A stretch of 64,000 nucleotides of DNA from Acetofilamentum sp. (GTDB lineage Bacteria > Bacteroidota > Bacteroidia > Bacteroidales > DYOH01): assembly GCA_020720625.1 (NCBI GenBank), contig DYOH01000007.1, forward strand, positions 11,848-75,847. The letters are read 5' to 3'. The notes below the pieces were generated by a model. That model saw nothing but the letters and a program-made list of their open reading frames with translations, was not told the origin of the DNA and ran no database searches. Position numbers and translations under genes: made by a program. Each line of letters opens with the position of its first letter. Position 1 is the stretch's first letter. Shown here piece after piece: positions 1 to 64,000 of this stretch.

Positions 1-36
1 AAATATAATTGATTTAAGCTAAAGCTATTAGTTGAT

Positions 37-73
37 TTTTTTTCGAACTTATTATGAAAGTGTTCGAAAAAAA
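37..73. terminator. 12-bp perfect inverted repeat (TTTTTTTCGAAC / GTTCGAAAAAAA, 13-nt loop); possible bidirectional terminator for a gene left of the window
   Basis: Stem read directly from the sequence. It has T-run and A-run flanks on both strands. No gene is visible inside the window to assign it to. Confidence 0.35.
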
Positions 74-182
74 TGCATGTTTATCTATTTAATTGTTTGA
101 AAACCATTTATATTCTATGGTTTATAGCAATGTAAGAATGGAGCCAAATTATTGGTAATTTGAACTACATTTTTTATTATTT

Positions 183-213
183 AAAAAAAAAAGGACTTTA
201 TGTCCTTTTTTTT
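183..213 (-). terminator. Rho-independent terminator downstream of proS
   Basis: AAGGAC/GTCCTT stem extended by an A10/T8 run with a 5-nt loop. It starts 7 nt after the proS stop (220-222) on the minus strand. Confidence 0.55.
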
Positions 214-219
214 AAATTT

Positions 220-1695
220 TTAATATGCTCTGGCAAAAAGTACCCGCTTATGCGATGGATTTCCGGTAAAAATGCATTTTCCTTCTTCGTCCTCAGCATT
301 CAGTGGTATGCAACGTATGGTGGCTTTTGTTGCATCTTTAATTTTTTCTTCGGTTTCTTTTGTACCATCCCAATGTGCCGCGAGAAATCCTCCTTTTTCA
401 TCCAGCAATTGTTGAAATTCTTCCCAACTATCTACTTTTGTAGTGTTTTCTAATTGGAATTTAAGTGCTTTGTTGTAAATATTCTCTTGGATATCAGAAA
501 GCAGAGTTATTACCCGTGCAACAATATCTGCTTGATTTATGCTCATTTTTTCGAGGGTATCTCTTCTTGCGATTTCTGCGGTCTGGTTTTCCATATCTCT
601 TGGGCCTAATGCAATTCGCACAGGAACTCCTTTAAGTTCGTAATCGGCAAATTTATATCCGGGTTTGTGTGTATCTCTGTTATCGTATTTTACGGAAATT
701 TGATTGGCTTCTAGTTCGGCTTTTAATTTTTTTGCATACTCCGAAATTTGATCCAATTGCTCCTGATTTTTATAAATTGGTATAATAACCACTTGTATTG
801 GCGCAAGTTTTGGTGGCAGAACCAGGCCATTATCGTCGGAGTGCGCCATAATAAGGGCTCCCATAAGGCGAGTAGATACTCCCCAGCTTGTAGCCCAAAC
901 ATATTCTTGTGTACTTTCTTTTGTGGTGAATTTTACATCGAATGCTTTTGCAAAATTCTGACCTAAGAAGTGAGATGTACCCGATTGCAGGGCTTTTCCA
1001 TCTTGCATTAATGCTTCAATGGTATATGTATCCAAGGCACCTGCAAAACGTTCGTTTTCACTTTTTCGTCCGATGATAACTGGCATTGCCATATAATTTT
1101 TGGCAAATTCAGCGTAAACATGAATCATTTGCTCCGTTTCTTCAATAGCTTCCTCTTTGGTGGCATGAGCTGTGTGTCCTTCTTGCCATAAAAATTCAGC
1201 AGTACGCAAGAAAAGCCGGGTTCTCATCTCCCAGCGTACAACATTGGCCCATTGATTAATTAAAATTGGCAAATCGCGGTATGATTGAATCCAGTTTTTA
1301 TAGGTATGCCAAATAATGGTTTCGCTTGTTGGCCTAACAATGAGTTCTTCTTCTAGTTTTGCTTCGGGATCTACTATAATTCCTTTGCCATTTTCATCAT
1401 TCTTTAATCTGTAATGCGTAACAACTGCACATTCTTTGGCAAAGCCCTCCACGTGCGATGCTTCTTTGCTAAAAAATGATTTGGGAATAAAAAGTGGGAA
1501 GTATGCGTTCTCGTGTCCTGTTCGTTTAAACATATCGTCGAGCACACGTTGCATTTTCTCCCAGATGGCATAGCCATAAGGTTTAATAACCATGCTCCCT
1601 CTAACTACTGAATTTTCTGCTAATTCGGCTTTTACTACCAATTCGTTGTACCATTGCGAGTAATTTTCTGCTCGCGAAGTTAGAAATTTGCCCAT
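220..1695 (-). CDS. proS: Prolyl-tRNA synthetase (archaeal/eukaryote-like class II type, about 490 aa)
   Basis: 491-aa ORF starting at an ATG. Motifs: [49 protein letters not shown]. The anticodon-binding region and the C-terminal ...VLFARAY (terminal Tyr) are typical of this ProRS type. Confidence 0.95.
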
Positions 1696-1804
1696 ATATA
1701 ATGCCTTAATGGAATGATTTTTGTTGTATTTTTATTATTACAAACTTGTTGCAAAGAAAGTAAAATTTTTTGAATGTTGAACTAAAATTTAAGGAGCTTG
1801 CCCC

Positions 1805-3079
1805 ATGAAAAACTTAGTAAAATTATTAATGGCAGCGTTTATAGTAGTTTTTATCAGCTCTTGCGGTATTTCTACTAAAACGGTAGTATACGACGAAGTA
1901 TATTATGTGCCCGGAGATGCTCAGGTTTATGCATCTGTTCCTTCTTCCGGTGAGAAGATTGAAAAATTAAAACCCGAAAATTACGACAATTCCGAGCTTG
2001 AAAATTATTCGCAGGAGCAAATAATTGAAGAATTGGAAGCTGAAGAAGATTATTATGATGAAAATTATGATGATTTTTATTACACTTATCGAATAAACAA
2101 ATTTCATCGAAGAACTGTAGTGAGTTATGATCCTTGGTTCTACGACTGGTATTATCCATCTGTTTCTTATAGCTATCATTATAGTCCATGGGGCTATTCT
2201 AATTATTATTATTCACCTGATTATTATTCGTCTCCATATTATTACGGAAGTTACTATTATTGGTCTCCGGGATACTATAGCTGGAATTATTATAATTCGG
2301 CATATTATAATGGTTATTGGAATGGATACAATTCGAGAAATTATTACGAAAATAGCACAAATAATTATTCCAACAGAACTTATGGTCATAGGTCCGGTAC
2401 TGTTTCGTCATTGCCTAATGGTAATAGAACTTCGGGCTCGGTAAGTGGAAGCAGAGCTAATGGACAAAGTGCTAGGTTCGAAAATAATAACGTAGTGAAA
2501 TCTGAAGGTGAAGTTAGTCGAACTACAGAAACCAGAGCTACAGAAACCAGAACTACTACGCCCACGCGAACAAATACTTCTTCAAACACAGGCGTAACCC
2601 GCTCAGAAACATATAATCGCTCGCAAGGTTCTACTAATACTAATACTTCGGGCAGAAACGAAGTTTATAATTCAGGCAGTAATCGTCAGAATTACACAAA
2701 ACCGAGCAATAGTAGTTCGTATACCGGAAGAAATTATAATAGCACTTCGAACACCTCAAGCAATAGGTCTTCGACTTCAACAACCCCCGCTACGTCGGGA
2801 AATGAACGGAGTACGTATCAGCGTAGCACTACCCCTTCAGGCAGTTCAAGTGGTAATGTGCGAAGCAACAATAGTTCCAATGTAAAAAGTTCAGGATCTT
2901 CAACCAGAAGTTCTTCGGGCAGCAGTGGTAGCCGTAGCTCATCTGTATCGGGCAGCAGCAGTAAAAGTTCTAATTCTTCTAGTTCAGGTTCTAGTACTAG
3001 TACTAGTTCTAGTTCTAGTTCTAGTTCTAGTAATCGTAGTTCTACTACTTCCGGAAGCCGCACTGGTGGAAAAAGATAA
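1805..3079 (+). CDS. Low-complexity lipoprotein: lipobox, acidic segment, Tyr-rich segment, long Ser/Thr/Asn/Arg-rich tail
   Basis: 424-aa ORF. The signal peptide ends in FISSC (lipobox Cys). The acidic block is EELEAEEDYYDENYDDFYY. A Tyr-rich stretch of about 90 aa follows (YSPWGYSNYYYSPDYYSSPYYYGSYYYWSPGYYSWNYYNSAYYNGYW), then about 250 aa of S/T/N/R low complexity. All overlapping ORFs in the track are composition artefacts. Confidence 0.7.
   Translation: MKNLVKLLMAAFIVVFISSCGISTKTVVYDEVYYVPGDAQVYASVPSSGEKIEKLKPENYDNSELENYSQEQIIEELEAEEDYYDENYDDFYYTYRINKFHRRTVVSYDPWFYDWYYPSVSYSYHYSPWGYSNYYYSPDYYSSPYYYGSYYYWSPGYYSWNYYNSAYYNGYWNGYNSRNYYENSTNNYSNRTYGHRSGTVSSLPNGNRTSGSVSGSRANGQSARFENNNVVKSEGEVSRTTETRATETRTTTPTRTNTSSNTGVTRSETYNRSQGSTNTNTSGRNEVYNSGSNRQNYTKPSNSSSYTGRNYNSTSNTSSNRSSTSTTPATSGNERSTYQRSTTPSGSSSGNVRSNNSSNVKSSGSSTRSSSGSSGSRSSSVSGSSSKSSNSSSSGSSTSTSSSSSSSSSNRSSTTSGSRTGGKR
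2993..3031 (+). repeat. In-frame hexanucleotide microsatellite (AGTACT)2(AGTTCT)4AGT encoding a Ser/Thr run
   Basis: Counted directly from the sequence at the 3' end of the 1805..3079 CDS. Confidence 0.8.
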
Positions 3080-3104
3080 AGATTTTTTATTTTAGATGTT
3101 TGTG

Positions 3105-3139
3105 AAACTATATCAAAGCTAACTACTTTGGTATAGTTT
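3105..3139 (+). terminator. 14-bp hairpin downstream of the low-complexity lipoprotein gene (no clean T-run)
   Basis: AAACTATATCAAAG / CTTTGGTATAGTTT stem with one G-U pair and a 7-nt loop, 26 nt after the stop. It is followed by ATATAAAC, not a U-tract. Confidence 0.35.
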
Positions 3140-3325
3140 ATATAAACAAATCGACTCTATATAATTTAAATATTTTTGTTGAAAAAAAAATAACGCCAAA
3201 ATTTGCTGATATTCAAAAGCCAGAATATGTTCTGACAAGTTCGCCATTGACTTAATTTCTTTCGAACTATCTGCATGTTATTGCCTTTTTAAGGGGTTTT
3301 AGACATATCGGCACGTACCCAAAAA

Positions 3326-4858
3326 ATGAAATTTATGAAAAAAATATTGTTGTTTTCCATTTTAAGTATTGCTTATATTCAGTTTTCTGTAGCACAGAGC
3401 GATATAGATGCACTTAGATTTTCGCAAACCTTCGAGGGAGGCACTGCCCGAAGTTTAAGTATGGCAGGGGCTTTTAGTTCGCTTGGAGTAGATTTATCTG
3501 TTTTAGCTACCAATCCTGCCGGAATCGCATTTTCCAGAAATTCGTATTTTTCCATTACCCCTCAACTAGGATATACCAAAACCAGTTCTCTATTTAACGA
3601 CGCAGCTTATAGCGAAGACGATTATAATTTTAAGATAAATAATATTGGTTTTACAAGTACTTATTTAAACAACTCATCTGAAAAGGGCTGGAAAGCTTTG
3701 AGTTTGGGCGTAGCTTATAATAAGCTTAAAAACTTTAATATGAGCTATGTGGCACAAGGAAATAATACGTCTAGCTCTATGCTCGACCACTTTATGTACA
3801 ACTCAGATGGTAATATTTCTGATAATTTATACAATAATTCCGCTTTGATGCGAGAGTCGTATGCCTGGGAGACTTTTCTGCTTGATTTGGATACTGAAAA
3901 TAACCCCAATTTGTATTATTGGAATCCAATTTGGGCTGATGGAAAATATGGTCAGCTTCAACAGAAAACCCTGGAAGCTATTGGGAATGTTGGGGAGTAC
4001 TCTTTTGCCTTGGCAGCCAATTTCGAAGATATATTGTATCTGGGTGCAACATTGGGTATTCAAAGTATTTATTATAAGGAAAATACCATCTATTCCGAAG
4101 ATGATGTAAACGGAAATATTACTGAATTTAAATCTTTTGAAATGCGTGAGATGCTCCAAACTACAGGAACGGGATATAATTTTAAATTCGGTATAATTGT
4201 TCGTCCGATTACGAGTTTGAGAATTAGTGCTGCATTTCATACGCCAACTTTTTATAGTATTCATGATAATTATTCTTTGGGAATGGAGTCGCATTTTGAT
4301 TATGCAATTACAGAATCTGCTGCAATGGATTTTTATTCTAAGGATGCAGCGGATGTGCTGATTGGGGAATTGGTTTCCGATTATAAGTTAAGCAGTGCTC
4401 CAAAATTTATTGCTGGTGCTTCTTTTATAATCAGCAATTTTGGACTTATTAGTATGGATTATGAATATACCGATTTTAGTTTAATGGATATGTCGGCATC
4501 TGACTATAACTATTTTAATACAAATCAATTTATTGCAGAAAACTATACTGTAAGCCATACAATTAGATTAGGTACCGAAATTGTGGCCATTCATGGAATC
4601 GCACTGCGTGGTGGTGCATTGTATGCTACCATGCCTCAAAATTTTGTAGATGATGATTACAATAGGACTAGATTGGCCTACTCGGGCGGTATAGGTTTAA
4701 ATTCCGAATCTGCATTTTTGGATTTGGGCTTAATTTATGAAACTTTTAAATGGCAACAATATTCTTATACTTTGCCCTCTGATGGTGCTGTTCCGCCGCT
4801 AGAGAGAGTTAAATATGAAAATTTTTCATTTGTTGCTACCTTTGGCCTCAGATTTTAA
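3326..4858 (+). CDS. Outer-membrane beta-barrel protein, FadL/PorV-like family
   Basis: 510-aa ORF with a signal peptide ending in SVAQ. The N-terminal motif ARSLSMAGAFSSLGVDLSVLATNPAGIAF is typical of FadL/PorV-type barrels. Alternating beta-strand pattern and a C-terminal ...ATFGLRF (terminal Phe). Confidence 0.7.
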   Translation: MKFMKKILLFSILSIAYIQFSVAQSDIDALRFSQTFEGGTARSLSMAGAFSSLGVDLSVLATNPAGIAFSRNSYFSITPQLGYTKTSSLFNDAAYSEDDYNFKINNIGFTSTYLNNSSEKGWKALSLGVAYNKLKNFNMSYVAQGNNTSSSMLDHFMYNSDGNISDNLYNNSALMRESYAWETFLLDLDTENNPNLYYWNPIWADGKYGQLQQKTLEAIGNVGEYSFALAANFEDILYLGATLGIQSIYYKENTIYSEDDVNGNITEFKSFEMREMLQTTGTGYNFKFGIIVRPITSLRISAAFHTPTFYSIHDNYSLGMESHFDYAITESAAMDFYSKDAADVLIGELVSDYKLSSAPKFIAGASFIISNFGLISMDYEYTDFSLMDMSASDYNYFNTNQFIAENYTVSHTIRLGTEIVAIHGIALRGGALYATMPQNFVDDDYNRTRLAYSGGIGLNSESAFLDLGLIYETFKWQQYSYTLPSDGAVPPLERVKYENFSFVATFGLRF

Positions 4859-4883
4859 TCTCTGGTCAGTATTTCTATCATGG

Positions 4884-4910
4884 CAGCCTCTATTTAGGGG
4901 CTGTTTTTTT
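4884..4910 (+). terminator. Rho-independent terminator after the FadL-like gene
   Basis: CAGCCTC/GGGGCTG stem followed by a T7 run. Confidence 0.6.
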
Positions 4911-4974
4911 GTTTTCCTGGAAAATTGTTTTTTTGCAATCTTTAAATGAGTATATTTCTAAAAAATTTATTCTT

Positions 4975-6318
4975 ATGGAAGACAAATCTTTTATTTCAAA
5001 ATCTACAGGTAAATTTCGGAACTCTATTTCATTGAAATTGATTGTTATTGGTTTTTTGATTTTATTGTTTCTTATTCCTATCTCGATGATCGAAAGTTTG
5101 GTTTATGAAAGGCAGAATAGAAAATCGGAAGCCATAAATGAAGTGAGCAGTAGCTGGGGCAATCCACAAACAATTGCAGCTCCTTTTATTACAATTCCTT
5201 ACTATGAGTTTACACGGACAACCGACGAAAACGGAAAGTCGGTTTTAATACGCACTAAGCATAAGGCTTATTTTTTACCCGAAGACCTGCTTATTCAGGG
5301 AGAAATTTTTCCCCAAATCAGGTATAGAGGCATTTACCATGTAGTGGTGTATAATAGCAAAATGAAAATCTCTGGAAAATTTGCTCCCATAAACTTCGAT
5401 GTTTTTAAAATTGATGATAAAAATGTTTTGTGGGATGAGGCTGAAATTAATATTGGGATTAGTGATTTAAGGAGTATCAAACAAAGCGTTCATATTAAAA
5501 CACAAGACACTGTTTTTGCATTTAATCCCGGCTTATCTGGTTTTGAAGTGGCTGGTTCGGGCATTTCAAGCCCATTAAATTGGAGCAACGATAAAGAATT
5601 GGCATTTTCGGTTGATCTCGACCTGAATGGTAGTTCGAGTTTAGATTTTTTACCGCTTGGAAAGCAAACGAAAGTAAAACTTACCAGCACATGGGCAAAT
5701 CCCAAGTTTATGGGCGCTTTTCTTCCAGAGCCACGCCAAATTAACGATGATGGTTTTTCTGCTGAATGGACGGTGTTGCATCTGAACAGAAATTATCCGC
5801 AGAGTTTTTTGCAATCGGAGGGCAATATTTCGGAGAGCGCATTTGGTGTTAGTTTACTTCTGCCAGTGGACGAGTACCAAAAGAACATGCGTGCCGGAAA
5901 ATATGCTGTTCTGATTATTGCCCTTACTTTTGTTGTATTTTTCTTTATGCAGGTGTTGAATAAAATAATGATTCATCCTATACAGTATATTATTGTTGGA
6001 TTGGCGCTTATGGTTTTCTATAGTTTATTGATTGCCATTTCGGAGCAATTAAGTTTCAATCGGGCTTATCTTATTAGTAGCGTTGCCATAATTGGAATGG
6101 TGGGATTGTACGTAAAAGCTATACTCAAAAGTAAAAAATTGGCTTTATTTCTAACCGGCGTAATGGTTTTGTTATACTTATTTATATTTACCATTATTCA
6201 GTTGCAGGATTATTCCCTGTTATTCGGAAGCATTGGTTTGTTTATAGTTTTGGCCATTATTATGTATCTCTCGCGAAATATCGACTGGTATAATATTGAT
6301 TTTGATGACAGGAATTGA
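4975..6318 (+). CDS. creD: Cell-envelope integrity inner-membrane protein CreD
   Basis: The ORF track starts at 4909, but that start overlaps the upstream terminator, so the ATG at 4975 (MEDKSF...) is more likely. One N-terminal TM, a large periplasmic domain (SSSWGNPQTIAAPFITIPYYEF...) and a C-terminal cluster of about 5 TM helices match the CreD layout. Confidence 0.8.
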   Translation: MEDKSFISKSTGKFRNSISLKLIVIGFLILLFLIPISMIESLVYERQNRKSEAINEVSSSWGNPQTIAAPFITIPYYEFTRTTDENGKSVLIRTKHKAYFLPEDLLIQGEIFPQIRYRGIYHVVVYNSKMKISGKFAPINFDVFKIDDKNVLWDEAEINIGISDLRSIKQSVHIKTQDTVFAFNPGLSGFEVAGSGISSPLNWSNDKELAFSVDLDLNGSSSLDFLPLGKQTKVKLTSTWANPKFMGAFLPEPRQINDDGFSAEWTVLHLNRNYPQSFLQSEGNISESAFGVSLLLPVDEYQKNMRAGKYAVLIIALTFVVFFFMQVLNKIMIHPIQYIIVGLALMVFYSLLIAISEQLSFNRAYLISSVAIIGMVGLYVKAILKSKKLALFLTGVMVLLYLFIFTIIQLQDYSLLFGSIGLFIVLAIIMYLSRNIDWYNIDFDDRN

Positions 6319-6327
6319 TTTATGTAT

Positions 6328-6366
6328 GAAAAAAACGGCGTGATTTTTTTTACGCCGTTTTTTTTC
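6328..6366. terminator. Bidirectional rho-independent terminator between convergent creD and the repeat-protein gene
   Basis: AACGGCGT/ACGCCGTT stem flanked by an A-run (5') and a T-run (3'). Confidence 0.65.
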
Positions 6367-6374
6367 ATTAGAAT

Positions 6375-8117
6375 CTATTTTTTCCTTACAAAAAACTCAA
6401 TTTCTTTTTCTGATATATTGTTCAGATTGTCTGTAGCATATATCCTTATGCTGTTTTTTTCTCCTGCATTGAAATCTTTAATGGCATCAAGGTAGGTCTT
6501 CCTTGTCCCTTTATTTAAACTGAACTCGATTATTTTTGTACCTACCTGTTCGTCGGATGCTGCAAGGTATAGGGCTACATTGCTCGGATATTCAAGCAAA
6601 TTTTCTTTTTTTCCATTGGGCTCTACGCTAAAATAATATTGAATACTCGGTGGATTATAGTCTGCATAAAAGAATAAATGACCAATATCACGGTTGTTTA
6701 CATTATCGTATCCAAAATATTCGAGTTGGTGTTTGCCGTGTGTATAAACTTTAATCGGATCTGTGTATTTGGTTTCTTCCTTTATTCCATCCAGGCTATA
6801 GCTCATGTATTGCATGCCAGATTCGTTGTCTTGTCCGAACAGTTCAATAGATGCGTCTTTTCCCAGCAGCACTGTGTCGTTTACAAAGTAGTAAAAGCCG
6901 GTAAATTTGGCCATAATGCCAGGGCCTACTAAGTCGATGTAAATTTTTTCTACATTATATCCAAAACTTTGATATTGGGTATTTTCCCAGCTTTCGCTTC
7001 GCGTGGTATTACCAAATCTGTCTTTGGCATAATAACTTACCAAATGGTAACCCGGAATGCGAGGTAGGTAAAATGCCTCGGTATAATTTTCGAAGGAGGC
7101 ATTATCTATTGAATATTTTAAACTATCAATTCCTGCCTTATTATCTACGCAAATAAGTTTGAATTTGGTTCTACCGGAAAAATATACCTGATTGTTAACC
7201 ACAAATCTGTCTCCCAGAACATCGGATGTTAAAATGGGCGGTACTCTATCAACATAAAACTCATAAATGTTGGTATCCTCCTGATTTTGCACATTATCTA
7301 CCGAAAAATAGCGTAAAGTATGAAATCCGTTGGACAGATTTTTTACCGGAATAGGTTTTCCAGGGTATTTAATAAAGGCTTGATTATTTAGTTGGTAAAG
7401 TGTATAGGCTAATTCTGCCGATGTGTCCTGAGCAATAAGCTCAATACTGCTTCTCTCGGAAAGTGTTTCAAGTTCAGGTAAATATTCACCAACTATACTA
7501 TGTTTGGTTTCGGGAATGGTATTATCAACACGAAAATATATTTCGTTTTCAGCTTCAATATTTCCAACATTATCCTCTGCATAATATTTCAGCAAAAAAT
7601 CGCCTTGGCTTAGAAATGAAAGTTCTGTGTTGTATATTTGGTAATTTTGGCCATTTATACTGTAGAAAATCTGTTTTACACCTGAGTAGCTATCCTTTGC
7701 ACTTAATCTTACGTTTAATCCAGGTCCATAATATTTGGCTTTGGAATTGCTCCCGCTCGCAGCATGCAAAAAATTTGCCTTGCTTAAGGGCGATGTGCCG
7801 TCTACAATTACTTTAAATTGGATATTCACTTGTGTGTTTACTTTTCCGCTTTGGTTATGCGTGGCTCCCAAGGTATTAAATGAGTTTTCGCCTTCTTTTT
7901 CAAAGTAATAGGGGTTCGAAAATTCATTTTGTGCCGAAAGTTGCTCTGTTTTTCCGCCCGGGCCTGATGAAATACTAAGAAAAACCGGTAGTTTTAGGTT
8001 CCAGAATAAGGTACCACTGCTATCTCTGTAGCTTATAGGGATAGAATTGGCTTGCTCTTGCGAGTAGCTTGTATAAAAAATGATTATACTTATAAAGATG
8101 GAGACTATTTTTTTCAT
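6375..8117 (-). CDS. Secreted protein with about 5 tandem Ig-like/beta-sandwich repeats
   Basis: 580-aa ORF with a signal peptide. A recurring motif appears every 90-100 aa: YYAEDNVGNIE, YFSVDNVQNQE, YYAKDRFGNTT, YFGYDNVNNRD, IYATDNLNNIS. Each is followed by xxFxVDxxxP, as in chitobiase-C/OmpL47-type repeats. Confidence 0.7.
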   Translation of the reverse strand: MKKIVSIFISIIIFYTSYSQEQANSIPISYRDSSGTLFWNLKLPVFLSISSGPGGKTEQLSAQNEFSNPYYFEKEGENSFNTLGATHNQSGKVNTQVNIQFKVIVDGTSPLSKANFLHAASGSNSKAKYYGPGLNVRLSAKDSYSGVKQIFYSINGQNYQIYNTELSFLSQGDFLLKYYAEDNVGNIEAENEIYFRVDNTIPETKHSIVGEYLPELETLSERSSIELIAQDTSAELAYTLYQLNNQAFIKYPGKPIPVKNLSNGFHTLRYFSVDNVQNQEDTNIYEFYVDRVPPILTSDVLGDRFVVNNQVYFSGRTKFKLICVDNKAGIDSLKYSIDNASFENYTEAFYLPRIPGYHLVSYYAKDRFGNTTRSESWENTQYQSFGYNVEKIYIDLVGPGIMAKFTGFYYFVNDTVLLGKDASIELFGQDNESGMQYMSYSLDGIKEETKYTDPIKVYTHGKHQLEYFGYDNVNNRDIGHLFFYADYNPPSIQYYFSVEPNGKKENLLEYPSNVALYLAASDEQVGTKIIEFSLNKGTRKTYLDAIKDFNAGEKNSIRIYATDNLNNISEKEIEFFVRKK

Positions 8118-8126
8118 AAAAGATTA

Positions 8127-9971
8127 TTAAAGTTGAATGCCAATAACCAATACATCGTCCATTTGTGCATTTTTTCCTTTCCATCTTACAAACTCTTCTT
8201 CTATAACTGATGATTGTTTTGAAAATGGCTCTGATTGTATTTGAGATAGAAATTGGGCAAATTGTTTGCGGGTATATCTTTTTTTGTTGCTATTATCAAA
8301 TTGATCAATAAATCCGTCGGAAAATAAATACAATGCTACTTGATCATCTTTGTGAAAACTAATTTCGTGTTGTTCAAAAAGTTTTTCTGTTTTGCGACTG
8401 TATCCGCCTATTGCGGCAGGCGAACCTTTGATTGTTAGTTGTTCGCCATTTACAAAATAAATAAGCGGATTACCTGCTCCTGCGAATTGAATTTTGTTTT
8501 GCTGATAATCTATTGTAACCAGGGCTATGTCCATTCCATCCCGATTATCTGTATGTTCTTGGTTTAATGAATTTCTAACGCCTTTGTCTAATTCAGACAG
8601 AATTAAACTTGGTTCAGACAGGTTTTCGTATTCTACGATTCGCGAAAGAATGTTATTGCCAATCATACTTAAAAATGCACCCGGCACGCCATGACCAGTG
8701 CAATCTACCGCAGCAATCACAATTTTTTTGTCTGTTTTTCCGTAATAAAAGAAATCACCGCTAACTACGTCGCGCGGTTTTAGTAAAATAAATCCATCTT
8801 TTACGAGATTACTTATTTTGATGGTTTTGTTTAGCATGGCTACCTGTATCAGTTTTGCGTATTGAATACTGGAGGTGAGTTTATTATTTAAGTCGTAAAG
8901 CAAATTGTTTGAACGCTCTAAGTCTTCGTTTTGTGTTTCTATTTCTTCTCTTTGTTGAGATATTTCGGTATTCAGCAATTTAAGCTTTTGGTTGTCTTTT
9001 CTTTTCATCCAATATGCATAAAACGCTAATAATCCTATTATTAAAACAAAGAAAACTACAAGTGCAAAAATAATGAAAGTTTTTCTTTTGTCTGCTTCTG
9101 CCTGGTTAATTTGAATTTCTTTTAAGATGGCATCGCGCTTAATAACCTCGAGTTCGAGTTCTTTTTTGCTCATATTTCGAAGCAATTTTTTGTTTGTGCT
9201 TTCTGTCTCTTCCAGCTCTTTTTCTTTTACTACTAATTCGCGTTTTTTAACCAAGAGTTCCAAACTGTCTCTAATGGCTTTTTCTTCAACAAGTTGTTTT
9301 CTAAGTCGTTCTTCTACCAAATCGCTGGTAATTTTTTTTACTTTGGTTTCAGTTACCAGTTCGTTAAAACTTTTGTAATAATCGAAATAATACATTGATT
9401 TTTCAAAATCGCCGGATTTTTGATAGGTTTCTGAGAGCATGCCATAGCAACTGCGCATTTGTTGAGCATCGTTTATTTCGCGCGAATAATCCAGAGCCAT
9501 TAGTAGTTTTTGAATAGACTCATCGTACCTGTTCAAATTATTTAATACCACCGACATGTTGATTAATGCTGAAATCATGCCTATTTTTTCGTTTTTTGCT
9601 TTGCGCACAACAAAGGTTTGTTCGAAATAGTTCAGCGATTCAATGTATTCTTTTTTATCTGCCAGGATTAAAGCTATATTACTGTTTATCATTGCTATAG
9701 CGTTTCTATTTCCCAGTCGGCTATTTAGCTCCAACGATTTTTTATAGTAAGATAAGGCTTCATTCAGATAGTTGTGTTCCCAGTATTTCATGGCCACCTG
9801 ATTGTAGTAGTCGCTTGCCTCTTTTAAATTGTTTTGTGTTTCGAGTTTCGAAGCACTTTCTTTATATTTGGTTATTATTGCACTATCTTGCCTCGAAAGC
9901 ATGACCTCTTGTGCTTGCCCAAATCTTGTACAAAAAATAAAGAAAAGAATCAAAAGAGATATTCTTATCAT
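8127..9971 (-). CDS. Exported-TPR / TM / PP2C (SpoIIE-family) serine phosphatase sensor
   Basis: 614-aa ORF. Layout: signal peptide, about 6 TPRs, coiled coil, TM helix (FIIFALVVFFVLIIGLLAFYAYW), coiled coil, PP2C domain. The PP2C motifs are intact: SGDFFYY, DCTGHGVPGAFLSMIG, DGMDIALV, LFSDGFIDQ, MDDVLVIGIQL. Confidence 0.85.
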   Translation of the reverse strand: MIRISLLILFFIFCTRFGQAQEVMLSRQDSAIITKYKESASKLETQNNLKEASDYYNQVAMKYWEHNYLNEALSYYKKSLELNSRLGNRNAIAMINSNIALILADKKEYIESLNYFEQTFVVRKAKNEKIGMISALINMSVVLNNLNRYDESIQKLLMALDYSREINDAQQMRSCYGMLSETYQKSGDFEKSMYYFDYYKSFNELVTETKVKKITSDLVEERLRKQLVEEKAIRDSLELLVKKRELVVKEKELEETESTNKKLLRNMSKKELELEVIKRDAILKEIQINQAEADKRKTFIIFALVVFFVLIIGLLAFYAYWMKRKDNQKLKLLNTEISQQREEIETQNEDLERSNNLLYDLNNKLTSSIQYAKLIQVAMLNKTIKISNLVKDGFILLKPRDVVSGDFFYYGKTDKKIVIAAVDCTGHGVPGAFLSMIGNNILSRIVEYENLSEPSLILSELDKGVRNSLNQEHTDNRDGMDIALVTIDYQQNKIQFAGAGNPLIYFVNGEQLTIKGSPAAIGGYSRKTEKLFEQHEISFHKDDQVALYLFSDGFIDQFDNSNKKRYTRKQFAQFLSQIQSEPFSKQSSVIEEEFVRWKGKNAQMDDVLVIGIQL

Positions 9972-10072
9972 TTTGATTTTTTTTATGAAATTTTTATTCG
10001 AATAAAGATATGCAAATTTATTTATTTTTGCGTTAAATATTTAGGAAAATAAAATAATTATTGATAAACTAT

Positions 10073-10918
10073 ATGTATCATATTAAATTAATGCTTGGTT
10101 TATTGTTTCTTACTCATTCTGCATTTGGTCAATGGGGAATAGATAAACACGTGCTGGCTGTAAAGGATTTAGAAATTCTGATTAAAAATGAAACCAAGGA
10201 CTCTCTTAAACTAGCCATATCAAAAAAAATGGAGAAAGAGATAACTAATATTTTGATGGACGAACACGCTTTTGATTTTGATTTCGATTTTAAATATATC
10301 GCTGCATTAAAGTCCGAAGATGGTTTATTTTTGGTTATTAGCTGGGCTATACCATTGAATAATGGTACGTTTCAAAATTTTGGATATTTTGCCTATTCTT
10401 ATGGACGCGGTAAAACAAAGATATATCAGTTTAAAATGCTCGCTGAACAGCTTAATAGCCCCGAAATGATGCGCAATGGAAAATCGGGATGGACGCCTGT
10501 TCAATATTATCGTTTGATTACTGTTGAAGATAAGCGCAAAACTTTTTATACACTTTTGGGCTGGGACGGTAAGGACGATTTGAGTAATGTGAAAGTGATT
10601 GATATTTTGCGATTTTCGAATTCGGGGACTATTTTAGTGGGCGATAAGATTATTTATGGAAAAGGTAAGTATTTGGGGCACCTGGAATTTGAATATCAGG
10701 AGAGGAGTATGATGAAACTGAATTATGAAAATGGCGCTATTGTTTTTGATCATCTGCAACCTATAGAACCTCAATATCAGGGTATGCCTCATTATTATGG
10801 GCCTGATGGAACCTACGATGGACTTATTTTTCAGGATGGACGCTGGAATCTTATTGAAGCCATTGACGTTAGAAACCCTAAAATGAAAGAAATTCCAAAA
10901 CCGAAAAAATCGTATTAA
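10073..10918 (+). CDS. Hypothetical exported protein
   Basis: The track ORF starts at a TTG at 10061; the first ATG is at 10073. Signal-peptide-like N-terminus ending in AFGQ. I recognise no family. Confidence 0.55.
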   Translation: MYHIKLMLGLLFLTHSAFGQWGIDKHVLAVKDLEILIKNETKDSLKLAISKKMEKEITNILMDEHAFDFDFDFKYIAALKSEDGLFLVISWAIPLNNGTFQNFGYFAYSYGRGKTKIYQFKMLAEQLNSPEMMRNGKSGWTPVQYYRLITVEDKRKTFYTLLGWDGKDDLSNVKVIDILRFSNSGTILVGDKIIYGKGKYLGHLEFEYQERSMMKLNYENGAIVFDHLQPIEPQYQGMPHYYGPDGTYDGLIFQDGRWNLIEAIDVRNPKMKEIPKPKKSY

Positions 10919-10989
10919 CGGTTTTTGTTTGTTTGATACTTAATTTTTGATTTAATCTGATTATTTTTACCTAAATTAATTGTACAGCA

Positions 10990-11421
10990 ATGAAAAATTT
11001 CAGTTTATTCATTATTTCAATCCTTTTTTTGCAGAATATGGATGCTCAGAATCAGAAGAACAGATTGATTGTGTATACCCACGACAGTTTGGCAGTTTTT
11101 CAGCTCTATGTTGATGGCAACAGATTGAATAGTTTTCATGTAGATAGCATTGCCATAGAAGATATTGACTCTGTTATGCTTACCATTAGTGTTTCATTTA
11201 AAGATTCTACTTTTGCAGATAAGACAGAAGAAGTTTCGTTTATCGAAACCCAAGAACGTATCTACGAAATAGTTGCTAAACCTGGTTTCATGCAGAGAGT
11301 GGCTAAAGGTGGCCGAAATATAGGTAAGCAATTAAAAATTGGGAAACACGGTAACGAAGAAAATCTCTACGATGTTTATTATCTGAAAGACAAGACAGTG
11401 CTAGAGCAGTATAAAAAGTAA
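10990..11421 (+). CDS. Hypothetical exported protein
   Basis: 143-aa ORF with a signal peptide ending in MDAQ. I recognise no family. Confidence 0.5.
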   Translation: MKNFSLFIISILFLQNMDAQNQKNRLIVYTHDSLAVFQLYVDGNRLNSFHVDSIAIEDIDSVMLTISVSFKDSTFADKTEEVSFIETQERIYEIVAKPGFMQRVAKGGRNIGKQLKIGKHGNEENLYDVYYLKDKTVLEQYKK

Positions 11422-11551
11422 TTTTGTATCAAGATTTAGATTGATACAAGGCATTTTCTTTTCAGATAATGCCTTTTTGTCATATTTGTACTATTGGCAT
11501 ATCCTTTGATTTCAAGCATCAAAATACTATAAAAAAATAAAATTTAGAATT

Positions 11552-13609
11552 ATGTCAATACAAACGGGTAAAATTGGTGTAACCACCGAAAATATTTTTC
11601 CGATAATAAAGAAATTTTTGTATTCGGAGCACGAAATTTTTCTTCGTGAGTTAGTATCAAATGCTGTTGATGCCACGCAAAAATTGAAGGCCTTGGCTCA
11701 ATCGGGCGAATTTAAGGGCGAATTGGGCGATTTAACCATTAGGGTAAGTATTGATAAAGAAAAGAGAACCCTTACTATTTCCGACAGTGGTTTAGGTATG
11801 ACTTCCGAAGAGATTGATAAATACATCAATCAAATTGCTTTTTCGAGTGCTAACGATTTTCTCGAAAAATATAAAGATAAGATTGAGAATATTATTGGCC
11901 ATTTTGGTCTCGGTTTTTATTCTTCTTTCATGGTGTCCGAAAAGGTCGAAATTCACACAAAATCGTGGCAGGATGGCGCAAAGGCAGTAAAATGGAGTTG
12001 TGATGGTTCGCCCGATTTTACAATAGAAGATATTGAAAAAGAAAATCGTGGTACCGACATTGTCCTTCATTTAGACAAAGATTCCGATGAATTTACAGAG
12101 GAAAGCCGTGTGGAAGGTTTGCTCAACAGATATTGCCGCTTTTTGCCCATTCCTATTGGATTTGGTAAGGAAAAGGAATGGAAAGACAACAACATGGTTG
12201 AAACCGGAAAAGATAAAATCATCAACGATTCCAATCCTATATGGAAGAGAACCCCTGCCGACTTAAAAGAGGAGGATTATACCCAGTTTTATAGTAAACT
12301 ATATCCTGGTCAGTCGGAGGCTATGTTTAATATTCACCTGAATGTAGATTATCCATTTAATCTTACAGGCGTTTTATATTTTCCGCGTTTAAAAAATAAC
12401 TTCGATATACAGCGTAATAAAATTCAGCTATATTCAAACCAGGTATTTGTTACAGATTCGGTAGAAGGTATTGTACCCGAGTATATGACTTTGCTGCATG
12501 GTGTGCTCGATTCTCCCGATATACCTTTAAATGTATCGCGCAGTTATTTACAAGGGGATCCGAACGTAAAAAAAATATCGAGTCATATTACAAAAAAAGT
12601 GGCCGATAAGTTGAAAGATATTTTTAAAAACGACCGCGAACAGTTTGAGAAGAAGTGGGACGATTTAAAACTTTTTGTGCATTATGGAATGCTTTCCGAC
12701 GAAAAATTCAACGAGAGATTACAAGAAGTAGCGCTATATAAAAATGTAGATAATAAATTTTTCACTTTCGAAGAATACAAAAATCTGGTTAAAGAAAATC
12801 AGACCGATAAACATAATAAAATTGTTTTCTTGTACACGCATAATAAAGATGAACAATATAGTTTTATTCAAACAGCAAAAAATCGCGGATATGATGTTCT
12901 TGTTCTGAATAGTCAGCTCGATGCTCATTTAATTCAAAATTTGGAAACCAAAAACACCGATATCCGTTTTGCCCGCGTAGATAGCGAAACTATCGATAAA
13001 CTGATTGAAAAGGATGTGGTTTATGAATCGAAACTGAGTAAAGACGAAGAAAACGATTTAATTCCGGTTTTTAAAGCTCATTTTACAAATAATGATTACT
13101 ATATTGTAGATTTTCATCCCATGAGCGAAGCTGAATTGCCTATAACCATTACACAGTCGGAATTTATGCGTCGTATGAAAGATATGGCTGAGCTTGGTGG
13201 AGGAATGAGTTTCTACGGCGATTTACCAAGTTCGTATAATTTGGTTGTGAATGCTAATCATCCGTTGGTTTTGCAAATAAACAACGAATGCAAACATGTT
13301 GCCTCTGATGAATTATCTAAAATTAAAGCCGAAATCAAAGATTTAGATAATCAGAAAGAAGCACTTGAGATTCTGCAAAAGGACAAGAAAGAGGAGGAAA
13401 TTCCGCAAGAAGAAAAAGATAAATTGGATGAAATCAACACCAAATCTGAAGCGCTCGAGAAGCAGAAAGAAGAAATTCTGACCAATTTCGGAAAAGGGCA
13501 AAAGATTGTGAAGCAATTGATAGATTTGGCTCTATTGGCAAATGGTATGCTAAAAGGAGAGCCATTAAGCCAATTTGTGAAACGAAGTGTTGAATTAATC
13601 GAAAAATAA
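11552..13609 (+). CDS. htpG: Molecular chaperone HtpG (Hsp90)
   Basis: 685-aa ORF. GHKL ATPase motifs: FLRELVSNAVDA, ISDSGLGMT, GHFGLGFYSSFMV. The middle and C-terminal dimerisation regions are collinear with HtpG. Confidence 0.95.
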   Translation: MSIQTGKIGVTTENIFPIIKKFLYSEHEIFLRELVSNAVDATQKLKALAQSGEFKGELGDLTIRVSIDKEKRTLTISDSGLGMTSEEIDKYINQIAFSSANDFLEKYKDKIENIIGHFGLGFYSSFMVSEKVEIHTKSWQDGAKAVKWSCDGSPDFTIEDIEKENRGTDIVLHLDKDSDEFTEESRVEGLLNRYCRFLPIPIGFGKEKEWKDNNMVETGKDKIINDSNPIWKRTPADLKEEDYTQFYSKLYPGQSEAMFNIHLNVDYPFNLTGVLYFPRLKNNFDIQRNKIQLYSNQVFVTDSVEGIVPEYMTLLHGVLDSPDIPLNVSRSYLQGDPNVKKISSHITKKVADKLKDIFKNDREQFEKKWDDLKLFVHYGMLSDEKFNERLQEVALYKNVDNKFFTFEEYKNLVKENQTDKHNKIVFLYTHNKDEQYSFIQTAKNRGYDVLVLNSQLDAHLIQNLETKNTDIRFARVDSETIDKLIEKDVVYESKLSKDEENDLIPVFKAHFTNNDYYIVDFHPMSEAELPITITQSEFMRRMKDMAELGGGMSFYGDLPSSYNLVVNANHPLVLQINNECKHVASDELSKIKAEIKDLDNQKEALEILQKDKKEEEIPQEEKDKLDEINTKSEALEKQKEEILTNFGKGQKIVKQLIDLALLANGMLKGEPLSQFVKRSVELIEK

Positions 13610-13631
13610 AATTAGTATTTTAGGTTGTTGT

Positions 13632-13673
13632 AGCCCGCAAATGATGCACCTTGCATGTTTGCGGGCTTTTTTT
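13632..13673. terminator. Terminator hairpin between convergent htpG and the hydrolase gene
   Basis: AGCCCGCAAA/TTTGCGGGCT stem with a 16-nt loop, followed by a T7 run. Confidence 0.7.
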
Positions 13674-13686
13674 ACAGAATAATTCT

Positions 13687-14898
13687 TTATGCCATATTAT
13701 TCTCTGCTAACCAATCAAATATTTTGTTGTATACTTCATCAAAATATAATAATTCCAAATGTCCCGTTTTATAAACAATTAATTTTTGATTTTCAGGAAA
13801 AATCAAATTATAATCTTTATTGGGATGTTCTCCAAGTGCACTCGACAAAGTAACCATTCCATCGCCAATTAGATGATGAGCACTTAATCCGGGATTTTGG
13901 GCAGTTATGGCTGCCACGGTATAACATTTTATATCATCGGGTAATGGTACTGGAATTCGTTTGTCGCCCTTGCTGAAAAAGCGATGATGGTTTTTCCAGT
14001 CGTCGTGGGTAATATTTCCATAGCGCATATCCGTAATTCCGGCGCTTCTAATTTGGCCGAGTTTAGATAAGGGAGCGGTGTATGGCTTGGCGGCCAATAA
14101 TTTATCAATCCAATTTCCTGCTTTTTCTAAAGGCGCACCATGATGGGGTGTTCCTAAAAATACGATTTTTGAAAGATTTTTGAGCCATTTTTTGTTTTCT
14201 TTTAATGCGAAGTAGCATGCACTTCTGCTTACCAGACCCCCCATGCTGTGTGCTAAGATATGAATTTCGGCTGAAATGTTGTTCGAGAAAGTTTTTTCAA
14301 GTAAATCAGATAAAAGCTTTCCATTTTCGGAAATATGAAGTCCGGTGTTGTAATGCAGGTATAGCGGTTTGTAGTTTAACGAAGCACTGAGAGCTTCTCC
14401 ATGGTTATGCTCATTCATTGTCCATTGTATGTCGTTCATGCAGGAACCATGTATCAGAATCAGAAACTTTTGATTCGATAAGGAAGAGTAATTTTTTAAA
14501 TCAGTTTCGTGCAATGGCGAACCGTTTTGCCTGAATTGCATTTTAATTGCCAACGAATTGTTCTGCAAAGCCAGATAATCGCCTAAAACGCCATTTAAGG
14601 CAGAGATAAAAGCTTCTCTGTTAGGGCTTGTTGTCTGGTCATCGAGAATTTTGCTTAGTTTGGAAAGCATTTCTTCTAATCCGTTGTTTACTCTTCCGGT
14701 AACGGCATAAATCAATTTGTAAATTAATCGCGGTATTCCTTTACTTCCGGCAATATATTTAATTCCAGGTATTGGAATCATGTCGGTAATGCGATAATGC
14801 ATAGCTTCTACTATTTTTGTAATCCCGGTTACAGCATTAAGCATTAGTTTTCCGCCATCGCGCAAATCATCAGAGACTTTAAATTTATTGTTTTCCAT
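13687..14898 (-). CDS. Alpha/beta-hydrolase (lipase/esterase-like, PGAP1/DUF676-like)
   Basis: 403-aa ORF. The nucleophile elbow is HILAHSMGGLVSR, with a downstream GTPHHG motif. Confidence 0.7.
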   Translation of the reverse strand: MENNKFKVSDDLRDGGKLMLNAVTGITKIVEAMHYRITDMIPIPGIKYIAGSKGIPRLIYKLIYAVTGRVNNGLEEMLSKLSKILDDQTTSPNREAFISALNGVLGDYLALQNNSLAIKMQFRQNGSPLHETDLKNYSSLSNQKFLILIHGSCMNDIQWTMNEHNHGEALSASLNYKPLYLHYNTGLHISENGKLLSDLLEKTFSNNISAEIHILAHSMGGLVSRSACYFALKENKKWLKNLSKIVFLGTPHHGAPLEKAGNWIDKLLAAKPYTAPLSKLGQIRSAGITDMRYGNITHDDWKNHHRFFSKGDKRIPVPLPDDIKCYTVAAITAQNPGLSAHHLIGDGMVTLSSALGEHPNKDYNLIFPENQKLIVYKTGHLELLYFDEVYNKIFDWLAENNMA

Positions 14899-15039
14899 TT
14901 ACCTAAACAAAAATTGATTCAGTTTTGTGGCGAAAGTTAATCATTATAAATTAGTTTTGATTAAATTGTTGTTGAACATATATGTAATAAAAACATATAA
15001 GACCTTTTAATCGTATAATTGCAGAAAATTTGGAATACA

Positions 15040-15540
15040 ATGAACCTTATATTTGTAAAAATTGCCATAGCCTTCGTGCTTATAAATTCCAATCCCGGCA
15101 AAATACGTACAACTGCAAACTCTGGTATAAAATGGATTAGTTTTGAGCAATTAGCAGTAAAAATGGCACAAAATCCTAAACCAATTCTCATACATGTGTA
15201 CACACCCTGGTGCGGCTATTGCAAAAGAATGGAGCAAACTACTTTTCAGGATGCTTCGGTGATAAATTACATTAATGCGCATTTCTATGCCATAAATATG
15301 AATGGTGAAGAAGCCCGGAATATTCGATTTAATGGAAAAGTTTACCAATATGATTATAATTATGAGCATCGGCGAAACGGAGCTCACGAATTGTTGATAG
15401 AACTGCTCAACAACGATATTTTATATCCATCGGAAATATTTCTTTCATCGGGCTATAATGTAAAATTAATAAAGAGAGGGTCGTCTACAAGCGCAAGCTA
15501 CCTTGAGTTATTAAAAGAATATATTGATAGCTTAAGCTAA
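15040..15540 (+). CDS. Thioredoxin-fold protein (CxxC)
   Basis: The track ORF starts at a TTG at 15019; an ATG at 15040 gives a hydrophobic N-terminus. The motif is YTPWCGYCKRM. Confidence 0.7.
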   Translation: MNLIFVKIAIAFVLINSNPGKIRTTANSGIKWISFEQLAVKMAQNPKPILIHVYTPWCGYCKRMEQTTFQDASVINYINAHFYAINMNGEEARNIRFNGKVYQYDYNYEHRRNGAHELLIELLNNDILYPSEIFLSSGYNVKLIKRGSSTSASYLELLKEYIDSLS

Positions 15541-15637
15541 TAAACACAAATAAAAGTGCTTAGATAAGTATGGGAAAAAATCTAAAAAAAAAACGTAATT
15601 TTTTTCAGATTTTTTTTTGCAGAAAAAAAAAAGCATG

Positions 15638-15645
15638 TATATTTG
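15638..15645 (+). promoter_or_regulatory. Bacteroidota-type -7 promoter element TATATTTG (TAnnTTTG) upstream of the tRNA pair
   Basis: Exact match to the TAnnTTTG consensus, 20 nt upstream of the tRNA-Gly 5' end. It is preceded by alternating A10/T7/T9/A10 tracts (15584-15632). Confidence 0.45.
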
Positions 15646-15665
15646 CACCGCATTAGAAAAGCAAT

Positions 15666-15739
<74 letters not shown>

Positions 15740-15753
15740 TTTTTTTTAAAAGG

Positions 15754-15839
15754 GCCCAGGTGGCGGAATAGGTAGACGCGCTGGACTTAAAATCCAGTGG
15801 CCATTAACGGCCGTACCGGTTCGATTCCGGTCCCGGGTA
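15754..15839 (+). tRNA. tRNA-Leu (anticodon TAA), type II with long variable arm
   Basis: Acceptor GCCCAGG/CCCGGGT (one A:C mismatch at 5:68, G:U at 1:72). D stem GCG/CGC. Anticodon stem CTGGA/TCCAG with loop CTTAAAA. Variable arm GGCC-ATTAAC-GGCC. T arm ACCGG-TTCGATT-CCGGT. Confidence 0.9.
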
Positions 15840-15843
15840 CAAT

Positions 15844-15869
15844 AGCGGAGTTCACGTCCGCTTTTTTTT
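15844..15869 (+). terminator. Rho-independent terminator after the tRNA pair (abuts the murI stop on the opposite strand)
   Basis: AGCGGA/TCCGCT stem with a 7-nt loop and a T8 run. Confidence 0.6.
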
Positions 15870-16689
15870 ATTTTGATATACACACTTTTTCAGCACTAAA
15901 TTCTTGTCCTAAAAATTTTTTTCCCCTTTCCTCAAATAAATGCGCATCTTCCGTGCTGAAATATTGTCTTTGCCCGGTTTTACGGCAATTAATGTCTATT
16001 TCGGGGTGTCGTAAAAAATAGTTTTTCAGACTTTGTGCAACAATTGTTCCTTGAGAAATAACCTTGATTTTTTTCGGCAAATTTTGCCTTATGTGGGCTT
16101 CCAATAGTGGGTAATGTGTGCAAGCCAATAATACGGCATCTATATTGCTATTTTTGCTCAAAAGGGTATTCAAATCTTTTTGTATAAAATAGTCGGCGCC
16201 TGTATTTTGATATTCGTCGTTTTCTACTAAAGGAACCCACATTGGGCAAGCATGTTGAGTTACATCAAAATCTGGGAACAGTTTTTTTATTTCGAGCAGA
16301 TATGAACCCGATTGCACTGTGCCGCTTGTTCCTAGAATGCCAATTTGTTTTGTTGTGGTAAATGAAGCCAATTCTTCTACACTGGGTCTTATTACCCCTA
16401 ATACTCTTTTGTGAGGACCAATGCGCGGTATGTCGTATCGCTGAATAGTTCTGAGCGCCTTTGCCGAGGCTGTGTTGCATGCAAGCAATACCAAATGAGC
16501 TCCCCTTGAAAATAGAAATTCTACTGCCTGACGAGTGTATTGGTAAATTACTCCGAAGGAACGGTTACCGTAAGGAGCCCTGGCATTATCGCCAAGGTAA
16601 ATATAATCGTATTGAGGAAGCTGAACAAGAAGCTCTTTTAAAATAGTTAGGCCACCATAGCCCGAATCAAATACTCCAATTGGTCCCAT
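15868..16689 (-). CDS. murI: Glutamate racemase
   Basis: 273-aa ORF. Motifs: GVFDSGYGGLT, LACNTASA and LACTHYPL (the two catalytic Cys motifs). Confidence 0.93.
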   Translation of the reverse strand: MGPIGVFDSGYGGLTILKELLVQLPQYDYIYLGDNARAPYGNRSFGVIYQYTRQAVEFLFSRGAHLVLLACNTASAKALRTIQRYDIPRIGPHKRVLGVIRPSVEELASFTTTKQIGILGTSGTVQSGSYLLEIKKLFPDFDVTQHACPMWVPLVENDEYQNTGADYFIQKDLNTLLSKNSNIDAVLLACTHYPLLEAHIRQNLPKKIKVISQGTIVAQSLKNYFLRHPEIDINCRKTGQRQYFSTEDAHLFEERGKKFLGQEFSAEKVCISK

Positions 16690-16701
16690 AGATTATCGGA
16701 T

Positions 16702-16738
16702 AAAAAAATACCTGCCAAATGTATTTATTTAGCAGGCC
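16702..16738 (-). terminator. Hairpin plus U-tract between ompH and murI (minus strand)
   Basis: The minus strand reads CCTGC-(16 nt)-GCAGG followed by TATTTTTTTA. It lies in the 72-nt gap between the ompH stop and the murI ATG. Confidence 0.45.
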
Positions 16739-16761
16739 TTTTGTTTAAAAATGAGGAAAAA

Positions 16762-17277
16762 TTATTGTAATCCTAATTCTTTTTTTACTAAAGCTGTTAC
16801 ATCTGAGCTTTCGGCAGAGAAATAAATAACTGCACCGCTGCTGATGTCGAAAATATAAAGATAGCCATTGGCTTCGCCCACTTTTTTGATAGCATCTTTT
16901 GCTTTTTTTGTAATTGGCTCAAATAATTTTGCCTGCTGCTGCTGTACTCTCTGATTAACAGAATTTTGGAATTCGTAAGCTCTGTTTTGCAAATCACTTA
17001 GTTCTTTTTCTTTGGTTTCTTTTTGCAAATCCGACATTTTCTCGAAATTATCCTGATAATCTTTAAGTTTTACATTATATTCCACCTGCATTTCGTCGAG
17101 CTGATTTTTTACTTCTTCGATAAATGCTTCTAATTCTTCTTGTGCGGTTTTAGTTTCCGGCATCAGTCCTATAAGCTCGCTCGAATTTATATGACCAAAT
17201 TTTGTCGGGGCCATAAATGCAACTCCCATAAAAGCTGCAATAACAATTAAAACAGTTGTGAATCCTTTCATTTTCAT
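16762..17277 (-). CDS. OmpH/Skp-family periplasmic chaperone
   Basis: 171-aa ORF with a signal peptide and a coiled-coil-rich Skp-like sequence, in the conserved position downstream of bamA. Confidence 0.85.
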   Translation of the reverse strand: MKMKGFTTVLIVIAAFMGVAFMAPTKFGHINSSELIGLMPETKTAQEELEAFIEEVKNQLDEMQVEYNVKLKDYQDNFEKMSDLQKETKEKELSDLQNRAYEFQNSVNQRVQQQQAKLFEPITKKAKDAIKKVGEANGYLYIFDISSGAVIYFSAESSDVTALVKKELGLQ

Positions 17278-17282
17278 ACAAT

Positions 17283-17810
17283 TTAATTTCCGTAACCTAA
17301 TTTATTTAAAATTTCATCGCTAATATCGTCTTCGGCTCTGTAATATAAAATCCCACCCGAAGCTATTTCTTTAATTTCTTGATAATTACCTTCTTTGCCT
17401 AATTCCTGAACGGCATTCCTGATATTGTCCATGATGGGTTCAATCAGTTCTTTTCTTTTTTGGTATAATTCGCCTTCTTCACCAAAATATTTCATACTTA
17501 AATCGCGCACAGCCTTCTCTTTGGCAATAATTTCGTCTTCGCGTTTTTTGCGCATATCATCAGAAAGCATGGCGTTTTCGGTTTCGTATTTTTTGTACAT
17601 TTCGCTCACCTGGTTTCTTCCATCCTGAACCTCCTGATTCCAGATTTTTTCAGCTTCGTCTATCTGGTTTTGAGCTGTTTCGTAGGCAGGAATATTTTTT
17701 AAAATATATTCCATATCTACATAACCGAAGTTTTCGGTTGAATATTGCGTGGCTGCCATAAAAACCATGGCCACAACCAGCAATAAATTAATTAAATACG
17801 ATTTTTTCAT
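17283..17810 (-). CDS. OmpH/Skp-family periplasmic chaperone (second copy)
   Basis: 175-aa ORF with a signal peptide and Skp-like coiled coil, tandem with the previous gene. Confidence 0.85.
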   Translation of the reverse strand: MKKSYLINLLLVVAMVFMAATQYSTENFGYVDMEYILKNIPAYETAQNQIDEAEKIWNQEVQDGRNQVSEMYKKYETENAMLSDDMRKKREDEIIAKEKAVRDLSMKYFGEEGELYQKRKELIEPIMDNIRNAVQELGKEGNYQEIKEIASGGILYYRAEDDISDEILNKLGYGN

Positions 17811-17826
17811 GTGATAATGGGTTTAG

Positions 17827-20301
17827 TTAAAATTCTTGTCCTAAAATAAAATGCCAATGCGAACCAAAAGCATCCTCTCCCTGTCCCGGAACTGCATCGA
17901 AACCATAGCCCCAGTCAACACCAATTAATCCAACCATAGGGAGGAAGAATCTAACGCCTACTCCGGCAGAGCGGTAAAGATTAAATGGGTTAAACTCGTT
18001 AAAATCCATCCATGCATTACCTGCTTCGAGAAATACTTTGGCATATACTGTAGCTTGGGGGTTTAGGGATATTGGGTATCTTAAATCAAACATGATTCTT
18101 TGATACATATTGGAACCTTCTTGTGGCGATAAAACATCGTTGCCATATCCTTTAAGTGCAATATTTTCTTTTCCATAGAAGCTAAATCCGGAAAATCCGT
18201 CGCCACCAACGCTAAATCGCTGAATAGGAGAGCGAAAATCCTTGTCGTAATATCCCAAAAATCCGAATTGTGCTCTAAAATGCATCACAAAATTTTCGAC
18301 TATTCGGGTATACCATTCGGCATTAATTTTCCATTTATGGTATTCTATCCACTGTAGCTCTTCGTTGGCTAATACATCATCCGGATTTTTGTAGAACATA
18401 GAATACGGGGGAGTAAGTTGCAGACTTACAGATATATTGCCTCCAGAACGAGCATAAATGGGGTTATCAACTGAGTTTCGGCCAAAAACGGTTGTAAAGC
18501 TCAGGTTGTGCAAATCTCCATTCTGAATTAAAAAGTAGCTATAGTTTTCGAGTAAATAATGCTGATACGAGATTTCGTTGTACATGGTAAAATAGTCATC
18601 GGGCACTTTTAGTCTTCTTCCTAATCCCACGGATGCGCCAATTACATCCATTTTACCGGTGATTTCTACGTTAGAATAATCGTAGGTGCCATAATAGTAG
18701 TTAGGTTGGTCGTAATTGGTATATCTTGAATAATAAACCGACGAAGAAAGTGAATTTGGTTTTCTGCCGCCCAAATATGGTTCGGTAAAGGAAACACTGT
18801 AAGTTTGATAATATTTACCGTTAGATTGAGCGCTTATGCTTAGTCTTTGACCATCGCCGGTAGGGAGTGGATCCCATCCCGATTTCTTAAATGCATTTTG
18901 AATACTGAAGTTATTGAAGCTAAGCCCCAATCTTCCAACAATCATATTGGCTCCAAAACCTCCCGAAAGTTCGATTTGGTCGTTTGGTTTTTCTTCGAGC
19001 GTGTATTCCAGGTCTACAGTTCCGTTGGCCGGATTTGGTACTGGGTTTATATTTAATTTTTCGGGGTCGAAATGTCCTAATTGAGCCAGCTCCCTAATAG
19101 TACGGGTGATATCGCTTTTACTGAATAGCATGCCAGGCATGGAGCGTATTTCACGGTAAATAACCTGATCGTTTGTTTTTGTATTTCCACTAATGGTAAC
19201 TTTGTTTATTGTGGCTTGTTGGCCTTCGTATATTCTAATTTCCAAATCAATGGAATCGTTTACGATAGATACTTCCGCCGGAATGGAGTGGTAGAATAAG
19301 TAACCGTCGTTCATGTAAAGATTTCCAACCGCATCTTCGTCGTAAGTTAGCCTCTTGTCAAGCAATTCCTGATCAAAAACATCGCCTTTTTTTATGCCTA
19401 AAATACGGCCGAGTGTTTCTGATGGATACTTAGTATTTCCAACCCAGGTAATATTTCTAAAAAAGTATTGGTTTCCTTCCTCAATTTCAAGGTGAATATT
19501 TAGGGTATTGGCATCAAAGTCGTAAATGGTATCGCTAACAATTCTGGCATCGCGGTAGCCGTTTTTGTTGTATTTAGCAATGAGCGTTTTTATGTCTTCG
19601 CTATAATTAGCGGGGATATATTTTGATGGTTTAAAAAGGCCGTACCATCTTTTTTTCTTGGTTTCTTTAAGATAGCGTCTTATTTTTTTGTCGCTAAAAA
19701 CTGTATTTCCCTCAACAGTAATGTCGTTGATTTTAATTTTTTCGTCTTTTTCAATATCAAAAAACAAAACCACTGTGTTGAGCAAAACGGTATCGTCCTC
19801 TTGCCTGAAACTAATTTTTGTTTTATAGAAACCTTTGTCTACAAAATAGGTTTTTATAGCGTTTTGAGCATTATTAATGGTATTGTCGGTAACCTGATTT
19901 CCTCTGATAAGTCCAACTTTTTCGTCGAGTTCTTTGGCTTCGGAATTTTTTATGCCTGTAAATTCGTATCTTGACAAACGAGGACGTTCGAGTAGAAAAA
20001 TATTGAGATAAACTTTATTTTCGATTATGCTGTCTGCAAAAATTTGCACATCGGAGAATAATCCTTGTTTCCAGAATTTTACAATTACATTTCTAATATC
20101 ATCTCCCGGAATATAAATTTTTTGACCTACCGATAAACCGGAAATTTGTTTTAGTGTGTTCTCGTTTAGGTATTTAACTCCGGAAATCGAAATTTCGGCT
20201 ATTTCGTATTCTTTAGGATTTGCATAATCGAAATTGTATTGTGCTTTTGCCACTCCAAAAGTCAAACTAAGTAATAAGAATGCAAGAATTTTGTTTTTCA
20301 T
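17827..20301 (-). CDS. bamA: Outer-membrane protein assembly factor BamA
   Basis: 824-aa ORF with a signal peptide, about five POTRA repeats, an Omp85 barrel and a terminal ...ILGQEF. Conserved uppS-bamA-ompH context. Confidence 0.93.
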   Translation of the reverse strand: MKNKILAFLLLSLTFGVAKAQYNFDYANPKEYEIAEISISGVKYLNENTLKQISGLSVGQKIYIPGDDIRNVIVKFWKQGLFSDVQIFADSIIENKVYLNIFLLERPRLSRYEFTGIKNSEAKELDEKVGLIRGNQVTDNTINNAQNAIKTYFVDKGFYKTKISFRQEDDTVLLNTVVLFFDIEKDEKIKINDITVEGNTVFSDKKIRRYLKETKKKRWYGLFKPSKYIPANYSEDIKTLIAKYNKNGYRDARIVSDTIYDFDANTLNIHLEIEEGNQYFFRNITWVGNTKYPSETLGRILGIKKGDVFDQELLDKRLTYDEDAVGNLYMNDGYLFYHSIPAEVSIVNDSIDLEIRIYEGQQATINKVTISGNTKTNDQVIYREIRSMPGMLFSKSDITRTIRELAQLGHFDPEKLNINPVPNPANGTVDLEYTLEEKPNDQIELSGGFGANMIVGRLGLSFNNFSIQNAFKKSGWDPLPTGDGQRLSISAQSNGKYYQTYSVSFTEPYLGGRKPNSLSSSVYYSRYTNYDQPNYYYGTYDYSNVEITGKMDVIGASVGLGRRLKVPDDYFTMYNEISYQHYLLENYSYFLIQNGDLHNLSFTTVFGRNSVDNPIYARSGGNISVSLQLTPPYSMFYKNPDDVLANEELQWIEYHKWKINAEWYTRIVENFVMHFRAQFGFLGYYDKDFRSPIQRFSVGGDGFSGFSFYGKENIALKGYGNDVLSPQEGSNMYQRIMFDLRYPISLNPQATVYAKVFLEAGNAWMDFNEFNPFNLYRSAGVGVRFFLPMVGLIGVDWGYGFDAVPGQGEDAFGSHWHFILGQEF

Positions 20302-20365
20302 TTAAATATTTTTTTTCAATCGACAAATAACTAGGTTTTAGAGGTCAAAAATAAAAGAAATTCGT

Positions 20366-21109
20366 TTATTCTTGTATTTGCTCGCTAATTTTTCCAAATC
20401 TTCTTTCTCTGTTTTGATAGTTGATGATTGCCTGATAAAAATCTTCTTTTTCGAAATCAGGCCAAAATTTATCTAAAAAAATTAGTTCTGAGTATGCTAG
20501 TTCGTATAATAAAAAGTTACTGATTCGGAATTCACCACTGGTCCTAATCATTAGTTCGGGGTCGGGCATAAAGTTTGTGCTAAGATATTGAGCAATGGTG
20601 CTTTCTGTGATATCTTGTTCCGAGAGCTTACCATTTCTCAAGTCGTCGGCCATTTTTATTGCTGCGTTTTTTAAATCGGACCTGCCGCTGTAGCTTAGTG
20701 CCAGTGTTAATGTAAGACCCTTATTTTTTGAAGTAAATTCTATGGCATTAAAAAGCTCTTTTCTAACTTTTTCGGGCAATTGGTCTGTATTTCCAATGGT
20801 GCGAAGTCTTACTCCTTTTTCGTGTAATTCTTTTATTTCTTTATGAATGGTATTTACTAGCAACATCATGAGTGCTTCTACCTCTTTAAATGGTCTGTTC
20901 CAATTTTCGGTAGAGAATGCATATAGTGTAAGATACTCAACTCCTGCTTCACCAGCTGCTTCTACAGCTTCTCGAACTGCTTTAACTCCATTTTTATGAC
21001 CAAAAATGCGGGAGTTTCCCTTCTTTTTTGCCCAACGGCCATTTCCGTCCATGATGATTGCCACATGTTTGGGCAATTTTGTTTTTTGAATGTTTTCTAA
21101 TAGCGACAT
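20366..21109 (-). CDS. uppS: Undecaprenyl-diphosphate synthase (isoprenyl transferase)
   Basis: 247-aa ORF. Motifs: HVAIIMDGNGRWA, LTLYAFSTENWNRP, RTSGEFRISNFLLYE. Confidence 0.95.
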   Translation of the reverse strand: MSLLENIQKTKLPKHVAIIMDGNGRWAKKKGNSRIFGHKNGVKAVREAVEAAGEAGVEYLTLYAFSTENWNRPFKEVEALMMLLVNTIHKEIKELHEKGVRLRTIGNTDQLPEKVRKELFNAIEFTSKNKGLTLTLALSYSGRSDLKNAAIKMADDLRNGKLSEQDITESTIAQYLSTNFMPDPELMIRTSGEFRISNFLLYELAYSELIFLDKFWPDFEKEDFYQAIINYQNRERRFGKISEQIQE

Positions 21110-21125
21110 TTCTCGGATTTTTCAT

Positions 21126-21827
21126 CTATTGGTAAGAATTACAATCATATTTTGATTGCTTACTTAATACAAAGGCCAAATTGAAATATGCAGTAAAGTA
21201 TCCGTCTTTATTGTAGTTTTGGGCTTTTTGTTTTAATGCTGTTCGGCTCCCCACTACCAAAAGTTCATCTACTTTTAGTTTATCCAAATTATCGGTAAAT
21301 GTATAATTGTAATTCATTTCGACGGCAAAGTTAATTTTTTTATTTAAATTCCATTTTATTCCTGTAGCAAAAGGTATTTTTGGTTGCAAAGGGAATACGC
21401 CGAGATTGGATGCCAGAACAAACCCCAAACCTGTGCCAATATAGGGAACAGTGCGAATTTCGCTTGCCTTTGGATAGTAAGACGAAAAGTTGAATTGAAA
21501 AGTTACGTTAATATCTGTTATCAGATGTTCAAAAGAGTAATTTCTTTGAATTTGGGCTCCATCTGTGGAATTTAAATCGGAACCGCTTATCTTAGACATG
21601 GCTATGCTCGTATTGATAGCCAAAAAAGGCGTGGTATTGTGTCTATAAAATATGCCGTAAAGCATATTGGCTTGGGTGTTTTTTATTTCGTTGCTAGTTT
21701 CTCCAACTAAAAAGAGAGCTCCGCTAAGAGCTCCCATATCTGCTGTTTTTTGGGCACAAGCTGCAAATGGAAATAATATAGTTAAAAAACTATAAATAAA
21801 TTTATTTAAACTTCGGTAAACCACCAC
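21126..21827 (-). CDS. Small outer-membrane beta-barrel protein (DUF6089-like)
   Basis: 233-aa ORF with a signal peptide ending in ACAQ and an alternating beta-strand pattern. Its start overlaps the upstream paralog by 26 nt. Confidence 0.6.
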   Translation of the reverse strand: MVVYRSLNKFIYSFLTILFPFAACAQKTADMGALSGALFLVGETSNEIKNTQANMLYGIFYRHNTTPFLAINTSIAMSKISGSDLNSTDGAQIQRNYSFEHLITDINVTFQFNFSSYYPKASEIRTVPYIGTGLGFVLASNLGVFPLQPKIPFATGIKWNLNKKINFAVEMNYNYTFTDNLDKLKVDELLVVGSRTALKQKAQNYNKDGYFTAYFNLAFVLSKQSKYDCNSYQ

Positions 21828-22830
21828 GTCCTGTAGTTAAATGATAGTATAATGTGATATTCAGAAACATATATGCATCGTTGTAATTTGGGCTGCCTCT
21901 GTATGGCTTACCTAAATTATAGCGATAATTTTCCCACTCGGTTGGCTGTTCATCCGGGTTTATTGCTTCCATGGTTGAATAATCTAAAATATGAATATGT
22001 CTGTCGGAAAAAAAGGCATTTAATGCATAATCGTCTTTAGTACCGGGGATAAGGCCTTTATCTACAGCTTCGTAAAAGTTAAAGTAGTATCCGCTGGCAT
22101 CGTCCATATAATCGGTTGATGTGTATCTTGCGCTTAATTCGGCACCAATGGCCAAATTTCGGGTTAGTGTATATTTTACGCCTAATCCAAGAGGTAAAAC
22201 TGCCTGAACTCTTTTGTATTTGTCGGGTACAATAATAAGTGAACTGTCGTAAGATGAGTAATAATCGGTAACCCATCCTTGTCCTTCTGTTCCAAGGGGT
22301 TGAAGGACAACCCAGTTTCCTGCGGCATCTTTGGACTGGGGATTAAAGTAAAAAGCCCCTACACCTACAAAAACGTAGGCGCTTAGTAGATTTCGAAATC
22401 CACTCGATATTTGGTATCTAGAGCTTACTTTTTCTTCCAAAAAGAAATACTCCAATTGAGTGGACCATTCGAAAACGGGTGTTCGAAATGCCAGATTGCG
22501 GTTGTATCTCCCTAAGGAGCCGCTTTTCTCGTCGTTGCCGTTCATAAAGGCATAGTTAAATTGGGTTTTTACGGTAACCATGCTCAACATTTTGTATCGC
22601 ATTCCAAAATGAAAATTTGGCCTGGTTGATGCTCCATCCAAGTCTCTTATTCCCATAAAGTGCGAAGCATCTTTGCCTCCGCCTCCTAAATCTCCCATAA
22701 AATTAGCTGTTCCAATTCCGCCGAATATATCCCAGCGGTATTGTTTCCATCTTTGTGCCTTTGTAGCCGTTAGGCTTAAGACTGATATCAAGATAATGAA
22801 TATTATTTTTCTCATGGCTTGGCCCTCCAT
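21802..22830 (-). CDS. Outer-membrane beta-barrel protein (DUF6089-like)
   Basis: 342-aa ORF with a signal peptide ending in TKAQ. Contains GGIGTANFMGDLGG and repeated aromatic-terminated strands. This family commonly sits next to uppS in Bacteroidota. Confidence 0.6.
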   Translation of the reverse strand: MEGQAMRKIIFIILISVLSLTATKAQRWKQYRWDIFGGIGTANFMGDLGGGGKDASHFMGIRDLDGASTRPNFHFGMRYKMLSMVTVKTQFNYAFMNGNDEKSGSLGRYNRNLAFRTPVFEWSTQLEYFFLEEKVSSRYQISSGFRNLLSAYVFVGVGAFYFNPQSKDAAGNWVVLQPLGTEGQGWVTDYYSSYDSSLIIVPDKYKRVQAVLPLGLGVKYTLTRNLAIGAELSARYTSTDYMDDASGYYFNFYEAVDKGLIPGTKDDYALNAFFSDRHIHILDYSTMEAINPDEQPTEWENYRYNLGKPYRGSPNYNDAYMFLNITLYYHLTTGRGGLPKFK

Positions 22831-22894
22831 ATTATAACTAGTTATTTATTCTTTTATTACGAATTTTATTGAAAAATGTTTTATTTAATGTCAT

Positions 22895-23773
22895 TTAATT
22901 TCTGTTGTCAACTCCCCACATAAGTTTATTGCGTAAAGTTTTGTAATAGGTTTGTCCGGGTAGCTTAATTACTGATAATTCGAAATCTGCTTTTTTTACT
23001 TTAAGTTGAATGCCCTCGTTGATAAACTCTGAGCGGGAATCCAGAGCAAGCAGGAATTGTTTGTTGCGTCCTTCTACTTCTAGTGTAAGTTCAAATTCAT
23101 CTGGAATTACAAGTGGGCGAACGGTAAGGTTGTGTGGGGCAATAGGTGCAATGATAAAATTGCGCGAATTTGGCAAAACCAATGGCCCACCAACGCTTAA
23201 TGAATAGGCCGTTGAACCGGTAGGTGTCGATACAATTAATCCGTCGGCCCAATATGAATTTAAAAATTCTTCGTTCATAAAAGTATGCACGGTTATCATG
23301 GCCGATGAATCTTTTTTGTGTATAGTTAGCTCATTTAGTGCGTAATTATCTTTGCCGAATAAGTTCATATCGGTTTTTAGTTCGAGTAAAGTTCTTTTCT
23401 CAATGGTGAATTGCTTGTTGGCAATTGCGTCAACAGAATCTGCAATTTCGGTTTTAGAAATATTGGCCAAAAATCCTAATCGGCCGCTATTAATTCCTAT
23501 TACCGGAATACCGCTGTCTCGCACATAAGTAATGGCTTCCAGAAATGTTCCATCGCCTCCGATGCTGATAAAAAAATCGTAGGTTTCTGGCAAATCTTCT
23601 CTTCCAAAAAAAATGTGTAATCGGCTATTTTCTTTTACCAAATTGCTGTAATACCGCAAAATGTCTGAGTGAATAAAAACTTCGGTATTGTAATCTAGTA
23701 ATTTCTGAATCAATATCTTAGCGTAAGATTCGAAATCTTTTTTGTAATCTTTTCCAAATAGAACTACGCGCAT
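22895..23773 (-). CDS. nadK: NAD+ kinase
   Basis: 292-aa ORF. Motifs: SIGGDGTFL, NSGRLGFLA, STPTGSTAYSLS. Confidence 0.93.
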   Translation of the reverse strand: MRVVLFGKDYKKDFESYAKILIQKLLDYNTEVFIHSDILRYYSNLVKENSRLHIFFGREDLPETYDFFISIGGDGTFLEAITYVRDSGIPVIGINSGRLGFLANISKTEIADSVDAIANKQFTIEKRTLLELKTDMNLFGKDNYALNELTIHKKDSSAMITVHTFMNEEFLNSYWADGLIVSTPTGSTAYSLSVGGPLVLPNSRNFIIAPIAPHNLTVRPLVIPDEFELTLEVEGRNKQFLLALDSRSEFINEGIQLKVKKADFELSVIKLPGQTYYKTLRNKLMWGVDNRN

Positions 23774-23837
23774 GTAACTCCTAATATTTTTGGTAAATTT
23801 ATTAAATTCTATTCATATAATGTGTTTCACACTTGAA

Positions 23838-25259
23838 TTATTTGTGCAAAGCTGCTTTAAAATTGATAAAAAATCCATACTCTTTCAGCGAGTTATAAGC
23901 AAAATCAATTCGTAAAACCTTATCATAATACGAAACGATGTCGAGTCCCAATCCGAAACTGTATAAATTGCTGTTTGATAATGTGTTATGGTTCTCTTCT
24001 GCCCATGTTTTTTCTGTCCATACATAGCCATAATCAGCAAAAAGGTTCAAATATACTGCCAAAAATGCTTTAGAAAATTTTGGACTAGGAATAAAATTCA
24101 TTTGAAACGAAAATGGTTTAATTATATTAAGTTTAAGTTGGTTTTGAGAGAGTATATGTGTGTAGCCTTCAACAGTGTAATATTCAAAACCCCGCAAATT
24201 TATTCTGTATCCCAGACCTTGTGTAAAGGCATAAGGTTTAGGTTTGTTTTCGGATATTACGGAAAAAAAAGCAGAACTTAATGTAAATCTATCATTTAGC
24301 GGATGATGGTGGATAAGACTAAGGTTAATGTAAAAATCATTATAAATTTGGGGTTCGATAAGTTTAAGTCCGTTTTTTGCGATTTCGAACGAAAAGTATT
24401 GTCCTTTAAGGGGATAATGAATAAAATCGCGGTTTTCGTATTCAAAGAAGTATTTTAATCTGAAAAATCTTAATTCATTTTGTCCGAGCAGGTAATCAGT
24501 ATTTAAGTTTACTATTGTGTCTGATGCTTCTATTTGTAGGTATTTAATTTCGGCGTTATGCTTAATTTTGTGCTTTGGCCTATAATAGTATTTAAAATTC
24601 ATTTCCTGAAAATAGAGTAATTGGGTTCCTCTGATTTTTATATAAACAGGCTTGTTATTAATGGTATTATATGGAAGTTGATCTTGTATCTGAAACGAAT
24701 AATAGATACCCAAGTGATGTTTACGTGCTTTATCAAGGGCAATTTTTTCGTAGGCAAGTTCAATTCTAGTACTATATCCAAATCGTGTATTGAGCTTAAA
24801 TACTTCGTTTCGGCCTCGCATGTTTTTAATTGAAAATCCCGCGCCATAACCAATTTTGCTCATATCTTTGTCTTGCCACCAGGTATTAAAATTTCTTTCG
24901 GTATGATTAAAATACATGGTTGGCCAAAAATACCATCGTTCTTCTAAGGTAATATAAAAATCGGCAAATTCGCCGGCAACGATTATATAATGTATGTTTA
25001 CTCCGTTAAATAGTGATGTATTTTTGAGATTTTCTTTGCTACTTTCAATACTTGTTATTAATTGGGCAATTTTTAAGGTATCGTTTTCCTTAAATTTTAA
25101 TTCTCTTTTGATTATTTTTTCATTGGTTCGGTTGTTTCCTGTAATTTTTATGGAACGCACTATTAAATAGTCGGAATTTAGGTAACCTTCCTGTGCCGAA
25201 ACATTTTTGGTAATAAGAAAAAACAGAATCAGTGCAACAAAATTGCGAAATAAAACCAT
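23838..25259 (-). CDS. Omp85-family outer-membrane protein with a single POTRA domain (BamA paralog)
   Basis: 473-aa ORF with a signal peptide. The POTRA-like segment is IVRSIKITGNNRTNEKIIKRELKFKENDTL, followed by a beta-barrel region with aromatic-terminated strands. Confidence 0.65.
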   Translation of the reverse strand: MVLFRNFVALILFFLITKNVSAQEGYLNSDYLIVRSIKITGNNRTNEKIIKRELKFKENDTLKIAQLITSIESSKENLKNTSLFNGVNIHYIIVAGEFADFYITLEERWYFWPTMYFNHTERNFNTWWQDKDMSKIGYGAGFSIKNMRGRNEVFKLNTRFGYSTRIELAYEKIALDKARKHHLGIYYSFQIQDQLPYNTINNKPVYIKIRGTQLLYFQEMNFKYYYRPKHKIKHNAEIKYLQIEASDTIVNLNTDYLLGQNELRFFRLKYFFEYENRDFIHYPLKGQYFSFEIAKNGLKLIEPQIYNDFYINLSLIHHHPLNDRFTLSSAFFSVISENKPKPYAFTQGLGYRINLRGFEYYTVEGYTHILSQNQLKLNIIKPFSFQMNFIPSPKFSKAFLAVYLNLFADYGYVWTEKTWAEENHNTLSNSNLYSFGLGLDIVSYYDKVLRIDFAYNSLKEYGFFINFKAALHK

Positions 25260-25311
25260 GCCGTTTGTTCAAAATTTTAGTGGGCAAATATACAAAGTAG
25301 AATTCGATTTA

Positions 25312-25977
25312 TTATACGCTCAGATAATTTAAAAAGGCTTCGTATCTATCTTTGGCGAATGCCTCGTTTATCTGGTCCGATTCAAAACTGTGTTTAATCA
25401 TATAGTCGTAGCGTTCGAAAGTTCTGAGTATAAAACTTAATTCGGAAGTATTTATTTTCAATGTAACAAGAACGTTGGTATTAGCATCTTCTGAAGAAAC
25501 ATAAGAGCTTAATATGCGAGCGTTATTACTCTCAACAATTTGGGCAATTTCTGCAAGACTATACTTTTTAGGGTTAATTTCTAATACAACTATTCCTCCA
25601 GGCTGCTCAAGACCTGCAATAATCGAAAACGATTTTACTAATTCGGGGAGCGTAATCAGGCCTAAGTATTTTTTATTATCGTTTACAACAGGTACAACAG
25701 TTAGTCTGTAATCCAGTATGATACTAATGGCATCATAAATATGTTGGTTATTTTTTATGTAAACATCCAGTAACGAAAGTTCGTACGAACCAATGGCCTC
25801 TGCCGGGGTATTCAAATCGTATATGTCTGAATCGCAAATTAATCCCAGATATTTGCCATTGGCAACTATAGGCAAATGCGACACCCTAAAAACTTCCATC
25901 CAATTGAGGGCATTTATTCCTGTGTCTGATGTTCTTAGAGCCGGAATGATATCTGAAATTATTTCCTGGGCTAACAT
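25312..25977 (-). CDS. CBS-domain pair protein
   Basis: The track ORF starts at 26010; the internal ATG at 25977 (MLAQEII...) is the more typical start. Two CBS repeats (HLPIVANGKYLGLICDSDI and LTVVPVVNDNKKYLGLITLPELV) are followed by an ACT-like tail. Confidence 0.75.
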   Translation of the reverse strand: MLAQEIISDIIPALRTSDTGINALNWMEVFRVSHLPIVANGKYLGLICDSDIYDLNTPAEAIGSYELSLLDVYIKNNQHIYDAISIILDYRLTVVPVVNDNKKYLGLITLPELVKSFSIIAGLEQPGGIVVLEINPKKYSLAEIAQIVESNNARILSSYVSSEDANTNVLVTLKINTSELSFILRTFERYDYMIKHSFESDQINEAFAKDRYEAFLNYLSV

Positions 25978-26240
25978 AGTTTTATTTTTTATACTACAAA
26001 AATTATGCAAAATACTTTTTGAGTGGATTTGAAAAAAATTGTTTACTCATGGTTTTCGTGCCAAAGGTAAACCTTTTTCTTGTTTTACGCATCTTGCGCC
26101 ATTAATGTTACATTACAAAAAAAATATGCAGTCCGAATTGATTTATCCATTGGTGTTAATTTGCTAAAAATATGTAGCTTAAGTGTATTTTGGCCGCTTC
26201 ATTGTGGATTAATAAATCTTTCGACTTTCAATATATTTCG

Positions 26241-26248
26241 TATTTTTG
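26241..26248 (+). promoter_or_regulatory. Candidate -7 promoter element TATTTTTG upstream of accA
   Basis: Match to TAnnTTTG, 21 nt upstream of the accA ATG. Confidence 0.35.
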
Positions 26249-26268
26249 GAACGAAAAAAATATTAGCT

Positions 26269-27222
26269 ATGGAATTACTGTCATTTGAAGAACCCATTGG
26301 GCAACTAATGGAACAAATTGAGAAGGCTCACGAGATTGCCGAAAATGGTAAAGTAGATATGACAACGACGATTGCCGATTTAGAAGCAAAACTAAAGGCG
26401 AAGCAAACCGAGATTTATTCTAATCTAACTCCTTGGCAAAGAGTGCAAATTTCGCGGCACCCAAATCGTCCGTATACATTGCAATATATCAAGGCCATAA
26501 GCCAGGGTAGCTTTATTGAGCAATTTGGCGATCGCTTGGTTAAAGACGATAAAGCAATGGTCGGTGGTTTTGGCAGTATCAACGGCAGAACTGTCATGTT
26601 TATTGGTCAGCAAAAAGGCGAAAACACCAAAATGAGACAATACCGTAATTTTGGTATGGCTAATCCTTATGGATATCGGAAGGCACTGAGATTAATGCGT
26701 TTGGCCGAAAAATTTAATAAACCAATAATTACTTTTATTGATACTCCGGGAGCATATCCAGGAATAACAGCCGAAGAGCAAGGGCAGGCCGAAGCTATTG
26801 CCAAAAATATGTACGAAATGTTTGGATTTAAAGTACCAATTCTATCTATTATTATTGGAGAAGGTGCATCCGGTGGCGCTATTGGTATTGGTATAGGAGA
26901 TAAGGTTTTGATGCTCGAGAATACATGGTATTCTGTAATTTCTCCCGAATCTTGTTCATCTATCTTATGGCGCAATTGGGAGCATAAAGAAGAAGCCGCC
27001 TCTGCGCTTAAACTTACCCCTACAGACATGATGCAACAGGGCCTGATAGATGGAATTATCCCGGAACCAGTGGGAGGCGCTCATGCATATCCGGAACAAG
27101 TTTTTGAGCAAGTGAAAAAAGCGATTCTCGAAAATTTAGTTCAACTGGATTTAATCTCACCTGAAAAAAGAATTGAACAAAGAATAGCAAAATTCTCTGC
27201 CATGGGCGCTGTTGCCGAATAA
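26269..27222 (+). CDS. accA: Acetyl-CoA carboxylase carboxyltransferase alpha subunit
   Basis: The track ORF starts at a TTG at 26080. The conserved protein starts at the ATG at 26269 ([13 protein letters not shown]...). Motifs: [30 protein letters not shown]. Confidence 0.93.
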
Positions 27223-27245
27223 ACTTATTTAACATCACGAATACA

Positions 27246-28793
27246 ATGGCTGAAAGAAAATACGAAAACAAATCAAAAAAAACAGAAAACGATTTGGTGG
27301 TTGGCAAAATTCCGCCACAAGCAGTTGAGCTCGAAGAAATTATCTTGGGAGCAATTATGCTCGAAAGCGATGCCATTGTGCAGGTGGCCGATATTTTAAA
27401 AAGCGAGAGCTTTTACAAGGAAGCGCACCAACACATTTATAGGGCTATATTAAAGTTATCGGAAGAGCACGAGCCCATTGATTTAATGACAGTGATGGAA
27501 AAACTCCGAAAACTTGGGAAACTCGAGGAAATCGGAGGTCCGCAATATCTTGCCGAGCTTACATCTCGGGTAAATTCTGCCGCACATATTGAATATCATG
27601 CACGTATTGTGGCTCAGAAATATATTCAGCGTGAGCTTATTCGCATTTCGTCTGATATTCAGGATAAAGCTTTTGATACTTCTTCGGATGTAGACGATTT
27701 GCTTGATTTCTCGGAGAAAGAGCTTTTTAATTTGGCTTATGGAAATATTAAAAAGGATGCTAATCAGATAGATACTATTATAAATGAGGCCATTAAGCAA
27801 TTAAATGAGGCATCCCAGCGCGAAGATGGTCTTAGCGGCGTTCCATGTGGTTTCTCCGAGATGGATAGAATTACATCGGGTTGGCAGCGATCCGATTTAA
27901 TTATTATTGCTGCCCGTCCATCTATGGGTAAAACAGCATTTGTTTTGTCTATGGCGCGCAATATTGCAGTAAACCATCAGCATGCCATTGCATTGTTCTC
28001 TCTCGAAATGTCGTCGGTGCAGCTAGTTAATCGTTTAATCAGTAGCGAAACAGAAATACCCGCCGATAGATTAAGAACCGGAAAATTAAGTAAAGACGAA
28101 TGGTCGCAACTTAATGATAAAATAGATAGATTGTACAAATCGCCTGTTTTTATTGATGATACTCCGGCCATTTCCTTGTTTGAATTAAGGGCCAAATGCA
28201 GGCGTTTGAAAATGCAGCATGATATTTCGTTGGTGGTAGTCGATTATTTGCAGTTGATGACAGTTGGAAGCGATTCTAAAGGAATAAACCGCGAGCAGGA
28301 GGTAAGTATTATTTCAAGGGGCCTAAAAGCTATTGCCAAAGAATTAAATATTCCGGTTATTGCTCTTTCGCAGCTTAATAGATCGGTAGAAACACGAGGT
28401 GGCGACAAACGTCCGCAATTATCAGATTTACGGGAATCGGGAGCCATAGAGCAAGATGCCGATATTGTGATATTTATTCACCGCCCCGAAAGATATGGGA
28501 TTACTCAGGACGATAGCGGACGCAGCCTTATTGGTTTGGCAGAGATTATAATTGCTAAACACAGAAATGGTGAAATTGGAACGGTTGATCTTACTTTTAA
28601 AGCAGAATACGCCCGATTTATGGACTACGACTCTTCTTCGTTGGATAGTATTGGAGCCGATTTTAACCTTAATCCGGCAGGTGTGGTAACTTTAAGCTCA
28701 AGCATGAATAAAGACGAGAGTTTTAATAAACAGCAAAATAATAAAAATCCCTTTGGAAACTCTAGCTTCAACGATGATATGGCACCTTTTTAG
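27246..28793 (+). CDS. dnaB: Replicative DNA helicase DnaB
   Basis: 515-aa ORF. N-terminal motif PPQAVELEEIILGAIM. Walker A is ARPSMGKTAF. Also VVVDYLQLM and ESGAIEQDADIV. There is a low-complexity C-terminal tail of about 55 aa. Confidence 0.95.
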   Translation: MAERKYENKSKKTENDLVVGKIPPQAVELEEIILGAIMLESDAIVQVADILKSESFYKEAHQHIYRAILKLSEEHEPIDLMTVMEKLRKLGKLEEIGGPQYLAELTSRVNSAAHIEYHARIVAQKYIQRELIRISSDIQDKAFDTSSDVDDLLDFSEKELFNLAYGNIKKDANQIDTIINEAIKQLNEASQREDGLSGVPCGFSEMDRITSGWQRSDLIIIAARPSMGKTAFVLSMARNIAVNHQHAIALFSLEMSSVQLVNRLISSETEIPADRLRTGKLSKDEWSQLNDKIDRLYKSPVFIDDTPAISLFELRAKCRRLKMQHDISLVVVDYLQLMTVGSDSKGINREQEVSIISRGLKAIAKELNIPVIALSQLNRSVETRGGDKRPQLSDLRESGAIEQDADIVIFIHRPERYGITQDDSGRSLIGLAEIIIAKHRNGEIGTVDLTFKAEYARFMDYDSSSLDSIGADFNLNPAGVVTLSSSMNKDESFNKQQNNKNPFGNSSFNDDMAPF

Positions 28794-28794
28794 A

Positions 28795-30591
28795 TTACAG
28801 CCTTATTCCTAAAAGTGTAACATTATCGTCGATATTTTTATTCTGCATAAATGTTTGAAATCCTGATTTTATTATTTCTTTTTGTCTGAAAACAGGAAGC
28901 ACTCCTACTTTATCAATCAAACTGAGTAGGCCTTCTTGTTTAAATTTTTCGTTTTTGGGCGAACGTTGATCCAAAATACCATTGGAAAACAAGTAAATGA
29001 TATCTCCTTTTTGGGCAAGTTCAAGCTTTTCTTTGAATTTTTTCTCCGAAGAAGCGTTTATTCCAATGTACTGATTTTCGGAAGCCACAATTTTTATTTG
29101 CCTTTCCTGGCGAGAGAAGATTAATAAATTCTGTTTAGCTCCGATATATCTTATGCTCACTTTCTCTCCAATCTGCCGTTCAATACTGGCCATACTAATA
29201 TCGATAAAAATCGGGTGATTGGAGTAATTTTTTTCAATAATTCGGCTCATATTTTCATGAAACGTATTGATAATCATTGATAATGAATATTCGGGATGTG
29301 AAATTACGACTTCTTTTAGCTGATGATAGGTGATTAAAGATAGCATGGTGCCTGCAATACCATTGTAATTGCAATCTATGATGGCTATTAAAAAACGCTC
29401 GGTAAAAATGCCACTTTGTTGTTGTTTCATAAAAAAACCAACATCTTTCGAAAAATTATCTTTAGCCATCATTATATTAAATGCATCAAAGTAGAACTCA
29501 AGTTCACTTAAATAAGTGAGCAAAGAATGTTGGGTTTTTTGAGCAAAAATAGAGATTTCCTGAAAATCGCGGTTAAGTTGATTAAATTTTGTTTCTTGTT
29601 CTGCAAATTCGTGTTTAAAGTGTGATAATTCAAATTTTACCTGATTTAACTCCGTTTCATTTTCTTCTAGTTTCTTTGAGTTTTGTTCAAAAAGTACTTT
29701 TATTTTGCTTTTTTTTATGATAAAAGCCAATAGAAAAATTAGTCCGATTAAGATGGTTATGCTAACAAGAATAGTGTAAATTTGATTGTTCTGTTTTTGT
29801 TTTAAATCAATTTTATGCTGATCGAGCAGTTTTTTCTGTTGATTTATCTGAATCGCTTGATCGTGAAAATCTGTTTTCTGTTTGTAGAGTATGTTGCTGT
29901 ATGCTTCCAGGGCTTTTTGCTTTTCTAATAAATCTAATTCCTGTTTCGAGAAGGCTACATTTTGGTTATTAAGCAAAAATCTTAGGGTTTGCATGGAGTC
30001 TTCGTATTGTTTTAATTTTTTTTGCAAATGAAAGTTTGTTTGACTTTGATAGATAGAATCTTTTACTTGCTGATTTTGCATAATGTCGTATAAAAACGAA
30101 GAGCTTAATTTAAGGTTTGATGCTTTTACGTTTTTTTCATTTATTCTAATGTAGTAATTACTATTTTGTTGAAAGAGGTTAATCATGGTGTTTTCATCCG
30201 AAAAACTTTCAATGGTAATTAATAGCACCGATGAAGCTATTGCGTTTTTAATAAACGATAGGCTTAAATAGTTGAAATCTGGGTTAATTATAATAATTTG
30301 ATTTTTGGGCTTAAATTCGGGCTTGTTTTTAAATTCGATAATCGTTTTTTTATTTTTTATTTTAATTTGTTCGGCTAAAATATTTAATTCATCAAACAAA
30401 GCTTTATCGGCCGAGAATAAACCAATAAAGAAAGTGTCAATTTTGTTTTCAGCAGGCCAAATAACGTTGTTGCCAATTTCGAAAATGAGGTTGGCTTTAT
30501 TTTTAATAGCATTTGATTTGGTTTGCGCCAAAAGGCTGTTGCTTACAAACCAAAAAATTAAAAAGACTATGAAATAGTTTTTGTATCTCAT
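28795..30591 (-). CDS. Exported YfiR/DUF4154 domain - coiled coil - TM - PP2C/SpoIIE-like domain with divergent catalytic motifs
   Basis: 598-aa ORF with a signal peptide ending in LLAQ. The DUF4154-like N-domain is KANLIFEIGNNVIWP...IIIINPD...LLITIES...INLF...YYIRINEKN. The TM helix is IYTILVSITILIGLIFLLAFII. The C-terminal domain is collinear with the 8127..9971 PP2C but carries DCNYNG (vs DCTGHG), LFSNG (vs LFSDG) and KDVGFF (vs SGDFF). Confidence 0.75.
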   Translation of the reverse strand: MRYKNYFIVFLIFWFVSNSLLAQTKSNAIKNKANLIFEIGNNVIWPAENKIDTFFIGLFSADKALFDELNILAEQIKIKNKKTIIEFKNKPEFKPKNQIIIINPDFNYLSLSFIKNAIASSVLLITIESFSDENTMINLFQQNSNYYIRINEKNVKASNLKLSSSFLYDIMQNQQVKDSIYQSQTNFHLQKKLKQYEDSMQTLRFLLNNQNVAFSKQELDLLEKQKALEAYSNILYKQKTDFHDQAIQINQQKKLLDQHKIDLKQKQNNQIYTILVSITILIGLIFLLAFIIKKSKIKVLFEQNSKKLEENETELNQVKFELSHFKHEFAEQETKFNQLNRDFQEISIFAQKTQHSLLTYLSELEFYFDAFNIMMAKDNFSKDVGFFMKQQQSGIFTERFLIAIIDCNYNGIAGTMLSLITYHQLKEVVISHPEYSLSMIINTFHENMSRIIEKNYSNHPIFIDISMASIERQIGEKVSIRYIGAKQNLLIFSRQERQIKIVASENQYIGINASSEKKFKEKLELAQKGDIIYLFSNGILDQRSPKNEKFKQEGLLSLIDKVGVLPVFRQKEIIKSGFQTFMQNKNIDDNVTLLGIRL

Positions 30592-30640
30592 AGCCTAAAA
30601 TTAAACAAATTAAATAAGATAAAAAACTCTTATAGCATAT

Positions 30641-31843
30641 TTATGCTTCAACTGCTTTTTTAACAAGGTTTGCTGCTTCCTGCAATGTAATTGCCGATTG
30701 CACTTTTAATCCGGATGCGTCAAGTAATCGTTTTCCTACTTCGGCGTTTGTGCCTTGTAGGCGCACAATTACGGGTATTTTTATATCACCAACAGCTCTG
30801 TATGCATCTACAACTCCCTGAGCCACCCTGTCGCCTCTAACAATACCACCAAAAATGTTGATTAGAATAGCTTTCACTCTGGGATCTTTAAGAATAATTC
30901 TAAATCCGGCTTCCACTGTTTGTGCATTTGCAGTGCCTCCTACATCCAGGAAGTTAGCAGGTTCCCCACCCGAAAGTTTTATAATATCCATGGTAGCCAT
31001 AGCCAATCCGGCTCCGTTAACCATACATCCTACATTTCCGTCGAGTTTTACAAAATTTAGGTCGAATTTAGATGCTTCTACCTCTGCTGGATCTTCTTCG
31101 GTAATATCTCTAAGGGTGATATAATCTTTATGTCGGAAAAGGGCGTTATCGTCGAGTTTTACTTTGGCATCGGCAGCCAGAATTAAATCGTCGGATGTTT
31201 TAAATACGGGATTTATTTCAAATAATGATGCATCGCTTCCTTCGTAGGCATTGTATAATGCTATAACAAATTTTATCATTTCTTTGAATGCTTTGCCGCT
31301 TAATCCTAGATTAAATGCAATGCGGCGAGCCTGAAAACCTTGCAAACCTACTTTGGGGTCGATTTCTTCTTTAAAAATAAATTCGGGAGTTTCTGCTGCT
31401 ACTGTTTCAATATCCATGCCTCCTTTGGGGGAATACATGATTATATTTCGGCCGGTGTCGCGATTGAGCAAAACGCTCATATAGTATTCTGCAACATTTA
31501 CTTTTCCGTCTTCGTTGGGATAGTAAATGCTTTGTTCTACTAACAATTTGTTTACAACTTTACCTTCGGGACCTGTTTGGTGGGTAACTAAATTCATGCC
31601 CAAAATTTGCTTGGCATATTCTTCTACCTCGGCAAACGATTTGGCAATTTTTACTCCGCCCCCTTTTCCGCGTCCGCCAGCGTGAATCTGCGCTTTAACT
31701 GCCCATGCCTTTACGCCTGTTTTATCCTGTATCTGACGCGCTGCCTGAACCGCCGTTGATGGGTTCTCGGCAACTTGCCCGTGTGGTACAGCAACACCAA
31801 ATTGTTTTAGTATTGCTTTGCCTTGATATTCATGAAGATTCAT
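30641..31843 (-). CDS. sucC: Succinyl-CoA synthetase beta subunit (ADP-forming)
   Basis: 400-aa ORF. Motifs: [40 protein letters not shown]. Confidence 0.95.
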
Positions 31844-31950
31844 ATATTTGTGTTTTAAAATTTGATTTATTACTCAGGTTACTAAAGTAATATAATTAGT
31901 TTAGAACACATATATATTTTTATATTTTTCACAGCATTAAATCGATTGCA

Positions 31951-32484
31951 ATGCGAAAAAAACTTAATAGTGAATTAGATAGAATTAACCCGAATGATTA
32001 CAAATCTGTAAAAAAAACTCCTTTGGTGGTAGTTTTGGATAATGTAAGGAGTTTGAATAATATTGGAAGTGTGTTTCGCACTGCCGATGGGTTTAGGGTA
32101 GAAGCCATTTACCTGTGCGGTATTACGGCGCAGCCGCCGCATCGCGATATTCATAAAACTGCTCTTGGTGCTACAGAATCTGTTCCCTGGAAATATTTCT
32201 CAACGACAAAAGATGCCCTTGTGGAGTTAAGGGCCAAGGAATATAAAATTTTGGCTATAGAACAGGTGGAAAATAGTATTTTGCTCGATGAATTGGTTTT
32301 GGAAACCAAAGAATCTTATGCCTTGATTTTTGGCCACGAAGTGCGCGGAGTAGATCAGGAGATTGTGGATTTATGTGATGCCTGCATTGAAATTCCGCAG
32401 ATGGGTACAAAGCATTCTTTTAATATTTCGGTGAGCGCGGGTATTGTGCTCTGGGAGTTTTATAAGTTGTTAAAGTCTTTATAA
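31951..32484 (+). CDS. SpoU/TrmH-family RNA 2'-O-methyltransferase
   Basis: 177-aa ORF. SPOUT motifs: LDNVRSLNNIGSVFRTADGF, LIFGHEVRGV, IPQMGTKHSFNISVSAGIVLWE. Confidence 0.85.
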   Translation: MRKKLNSELDRINPNDYKSVKKTPLVVVLDNVRSLNNIGSVFRTADGFRVEAIYLCGITAQPPHRDIHKTALGATESVPWKYFSTTKDALVELRAKEYKILAIEQVENSILLDELVLETKESYALIFGHEVRGVDQEIVDLCDACIEIPQMGTKHSFNISVSAGIVLWEFYKLLKSL

Positions 32485-32505
32485 TCTGACTTTGGCCTTT
32501 TAAAT

Positions 32506-32546
32506 AAAAAGGACTTTACAGTTCAATGTAAAGTCCTTTTTATTTA
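32506..32546 (+). terminator. Rho-independent terminator after the trmH-family gene
   Basis: 15-bp perfect stem AAAAAGGACTTTACA/TGTAAAGTCCTTTTT with a 6-nt loop and T-rich tail. Confidence 0.7.
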
Positions 32547-32552
32547 TAAAAT

Positions 32553-32683
32553 GAGTTTAGTCTAAAAAGATTGAAAAAATGATTATACCCCTGCCCGCGT
32601 TTTCTTAATTAACTTATAAACTGTTTAGTACAGTTACAGCATTATATAAAAATCAACGCTGGCAGGGTTTTTAGACTTGACTC
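32553..32683. other. About 131-nt nested inverted-repeat element (three-tier predicted stem-loop) between convergent genes; function unknown
   Basis: Outer stem: 32553-32568 pairs with 32668-32683 (14 Watson-Crick pairs, 1 G-U, 1 mismatch). Middle stem: 32589-32601 pairs with 32655-32667 (12 of 13). Apical hairpin: AACTG-TTTAGTA-CAGTT at 32619-32635. A 20-nt bulge occurs on the 5' side only. Confidence 0.3.
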
Positions 32684-32710
32684 TAAAATGTATTTTATTC
32701 CACCGGAAAA

Positions 32711-34207
32711 TTAGAATGTAATAGCTGTTTTCAGACCGAATGTTTTAACGTTTTCATCTGTTCCTTTAATAAGGCCGTCGCCATTTAAATCCTGAAACGT
32801 ATATCGGTAGTCAAAACCTAAATTTACACCGTTGAAATTGTATTCCAGTGTGTAGCCCATAATGGTAGATGGTGTTTTCCATTCTTTGAAGTTTTCTACG
32901 TTATTTTGAATGTAGTAAGCTTTTGCGCTGGCATCTTTTGGCAATAATTTGGGTGTAAGTTCTAGTTCGCCTTTTAAAGAACGAATATGGAAATTGGCCG
33001 AATCTGCGCTAAGCATATCGGAGTAATGCAATCCGCCAATAATCAGGTCTTGAATATTAAAATCAACACCAACAAAGAAACCGTTGGTAGATTCTTTCAC
33101 TTCTAGTAATCTGTTTTGTTTGGTTACAACGCTTTGAAGACCGGTTGCAGGGTCGCGCACAAAAACAGAGCGTTCCAGTTCATAAGTATAGTTGTAATAA
33201 CCGTATAAGAATTCATCGCTGGCTCTACGGTATTCGGCCGAAAAGGTAAGCATTTTGCCTAATCCTATTCTCACGCCGGGTAGGGTTATTCCCCAACCGT
33301 AAAGCGAATCGCCACCTAATTGAGTAAAGTGGCTATAAACAGTAAAATCAAAGTTTCCGCTTTCGATAATTGGGTATCCAATGTCTAATCCATAAGCATA
33401 AGACATAGACGTTAAGTCTCCATATTTTATCAAGTCGCTTTGTTTTGTACCGTCAATTACACCATAGTTTACCGCCTGATCAAGAAAATCTTGAGGTAAT
33501 TTTCTGTCTAATAGATAATAATCGTATTCGGTAACTAAGTTTTCATTGTTGGGATAAAGGTCAATTGCATCGGGGTAACCGTCGTCGTCGAGATCCGAAA
33601 GGCCATTATATTCGTTAAGGTCGGTGGCAAAAGAAGCGCCAATTTCGAGTTTTCCAATAGGTGTAATGCTAAGCCTGGTTGCGGCCATCATACCTGCTTG
33701 GTTTTCGAATAATTCTTTAAAATTGTTGATAAGTACCTCTACTCCAAAAAGTTTATTGTACATAGAAAATTCTAATCCCCAACGTTTTACTTCCGGATAT
33801 TGAATCATGTTGCTGTATCCGTTAACGATATTTCCAAATCCGATTCTGGTAAAATCTATACCGCCAAATTTGAAATATAATGGGTCTTCTTTTTTGGCCC
33901 AACGGATATAGTAAAGTTTATCCAAATAGTCGGTCCATTCATCCCAATCTTCTTTTCTTACTTGACCGTTTTCGTCGAGCAATAATTGAATATCAACGCC
34001 AAGTCCGAGTTTGAAAATTGGAATATCAGTTCTTACTCCGAATTGTTGATAATTTTTTCCATCGATACTGACACCACCAACAAATGCACTTCCTCCAAAG
34101 CCTTCTTTTTCTTCTTGTTCGGGTTCTTCTGATTCTTCAACCTCCTGAGCAAAAATGTTTACGCTTAAAAATAAGCTTATTAGTAACAAAAACAGATTCT
34201 TTTTCAT
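32711..34207 (-). CDS. Putative porin-like outer-membrane beta-barrel protein
   Basis: 498-aa ORF with a signal peptide ending in IFAQ and an acidic linker (EVEESEEPEQEEKE). Contains a calcium-binding-like DLDDDGYPDAIDLYPNN motif, strand-like periodicity and a terminal ...KTAITF. Confidence 0.6.
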   Translation of the reverse strand: MKKNLFLLLISLFLSVNIFAQEVEESEEPEQEEKEGFGGSAFVGGVSIDGKNYQQFGVRTDIPIFKLGLGVDIQLLLDENGQVRKEDWDEWTDYLDKLYYIRWAKKEDPLYFKFGGIDFTRIGFGNIVNGYSNMIQYPEVKRWGLEFSMYNKLFGVEVLINNFKELFENQAGMMAATRLSITPIGKLEIGASFATDLNEYNGLSDLDDDGYPDAIDLYPNNENLVTEYDYYLLDRKLPQDFLDQAVNYGVIDGTKQSDLIKYGDLTSMSYAYGLDIGYPIIESGNFDFTVYSHFTQLGGDSLYGWGITLPGVRIGLGKMLTFSAEYRRASDEFLYGYYNYTYELERSVFVRDPATGLQSVVTKQNRLLEVKESTNGFFVGVDFNIQDLIIGGLHYSDMLSADSANFHIRSLKGELELTPKLLPKDASAKAYYIQNNVENFKEWKTPSTIMGYTLEYNFNGVNLGFDYRYTFQDLNGDGLIKGTDENVKTFGLKTAITF

Positions 34208-34267
34208 AGCATAAAATTTAAAATTGTATAAAGTTACATAATCCTCTTAAAATAACCATACGGAAAA

Positions 34268-35347
34268 TTATTTTGGTGCAAGTTTAAATAAAATAAATGC
34301 AATTATTCCGAAAAGCATATTTGGTATCCAGACGGCTATTAGGGGCGATAGGTTGCTTCCGATCGAAAACTGGAAAGAAATTTGCATAAATAATATGTAT
34401 GAGAAGCTTAGCGCCAAGCCTATTCCGAGATATAATGCCGTGCCGCCTCTAACTTTTCGGCTCGCCAGTGAAACCCCCATAATGGTGAGAATGAAGGTGG
34501 AAAAAGGGAAAGCTAGCCTTTTGTATTTTTCTATTAGATAAGAATTAATGTTTCCGCTACCAGATATCTTCTCTTTTTCGATAAATCTTTTTAATTCATC
34601 ATTATTCATTGTTTCAACATCGGTTGCACGCCTATGAAAATCGGCTCTCTCCATGTTAAGCGTGGTGTCTAAGGTTTTGCCGCGTTCAATAATCTCACCG
34701 TTTTCCTGAAAATAGCGTATACGATAATTGTGGATTTTCCATTTATTTGTAAGGGTATCCCATTTAATATAATCCGAAATGAGTTTTGAAACCAGCTTGC
34801 CATTTTCTATTTTTTCTAGGGCAAATTTACTGCCCATATCGAGTTTATTGTTGTAGCTTTCCATATATACGTATACACCCGGGCTAATTTGCTTATGAAA
34901 ATTTCGGCCCTGAAATCGATAGGTGTTTTTAAAATAGGTATTTTCAAAATCGAGTCTAACTGCATTGGAGTGTGGAATTACCCATCCGCTTAAACCGTAG
35001 GATAGAAGAGCAATAACGGCAGCCGAAATCATATAGGGGCGCATTATTCGCGCATAACTTACTCCGCTGCTTAGCATGGCAATAAATTCAGAGTGCACAG
35101 CCATTTTCGATGTAAAAAAAATAACCGATATAAATACAAATAAAAAGCTGAATAAATTACCGTAATAGGGTACAAAATTCAGGTAATAGTCTACTACAAT
35201 AGCTCTAAAAGGGGCTTCTTTTTCAATAAAATCATCAATCTTTTCTGAGATATCAAAAACAATGGCAATGCCCAGTATCATAACAATGGCAAAAAAGAAA
35301 GTGCCGAGAAATTTTTTGATGATGTAAATATCAATTTTTTTAAGCAT
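34268..35347 (-). CDS. LptF/LptG-family (YjgP/YjgQ) LPS export permease
   Basis: The track start at 35452 would overlap tgt by 94 nt. The ATG at 35347 (MLKKIDIYIIKKFLGTFFF...) matches the canonical LptF/G N-terminus. Six-TM layout with a periplasmic beta-jellyroll insert. Confidence 0.8.
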   Translation of the reverse strand: MLKKIDIYIIKKFLGTFFFAIVMILGIAIVFDISEKIDDFIEKEAPFRAIVVDYYLNFVPYYGNLFSFLFVFISVIFFTSKMAVHSEFIAMLSSGVSYARIMRPYMISAAVIALLSYGLSGWVIPHSNAVRLDFENTYFKNTYRFQGRNFHKQISPGVYVYMESYNNKLDMGSKFALEKIENGKLVSKLISDYIKWDTLTNKWKIHNYRIRYFQENGEIIERGKTLDTTLNMERADFHRRATDVETMNNDELKRFIEKEKISGSGNINSYLIEKYKRLAFPFSTFILTIMGVSLASRKVRGGTALYLGIGLALSFSYILFMQISFQFSIGSNLSPLIAVWIPNMLFGIIAFILFKLAPK

Positions 35348-35358
35348 ATTAAAATATT

Positions 35359-36489
35359 TTATAGTCTGGTAGCTAATTTTTTTATCATAATTTCTTTCCA
35401 AGAGCCAAATTCTCCGTTGCTTATTTTTTCGCGTGCTTGATCTACCAGCCAAAGATAGAATGCCAGATTATGAATACTGGCAATTTGAGGTCCCAATCTT
35501 TCTTGCGAAACAAATAAATGTCGTAAATAGGCTTTTGAGTATTCCTTGTCTACAAAGCTAATTAATAGCGGGTCGAGGGGTGTAAAATCGTCTTTCCATT
35601 TATTGTTTTTTATGTTGATAATGCCTTCGGATGTAAAAAGCATACCGTTTCTTCCGTTACGGGTGGGCATAACGCAGTCGAACATGTCTATGCCCAAGGA
35701 TATTCCTTCGAGAATATTTACCGGAGTTCCTACGCCCATAAGATATCTGGGTTTATCAGAAGGCAGAATATTGTTTACAACTTCAATCATTTCGTACATC
35801 ATTTCTGCGGGTTCTCCAACAGATAAACCACCAATGGCGTTGCCTTGGCAGCCAAATCCGGCAATTGTTTCGGCAGATTTAGCTCTTAAATCTTTAAACG
35901 TGCTACCTTGCACAATGGGGAAATAGGCTTGCTGATGCCCATATAAAGGCTGTGTAGTTTTAAAATGTGCTACACCACGTTTAAGCCAACGGTGTGTTAG
36001 TTCCATCGATTGCCGGGCGTAGGAATAATCGCTGGGATATGGTGGACATTCGTCTAGTGCCATCATAATATCGGAGCCTATTTTACGCTGAATATCTACA
36101 ACTCCCTCCGGCGAAAACAGATGCTTACTGCCGTCGATATGGGAGCGAAATAGTGCTCCTTCTTCGGTTAGCTTTCGGTTTTCGGTGAGCGAAAATACCT
36201 GGTATCCACCCGAATCGGTTAGTATAGGTTTTTTCCAATTCATAAATTTGTGCAATCCACCGGCACTTTCGAGTATTTCTGTTCCTGGTCGAAGGTATAA
36301 ATGGTATGTATTGCCAAGTATAATTTGCGCTTTAATATCGTCTGATAATTCACGCTGATGCACTGCTTTTACAGAACCAACAGTGCCAACAGGCATAAAA
36401 ATGGGGGTTTCAATTATCCCATGGTCGGTGTGCAAAATGCCCCTTCGGGCTTTTGATGTGTTATCAGTGCTAAGAATATCAAATTTCAT
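35359..36489 (-). CDS. tgt: Queuine tRNA-ribosyltransferase
   Basis: 376-aa ORF. Motifs: TPIFMPVGT, LTDSGGYQVFSL, LMGVGTP. The zinc-site region is CVMPTRNGRNG. Confidence 0.95.
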   Translation of the reverse strand: MKFDILSTDNTSKARRGILHTDHGIIETPIFMPVGTVGSVKAVHQRELSDDIKAQIILGNTYHLYLRPGTEILESAGGLHKFMNWKKPILTDSGGYQVFSLTENRKLTEEGALFRSHIDGSKHLFSPEGVVDIQRKIGSDIMMALDECPPYPSDYSYARQSMELTHRWLKRGVAHFKTTQPLYGHQQAYFPIVQGSTFKDLRAKSAETIAGFGCQGNAIGGLSVGEPAEMMYEMIEVVNNILPSDKPRYLMGVGTPVNILEGISLGIDMFDCVMPTRNGRNGMLFTSEGIINIKNNKWKDDFTPLDPLLISFVDKEYSKAYLRHLFVSQERLGPQIASIHNLAFYLWLVDQAREKISNGEFGSWKEIMIKKLATRL

Positions 36490-36660
36490 AAAAAATTCTT
36501 TGGATGCAAAGATAAAAAACTATGCGACAAGGGAATTATTTTTTCTTCAAGTTTCATAAATTTCATAAAATCATTTAAAATCAATGTTGATAAGTACCCA
36601 ACTTGATGCATTATCCTAAAATTTATGCTATTTTCGTGGCGTTTAAAAAGTGGCTGAGGC

Positions 36661-37827
36661 ATGGTTGAATTTTACGAAAAAGTTGGTCTTTCTTCAAATT
36701 ATAGTAATTCGTTGCTTGTTAATGAATTAATGAGTGTTTTCTTGTTTTTTTTCCTTTTGGCTTTTATTGCGCAATTATTTTATTATCTCTATTTTTATTT
36801 GCGTATTTATCAGAAAGATAAAACAGTAATACCTCAGTTTTTGCCGTCGGTTTCGGTGGTTATTGCCGCCCGAAACGAAGCATGGAATTTGCAAAAATAT
36901 TTACCAAGAATACTTAATCAGCAATATGCCGATTTTGAAGTAATTGTGGTAAACGATGCATCACAGGATGAAAGTGTGGAGGTGCTGGAATCTTTTAAAC
37001 GGCAATATCCGCATTTTTACTATACATCTATTCCTTACGACGAAGTTTATGCCCATGGCAAAAAACTTGCACTTTTGGTAGGTGTAAAAGCGGCAAAAAA
37101 AGATTGGATCTTATTTACCGACGCCGATTGTTACCCCGCCACAGAAAACTGGATAAATGAGTTTTCACGGAAAATGGATAGCAAAGCTGAGATAGTTCTT
37201 GGTTTTGGAGGATATTTAAGTAGAGTTGGTTTTTTGAATAAATTAATTCGCTATGATGCGATTGCTATTGCCATTCAGTATTTTGGGTTTGCCAACGCAG
37301 GCATGAGTTATATGGGGGTTGGGCGCAATATGGCCGTTAGAAAATCGTCGCTTCTGAAGTTAAAGAAATATGTAGCTCATTCGCACGTATTATCGGGTGC
37401 GGACGATTTAATAGTGAATGAATTAGCTAATAAAGAGAATGTAAGGGTTCTCACTTCGACCGAGAGTTTTAGCTATTCAAATCCAAAGGTAAATTTTTCT
37501 GAATGGAAATTACAGAAAGCCAGGCATCTAAGTTCGTCTCATTTTTATAAAGCGGGTCATAAGATTTTGCTACTTTTAGAACCAGTTTCCCGATTTATTT
37601 TTTATACTGGATTTTTACTTTTTATTATTTATCAATTCAAAATTGCTGCTGCCTTGTATTTATTCAGATTGCTTTTTTTTACCATTACATGGATTAAGGC
37701 CGGAATAAAATTTAATGCCAAAGATATTATTTTTTATAGTTTAATTTTTGATACATTTGTATATATAATTATTGGCTCGATTTCTGTGTTTACGAGATTT
37801 GGCCGTCAAAAAATCAAATGGAAGTAA
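36661..37827 (+). CDS. Family 2 glycosyltransferase with C-terminal membrane segment
   Basis: 388-aa ORF. N-terminal TM, then VSVVIAARNEAWNL...VVNDASQDES...FTDADC (DxD), then C-terminal TM helices. Confidence 0.8.
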   Translation: MVEFYEKVGLSSNYSNSLLVNELMSVFLFFFLLAFIAQLFYYLYFYLRIYQKDKTVIPQFLPSVSVVIAARNEAWNLQKYLPRILNQQYADFEVIVVNDASQDESVEVLESFKRQYPHFYYTSIPYDEVYAHGKKLALLVGVKAAKKDWILFTDADCYPATENWINEFSRKMDSKAEIVLGFGGYLSRVGFLNKLIRYDAIAIAIQYFGFANAGMSYMGVGRNMAVRKSSLLKLKKYVAHSHVLSGADDLIVNELANKENVRVLTSTESFSYSNPKVNFSEWKLQKARHLSSSHFYKAGHKILLLLEPVSRFIFYTGFLLFIIYQFKIAAALYLFRLLFFTITWIKAGIKFNAKDIIFYSLIFDTFVYIIIGSISVFTRFGRQKIKWK

Positions 37828-38447
37828 CAGCAAATTTTACTGATAAGGCAAAACGTGATTTAGACTTGGTTGAAAGCGCAAAGAAAGGAAATCAAAAGGC
37901 TTTTACCCAACTGTTGGAGTATTATCGCGATTCAATATTCCATCTGCTCATAAATATGGTAAAATCGGAAGACGATGCTGAAGACCTTACCCTGGAAACT
38001 TTTGGAAAAGCTTTTAAAAGTTTAGATCAATATATTCCTAATTTTGCTTTTAGCACCTGGCTTTTTAAAATTGCATCTAACAAAGGAGTAGATTTTTTGC
38101 GAAAAAGAAGAAATAAGGTTACTCATATCCCTCTGCAATCCAACGAAACAGAAGAGAATAATTGGCAACCGATACATTCGCTGAAATTTGCGGGATTGGA
38201 TCCAGAAGAAACGCTCATTGCCAAGCAAAACACCATTTTTACCCGAAAAATAATACAAAATTTAAGTGAACCCTATAAGGAAATTATTGAAATGCGCTAT
38301 TTAGACGAGCTTTCGTACCTGGAAATAGCAGAGCAGCTTGAATTGCCTGTGGGTACTGTAAAAGCCAGATTACACAGAGGGCGCGAACTTATGTTGCAGG
38401 CTTTGAAGGTGCTTCGCGAAGGAGATGAACTTAACGACGACAATTAA
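37818..38447 (+). CDS. ECF-type sigma-70 family RNA polymerase sigma factor
   Basis: 209-aa ORF. Region 2: AFTQLLEYYRDSIFHLL...DAEDLTLETFGKAF...FSTWLFKIASNKGVDFLRKR. Region 4: MRYLDELSYLEIAEQLELPVGTVKARLHRGR. The ATG overlaps the GT2 stop (ATGGAAGTAA). Confidence 0.85.
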   Translation: MEVTANFTDKAKRDLDLVESAKKGNQKAFTQLLEYYRDSIFHLLINMVKSEDDAEDLTLETFGKAFKSLDQYIPNFAFSTWLFKIASNKGVDFLRKRRNKVTHIPLQSNETEENNWQPIHSLKFAGLDPEETLIAKQNTIFTRKIIQNLSEPYKEIIEMRYLDELSYLEIAEQLELPVGTVKARLHRGRELMLQALKVLREGDELNDDN

Positions 38448-39065
38448 ATGGATACTATACGTAAATATTTTTCTGATTTAGACGCTGAAACTGATGGAAA
38501 CTTTGCGAAAATGATGCAATTATACAGGGAATGGAATTCTTCTGTAAATTTAATTTCTAGAAAAGATATCGATTTTTTGGAGATTCATCATATTTTGCAC
38601 TCACTGGCCATTGCTAAATGTGTGCAGTTTCCAAAAAATGCCGAAGTTTTGGATATGGGAACCGGTGGTGGATTTCCGGGTATTCCTTTGGCCTTGCTTT
38701 TTCCCGATACAAAATTTACTTTGATGGATTCAATTGGAAAAAAAATAATGGTGGTGCAGGATATTGCACAAAAACTCGAATTGAAAAACGTTGAAGCCGT
38801 AAAAGCACGTAGTAACGAATATAAATTAAAAAAGTTTGATTTTATTATTAGTCGTGCAGTAAGCTCTTTACCACAGTTTTATGCTGATATCAAGCATTTA
38901 ATTAACAAACCTTCGCAATATGCAGAGTCAGGCATCTATTACCTTAAGGGCGGCGATTTTTCCGATGAATTAGATCAGTTTCGTAAGCATAAAATCTTTC
39001 CAATAAAAAATATGTTTACCGAAGAATATTTTCAAACTAAATATGTGGTTTACATCAAGTTTTAG
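38448..39065 (+). CDS. rsmG: 16S rRNA (guanine527-N7)-methyltransferase
   Basis: 205-aa ORF. The SAM motif is VLDMGTGGGFPGIPLA. The ATG directly abuts the sigma-factor TAA. Confidence 0.9.
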   Translation: MDTIRKYFSDLDAETDGNFAKMMQLYREWNSSVNLISRKDIDFLEIHHILHSLAIAKCVQFPKNAEVLDMGTGGGFPGIPLALLFPDTKFTLMDSIGKKIMVVQDIAQKLELKNVEAVKARSNEYKLKKFDFIISRAVSSLPQFYADIKHLINKPSQYAESGIYYLKGGDFSDELDQFRKHKIFPIKNMFTEEYFQTKYVVYIKF

Positions 39066-39187
39066 TTTCAAAGTAGATTTCTTGCCACGCCTAACTAAAC
39101 TAAATCTATGTTTGAATTTATTTATTACAATAATATATTCCGTGGTTTTCTGATTATCAAAAAAAATGAATGATTCGTAGTTCAATG

Positions 39188-41125
39188 TCAAGGTCTTTCT
39201 TCTTTTAGTTGTTCAAGTTCTAAATGAATTTTCTCCCATTGATTCATCGCTTCCTGCGATTTTTTTTTATATTTGTTATACTCATCAGAAAGCTGATGTA
39301 TATCAAATTGTGGGTTTCCCGATGATAGTTTTTCTTCTATTCCGGCAATTTTAAGGTCAGTTTCTTCTATCAATTTTTCTACTTGTTCAATTTCTTTTTC
39401 TGCTTTTCTAATAAGTTTGTCGTGCTCTTTTCTTTGGAGATAATTTTTTTTTGATTCAGAATCCTCAATATTTTCGGTAGCTCTGGTTTTTATGGCACTG
39501 TAAAATGCCAATTGCTCTTCTTCGAGTTTAGATTGGAGAATATGTGCTACACTATCCAAATGTAATTTTACTTTTTGCTTGCTGAATTCGTAAACTTTGT
39601 TGGGCAAATTTTCGAGAAAATACCTATCGTGCGAAACAAGAATGAGCGTTCCGTCGTAGTTAATCAAAGCATCTTTTAAAATGTCTTTGGAAATCATATC
39701 CAAGTGGTTTGTAGGCTCATCGAGGATAAGCAAATTATAGGGTTTTAAAAGAAGTTGCGCAATGGCAAGCCTGGCTTTTTCGCCGCCTGAGAGCACGCTT
39801 ACTTTTTTGTCGATGGTATCGCCGCCAAACATAAAAGCGCCCAAAATATCGCGTACTTTTGTGCGAATATCCCCCACGGCAATATCGTCAATGGTTTGAA
39901 AAACAGTTTTATTTTCGTCAAGCAGTAGTTCTTGATTTTGCGCAAAGTAACCAATCTCAACATTATGTCCGAGTTTAATCTCGCCGCTATAGGGAGTTTG
40001 GTTAAGAATTAATTTTACTAAAGTAGATTTGCCTTCCCCGTTTTTACCAATAAATGCTACTTTGTCGCCTCTTTCTATCGTAAAATCGATGTCATTAAGC
40101 ACCTGTAAATCGCTATAGCTTTTAGAAACTCTTGTACCTTCAATCACGATAGTTCCGGAGCGTGGAGCCGGAGGAAATTTTATACTAATATGCGATTTAT
40201 CTATTTCGTCTATCTCCAGACGATCAATTTTATCAAGATGTTTAATTCTTGATTGCACCTGAACTGCTTTGGTTGCCTTATACCTAAATCTTTCGATAAA
40301 TTTTTCGGTTTCCTGAATCATTTTTTGTTGATTTTCGTAGGCAGCCAATTGTTGCATTAGCCTTTCGTGGCGCAGTTGCACATATTTTGAATAAGCTACT
40401 TTGTAATCGTAAACTTTTCCCATAGATATTTCTACTGTTCTTTGTGTTAGATTGTCGAGAAATTTTCTGTCGTGCGAAATTACCAATACCGCACCCTTGT
40501 ACGCCTTTAGAAAATTTTCGAGCCATTGTATCGATTCAATATCAAGGTGGTTGGTAGGTTCATCCAGTAAAAATGCATCGGGACGTTTGAGCAATATTTT
40601 GGCCAATTCTATGCGCATTCTCCATCCACCGCTGAATTCTTTGGTTGGACGTTCAAAATCTTTATCGCTAAAGCCCAAGCCTTTTAATACCTGCTCGGCG
40701 GTAGCTTCCATTTTTTCGGGTTCAAAAAAAGCCAGTCTCTCGTTTTTTTCGCTCACTCTATTTATTAAGGCAGCATACTCGTCTGATTCGTAGTCGGTTC
40801 TGTGACTTATATCCTTGTTTAACTGGTCTATTTCTGCTTTTAACTGATGCACGGTTTCAAAAGCCTTTAATGCTTCTTTTCGCACTGTAAGACTGTCGCT
40901 ATAGGTAATTTGTTGAGGTAAATATCCAAGCACAAAATCTTTGGGCATACTGATTTGTCCGGAGCTGGCTTGCTCCAACCCGGTAATTAGTTTGAGCAGG
41001 GTCGATTTTCCTGCTCCGTTTTTTCCTACAAGTCCGATTTTATCCTGAGCGGTGATTAAAAAGGATATTTGTTTGAATAACTGAAATTTACCAAAATCTA
41101 CGCTTACTTCGTTTATGCTTATCAT
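39188..41125 (-). CDS. ABC-F family ATPase (two ABC domains plus C-terminal coiled coil)
   Basis: 645-aa ORF. Walker A motifs: GKNGAGKST and GKNGEGKST. Signature motifs: FSGGWRMR and LSGGEKAR. Walker B motifs: LLDEPTNHLD (twice). No TM domains. Confidence 0.9.
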   Translation of the reverse strand: MISINEVSVDFGKFQLFKQISFLITAQDKIGLVGKNGAGKSTLLKLITGLEQASSGQISMPKDFVLGYLPQQITYSDSLTVRKEALKAFETVHQLKAEIDQLNKDISHRTDYESDEYAALINRVSEKNERLAFFEPEKMEATAEQVLKGLGFSDKDFERPTKEFSGGWRMRIELAKILLKRPDAFLLDEPTNHLDIESIQWLENFLKAYKGAVLVISHDRKFLDNLTQRTVEISMGKVYDYKVAYSKYVQLRHERLMQQLAAYENQQKMIQETEKFIERFRYKATKAVQVQSRIKHLDKIDRLEIDEIDKSHISIKFPPAPRSGTIVIEGTRVSKSYSDLQVLNDIDFTIERGDKVAFIGKNGEGKSTLVKLILNQTPYSGEIKLGHNVEIGYFAQNQELLLDENKTVFQTIDDIAVGDIRTKVRDILGAFMFGGDTIDKKVSVLSGGEKARLAIAQLLLKPYNLLILDEPTNHLDMISKDILKDALINYDGTLILVSHDRYFLENLPNKVYEFSKQKVKLHLDSVAHILQSKLEEEQLAFYSAIKTRATENIEDSESKKNYLQRKEHDKLIRKAEKEIEQVEKLIEETDLKIAGIEEKLSSGNPQFDIHQLSDEYNKYKKKSQEAMNQWEKIHLELEQLKEERP

Positions 41126-41360
41126 GCTTTTTTTGATTTGTGCAAAAATAGAAAAATACCTGTCAGAATTGGAAAAATATTTTATACAGCTTGTTTGTTT
41201 TTTTAAGTTCTTGATTTCTAATTAAACGTAAAATCAGGGGATAGAACATTACAAAAATCATTTTTTGGTGATATACAATTATAATACCTTCGTTCTATCA
41301 AATTGAAAACGTTTGTGCGCAATTTTGCCATCAATTTTAATGCAACTAAAAAAATATGAT

Positions 41361-42698
41361 ATGAAAAAAATTTTACTTATCGGTGCCGGCTTATCTTCGT
41401 CAACTTTAATAAAATATTTGCTCGACAATGCAGAACAGAATCAATGGGAGCTTATTGTGGCCGACCAGTCGGAAGAATTGGCCCGCAAAAAAATCGGAAG
41501 CAGTAAATTTGGCATTGCCATTGCTTTTAATGCCTACGACACGGCCTTACGCAACGAATTAATTTCTAAATCTGATATCGTTATTTCTATGCTTCCGGCT
41601 AGCATGCATTATTTGGTGGCCGACGATTGTATAAAGTATTTTAAGCCATTGGTAACTGCTTCTTATGTTTCCGATCATATAAAAAACATGGACCAGGATT
41701 TGAAGAATAAAGGTCTTTTATTCTTGAACGAAATTGGGCTGGATCCGGGCATCGACCACATGTCGGCCATGAAAATTATTGACGAAATTCGTGAGAAAGG
41801 CGGGAATATTGAAGTTTTTGAATCTAACACAGGTGGATTAGTGGCCCCCGAATTCGACAATAATCCTTGGAATTATAAATTTACCTGGAATCCGCGAAAT
41901 GTTGTGGTAGCAGGGCAGGCAGGTGCCCGTTTTCTCGACCGTGGGCAAATAAAATATATTCCTTATCACCAGCTTTTTAGACGAACTGAAATTTTGAATG
42001 TGCTCGAATATGGCGAATTTGAATCCATTCCAAACAGAGATTCGCTGCAGTATATCGAAATTTATGGTCTTGATGCAATAAAAACCATGTATCGAGGCAC
42101 TTTTCGTAAGCCCGGTTTTGCTTCGGGATGGCACATGCTTGTGCAATTGGGACTTACCGACGATAGTTTTAAGATTAAAGGTTCCGATAAACTTTCATAT
42201 CGCGATTTTACAAATGCTTTTATGCCTTATGGGCAAGACCGTACTGTGGAAGAGAAAGTTTGCGATTATTTAGGTTTTGGTATTGGCTCCGAAACTATGC
42301 AAAAATTACGCTGGTTGGGATTATTCGATAAAAAGCCTGTAGCAATGAAAAATGCTAGTCCGGCGCAAATTTTGCAGAAACTTCTCGAAGAGAAATGGGC
42401 ACTTCAGGATGACGATTTAGACATGATTGTGATGCAGCATCAGTTTATTTATTCTTTGAATGGCAAGCGCAAAAAAAATATTTCTTCTATGATAATCAAA
42501 GGGCAGAATCAGGTGCATACGGCCATGTCTATTACCGTGGGATTGCCTATGGCCATTGCCGTTAAATTTATTTTAAATGGTGTAATAAACGATACAGGCG
42601 TGAAAATTCCGGTCGAAAAATCCATCTATCAACCTGTTTTGGCTGAGCTGGAACAATTTGGCATACGATTTATTGAAGAAGAGTTTGATTTGGATTAA
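41361..42698 (+). CDS. Saccharopine dehydrogenase-family NAD(P)-binding oxidoreductase
   Basis: The track start at 41313 is a non-ATG extension. The ATG at 41361 gives MKKILLIGAGLSSSTLIKYL (Rossmann fold). Also GLDPGIDHM. Confidence 0.85.
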   Translation: MKKILLIGAGLSSSTLIKYLLDNAEQNQWELIVADQSEELARKKIGSSKFGIAIAFNAYDTALRNELISKSDIVISMLPASMHYLVADDCIKYFKPLVTASYVSDHIKNMDQDLKNKGLLFLNEIGLDPGIDHMSAMKIIDEIREKGGNIEVFESNTGGLVAPEFDNNPWNYKFTWNPRNVVVAGQAGARFLDRGQIKYIPYHQLFRRTEILNVLEYGEFESIPNRDSLQYIEIYGLDAIKTMYRGTFRKPGFASGWHMLVQLGLTDDSFKIKGSDKLSYRDFTNAFMPYGQDRTVEEKVCDYLGFGIGSETMQKLRWLGLFDKKPVAMKNASPAQILQKLLEEKWALQDDDLDMIVMQHQFIYSLNGKRKKNISSMIIKGQNQVHTAMSITVGLPMAIAVKFILNGVINDTGVKIPVEKSIYQPVLAELEQFGIRFIEEEFDLD

Positions 42699-42720
42699 TA
42701 GTTCTATTATTTTATTGGTT

Positions 42721-42754
42721 ATCAGCATGGATTTTTTTCCATGCTGATTTTTTT
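42721..42754. terminator. Terminator hairpin between the convergent saccharopine-DH gene and the minus-strand sensor operon
   Basis: 11-bp perfect stem ATCAGCATGGA/TCCATGCTGAT with a 6-nt loop and a T7 run. Confidence 0.65.
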
Positions 42755-42959
42755 AGCTTCTCTCTTTCGAATTTTCGCTTAACGAAAATATAAAAATACT
42801 GATTACCATGGCAATAAAGATAATAAAGAAGGAGTATAGCGTTTTTGTAAGTATATTGGGGATTTGAATAATATCCCAGATTGAAAGTAAACTAAAACTT
42901 GCTGTAATGATGAGTATGCCCAAATAGAAAAAGGCAAGCATTTTTTTTACGTTGTTCAT
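42753..42959 (-). CDS. Small two-TM membrane protein
   Basis: 68-aa ORF with two hydrophobic helices. Its ATG lies 2 nt after the ABC ATPase stop, which suggests translational coupling. Confidence 0.45.
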   Translation of the reverse strand: MNNVKKMLAFFYLGILIITASFSLLSIWDIIQIPNILTKTLYSFFIIFIAMVISIFIFSLSENSKERS

Positions 42960-42961
42960 TT

Positions 42962-43948
42962 TTAGTCGTTTTTTAGGTTTGATAGTAATTCATCGAAATT
43001 TGTGGCTTTCACACATTTTGTCTCGTTTTTAATGAGCCAATATTCCTCATATATTTCTATGACGGATTCGTTTATAGAAAAGTTACAATCAAAGTTAAGC
43101 GATGCTCTTCGGAGCGCATTTAAGGTTAATTTTTGTCGTTTCTCTGAGCCAAAATTTTTAAATTTTATGGCCGCAGATATTTGGGTGTTTGGCTTAAAAT
43201 GCAAATCGGAATAATCGAAATGCACATATTCTGCCGGGAAAATATCATCGAATTTATTTTGCATAATCAAATCTTCAGGCCTCCCGTAATCGTATTTTGT
43301 TTTGTTGAAAATTAGCAATTTGTCGGCAAATTGCATGGCTAAATCCCAATCGTGGGTAGAAAAAATGATGCTACGTTTTTCTTTATTTACTAATTGTCTT
43401 AGCAGGTATATTATCTCTATTTTATTTTCGATATCCAAGAAGGCCGTAGGTTCGTCGAGCAAAATAAGTTTTGTTTGCTGACATAAAGCTTTTGCAAGTG
43501 CTATTTTTTGTTTTTCTCCATCGCTTAGATTAAATAAATTCCGGTGCAATAAATGCTCTGCCTTTACTAGTTTTAGTGCATTAAGTATTATTTCTTTGTC
43601 GGAGCTTTGCAATTTTGCATTCCATTTTAGGTAAGGTATTCTGCCTAGTGCTACATAATCAGGCACATTGAAATTAAAAGTGATATTTAAACCTGCCGGA
43701 ACATACACTAACTCTTTCGAAAGGCTTTGTATATCAATGTTTTTAATATTCTTCCCGAATAGCAAAATATTGCCGCTAAGTGCATTTTGCAATCCGGAAA
43801 GGGTTTTCAGGAAACTCGATTTTCCGATACCGTTAGGGCCGAGCAATCCTACTAATTCGGGTTTCTCAATGGAGAGATTCAGTTTGCGAATCAGTGGCGA
43901 AATATTTGGGAATCCGATATCCAGATTCTCTATTGCTAGTTGCGACAT
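42962..43948 (-). CDS. ABC transporter ATP-binding protein (FepC/BtuD-like core) with a C-terminal extension of about 90 aa; no permease nearby
   Basis: 328-aa ORF. Walker A: GPNGIGKSS. Signature: LSDGEKQK. Walker B: LLDEPTAFLD. H-loop: STHD. I do not recognise the extra C-terminal domain. Confidence 0.85.
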   Translation of the reverse strand: MSQLAIENLDIGFPNISPLIRKLNLSIEKPELVGLLGPNGIGKSSFLKTLSGLQNALSGNILLFGKNIKNIDIQSLSKELVYVPAGLNITFNFNVPDYVALGRIPYLKWNAKLQSSDKEIILNALKLVKAEHLLHRNLFNLSDGEKQKIALAKALCQQTKLILLDEPTAFLDIENKIEIIYLLRQLVNKEKRSIIFSTHDWDLAMQFADKLLIFNKTKYDYGRPEDLIMQNKFDDIFPAEYVHFDYSDLHFKPNTQISAAIKFKNFGSEKRQKLTLNALRRASLNFDCNFSINESVIEIYEEYWLIKNETKCVKATNFDELLSNLKND

Positions 43949-43998
43949 GTAAGAGGGGTGGTATTTAGGAGATGCTCAATATTATGGTATAAATTCGA

Positions 43999-46038
43999 TT
44001 AATAGCTTTCGAAATCGTCGTCTTGTAAATTGATATTAATTTTTGTGGGTTGGGACAGATTATCAAAATGCGTTTTAGATGAGCTTGTTTGGTAATCTTC
44101 TATTGATTCATTATCATCAATATTCGATATATCTGTTTTTTCTTGCTGAATTTCCGAGGCGGTATTTAATATGCTTGATGTTTCTGAAATTGTGCTCGTA
44201 TTATTGGTTTTAAACTGGTGTGCAATTTGATTTAAATCTACCACAATCTGACCTAACTCTTTAACTGTGCCCGATAACTTTTCGGTTCTCGAAAGATTGC
44301 TTTGCGAAGTTGCAGAAAGTTGCAATATTGTGGCATTTATTTGAACAACACCGTTTTCTTGTTCTTTTACCGCTTCGTTTATTCTTTTTAAATCGTCAAC
44401 CAATTCGCGAATTTTCGGAACGGCCATTTCTATAATAGCTATTGTTTTTGATGCTTTATTTTTACTGGCGTTTGAAATGGTTTTGATTTGTGCCGAAGCT
44501 TTGCTTGTTTTTGATGCCAATTTTTTTATCTCTTCGGCTACAACGGCAAATCCTTTTCCACTTTCGCCGCTTCGCGAAGCTTCAATAGCTGCATTTATTG
44601 AGAGTAAATCTGTTTTGGAAGCAATTTCGTCGATAATACTCACATGCTCGCTGATTTCGATGAGTGCATCTACTGTTTGTTTTACCGATTTGGTTAATAT
44701 TTCGAGACTTGCGCCCAAATTTTGCGCATCCTGGGTATTTTTGTTTGTTATTTCGGCATTTTGTTTGGCCATACTTAGAAATTCTTCAGTTGTTGCCGAT
44801 ATTTCTTCTATCGATGCGGCCTCTTCGTTGGCGTTTTGCACCAGATTTTCCGTTATTTCCATCACCACTTTATTTTGAGAATCTATGTTGATGGCCTTTT
44901 CCTGTAATTTTCCAACGATTTGAATGGATAGATTTTGTTTGGCTTCGTAAATTTGTTGTGCAATATAGCCTATTTCGTCTTTGGTGAAATGGGTTTCTTG
45001 AGTTGTTAAATTACCATCGGCCAATTTTTTTATTTCCTCGGCTGTTTTGTTTAAAGGGGTTATAACAAACATCTTTGTGGTGTAAATAATTATTGAGCCA
45101 TAAATTATCAGCATCAGCAATATTATGGGTATCACTATGGAGAGTTTGCCGTATACAAAGTCGTTTATAAAGCGCGATGGCTGAAATACGCCAATGTACC
45201 ATAATTCGGGGCATTCGTATTGCGTTAAGTCCATTTTTCTGTACGAAAAAATATTTTTTTCTTTATTAAAATGGTGATAAAAGAGTAAGCCCTCTTGCTT
45301 AGCGAATAATTCGTTTGGTTTAAAATGTGTGTTTATGGTGTTTTGGTTTACAAGAATACTGTCTGCATTAAAAAGAATGATAGATGTTTGGTCATCGCTA
45401 TTTTGGTATAGGCTTACTATTCTTTGGGTAAAATAGTTTAGTTTTAACTGCATAACTACAGCGCCCAAAATATTTTGGCCATCTATAATTGGTGTGAGTA
45501 AGTAAAATGTAGGTAAAGAATCGGAATAAAAGACCGGACTAACTATGGTCTTTTTCTTTTCAAGAATATTATCCAGAAGGATTTTGGTACTTTTTTTGCT
45601 TTCCTCTGATATTTTGTTTACGTTAATAAAGGGTTCGCCGTACTTTAAAGTTCTTAAGGCGGAAATGTTGAGCGTTTGATTCCGATTGATGTTTAAAACA
45701 ATGCTCAGGTTTTCTATTGCTTGATTATTTTGATAAATTCCTTTTAAAAGTGAATAGGCTTCTTGTCTGTAAACATCGTTTTGGGGCTGCTTAGAAACAT
45801 TTGTAATACGTTTTTCCTGACTTAATAAGCGGGCAATTCTTGCATTGTCTTCTATCCATAAATTAAGGCCGATATTCATATTTTTTTGTAGTATATCTGC
45901 TATGGAAATAAAATTTTTTCTGGCCTCTATACCCGCCTGACGAAAAATACTAAAGGCAATGAATCCGAGCACTACCACCAATACCGGTAGATAAATCAAA
46001 AGAAGTTTTTTGTTCAACCTGCCGTTTATTTCAGTCAT
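43999..46038 (-). CDS. Methyl-accepting chemotaxis protein (TM - about 265-aa periplasmic sensor - TM - HAMP - MCP signalling domain - flexible tail)
   Basis: 679-aa ORF. TM1 is [21 protein letters not shown] and TM2 is [25 protein letters not shown]: [17 protein letters not shown]...[13 protein letters not shown] hairpin: [40 protein letters not shown]. The C-terminus is ...DDDFESY. Confidence 0.88.
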
Positions 46039-46039
46039 T

Positions 46040-46558
46040 TTATTCTATTTTAACTGCATTTTCCGGTTCGGTAAGGCTGGTAGAAGGAATTAGGCCTTTT
46101 GATTTCATGTGTGGAATAATTACTTCGTATTTTAATTGACCATCTTCTGCAAAGAAATTGATACAGGAGCCTTTTTCGTTTAATCCTTTTTTATCGGTTA
46201 TAACCAATGTTGCGTTTGATGATGTTTGTGCCAAAATTTCGGGTAAGAATTTGTTCGATGAGCTGGGTACATAAATTATGTGGCATTTTCCCATTTCCGA
46301 AGGCGATGAAATGCCTTTTACTTCGATATTCTGAGCTCCTACTTTTTTTGTTTGAGCAATACTGGTTAATTCTTTCAAAACCTGGCTCTCTCCAATTACT
46401 TGCATTACAAAATTTCCTTGTGTGTAATCTGTTGGCCATCCTATTACGCGGGTAAAGTTGTAAATCATCAAAGCTTTGAATTTATCGTCCTGAGCGTTTG
46501 TTTGTTCAAAATGGAACAAAAGGGTGAGTAAAGCTAAAATTCCGATATATTTTTTCAT
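46040..46558 (-). CDS. Periplasmic YfiR/DUF4154-family protein
   Basis: The track start is 46597; the ATG at 46558 gives the signal peptide [23 protein letters not shown]. Single domain: [15 protein letters not shown]...FVMQVIG...CHIIYVP...LVITD...[14 protein letters not shown]. Its stop lies 1 nt before the MCP ATG. Confidence 0.75.
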
Positions 46559-46653
46559 ACTTACACATTTTTTTTGTGAATATTTTTTTCTATACAAATA
46601 TATTTAATTTTTATTAAACGTTGAATTCTTTAACATGTTTGAAATTCGATTAT

Positions 46654-47826
46654 TTATTTTTTAGTGATAAAAATTTCAACCCTCCGATTGTATCCTTCTT
46701 CAATTTCGCTGGTAGGAAAAGGATATATCATACTTTGGCATCCGAAACCGGTTACAGTTATTCTACTTGGCTCTATTCCGTTTTTTACTAAATAATCTTT
46801 TACTGTAACGGCTCTTTCTTCCGAAAGTTGCTGGTCTATCTCCGTGCTTGGCAAAAATCCGTTGGTATGCCCATCGAGTCTGATGGTTAATGTCGGATTA
46901 AGTTTCATTTGTTTAAGAACTGAATTCAAAAGTTTGTATGATTCCGGTTGTACAAGAGAATTTGGTGAGTTGGGCGAAAAGTAAATATTTTGTGGATGCT
47001 TGAAGTCTTTCTTCAGCTTTTCCATGCTGATGTTTAATTCTTCTTCGAATAATTGGGTTAAGCCGCTTGAGCTTACAATGGTATCGAAAAGTAAATATTT
47101 TGGGTGATAAAAGGTTATATCATAGTTCGGAAATTCGTGTGCTTTGTCTTTGATACCCACTTCCATAGCAAAAATTCCTTGTCTGTCGGATACCGTTTCG
47201 CCAATTTTTTCTCCTGTTCGGGTATTCATGATAAAAATTTGTACATCCTTAATCTCATTTTCGTCTACCTTGCTAATTTTGCCTTTTATTGTTTTCATTT
47301 TTAAATAACTAAAAGACATGAGCGAGATGGAGCTTCTCTCTTCGAGCAGGCTCGAAACTTTCAGATAATAGGTTTCGCCATTTTGAACATCAAAAGCAGG
47401 GCTAAATGATTTTTGGTTTCCTAAAACCGAAAGGCCTGTGCGACCAAATACTTCGGCATCCAATCCAAAAAAATTCGAACGCACCGATTTTATTTCTCCT
47501 GAAAGTATTTTCTGACAAAAGTCGCTGCTGCCATCAAATTTGTAAAGTTCAAAATCATAGTTGGTTAAGGAATCGGCTGGCAGAATATCAAATATAATTT
47601 TGGCATTTTGCGTGATGGAAAATCGGAACCAAACGGCATATTCCTTTCTACCGAATATTTCAACGCCTGTTGATGCCGGTTTTCCCAGAGGCCCGATTAT
47701 TTCGGAGGTGGAAATATTATATGGATTTTTACAGGTATTGAAGGAAGAAATTTCTGTTACTTTCTGTGCGTAAATGCTTGATGCAGATATCAATAACATT
47801 GACCATAGGAGTAGTAGTTTTTTCAT
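46654..47826 (-). CDS. Exported OmpA-family protein (beta-sandwich N-domains plus OmpA/MotB-type peptidoglycan-binding C-domain)
   Basis: 390-aa ORF with a signal peptide ending in IYAQ. The CarboxypepD_reg-like segment is KGKISKVDENEIKDVQIFIMNTRTGEKIGETVSDRQGIF. The OmpA_C motifs are RLDGHTN...LSEERAVTVKDYLVKNGIEPSRITVTGFG...NRRVEIFI. Confidence 0.8.
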   Translation of the reverse strand: MKKLLLLWSMLLISASSIYAQKVTEISSFNTCKNPYNISTSEIIGPLGKPASTGVEIFGRKEYAVWFRFSITQNAKIIFDILPADSLTNYDFELYKFDGSSDFCQKILSGEIKSVRSNFFGLDAEVFGRTGLSVLGNQKSFSPAFDVQNGETYYLKVSSLLEERSSISLMSFSYLKMKTIKGKISKVDENEIKDVQIFIMNTRTGEKIGETVSDRQGIFAMEVGIKDKAHEFPNYDITFYHPKYLLFDTIVSSSGLTQLFEEELNISMEKLKKDFKHPQNIYFSPNSPNSLVQPESYKLLNSVLKQMKLNPTLTIRLDGHTNGFLPSTEIDQQLSEERAVTVKDYLVKNGIEPSRITVTGFGCQSMIYPFPTSEIEEGYNRRVEIFITKK

Positions 47827-47859
47827 ATTGCTATTTTTTCTGATAAATTCTATTGTTTA

Positions 47860-50784
47860 TTATTCGAACAAAGCTTTTAGTTCGTCGTTATTTAGCTGCA
47901 AATCTTTCTCCAAAGTTAATACATCTTGAGATAAATTTCGTTTTTTGTTTTGTAAAATTTGTATTTTTTGTTCAATTGTCTCTTTACTAATGAATCGATA
48001 TACCAAAATATTGTTTTTTTGCCCAATTCTGTGCGCCCGATTTATGGCTTGGGATTCTACCGCCGGATTCCACCATGGGTCTACTATTAATACGTAATCT
48101 GCCGCTGTAAGGTTTAATCCTACTCCACCTGCTTTTATGCTCAATAAAAATACCAGTATTTCTTCGTTGTTTTGAAATTTATCGATATTTTGTTGTCTTT
48201 CTTCTTTTTTCATGGCACCTGTTAACAGGGCGTAACTTTGGTTTGTTTTTTTTAAATAATGCTCAAAGATACTAAGAATTTTGATGTAGGAGGAAAAAAC
48301 CAAAACTTTGTTGTTTTCTAGTATTATTTCATCCAATATCCTGAAAATTTCGTTAAATTTTTCCGATTCTACTTCTTTTTCGGGAAATACCAAAGCTGCA
48401 TGGTTTGCCAATTGCCTTAATTTACTTATACTCTGAAAAATCTGAATTTTTGATTTGCGCCAAAAATCGCTTTCTTGTTCACCTTCCATGATAAAATTCC
48501 GGATTTTGGATTTTTCGCGGTTGTATATTTCTAAGTGCTCTTCCGATAGCTCTATATATCTAAGCTGTTCGGTTAATTCCGGCAAATCGCCGGCAACTTC
48601 GCGTTTTGTTCGCCGGAGAATAAACGGATTTACCAATTTTTTAAATTTATTTATGGCTGCTTCGTCTCGCTTTTTTTCAATGGGTTGTAAAAATTTTTCT
48701 TTAAAATAATTCAGTGTTCCCAATAATCCGGGGTTTATAAAATTCATTTGCGCCCATAAATCAGAGAGCGAATTCTCTATGGGTGTGCCTGTTAGTACTA
48801 TTTTATGTTGGGCATTTAAGGTTTCTATGGCTTGATATATTTTTGAGCCCGGGTTTTTAATATTTTGGCTTTCGTCTAGTATTATCAGGTTAAACTTATA
48901 TTTCTCCAGTTTTTCGTAGTCGTTACGAACTACCCCATAACTGCTTAAAATGATGTCGTATTTCGATATTCTACTCCATTTTTGTTCGCGTTCGAAACCG
49001 GAATACAACAGTACTTTTTTTCCCGGTAAAAATCGATTTATCTCATTTTGCCAGTTGTATAGCAGCGATGTTGGCATTATTATCAGGCTCTGAAAGTTCA
49101 ATGCATCTTGTTTTTCTTCAAATATTGATAATTGTTCTGCACCTGTATTTGGTGCTGATGCATTTTTGCTTTTTATACTCAGATATTCAATAAGTGCTAA
49201 TGTTTGTAAGGTTTTTCCCAAACCCATATCGTCGGCAAGGCAGGCTCCCAAATTTTCTTCCATCAACATGGCCAGCCACGAAAATCCTTCTTGTTGGTAT
49301 TGTCGCAGTGTGGCTTGCAGTGGCGCTGGTTTTTCGATAGTTTGTGGTTTTTTATTGTAAATTCTTTGTAGCGATTGAAAATAGTTTTGATCTATTTCTT
49401 CAATATGGTTAATTAGCAGACTGTGGTGCTTTTCTATACGCAAATGACCCATAATTTCTTTGCTTACTTCAAGTAGTACTCCGTATTTCTCGAACCAGGC
49501 TTTGGGTAGAATTACTATTCGGCCATCGGGCAATTGGTATTCGCGAATTCCTTGAAGGAGATTTTTTTTGAATTTGATAAATGGTATTTCAATTCCATCA
49601 ATCAATACATTGGCATAGATATCGAACCAGTCGTTTTCTTTTTTCGTTTCGAAATGGAGTTTTATCTCAGAAGTATAATATCTCTTGTGAAATACCGACT
49701 TTACAAGCCTTATTTTACGGCTTAAAATATTCTTTTCGTTGTTGCTAAGCCAGTTAAGTAATTCGTAGTTTAGTTCTTCGGGATTCTGGCCGTTTTGTAG
49801 CTTCGAAAGGGCAAAGTTATTGTCGCTTATTTCTTGTAAGCCTAATTCTTTTAGGTGATTAATCAATAAGTTTTCTTCGTTGGAGTTGCGTTCTAGCACA
49901 AAAAATCGATAGTTGTTTTCTGTCTTTTCCATCCAAACCAACTTTTCGGCCTTGTCTTTTGCATAGAAACTTTTTTCGCCATAATGCAAGGTGGGTATCA
50001 ATCCGTATTGTCCACTAATAATGGTGTTTAACTGCAATTTAAGTTCGGGGCTTTGTTCTAATTTTAGTATTTCAAAGCCATTGGCCCTTACCTGGTAATG
50101 CTTTAAACTTTGTAGTACAAATTTTTCGTAATAGGCTGCTTCTGCACTTTGGCTAATGCTAATATATTCTTTGCTAAAAAAGGGCAATAACTTTTTACTG
50201 TCAATATCGCTAAAAAAAAATAAAGTATTGTTTAGAATTACATAAGCAGGCTGATTAACCAATACTAAAAATGATGCATGGAGTAAACTTTTTTCTTTAT
50301 GGTTTTGTATAATGCTCAGAAAATATTTGGTGTGATTGTTGTCTTTGATAAAATTAAATACGGCTTGGCTTGATTCTGCATGGGTTACTATTTTATCATC
50401 TTTGTGAATATTGGTGGCCGATTTGTAGTATAAGGGTATTTGATGGCTAATGATTATATCCAGAATTTTTTTTATTCTGGACTCCAGATAGGGTTGTATT
50501 CTCTCTTCGAAAAATGCCTTTTCTATTCCGGTAAAGAAATCCTGGATGCTTATTTTTTTTTTCTTACTGAAAACCCTCAGAATTTCACTATCGCTAAATT
50601 GACTGATGAGCCTAACTATTTCTCTTTGATGTAGATTTAGGTTTTTTTCGTTTTCACCTTTTACTGATTCAATTTCCGTAAAAAATTCTTTTGGTTCTTT
50701 CTTATCAATAAAATAGGCGTTTAGTATATGCCCCAGATAATTATGCTCTCTAACTGCGACAATAAAAAGTTTTTCGCTGATCAT
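47860..50784 (-). CDS. SNF2-family helicase (SNF2_assoc-like middle region, no SWIM finger)
   Basis: The track start at 50814 is a TTG; the first ATG is at 50784. Motifs: LRQYQQEGFSWL, LADDMGLGKTLQ, ILDESQNIKNP, LTGTPIENSL, and the helicase C region LSIKAGGVGLNLTAADYVLIVDPWWNPAVESQAINRAHRIGQ. Confidence 0.9.
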   Translation of the reverse strand: MISEKLFIVAVREHNYLGHILNAYFIDKKEPKEFFTEIESVKGENEKNLNLHQREIVRLISQFSDSEILRVFSKKKKISIQDFFTGIEKAFFEERIQPYLESRIKKILDIIISHQIPLYYKSATNIHKDDKIVTHAESSQAVFNFIKDNNHTKYFLSIIQNHKEKSLLHASFLVLVNQPAYVILNNTLFFFSDIDSKKLLPFFSKEYISISQSAEAAYYEKFVLQSLKHYQVRANGFEILKLEQSPELKLQLNTIISGQYGLIPTLHYGEKSFYAKDKAEKLVWMEKTENNYRFFVLERNSNEENLLINHLKELGLQEISDNNFALSKLQNGQNPEELNYELLNWLSNNEKNILSRKIRLVKSVFHKRYYTSEIKLHFETKKENDWFDIYANVLIDGIEIPFIKFKKNLLQGIREYQLPDGRIVILPKAWFEKYGVLLEVSKEIMGHLRIEKHHSLLINHIEEIDQNYFQSLQRIYNKKPQTIEKPAPLQATLRQYQQEGFSWLAMLMEENLGACLADDMGLGKTLQTLALIEYLSIKSKNASAPNTGAEQLSIFEEKQDALNFQSLIIMPTSLLYNWQNEINRFLPGKKVLLYSGFEREQKWSRISKYDIILSSYGVVRNDYEKLEKYKFNLIILDESQNIKNPGSKIYQAIETLNAQHKIVLTGTPIENSLSDLWAQMNFINPGLLGTLNYFKEKFLQPIEKKRDEAAINKFKKLVNPFILRRTKREVAGDLPELTEQLRYIELSEEHLEIYNREKSKIRNFIMEGEQESDFWRKSKIQIFQSISKLRQLANHAALVFPEKEVESEKFNEIFRILDEIILENNKVLVFSSYIKILSIFEHYLKKTNQSYALLTGAMKKEERQQNIDKFQNNEEILVFLLSIKAGGVGLNLTAADYVLIVDPWWNPAVESQAINRAHRIGQKNNILVYRFISKETIEQKIQILQNKKRNLSQDVLTLEKDLQLNNDELKALFE

Positions 50785-50923
50785 TTGGAAAATTTCATTT
50801 CTAAAAAGCTTCAAATATAGCTCGAAACAAACATTTGATAAAATTTTTTATTGGATTTCAGCTAAAAATATCCGGTGTTGCGCTGTATATTCAGGAAGTA
50901 CTGGATTGGCTTTTTTTTGTTGC

Positions 50924-53155
50924 TTACAATGTTTTTAGGTCAATGTTTACTGGTATTTTTATGGCTGTTACTATATTACGGCCCATGTTTAGGTAATTTA
51001 ATTCTTTTAAAGTGGATAAATGGTCGGTATAAGCCTCATCGAGCAGGTTGTTTATTTGTATACTGAGCTGTAATTTACTATTTTTAAGGTGTATACTAAA
51101 TTCACTTCCGGTATTTAGCAAAAAATAGGCTGCTGTGGGTGTTTCGTAGCTAGCAGGGCTATTTTGTGCAAAGGCATATACGCTGCTAATGCTAAATTTT
51201 AGGTTGTGTAATTTACCTAATTGTTTATATTTTAGGGTTATACCTGGCTTAAATTTGCTGTGGGGTATAAATGGCAGATTTTTTCCGTCGGCTTGTTTAG
51301 CATACAAATAATCGTAGTTTAATGCAAAATGCACAAAGTTTGCGGGGGCAAATTCCACCATCAATTCGGTGCCTTTGATATTGGCATTCTGTTGCATGTA
51401 TTTGTAAACCACATTGCCGTTAATACTATCGCTGCTTGGGCTGATAAAAATGTAATTTCGCAATTCGTTGTTAAATAAGGCTATATCCACACTCATTTTA
51501 TTTCGATGATAATGGATGCTTAAATCGGTTTCGTAGCTTTTTTGTGAAATTAAATCGGCGTTGCCTTGCTCGTACCTTGTGCCGTGAATTCCGTTTTGTG
51601 TGAGTTCTGCCTCGTTTGGATTCCGGTATGCCGATGCAAAATTTCCTCTCAGCAGGAGATACTTTGCAAGATGATAAGTGCCACCAATGGAATAACTTAA
51701 GTTTTGGTAAGTTTTGTGTAATTCCGGAATAGCTTTATCGAGATGAGTTTGTTCGGGAACATCAATTCTTTTGTAATCGTAGCGCAATCCGGTTTGCAGA
51801 TTCAGATTTTGCTCATCGCCGTATTGCAATAAGCTAAAGCCCGATATTTCTATAGAAGAATAGTTTGGAACTACCATTTGCGGAACTTCTTTGTTTTTGT
51901 TGGTTTTTATAAATCCTTGTGCGCCTGTGCTCAGTTCAAATTTTTTGCTGATGGTATAGATGCTTTTCAGTTCGGAGGTAAAGGTGGAGAGTTTCATATC
52001 GGCAAGGGTAAATACCGGTGTAAGGTCGGAGCCTTTGAGTTTTCTATGGTTGCTCATGTAGGCTATATTGAAAACTACTTTGCTGTTTTGCATAAAAAAC
52101 GTATTGTTAGAGGCAATTAGCATATTGTTTAAATCCTGATACCATATTTCGTTTTTTCGTATATTTTCCGGATTTAAGGCAATCGATTGAGCCAATGTAA
52201 GTCCTAGCTTCATATTGGTTTGGTCGAAATAGAATCTAAAATTTCCGAAGGTTTTGTTCCAGGCTATCTGGGCTTTGATATTGTTGCTATTAAGTCGGGA
52301 ATTTGGTACCACAATTGCATTTCCTGTGGTATAATCCAGATGCGATTTTGCACCAATTCTGATACCGGCACTAAAATCTTCAATCGTTCCCCTGATTCCT
52401 GCCGATGTATTATACGCTTGGGTATTGCTATGATATTGCATATTATAGTCCGAAAGAATTTGGTTGCGGGCTGCCGCTTTCTCCGGCAACACGTTAATTA
52501 CCCCGCCAACAGCATCGGAGCCGTAAAGTAGTGATGCTGGGCCTTTTATTACTTCTATTCGTTCAATTCCGTATTCTTCAATCACAAATGGATGATTGGC
52601 CGAAAATTGATAGTTTTCCATTCTTATTCCGTTGTTCAGCATCAGGATATTGGTCATGGAAAGGCCTCTGATAACAGGCTTTGTAATGCCGTTTCCTTTT
52701 GAAATCATATCCACACCCGGAATATTCGAAAGCTTTTCCATGAGCGAAATGGCGCCATCATCGAGAATTTCTTCTTTGTTGATAGCCATTATCTGAATGG
52801 CATTTTCGTGTTGCGATGAGTATTTTCCGGCTGTTATTACCACTTCTGGCGATTTTACCTCGCTTGGGGTCATTTGTAAACTAAGATTTTGCGTTGCGTT
52901 GCTAATTTGCAGCACAATAGATTCGTAGCCTATAAAGGTAAATTGCACGGTAAAATACCCTTGTGGAATTTTTTTAAGCTCAAAATTTCCTTCGGTGTTT
53001 GAGTAGGTTCCGGTGTTTAATTCTGGCAAATATATACTAACTCCTGCCATGGGCTTATTATCGGAGATGTCGCTTATTTTTCCGATAATTTTGCTTTGTG
53101 CCATGATGTTTGTATAAAAACTGATTATGGCAAGTAAGACCAATACTCTTTTCAT
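50924..53155 (-). CDS. TonB-dependent receptor with N-terminal CarboxypepD_reg domain
   Basis: 743-aa ORF with a signal peptide. The N-domain is IIGKISDISDNKPMAGVSIYLPELNTGTYSNTEGNFELKKIP. The plug region is IEVIKGPASLLYGSDAVGGVINV, followed by a long barrel. Confidence 0.9.
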   Translation of the reverse strand: MKRVLVLLAIISFYTNIMAQSKIIGKISDISDNKPMAGVSIYLPELNTGTYSNTEGNFELKKIPQGYFTVQFTFIGYESIVLQISNATQNLSLQMTPSEVKSPEVVITAGKYSSQHENAIQIMAINKEEILDDGAISLMEKLSNIPGVDMISKGNGITKPVIRGLSMTNILMLNNGIRMENYQFSANHPFVIEEYGIERIEVIKGPASLLYGSDAVGGVINVLPEKAAARNQILSDYNMQYHSNTQAYNTSAGIRGTIEDFSAGIRIGAKSHLDYTTGNAIVVPNSRLNSNNIKAQIAWNKTFGNFRFYFDQTNMKLGLTLAQSIALNPENIRKNEIWYQDLNNMLIASNNTFFMQNSKVVFNIAYMSNHRKLKGSDLTPVFTLADMKLSTFTSELKSIYTISKKFELSTGAQGFIKTNKNKEVPQMVVPNYSSIEISGFSLLQYGDEQNLNLQTGLRYDYKRIDVPEQTHLDKAIPELHKTYQNLSYSIGGTYHLAKYLLLRGNFASAYRNPNEAELTQNGIHGTRYEQGNADLISQKSYETDLSIHYHRNKMSVDIALFNNELRNYIFISPSSDSINGNVVYKYMQQNANIKGTELMVEFAPANFVHFALNYDYLYAKQADGKNLPFIPHSKFKPGITLKYKQLGKLHNLKFSISSVYAFAQNSPASYETPTAAYFLLNTGSEFSIHLKNSKLQLSIQINNLLDEAYTDHLSTLKELNYLNMGRNIVTAIKIPVNIDLKTL

Positions 53156-53198
53156 ACTTGTTTGCTATTTTTATTTAGATTAAATTTGTTTGGCAGGG

Positions 53199-53239
53199 GC
53201 AAAAATAAAGCATTATCAGTAGTTCTACCAATAATGCTT
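53199..53239 (-). terminator. Terminator of the M20 peptidase gene; its U-tract overlaps a TATTTTTG -7 promoter motif (53200-53207, minus strand) for the TonB-dependent receptor
   Basis: The minus strand reads AAGCATTAT-(14 nt)-ATAATGCTT followed by TATTTTTG. The motif lies 45 nt upstream of the receptor ATG. Confidence 0.5.
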
Positions 53240-53263
53240 ATCTATTTTACAATATTTAACTAT

Positions 53264-54631
53264 TTACTTTTTCATCTCAGCAAAATAGCCGTAAAATTTG
53301 CTGATGGCAATAATTCCGTTGAAAAAATTGTTTAGCGGGTAGTTTTCGTTGGGCGAGTGTATGGCATCCGACTCTAAACCAAATCCCATTAAAATTGATT
53401 TTGTTCCCAAAATTTGTTCAAAAGTGCTTATAATCGGAATACTTCCGCCACTGCGCACCGGAATGGGGTCTAGGCCGAAAACATCTTTCATTGCGGCCTC
53501 GGCTGCTTTATAGGCCGGAATATCAATGGGCGAAACATAACCGTAACCACCATGAAGCGCAGTAACTTTTACATCAACACTCTTAGGTGCAATGGAGTAA
53601 ATGTATTTTTCGAATAATTCGCTTATTTTGATATGGTCCTGGTTGGGCACCAGGCGCATGGATACTTTGGCAAAAGCTTTAGACGGAATAATGGTTTTTG
53701 CACCCTCACCGGTATAGCCGCTCCACATTCCGTTAATATCAAGCGATGGGCGTATTCCTGTTCTTTCAATGGTGCTGTAGTTTTTTTCGCCTTGCAGTTG
53801 TTTAACGCCAATGGCTTTTTTGTATTCTTCATCGTTGTATGGCGCTTTGTTCATACTTGCTCTTTCTGCATCGCTTACTTGTATAACTTCGTCGTAAAAT
53901 CCGGGAATTAGCACCTGATTATCGTCGTTGGTAAGTTTGGCTAGCATTTTGGCCAGTTCATTGGCCGGATTGGCAACCGCATTGCCATAAAGTCCGGAAT
54001 GTAAGTCGCGGTTTGGGCCTGTAACTTCAATTTGCATATAGCTCAAACCTCGCAATCCGGTGGTGATAGAAGGAATATTTTCGGCAATCATGCCTGTATC
54101 CGAAACCAGAATAATATCCGATTGAAGCATCTGCTTATTTTGAGCGCAGAAATGGCCTAGATTGGGCGAACCTATTTCTTCTTCGCCTTCAATCATAAAC
54201 TTTACATTACAATGGAGCTGATTTGTTTTTACAAGATATTCAAATGCTTTGGCGTGCATGAAGCTTTGGCCCTTGTCGTCGTCGGCACCCCTCGCAAAAA
54301 TTTTGCCGTCTCTGATTTCTGGTTCAAAAGGTGCAGAATGCCAAAGTTCTATGGGATCTACCGGCATTACATCCATGTGCCCGTAAACCAATACGGTTGG
54401 ATAATCCGGATGAATAAATTTTTCGGCGTAGGTAACAGGATTTCCGCCGGTTTCGAAAATCTCGGCTTTGTCGGCTCCGGCTTCGAGCAATATTTTTTTC
54501 CAGTATTCGGCGGCTTTGTACATTTCTGGCTTGTTTTCGCTCGCTGAACTAATAGATGGAATGCGAATAAGACCAAATAATTCTTCCAAAAATCTGGATT
54601 CGTTTTTTTTGATGTATTCTTGAATATTCAT
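53264..54631 (-). CDS. M20-family dipeptidase/peptidase
   Basis: 455-aa ORF. Metal-binding and catalytic motifs: VYGHMDVMP, ARGADDDKGQ, IEGEEEIGS, plus a C-terminal HSPNE. Confidence 0.88.
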   Translation of the reverse strand: MNIQEYIKKNESRFLEELFGLIRIPSISSASENKPEMYKAAEYWKKILLEAGADKAEIFETGGNPVTYAEKFIHPDYPTVLVYGHMDVMPVDPIELWHSAPFEPEIRDGKIFARGADDDKGQSFMHAKAFEYLVKTNQLHCNVKFMIEGEEEIGSPNLGHFCAQNKQMLQSDIILVSDTGMIAENIPSITTGLRGLSYMQIEVTGPNRDLHSGLYGNAVANPANELAKMLAKLTNDDNQVLIPGFYDEVIQVSDAERASMNKAPYNDEEYKKAIGVKQLQGEKNYSTIERTGIRPSLDINGMWSGYTGEGAKTIIPSKAFAKVSMRLVPNQDHIKISELFEKYIYSIAPKSVDVKVTALHGGYGYVSPIDIPAYKAAEAAMKDVFGLDPIPVRSGGSIPIISTFEQILGTKSILMGFGLESDAIHSPNENYPLNNFFNGIIAISKFYGYFAEMKK

Positions 54632-54640
54632 GGTATATAG

Positions 54641-55240
54641 TTAATTGTTTTCGTTTTCCTCTTTTTCTTCGTTTTCGATATATAATTCTACTACTTTTTC
54701 CAAATCCCTATACCATTCTTCCCCGAATTTTCGAACTAGCGGCTCTTTTAGAAACTGATAAACAGGAACCTGAAGCTGTTCGCCCAAAACGCAGGCTGCC
54801 CGGCAAATGGGCTGTTCGTCGTAGTTCAGCGCTTCAAATTCGGTGTAATTTTTTATTCTTATTGGATATAAATGGCACGAAATGGGTTTTTTAAAAGCAA
54901 TTTCACCATTTAAAAATGCTTTTTCTATGGCGCAATAGGTTATTCCGTCTTTCCGATAGTAATACACACATTCGTCGTTTCCAAGTGTTGGTGTTACCAA
55001 ATCTTCATCGTCGTCTACAACATATTTTCCTAGTTTCTCAATAACTTCAATACCATCTTTGCTTAGGTATTTTTTTACGATTGGATAGATTTTTTCCAAC
55101 GTTTTAGCCTCATCGGGCTCTAAGGGAGCACCCGAATCGCCTTCTACGCAGCATGCCCCTTTACAGGCATTCAAATCACAAACAAATTTTTGTTCAATTA
55201 TTTCGGAACTTATTAATGTTTTTCCTATTTCTATGATCAT
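54641..55240 (-). CDS. DUF3109-family Cys-rich protein
   Basis: 199-aa ORF. N-terminal FVCDLNACKGACCVEGDSGAPL plus further conserved Cys residues (CAIE, CHLYPIR, CRAAC). Confidence 0.7.
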   Translation of the reverse strand: MIIEIGKTLISSEIIEQKFVCDLNACKGACCVEGDSGAPLEPDEAKTLEKIYPIVKKYLSKDGIEVIEKLGKYVVDDDEDLVTPTLGNDECVYYYRKDGITYCAIEKAFLNGEIAFKKPISCHLYPIRIKNYTEFEALNYDEQPICRAACVLGEQLQVPVYQFLKEPLVRKFGEEWYRDLEKVVELYIENEEKEENENN

Positions 55241-55245
55241 TATTT

Positions 55246-55698
55246 TTAGGGTTTTAGAACATGTTTTACCTTAAATTCTTTTATTTGTAGGTATTTTTGT
55301 TTTCCGTTTAGCCAATAGGAAAGCAAGGCTTTTCCATTGTATTTTATCGGAAATTCCGATTTTGTATGGTTTTGTATGGTTTTGGGTTCATTGGGATTTT
55401 CTTCTGATAATTTGGCTGCAATTACCAGAATTGTTTCTTTTTTTTCAAACGAATGGCTTGTTTTATTTTGCTCATTTTTGATTTCGATTGGTATTTTCAG
55501 ACCATCTACATACAAATAATCGAAGTAAAGATGATTACTGCCGGTTTTTGTCTGCATTTTTATTTGATATATGATTCCGTGTTTTGCCGAAGCTATTCCG
55601 CCACTTTCTCTTACTGCTTCAAAGCTGATGGTTTTAAAGTCGGGATACAATCCCAGAAAAGTGAGTATGACAGATAAAATTGAATATTTGATTTCCAT
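55246..55698 (-). CDS. Hypothetical protein (N-terminal hydrophobic anchor)
   Basis: 150-aa ORF, 5 nt upstream of the DUF3109 gene. I recognise no family. Confidence 0.45.
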   Translation of the reverse strand: MEIKYSILSVILTFLGLYPDFKTISFEAVRESGGIASAKHGIIYQIKMQTKTGSNHLYFDYLYVDGLKIPIEIKNEQNKTSHSFEKKETILVIAAKLSEENPNEPKTIQNHTKSEFPIKYNGKALLSYWLNGKQKYLQIKEFKVKHVLKP

Positions 55699-55867
55699 TT
55701 TTCTTTTTTATCATGCAAATATAATGATACTTTATAAATTGATGGAATTTGATATTCGTTTTTTAAAGAGGGGAGCTTATTTTTGGTTTTTGCGGGGGCT
55801 GTTCTAAAAAATATAACGCACATAACAATATGTATGTGCGTTTGGGCTTAGGGTTGTTTAGGAAAAA

Positions 55868-56353
55868 TTAAAAACTTCCGCCTTGAATCACTTTGGGTGA
55901 TTTAATGGTTGGATGGTTTTTGGGAAATACAATATGTACGGGAGCCGGCTGACCACCATTTTTTTTGGCTATGTATACTTTGTACCAATCGCCTGCTAAG
56001 GCCGATTCTCCATATCCGGATTGGCCTGTTTGGGTTTTGGCTACGCGTGATATTTCGGCAGGTACTTTGTAAAAACCGATATTATCAAAGTCTTTTTTTA
56101 AGGAATATGGTTTTACACTACTTCTTAGGGCTGTTCCTTCCGGATTTACCAATCCGCCTCCGGCGATGGCTAAAAACCGGTCGGCTGCCTCATCTATATC
56201 GGCCGATGTGCTTAGTATATTTAAATACTCGTTGAGTACTTGTTTTACTTCTTCCGGAAGTTGTGATACCGGAATGTCTTTTTGCTGTGCATGGAGTTGT
56301 GTAATTCCGAAAATTAAAACCATCAGTAAAATTTGAATTTTTCTCATTTTCAT
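55868..56353 (-). CDS. Hypothetical exported protein
   Basis: 161-aa ORF with a signal peptide ending in LHAQ. I recognise no family. Confidence 0.5.
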   Translation of the reverse strand: MKMRKIQILLMVLIFGITQLHAQQKDIPVSQLPEEVKQVLNEYLNILSTSADIDEAADRFLAIAGGGLVNPEGTALRSSVKPYSLKKDFDNIGFYKVPAEISRVAKTQTGQSGYGESALAGDWYKVYIAKKNGGQPAPVHIVFPKNHPTIKSPKVIQGGSF

Positions 56354-56485
56354 AAATTTTTAGTAAATTATTGACATGGACAAATTTACATCATTATAGG
56401 TTTAATTGTCAAATGGAAAATGTAAGAATTCATGTATTTTTACAAAACTAATGATTAACTTAGTAACATATAAGTATTTTTGTAA

Positions 56486-58039
56486 ATGAGGCATTTATTT
56501 CTGATTCTATTATTTTTTACATTGCTTGGACATTTGGCAGCGCAGCAGTCTTTTCGCGACAGCGAAATTTTGATGCAAAAAGGCGATTCTCTGTATCAAT
56601 TGCAAAATTATTCTGCTGCGCTTTCTTTGTATGCGGCCGCTTTTCAGCTTTTTGAATCCACCGATTCGGTATCTCTTAAAGCTTTGTTGCAATCTAAAAT
56701 GGCTTTGATGAACGATTATCTCGGAAATTATAATAAGGCTTTGAAACTTTATTTAGAAGCTTTGCTTTATTTCGAAAAAATGAATGACATTGCGGAGATG
56801 GCCAAAGTTTATAATAATATTGGTGCTTTGCACTTTTTTCAGCAAAATTTTGGCGAAGCATTAATCTATTACGAGCAATCCCTGAAACTGGAATTGAAGC
56901 AAGACAATCAGCTTGGAATGGCTCAATCTTACGAGAATATTGGTATTATCTATAAAAAATCCGGTCAATTTTCCAAAGCCGAAGACTATTATCTCGATGC
57001 CTATCAGATTTATAAATCTTTAAACAAAGCAAAAAGTATTTCCAATGTACTGGTAAACCTTGGCTCTCTTAAGATATCGCAAAATGAAGCAATAAAAGGC
57101 ATTCGTTTTCTAAACGAAGCATTGTTGGTTCAGGAGTCGAATTCGGATTTTACCGGAATGGCTTTTACTTACAACAATTTAGCGGATGCGTTTAGAATAA
57201 TGAAACGTTTTCCGGAAGCAACGAAAGCGTATGAAAAGGCTGCGGATGTTTCTTTAAAAATTGGATTAAACGAACAAATTCGCTATGCTTACTTAAATTT
57301 GGCCGAATTACATGCTGAGCTGAACAATTTTCAACTGGCCTATTTTTATTTTCGTAAATTTTCTGTGGCAAAAGATTCTGTATTTAACCAGGAAAAAAGC
57401 AAGCAGTTTGCCGAATTGCAAACCAAATATGAAACAGAAAAAAAAGAACTGCTTATTAAGCAACAATCAGATAGACATTTACAGGATATACAGAAAATCC
57501 GGATTTCCATTTTTTTGTTACTATTTTTTTTGGGTTTGATTATTTTGCTTACCATATTATATGTGAAAAACCGCAATGCATACCGATTTTTAGCGCATTT
57601 GAATAAAGAACTTGCCTTACAGGAAGCTGATAGATATATTATTCAAAATGAGAATACGCAATCCGACAAGTATAGTGCTTCCACCCTTTCGGAGGAGCAA
57701 AAATCAAAACTAAAACTAAAACTTTTACACTTGCTCGATGCCGAAAAAGTGTACCTGAATCCCAATTTGAGTCTGGATGATTTGGCTAAAATGCTAAAAA
57801 CAAATAAAAAATACGTATCTCAGCTCATCAACGAAGATTTTAAATCAAATTTTAATCATCTGATTAATCAATATCGTATCAAGGATGCCCGGGTTTTGCT
57901 TTTATCCGAAGATAATAAGAAGCTAAATCTGGAAGGAATAGCCGAAAAATGCGGATTTAATAACCGTGTTTCTTTTACTACTGCCTTTAAGCGAATTACC
58001 GGATTGAGTCCTTCGTATTACATTAAAAATAAGCGCTAA
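56486..58039 (+). CDS. Exported-TPR / TM / AraC-family HTH one-component regulator
   Basis: 517-aa ORF. Signal peptide ending in LAAQ, about 7 TPRs, TM helix ISIFLLLFFLGLIILLTILYV, and a C-terminal AraC HTH (LSLDDLAKMLKTNKKYVSQLIN...IAEKCGFNNRVSFTTAFKRITGLSPSYY). Confidence 0.85.
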   Translation: MRHLFLILLFFTLLGHLAAQQSFRDSEILMQKGDSLYQLQNYSAALSLYAAAFQLFESTDSVSLKALLQSKMALMNDYLGNYNKALKLYLEALLYFEKMNDIAEMAKVYNNIGALHFFQQNFGEALIYYEQSLKLELKQDNQLGMAQSYENIGIIYKKSGQFSKAEDYYLDAYQIYKSLNKAKSISNVLVNLGSLKISQNEAIKGIRFLNEALLVQESNSDFTGMAFTYNNLADAFRIMKRFPEATKAYEKAADVSLKIGLNEQIRYAYLNLAELHAELNNFQLAYFYFRKFSVAKDSVFNQEKSKQFAELQTKYETEKKELLIKQQSDRHLQDIQKIRISIFLLLFFLGLIILLTILYVKNRNAYRFLAHLNKELALQEADRYIIQNENTQSDKYSASTLSEEQKSKLKLKLLHLLDAEKVYLNPNLSLDDLAKMLKTNKKYVSQLINEDFKSNFNHLINQYRIKDARVLLLSEDNKKLNLEGIAEKCGFNNRVSFTTAFKRITGLSPSYYIKNKR

Positions 58040-58041
58040 AA

Positions 58042-58617
58042 TTAGTATTTGGCGCTACCTTTGCCCGAAGGACGCAGAAAATATCCGAAGACACCGCCAA
58101 AAACGCCGCCTATAATATGGGCAAATTGCGATACATTATCGCTTTTAAAACTATTGATTATTTCCTGTCCCAGAAATAAGGCTATCACCAGCACAAAAGT
58201 TAGTGGTATACCCGATTCTTTGGTATTGGTAAACGATATGAGAATGATAAACATAAAAACAATTCCGCTCGCACCCAATAATGCCGTATTGAGGAATAAA
58301 ACATTTAAAATACCTGTAAAGCCTGCCGTTACCAAAATCATTAACAATAGCTTTTGCGAACCATATTTTTCTTCTAAAATCGGTCCCAAAAGCAAAATGT
58401 AGGTCATGTTGCCTACCAAATGCGCCATGCTCGAATAATCGTGCCCGATAATATGGGTGAATAAACGAACGTATTCCAATGGATTACTCCAGTTGATGCT
58501 CGGTGGAACACTGAACATGGTTACAAACGAGCCTGCGGTAAAAACATTCAAAAAATATACAATGGTGCAAAATAGTGCATAAGATAACACCAGGGGTGAA
58601 TTGTAGTGTAGTTTCAT
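58042..58617 (-). CDS. Rhomboid-family intramembrane serine protease (6-TM core)
   Basis: 191-aa ORF. Motifs: HLVGNM, the catalytic GASGIVFM, and AHIIGGVFG (the His-bearing helix). Confidence 0.85.
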   Translation of the reverse strand: MKLHYNSPLVLSYALFCTIVYFLNVFTAGSFVTMFSVPPSINWSNPLEYVRLFTHIIGHDYSSMAHLVGNMTYILLLGPILEEKYGSQKLLLMILVTAGFTGILNVLFLNTALLGASGIVFMFIILISFTNTKESGIPLTFVLVIALFLGQEIINSFKSDNVSQFAHIIGGVFGGVFGYFLRPSGKGSAKY

Positions 58618-58636
58618 AAACGGTATACTTTTAGTT

Positions 58637-60517
58637 TTAGTTGATATTTTGACAATATTTTTCGAAATTTTCTTTGGCTTCGGATACTCCTAATTGCATG
58701 GCTTTGCTTATTTCGGCGCATCCTTCGGCTTTTAATCCTGATCTGTTTTTGGCTATTCCTCGGTATAAATATGCTTTGTGATATGCCGGATTAAGTTGCA
58801 GTATTTGGCTAAAATCTGATATGGCTTCCATATTTTTTTGCAGGTTGATTCTGGCAATTCCACGATTAAAATAGGCATCGGCATAAGTGGGCATGAGTTG
58901 CACTAAGGTGTTGCAATCGCTTTCCGCTTCGGAAAATTTTTTTACCGTCAGATATGTTACCGCGCGATTGAACAAGGCCTTGGTATGTTGCGGATTTTGC
59001 TGTACACACAGCGTAAAGTCGGCGATGGAGCCTTCGTAATTACCGGTGTAAAATTTTGTATTCCCTCGGTTATAAATAGCATCCGTATAAAACGGACTTA
59101 TGGCAATTGCCTTGTCGTAACTTTCAATAGCCTTTTCGTAGTTCTGTATATCGTAATAAGCTACTGCTAAATTATACCAGGCTGAGGGGGTATGCGGGTA
59201 TAAACCAAGTACCCTGTCCCAAAGACTAAAACTATCTTTCCAAACCTTTATTTGTTGTGTGGTTAAATAGGCCGTATAAAGCATATATATCATAGCTATG
59301 GACGCAACTGCCACCCCAAATTTTGGCCGTTTGTTCCAAAGGTATACTATGCCGTAGCTAAATAAAAAAATCATTCCCAGTGAGGCTACATAAGTATATC
59401 TGTCGGACATAATAACTCCGCCTACCGGTATAAATTGGAGTACAAAAGCCAGATTAGCTAGTAGAAAAAGGAAGGAAAAAACAATAAAACGGTTTCTTTT
59501 CCGGAAGTATATAATGCTGAAAAGAATAAGGAACGCCGGAATGAGATAAAGCAAAAAATGCGGTGGAACTATCGATATACCCAAATCTTTGGGGTAGGGA
59601 TAAATGGGCGATAGATTATAGGGATATAATAATTTGCCTATGTAATTTACCAAGGCATAAGCAGCGTAAATGCTGCGTTCGCCGGCATCGTATAAATTCT
59701 CCTGATGCATGTAGCCTTTGCTTTTTTGCGCCCAAATGGCTACCAGGCCAAAAATAAAGGATAATACAAAAAATGGAATTTTCTCCAGAATTACTTTTTT
59801 CGAAAATAGTTTTCTGTTATACAAATAATCTATAGCTACAATACTTAAGGAAAGGGCCACGGCCATTCCTTTACTTAAGATGGATAAAACAAAAAGCGCG
59901 AGCGAAAAAAACAGAAACATCATTTTTTCCTTGCGCAAATAATAGAGATAGGATACAATGGATGCAAAATAAAACATGGCATATAAAACATCTTTTCTTT
60001 CCGAAACCCAGGCCACCGACTCAACGTGTTGGGTGGCTACGCCAAAAAACAGGGCTCCCAAAAAGGCGAATATCTCTTTCCTTTCCCTAAAAAAATGGCT
60101 GCCCAATAGCCATAAAATCCAGAAAATGAGTAATGTGTTGGCCAAATGTAAGGCAATATTGCTTATGTGGTAGGGTTTTGGGCTTAATTCTCCAATTTGA
60201 TAATCGATGGCCAGACTTAGCATAGTTAGCGGATGGTAATTGCCATCGTGTGGTTCAAATAGCAATACTTTCTGGCTTTTTGTACTTAAAGAGCTTATTT
60301 TGGGATTTTCGGTTACATATTTATCATCATCCAGGTTTACCCACAGATTTTTTGTGGCGGGGTAGAAACTTACAAGTGTTATTATCAACACCATGAATAG
60401 GCCAATCCAGGTTGCGGGGCTTGTTGATAAGCCAAGCGGTTTAGTTTGTGTATTGGGCTTGATTTCTTTGTTTATAGATACTTGTTTGTTTTTTGGTGCT
60501 ATATTTTTTTTCTTCAT
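58637..60517 (-). CDS. TMTC-like protein: GT-C/PMT-like polytopic membrane domain (DUF1736-like) fused to C-terminal TPR repeats
   Basis: The track start at 60526 is a TTG; the ATG is at 60517. N-terminal motif: WVNLDDDKYVTENP...YHPLTMLSLAIDY...YHISNIALHLANTLLIF. About 10 TM helices are followed by about 5 TPRs (AWYNLAVAYYD..., AIYNRGNTKF..., ALFNRAVTYL..., AYFNRGIARI..., AYLYRGIAK). Confidence 0.8.
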   Translation of the reverse strand: MKKKNIAPKNKQVSINKEIKPNTQTKPLGLSTSPATWIGLFMVLIITLVSFYPATKNLWVNLDDDKYVTENPKISSLSTKSQKVLLFEPHDGNYHPLTMLSLAIDYQIGELSPKPYHISNIALHLANTLLIFWILWLLGSHFFRERKEIFAFLGALFFGVATQHVESVAWVSERKDVLYAMFYFASIVSYLYYLRKEKMMFLFFSLALFVLSILSKGMAVALSLSIVAIDYLYNRKLFSKKVILEKIPFFVLSFIFGLVAIWAQKSKGYMHQENLYDAGERSIYAAYALVNYIGKLLYPYNLSPIYPYPKDLGISIVPPHFLLYLIPAFLILFSIIYFRKRNRFIVFSFLFLLANLAFVLQFIPVGGVIMSDRYTYVASLGMIFLFSYGIVYLWNKRPKFGVAVASIAMIYMLYTAYLTTQQIKVWKDSFSLWDRVLGLYPHTPSAWYNLAVAYYDIQNYEKAIESYDKAIAISPFYTDAIYNRGNTKFYTGNYEGSIADFTLCVQQNPQHTKALFNRAVTYLTVKKFSEAESDCNTLVQLMPTYADAYFNRGIARINLQKNMEAISDFSQILQLNPAYHKAYLYRGIAKNRSGLKAEGCAEISKAMQLGVSEAKENFEKYCQNIN

Positions 60518-60834
60518 TTCCTGCAAATTTCTAAAATTAAAGCCCTAAATTAAGTTTTTGTTTTTATTTTAAAAATTGATTGCTATTGTTTTGGAATTTT
60601 TTGCCACTTGAAAAAATGGCAAATGCTGCGATGCTATTTATAAAAACCGAATTCAGCAATAAATAATTTGTTTGGGATATTTTCCGCAAAATAGAGTTTA
60701 ATTGATGCATTGTTTCACTTTTGAAATAACTCCGCCTATACTGATTAATATTTCGCGTCAAAAATGTAATCGATTTTCTTTTTTTATAAATTTGCACGCA
60801 AAAAGCAAAAATTTATTTTATATAAGCATGAATT

Positions 60835-63800
60835 ATGCAAAACTTAAGTGCTAAAAAATATATTGAAAAATATGCCCAACCGGAATCCATTACCAAAGGA
60901 AGGCAAATCTATAACATGAATGGCGTTTTAGACGCGAATTATAATTTTTCTACCGGGGTTTGGACCATTGAAGTACAGGGTACTTATACCTACAAAGTAA
61001 AAATATGGGAAGGACTTAATTTGATTGCCCAAACCAGTTGCTCTTGTCCGTACGATTGGGGTGGAATTTGCAAACACACCGTTGCCGCACTTTTGCATGT
61101 GGATGCACATCATAATGGTATGGCACCAAAAACAGCCTTAAATCGAAGGCATCTGCTCGAAAACGAATCCGGAACTTTTTATAAGTTAGACGATTATCAA
61201 AAAGTGGAGCGAAAAATTCTGGATACTAATTTGCGTTATTATTATGTAAACCCGATTAAGTACAATTGGATAATAATTAAAACAGAGAATAAACTAACTT
61301 TTAATTGCATTGAGAACAACAGAATTTCCATCAAAATTATTAAAAATGAAAATGACGTATTTATTCAGGGCTTAGATTATTTGCAGGCGGAAGGAGCGAA
61401 TTTATCGCAATCTGAATACTATCTGCTCAAAAATGTTGTTGAAACCAATCAATCTGATATTTTTTATAGGTTTTTCAACAATTTTTATGATGAGTTCGAA
61501 AAAAAAACGCTACTGAATTACAAGCTAAAGGGCAAAGTTTTCAACGATTACTTTCAATTTTTGTTCACACCTGCGGGTCAGATTTCTATCGCGGTAAAAG
61601 AAAAGCATTTCGGGCTTTTGCCTGCCGATATTGATAAAAGTAGTTTTGTACAATCGTTAGTGGCCGGATTAAGTGCTAGCGAAAAAAAAATTAACCTTCC
61701 GGAAGCAAAGGAAGAGCGCATTCTTGGGTTTATTATTGATTATCAATACGAAATAAGCGTAATACCCATGATTGGAAATCCTGACAAAAAGAGGCTGAAC
61801 TTAAATAAAATTGAAGTGTACGAAACCGCTCTGCACGAGAAATATAAAATTGAGATTAGCCCAAATCAGAACAAAATTATTCAATCGGGCAATACGGTTT
61901 TTAAGAACTTTCTTCAACAATACAAAAAATTTATTCCACTATTTGAAGCTTTGGCCAAAGAAAAATTCGTTTATTATAATACGGCAATGTCGAATCAATA
62001 CCGTTTAAGAGATTTGCAAACGGTGAACATAATAAATCAGGAGCCTATTCTTAGGTTTATTATTACGGAAGACGATCAGTTTATCTTTGCTTCAATCGTA
62101 TGTGAGGTAATGGATAAAAGAATAAATTTGAATACTGTAGATTATGAATTATTAAACACCGGAATTTTAAAAACGGAGAATTCAATCTCTTTTTTTTCTA
62201 ATATAAAAGCTTTTCAGATTTTACTGGATAGCCCGCCAAGTTTCAAAATTGTGAAAGAGCGGAAATCCGAATTTTTACAAAAATTTATCAAGCCAATTTC
62301 ATCTTTTGTGGAGATTGATTTTTCAAAAAGTACCTACGATTGGGAAACGCATAATATTGATTTTTCCAAAAAGCAAATTTACCTATCGGAAAATAATGAG
62401 CATTTAATTATTAAACCGGCTGTGGTTTACAAAGATAAACCGGTTTATTTGTCGGGAGCCATCAATATTATTGAGGAATCAGACAATAAAGTGTTGCAGC
62501 TTAACCGAAATATTGAATTAGAAAAAGAATTTTTAATCCAAATTGCCGATTTACATCCCGATTTTTCTAATCAAATAGCCGATGAAGAGTTTTATATTCA
62601 TTATGATGAATTTTTGAAAAACAATTGGTTTTTCAGGTTTTTTGAACACATGCAAAAAAATCATGTAGAAGTTTATGGATTAAAAGAGCTTAGGAAATTT
62701 AAGTATTCACCCTTTCAGGCCAAAGTGAATACACAAATAAACTCCGGACAGGATTGGTTCGATATTCGTGTAAATATCAGTTTTGGAAACGAAAACATTC
62801 GTTTACAAGATATTCGGCAGGCTATCGTAAACAATCGAAACTACATTATTTTAAAGGATGGCACTATAGGTATTTTGCCCGAAATATGGATTCAGAAACT
62901 CGAAAAATACCTGAGACACGGAAAAATCGACAAAGACGAGCTTAAAATTTCTAAACTTAAATTTAGTATCATCAACGAATTGTTTGAGAACATTGATAAT
63001 GAACAAATATTAGCTGAATTAGCGCAAAAAAGAGCAGAGCTTGCTCAGTTTGAAAAAATTGAAAATATTAAGCTTCCAATAGAAATTAAAGCTCAGTTAA
63101 GACACTATCAGAAGGAAGGATACAACTGGCTGCATTTTTTAGATAAATTTAGATGGGGTGGCATTCTGGCCGATGATATGGGACTTGGTAAGACATTGCA
63201 AATATTGACATTTTTACGTTCGATTGTAAAAATCAATAAAAAAACCAATTTAATTATCGTTCCTACAACTTTGTTGTTTAACTGGCAAAAAGAAATAGAA
63301 AAATTTACTCCCGACCTAAAGGCATTTTATCATTATGGAGCCGGCAGGATGCAAAATACTGACATGTTCGATCAGTACGATATCGTATTTACCACCTACG
63401 GAACTCTGCTTCGGGATATCGAATTTATGAAAAATTACCCTTTCAACTACCAAATTTTAGACGAATCGCAGGCCATAAAAAATCCGCTTTCCATGCGCTA
63501 TAAAGTGGCCGCACTTATTCTGGCCGAAAATCGTATCGCCCTTACCGGAACGCCCATAGAAAACAGTACTTTCGACCTTTATGCCCAACTGAATTTTGTA
63601 AACCCGGGCATATTTGGCTCGGTGAAAGATTTTAAAACCAATTACAGCAATGCCATAGATATCAATAGAAACGAAGAAATAGCCCGCGAATTGCAAAAAG
63701 TGATTAATCCCTTTGTACTTAGGCGTACCAAGGAGCAGGTGGCTAAAGAGTTGCCACCTAAAGTGGAAAACGTAATTTATTGCGAAATGGGCAGCGAACA

Positions 63801-64000
63801 ACGTCGTGTTTATGATGCTTACAAAAACGAATACCGCGAAAAATTGCTTCGGAATATTGAAAAAGAGGGCATAAACAAATCTAAGCTGATGATTCTCGAA
63901 GCGCTTACTCGCTTGCGCCAGATTTGCGATTCGCCTGCTTTGCTTAAAGATGAGCTAATTGCCACTGCCGAATCTATCAAAATTAAGGAAATTATCAATC
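60835..64000 (+). CDS. SWIM zinc-finger / SNF2_assoc / SNF2-family helicase, 3'-truncated by the window edge (absent from the supplied ORF track)
   Basis: I translated this frame by hand from the ATG at 60835 and found no stop through 64000 (1055 codons). SWIM motif: CSCPYDWGGICKHTVAAL. SNF2_assoc-like region: DWFDIRVNISFGNENIRLQDIRQAIVNNRNYIILKDGTIGILPE. Helicase motifs: LRHYQKEGYNWL, LADDMGLGKTLQ, ILDESQAIKNP, LTGTPIENS. Confidence 0.9.
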   Translation, partial: MQNLSAKKYIEKYAQPESITKGRQIYNMNGVLDANYNFSTGVWTIEVQGTYTYKVKIWEGLNLIAQTSCSCPYDWGGICKHTVAALLHVDAHHNGMAPKTALNRRHLLENESGTFYKLDDYQKVERKILDTNLRYYYVNPIKYNWIIIKTENKLTFNCIENNRISIKIIKNENDVFIQGLDYLQAEGANLSQSEYYLLKNVVETNQSDIFYRFFNNFYDEFEKKTLLNYKLKGKVFNDYFQFLFTPAGQISIAVKEKHFGLLPADIDKSSFVQSLVAGLSASEKKINLPEAKEERILGFIIDYQYEISVIPMIGNPDKKRLNLNKIEVYETALHEKYKIEISPNQNKIIQSGNTVFKNFLQQYKKFIPLFEALAKEKFVYYNTAMSNQYRLRDLQTVNIINQEPILRFIITEDDQFIFASIVCEVMDKRINLNTVDYELLNTGILKTENSISFFSNIKAFQILLDSPPSFKIVKERKSEFLQKFIKPISSFVEIDFSKSTYDWETHNIDFSKKQIYLSENNEHLIIKPAVVYKDKPVYLSGAINIIEESDNKVLQLNRNIELEKEFLIQIADLHPDFSNQIADEEFYIHYDEFLKNNWFFRFFEHMQKNHVEVYGLKELRKFKYSPFQAKVNTQINSGQDWFDIRVNISFGNENIRLQDIRQAIVNNRNYIILKDGTIGILPEIWIQKLEKYLRHGKIDKDELKISKLKFSIINELFENIDNEQILAELAQKRAELAQFEKIENIKLPIEIKAQLRHYQKEGYNWLHFLDKFRWGGILADDMGLGKTLQILTFLRSIVKINKKTNLIIVPTTLLFNWQKEIEKFTPDLKAFYHYGAGRMQNTDMFDQYDIVFTTYGTLLRDIEFMKNYPFNYQILDESQAIKNPLSMRYKVAALILAENRIALTGTPIENSTFDLYAQLNFVNPGIFGSVKDFKTNYSNAIDINRNEEIARELQKVINPFVLRRTKEQVAKELPPKVENVIYCEMGSEQRRVYDAYKNEYREKLLRNIEKEGINKSKLMILEALTRLRQICDSPALLKDELIATAESIKIKEIIN

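Follow-up and report, generated by a model that had tools for sequence, protein, structure and literature searches.

Three genes follow one another on the minus strand of the window, the 64-kb stretch of Bacteroidales DNA analysed here: a gene for an OmpA-like periplasmic protein (46654..47826, 390 aa), a gene for a secreted protein of the DUF4154 (YfiR/HmsC) superfamily (46040..46558, 172 aa) and a gene for a methyl-accepting chemotaxis protein (MCP; 43999..46038, 679 aa, class I topology). The open reading frames agree with an earlier sequence-only reading of this DNA, which had described three co-directional genes and had proposed that they wire a YfiBNR-type periplasmic module to a chemoreceptor. 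They are flanked by a SNF2-family helicase gene upstream of the OmpA-like gene (47860..50814, minus strand) and by a gene for a BtuD/HmuV/FecE-like ABC ATPase (42962..43948, minus strand). A TBDR gene lies about 3 kb off in the window, beyond the unrelated helicase gene.

Domain architecture of the three proteins

The OmpA-like protein was analysed with Pfam, NCBIfam, AF2 and Foldseek. It has an N-terminal signal peptide (called by eye), two beta-sandwich domains (residues ~22-268; 47023-47763, minus strand) and a predicted peptidoglycan-binding OmpA_C domain (residues 282-368; 46723-46983, minus strand), which matched Pfam OmpA at 5.1e-14 (52.9 bits against a cut-off of 27.2). The AF2 model (pLDDT 82.9) is all-beta over residues ~51-268 and then forms an alpha/beta OmpA_C domain, and Foldseek matched this C-domain to those of Pal, OmpA and PorE, with TM values of 0.6-0.8 to Pal and OmpA; the architecture first read from the letters is thus confirmed. 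The OmpA_C motif is GHTN, not GHTD, with N322 unchanged across 16 homologs. The sequence motif and, in the model, the fold of an OmpA_C domain are present, and peptidoglycan binding is predicted. YfiB is a small outer-membrane lipoprotein with a lipobox Cys and a Pal-like domain, and it captures YfiR through an N-terminal linker. The window protein was rejected as a YfiB, since it has no lipobox (no Cys occurs in its first 30 residues) and carries ~250 additional beta-sandwich residues before OmpA_C; the NCBIfam YfiB model gave only 38.9 bits against a cut-off of 128, and Foldseek did not favour YfiB above Pal, OmpA or PorE. Distant homologs of the OmpA-like protein have no DUF4154 neighbour.

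The second protein is a true member of the DUF4154 superfamily, as its match to PF13689 covers 137 of 143 model positions (residues 26-162; 46073-46483, minus strand) at 4.1e-27, with 95.5 bits against a cut-off of 24.9. Its signal peptide, again called by eye, is kept in homologs, and no other gene of the cluster is as well conserved (57-91% identity over the clade). The homolog alignment favours the ATG at 46558 and a length of 172 aa instead of the 185 aa given before; the start of the 185-aa form (TTG 46597) falls within a conserved promoter motif. The former assignment as YfiR/DUF4154-type is therefore retained at the level of the superfamily and has to be given up for YfiR proper: the curated YfiR equivalog model, NCBIfam sequest_YfiR, failed by a wide margin (21.1 bits against a cut-off of 85), the TOL_0243 YfiR-like model reached 86.3 bits against 125, a profile match to PDB YfiR came only at E = 1.9e-3, and the protein shares 19% identity with E. 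coli YfiR (pairwise E = 1.3).

In the MCP, two hydrophobic segments (TM1, residues 8-39; TM2, 290-327) frame a periplasmic ligand-binding region (residues 35-296; 45151..45936, minus strand) that folds as dCache by AF2 (pLDDT 80.8, pTM 0.80), with a helix at residues 2-39 followed by two alpha/beta modules. Foldseek matched this sensor to the LBDs of Tlp3 (1.7e-10), Mlp24 and PctA (E ~1e-10, TM 0.64-0.68), and the best 50 PDB matches were dCache-type ligand-binding or sensor domains, or full-length chemoreceptor models containing one. Pfam dCache did not match the window MCP sequence itself; the ortholog in lineage L012 scored below threshold (31.8 bits against 45), and the ortholog P0020 matched Pfam dCache_1. 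CHASE8 found no match in the window MCP at E<=0.1. The HAMP domain (residues 325-361; 44956..45066, minus strand) reached 24.1 bits against the Pfam cut-off of 25 and aligned with the HAMP domain of Tar, and the signalling hairpin (residues 430-594; 44257..44751, minus strand) matched MCPsignal at 8.4e-24 (84.8 bits against a cut-off of 34.6), with a canonical tip, GESGKGF at 491-497, aligned with that of Tar. The two-TM receptor with a sensor of double-Cache size, a HAMP domain and a canonical hairpin recognised at the outset was thereby recovered in full.

Symmetric 7-residue gaps relative to Tar suggest that the receptor belongs to class 34H, and its EE pairs (heptads including TEEFLSM) align in register with methylation sites 1-3 of Tar. 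After a low-complexity linker of ~60 residues the protein ends in the pentapeptide DFESY (44002..44016, minus strand), a predicted CheR/CheB tether that aligns with NWETF of Tar and is kept by orthologs as NFESF and HYEAF; the pattern x[WFY]xx[WFY]-COOH is present in 62 of the 120 nearest MCPs. Judged from its residues, the protein looks like a working Che receptor, with 34H class, canonical tip, EE pairs and DFESY tether. Among 121 MCPs, the window sensor was matched only by those of P0020, L004 and L012.

Conservation and transcription of the locus in relatives

We compared six Bacteroidales lineages: the window, L004, L012, L001, L007/L008 and L011. The OmpA-like and DUF4154 genes are kept in all six, and the MCP gene occurs in three (window, L004, L012) and is missing from L001, L007/L008 and L011, indicating that the MCP is dispensable for the pair. 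In a midpoint-rooted NJ tree built on three proteins from these six lineages only, ((L012,L004),((L011,L007),(L001,window))), MCP-bearing and MCP-less lineages are interleaved, which implies at least two independent losses. The divergence of DUF4154 relative to that of SNF2 was about the same with or without the MCP (18/38, 20/41 and 9/23). Synteny of the trio in related genomes, which the original proposal required, was found in L004 and L012, and the MCP position is held across a deep split at which SNF2 is merely 42% identical. The MCP sensor evolves fast (27% identity overall), whereas DUF4154 is 62% identical.

All six lineages also have the SNF2 helicase gene upstream of the OmpA-like gene, so the synteny reflects general conservation of gene order. 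Furthermore, the window and L001 are collinear through DUF3109, M20, SNF2 and the GT2 gene and differ only by MCP and TBDR indels; since the entire 16-kb neighbourhood is collinear, the adjacency of the genes is inherited gene order. The ABC ATPase gene directly follows DUF4154 in MCP-less relatives, and in L004 and L012 the 3' end of the MCP gene overlaps the ABC ATPase start.

The DUF4154/MCP junction in the window (TAA-A-ATG, 46036..46042, minus strand) reads GAA TAA A ATG, with the single base between stop and start that had been reported, and no terminator was found at it. Co-transcription of the two genes is accordingly likely, in the window lineage only. In L004 and L012, by contrast, a strong terminator hairpin (9 bp and 11 bp, respectively) lies between DUF4154 and the MCP, which makes the coupling specific to the window lineage; the coupling suggested earlier is probable as co-transcription in the window and is contradicted in these two relatives. 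A Bacteroidetes-type -7 promoter motif, TATATTTG (TAnnTTTG; 46595..46602, minus strand), sits 44 nt upstream of the DUF4154 ATG, in the gap that follows the OmpA-like gene. TAnnTTTG was found 36-67 nt upstream of the DUF4154 start at all six orthologous loci, against a background frequency of ~1 per kb per strand.

The presumed tie between DUF4154 and signalling genes extends well beyond this locus: a signalling gene lies directly downstream in 36 of 45 Cytophagales loci and 4 of 4 Proteobacteria loci, so that a signalling neighbour is the rule for the family. An MCP neighbour was absent from all of the ~115 other Bacteroidota DUF4154 loci whose downstream sequence could be read, indicating that the DUF4154-MCP pairing is a single evolutionary event. 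At all four proteobacterial loci, including E. coli yfiRNB, the partner sensor was CHASE8 (E. coli DgcN, the control, gave CHASE8 at 1.3e-33 plus GGDEF), and the outputs varied between GGDEF, GGDEF-EAL and hybrid HK. In Proteobacteria, DUF4154-CHASE8 with swappable outputs looks like the true conserved module. The DUF4154 proteins of Bacteroidota have departed from this CHASE8 context and lie beside soluble PAS kinases, BtuF-like proteins or this OmpA-like protein.

Interpretation of the gene arrangement

Taken together, the locus probably holds an ordinary chemotaxis receptor beside a conserved periplasmic gene pair, two parts that are probably functionally separable. The conserved unit would comprise the OmpA-like protein (soluble, peptidoglycan-binding, with two beta-sandwich domains) and the DUF4154 protein; it appears specific to this Bacteroidales clade, and DUF4154 would be transcribed from its own TAnnTTTG promoter. 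By analogy, the two may act as an envelope-associated regulatory or binding pair whose target is not necessarily encoded next door. For the MCP, direct binding of a small molecule by the dCache domain is most likely, as the fold matches direct-ligand-binding LBDs, and the signal would pass through HAMP to the class-34H hairpin, docking CheW/CheA presumed to be encoded elsewhere in the genome, with CheR/CheB recruited by the DFESY tether for adaptation. The MCP gene would already have stood at this position in the clade ancestor and have been deleted at least twice since. In the other branch that carries it (L004, L012) it would be transcribed separately, and in the window lineage the spacer would have shrunk to one base, letting the MCP ride on the DUF4154 transcript. 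Co-expression of MCP and DUF4154 would follow from this, a protein-level circuit need not, and we infer that the MCP is probably independent of DUF4154. Nevertheless, the 1-nt spacing resembles yfiR-type gene/transducer junctions, a signalling gene is usual next to DUF4154, and the MCP position has been kept across a deep split, all of which speak against separable parts. The MCP-less lineages may also have lost chemotaxis altogether, in which case the losses would be uninformative on wiring.

The wiring proposed in the sequence-only reading is unlikely to be correct. There, DUF4154 binds and represses the periplasmic sensor of the MCP, and the OmpA-like protein sequesters DUF4154 on envelope or cell-wall perturbation, feeding a Che pathway. 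An OmpA_C protein, a DUF4154 protein and a transmembrane transducer do lie side by side with 1-nt spacing before the last, L004 and L012 have the same trio, none of the clade's lineages compared lacks the OmpA-like/DUF4154 pair, and in Proteobacteria an outer-membrane protein, DUF4154 and a transducer follow the same general layout, with varied outputs. However, the MCP was lost at least twice with the pair persisting at unchanged constraint, in L004 and L012 a terminator stands between DUF4154 and the MCP, and the sensor (27% identity, against 62% for DUF4154) is a dCache domain, whereas every verified DUF4154 partner tested has CHASE8. The YfiR and YfiB equivalogs failed (21.1 against 85 and 38.9 against 128 bits), the OmpA-like protein lacks a lipobox, and its distant homologs lack a DUF4154 neighbour. 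A re-targeting of DUF4154, away from CHASE8 transducers and towards a dCache chemoreceptor, is similarly doubtful; the OmpA-like protein would then be a cell-wall-anchored sink, and envelope or peptidoglycan status would bias a Che-type pathway.

It is improbable that the MCP is a decaying orphan in a genome without CheA/CheW, heading for deletion as in sister lineages. As noted before, the 64-kb window holds no che gene: homologs of CheA/W/Y/R/B/Z, MotA/B or FlhB were not found by phmmer at E<=1. The gene is already gone from the sister lineage L001, and the cytoplasmic domain is unusually divergent, with ~155 bits to every MCP against ~250 bits to many for that of L004. Against decay, the 679 aa open reading frame is intact and an identical copy lies on a second metagenome contig (P0019), the tip residues, EE pairs and C-terminal pentapeptide are retained, and complete che operons occur in Bacteroidales MAGs. 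These operons, together with the abundance of pentapeptide MCPs in Bacteroidetes (PMC7390727), also qualify the former statement that MCPs are uncommon in Bacteroidota.

E. coli chemoreceptors also sense indirectly through periplasmic binding proteins, MBP for Tar and DppA for Tap. That DUF4154 likewise presents a ligand to the MCP as an accessory binding protein, the OmpA-like protein having no sequestration role, is highly improbable: this established precedent, the co-transcription in the window and the resemblance of the YfiR fold to one lobe of a type I periplasmic binding protein (PMC4655355) favour it, but the MCP losses and the L004/L012 terminators oppose it, dCache domains are typically direct binders (PDB matches with bound ligands), DUF4154 is half a PBP whose chemoeffector ligand is hypothetical, and the pairing does not recur at ~115 other Bacteroidota loci.

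We know of no flagella in Bacteroidales. If the proposed wiring were true, the YfiBNR sequestration logic would reach beyond c-di-GMP synthesis into chemoreceptor signalling, and there would be a handle on the role of Che pathways in these flagellum-less bacteria; re-targeting, if true, would give the first case of a chemoreceptor with a partner-switch input, in a non-flagellated bacterium. The main value of the locus is cautionary, in that two genes one base apart in a compact collinear genome cannot be taken as evidence for a circuit; the comparative data set the conserved unit (OmpA-like plus DUF4154) apart from the facultative MCP.

Comparison with known systems

The closest layout is that of YfiBNR (TpbB) of P. 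aeruginosa, yfiR-dgcN-yfiB of E. coli and HmsCDE of Y. pestis, which likewise combine a secreted DUF4154 protein, an OmpA_C protein and a two-TM HAMP transducer, with the DUF4154 gene immediately 5' of the transducer gene in near-overlap. The window differs in its sensor (a ~260-aa dCache instead of a ~100-aa CHASE8), in its output (an MCP hairpin instead of GGDEF) and in a transducer that is dispensable in sister lineages; in comparison with YfiBNR, its OmpA protein is a 390-aa non-lipoprotein with two beta-sandwich domains, encoded upstream rather than downstream. The TBDR - DUF4154 - CHASE8 cassettes of Paraburkholderia, Sphingobium and Indioceanicola plasmids also order an envelope gene, DUF4154 and a membrane signalling protein with varied outputs, but there the envelope partner is a TBDR, the sensor is always CHASE8 and all junctions overlap by 4 nt.

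PorE / CHU_0125-type OmpA-like proteins of Bacteroidota share with the window protein a CarboxypepD_reg-like beta-sandwich followed by OmpA_C, and their NCBIfam models gave partial matches of 2e-13 and 1e-13, with a Foldseek match to 6top. The window protein scores well under the cut-offs of these models, is far shorter, has no TPR or beta-propeller and differs in its N-terminal beta-sandwich.

Pentapeptide chemoreceptors, such as E. coli Tar/Tsr with NWETF (PMC7390727), resemble the window MCP in the flexible linker leading to x-aromatic-x-x-aromatic and in the EE methylation pairs, which are in register with those of Tar. Pentapeptides occur mainly on TarH receptors (PMC7390727); the window MCP has F/Y for W/F and a dCache sensor, not the TarH four-helix bundle. 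The dCache chemoreceptors C. jejuni Tlp3, V. cholerae Mlp24/Mlp37 and P. aeruginosa PctA-C, which bind small ligands directly, share its topology, sensor fold and HAMP-MCP output (Foldseek E ~1e-10, TM ~0.65, at a sequence identity of only 10-15%). In contrast to them, the window receptor combines the suggested class 34H with a C-terminal pentapeptide in a Bacteroidales host.

The three-gene cluster and its products

Three co-directional open reading frames were found on the minus strand of the window, as the sequence-only reading had described: an OmpA-like protein of 390 aa (46654-47826; Pfam OmpA 5.1e-14, residues 282-368), a DUF4154 protein (46040-46558; Pfam DUF4154 'YfiR/HmsC-like', 4.1e-27) and a chemoreceptor (MCP) of 679 aa (43999-46038; Pfam MCPsignal 8.4e-24). 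The junction of the latter two reads GAA TAA A ATG, which gives the one-base spacer between TAA and ATG noted before. The length of 185 aa assigned to the middle protein belongs to a longer form from TTG 46597 and was replaced by 172 aa, the true start being ATG 46558; this start is favoured by the alignment, in which all DUF4154 homologs begin with MKKYI, and TTG 46597 falls within a conserved promoter motif. That the window holds no cheA/W/Y/R/B gene was confirmed with E. coli K-12 Che and Mot probes (E<=1), which matched the MCP alone.

The OmpA/MotB-type C-domain proposed for the OmpA-like protein was matched by Pfam, and its beta-sandwich part agrees with the AF2 model (pLDDT 82.9), which is all-beta to around residue 268 and then adopts the OmpA_C fold. 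The putative peptidoglycan-binding motif of OmpA_C (46861-46872, residues 319-322) is GHTN versus the usual GHTD, and N322 was invariant in 16/16 aligned homologs. It is distinct from YfiB: a lipobox Cys is missing, about 250 additional beta-sandwich residues are present, the YfiB model gave 38.9 bits (cut-off 128), and the C-domain resembles Pal, OmpA and PorE no less than YfiB. The 'YfiR/DUF4154-type' label of the middle protein stood for the superfamily but not for YfiR itself. It is a DUF4154 superfamily member and not a YfiR equivalog, with 21.1 bits against the equivalog model (cut-off 85), 86.3 bits against the TOL_0243 model (cut-off 125) and E = 1.9e-3 against YfiR in the PDB.

The chemoreceptor and its signalling context

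The predicted MCP architecture was retained for the two TM segments (8-39 and 290-327 by hydropathy) and the signalling domain, while the HAMP domain scored 24.1 bits, slightly below the 25-bit Pfam cut-off. In the AF2 model of residues 35-296 (pLDDT 80.8, pTM 0.80), a stalk helix leads into two alpha/beta modules. The best PDB matches of this sensor model were dCache ligand-binding domains, namely Tlp3 (1.7e-10), Mlp24, PctA and TlpA (TM 0.64-0.68), so the guess of a periplasmic region of 'double-Cache size' was correct.

Compared with Tar (class 36H), the receptors of the window and of the related Bacteroidales loci L004 and L012 are missing seven residues on either side of the tip, which indicates that they belong to class 34H. 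In the Tar alignment the hairpin tip of the window MCP is canonical, three EE pairs are in register with methylation sites 1-3, and the C-terminal ends DFESY (window), NFESF and HYEAF (L004/L012 orthologs) align with NWETF, the CheR/CheB tether of Tar. A C-terminus of this pentapeptide type was present in 62/120 nearest MCPs, and pentapeptide receptors are reported to be abundant in Bacteroidetes (PMC7390727). Furthermore, two Bacteroidales MAGs carry complete che operons with MCPs (2-4 each), CheR, a response regulator, CheA, CheW and CheB (L091:7344-17168, GCA_016936595.1; L092:6527-19128, GCA_016938685.1). Because of the tip, the EE pairs, the pentapeptide and these operons, the window MCP appears able to serve a normal Che pathway. 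A caveat is the unusual divergence of its cytoplasmic domain (44180-45140, residues 300-620): all other MCPs, orthologs included, were matched at only about 155 bits, and the L004 domain reached about 250 bits against many MCPs. This suggests that the domain has evolved faster, or under relaxed constraint, in the lineage of the window.

The response regulators of the two che operons are 258-260 aa long and their C-terminal ~130 aa had no Pfam match, so they are not plain CheY. These operons occur in a presumably non-flagellated order. A Prolixibacteraceae MCP was located near a SusC/D PUL and a T9SS cargo gene.

Gene order, receptor history and transcription

Among named relatives, Bacteroidales MAGs are the nearest, with a closest match of 76% in the genome collection; a scan of metagenome contigs for other members of the close clade added only L096, which is the L012 contig. 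The backbone of SNF2 helicase, OmpA-like gene, DUF4154 gene, optional MCP and BtuD-like ABC ATPase was found in five further lineages. The MCP adjoins the pair in L004 and L012 (JAIFMY01), so the trio is syntenic in two related genomes. The MCP is absent from L001 (383-bp gap holding a 31-nt inverted repeat), L007/L008 (169-bp gap) and L011 (CAYQXT01; 177-bp gap). The repeat pair of L001 (L001:8565-8738; 31 nt) is 81% complementary, with 112 nt between its arms, and could be a small mobile or palindromic element tied to MCP deletion.

MCP-bearing and MCP-less lineages are interleaved in the NJ tree of SNF2, OmpA-like and DUF4154 sequences, ((L012,L004),((L011,L007),(L001,window))). Among 121 MCPs, the window sensor matched only the MCP P0020 and the L004/L012 receptors, and the L004 sensor reciprocally matched L012, P0020 and the window. 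P0020 is the closest sensor-domain relative, and its contig begins inside TM1, with no upstream gene readable. These exclusive reciprocal matches at the same site place the window, L004 and L012 receptors in one orthologous group. The distribution of the MCP is most simply explained if it was present in the ancestor and has been deleted at least twice since then. Two gains are formally as parsimonious, and separate acquisitions, if true, would argue for selection on adjacency; they are less likely because the sensors form an exclusive orthologous group at the same site.

DUF4154 is the best-conserved gene of the cluster (57-91% identity), and its divergence relative to SNF2 is about as large with the MCP as without it. 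Between the window and L004, identity was 62% for DUF4154, 43% for the OmpA-like protein, 42% for SNF2 and only 27% for the MCP. The window and its sister L001 are collinear from DUF3109, M20 and SNF2 to saccharopine dehydrogenase, ABC-F, GidB, a sigma factor and GT2, differing only in the MCP and in a CarboxypepD_reg-Plug-TonB-dependent receptor (TBDR; 50924-53155) between the M20 peptidase and SNF2 helicase genes, the corresponding L001:3636-3753 lacking the receptor gene. Since the whole neighbourhood is collinear, the conserved adjacency is inherited gene order. Among the Bacteroidota loci surveyed, the OmpA-like N-domain partner was confined to the close clade, and no DUF4154 neighbour was found at the more distant OmpA-like homologs L094 (39%) and L095 (27%).

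In 6/6 loci a TAnnTTTG sequence, the -7 motif of Bacteroidetes, was located 36-67 nt 5' of the DUF4154 start, so DUF4154 is probably transcribed from its own promoter, separately from the OmpA-like gene. The strongest terminator call of each region in L004 and L012 is a GC-rich hairpin with a T-run that stands between the DUF4154 stop and the MCP, whereas the window has no terminator there and a spacer of 1 nt; co-transcription of DUF4154 and MCP is therefore predicted to be confined to the window lineage. In these two genomes the 3' end of the MCP gene and the start of the ATPase gene share 23-26 nt (L004:10759-10784, L012:8753-8775), a closer link than that to DUF4154; by spacing alone, these receptor genes would be coupled to the ATPase and not to DUF4154. 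In the window region, Sigma70-type promoters and terminators did not exceed shuffled expectation and the strict two-box Bacteroidetes pattern was not enriched. No riboswitch was detected near the BtuD-like ATPase or the TBDR, the sole Rfam matches of the window being two adjacent tRNA genes (15666-15839).

DUF4154 partners and comparison with YfiBNR

We surveyed 79 genome and 80 metagenome Bacteroidota loci (31-41% identity, mostly Cytophagales), and an MCP beside DUF4154 was found only in L012 (= L096), so the pairing is not recurrent. The closely linked downstream genes (n=45) encoded 36 PAS-HisKA-HATPase_c kinases (~355 aa), 7 BtuF/TroA-like binding proteins, 1 sigma54 activator and 1 GAF-PAS protein; a TM segment was absent in 8/8 kinases checked. 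In Cytophagales (L013-L089, e.g. L062:5917-7534 and L086:5908-7606), 1-3 tandem secreted DUF4154 genes precede the kinase within 80 bp, and a cytoplasmic kinase as partner of a periplasmic DUF4154 is topologically unexplained.

The proteobacterial neighbourhoods differ from these and are uniform. Three plasmid loci carry a TBDR, DUF4154 and then a CHASE8 transducer with 4-nt overlaps, the transducer being CHASE8-GGDEF-EAL in one and a hybrid kinase in two, and the E. coli control returned YfiR as DUF4154, DgcN as CHASE8 plus GGDEF and YfiB as OmpA. With these four pairings, CHASE8 is the verified partner domain of DUF4154, with variable outputs. Pfam detected no CHASE8 in the window MCP, and a small CHASE8 HMM found none in the window or any Bacteroidota locus.

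DUF4154 was also recurrently located near Btu/Hmu/Fec-type uptake components (window 42962-43948, L042:6565-7350, window 50924-53155). A corrinoid/heme/FecE-like ABC ATPase directly follows it in the MCP-less relatives, the BtuF/TroA-like proteins follow it in 7/45 Cytophagales loci, and a TBDR precedes it in 3/3 proteobacterial loci; the window TBDR lies upstream at a distance of about 3 kb.

The literature search yielded no publication tying DUF4154 or YfiR to an MCP. The pairing is therefore undescribed, in line with the sequence-only reading; on present evidence it is probably not a system. As the most likely reading, we consider it rather probable that an ordinary dCache/34H chemoreceptor gene adjoins a clade-specific OmpA-like/DUF4154 pair, is co-transcribed with DUF4154 here, and that the pair functions independently of the MCP. 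The YfiBNR logic proposed earlier, in which DUF4154 directly controls the receptor in the manner of YfiR, is only partly supported: the trio is real, and the wiring is unlikely, as the pairing does not recur, CHASE8, the characteristic partner domain of the family, is missing, and the MCP and the pair were not retained together over evolution. Compared with the known systems, the window DUF4154 protein is only 19% identical to E. coli YfiR, and YfiR-type systems have a CHASE8 partner whereas the window MCP lacks this domain.
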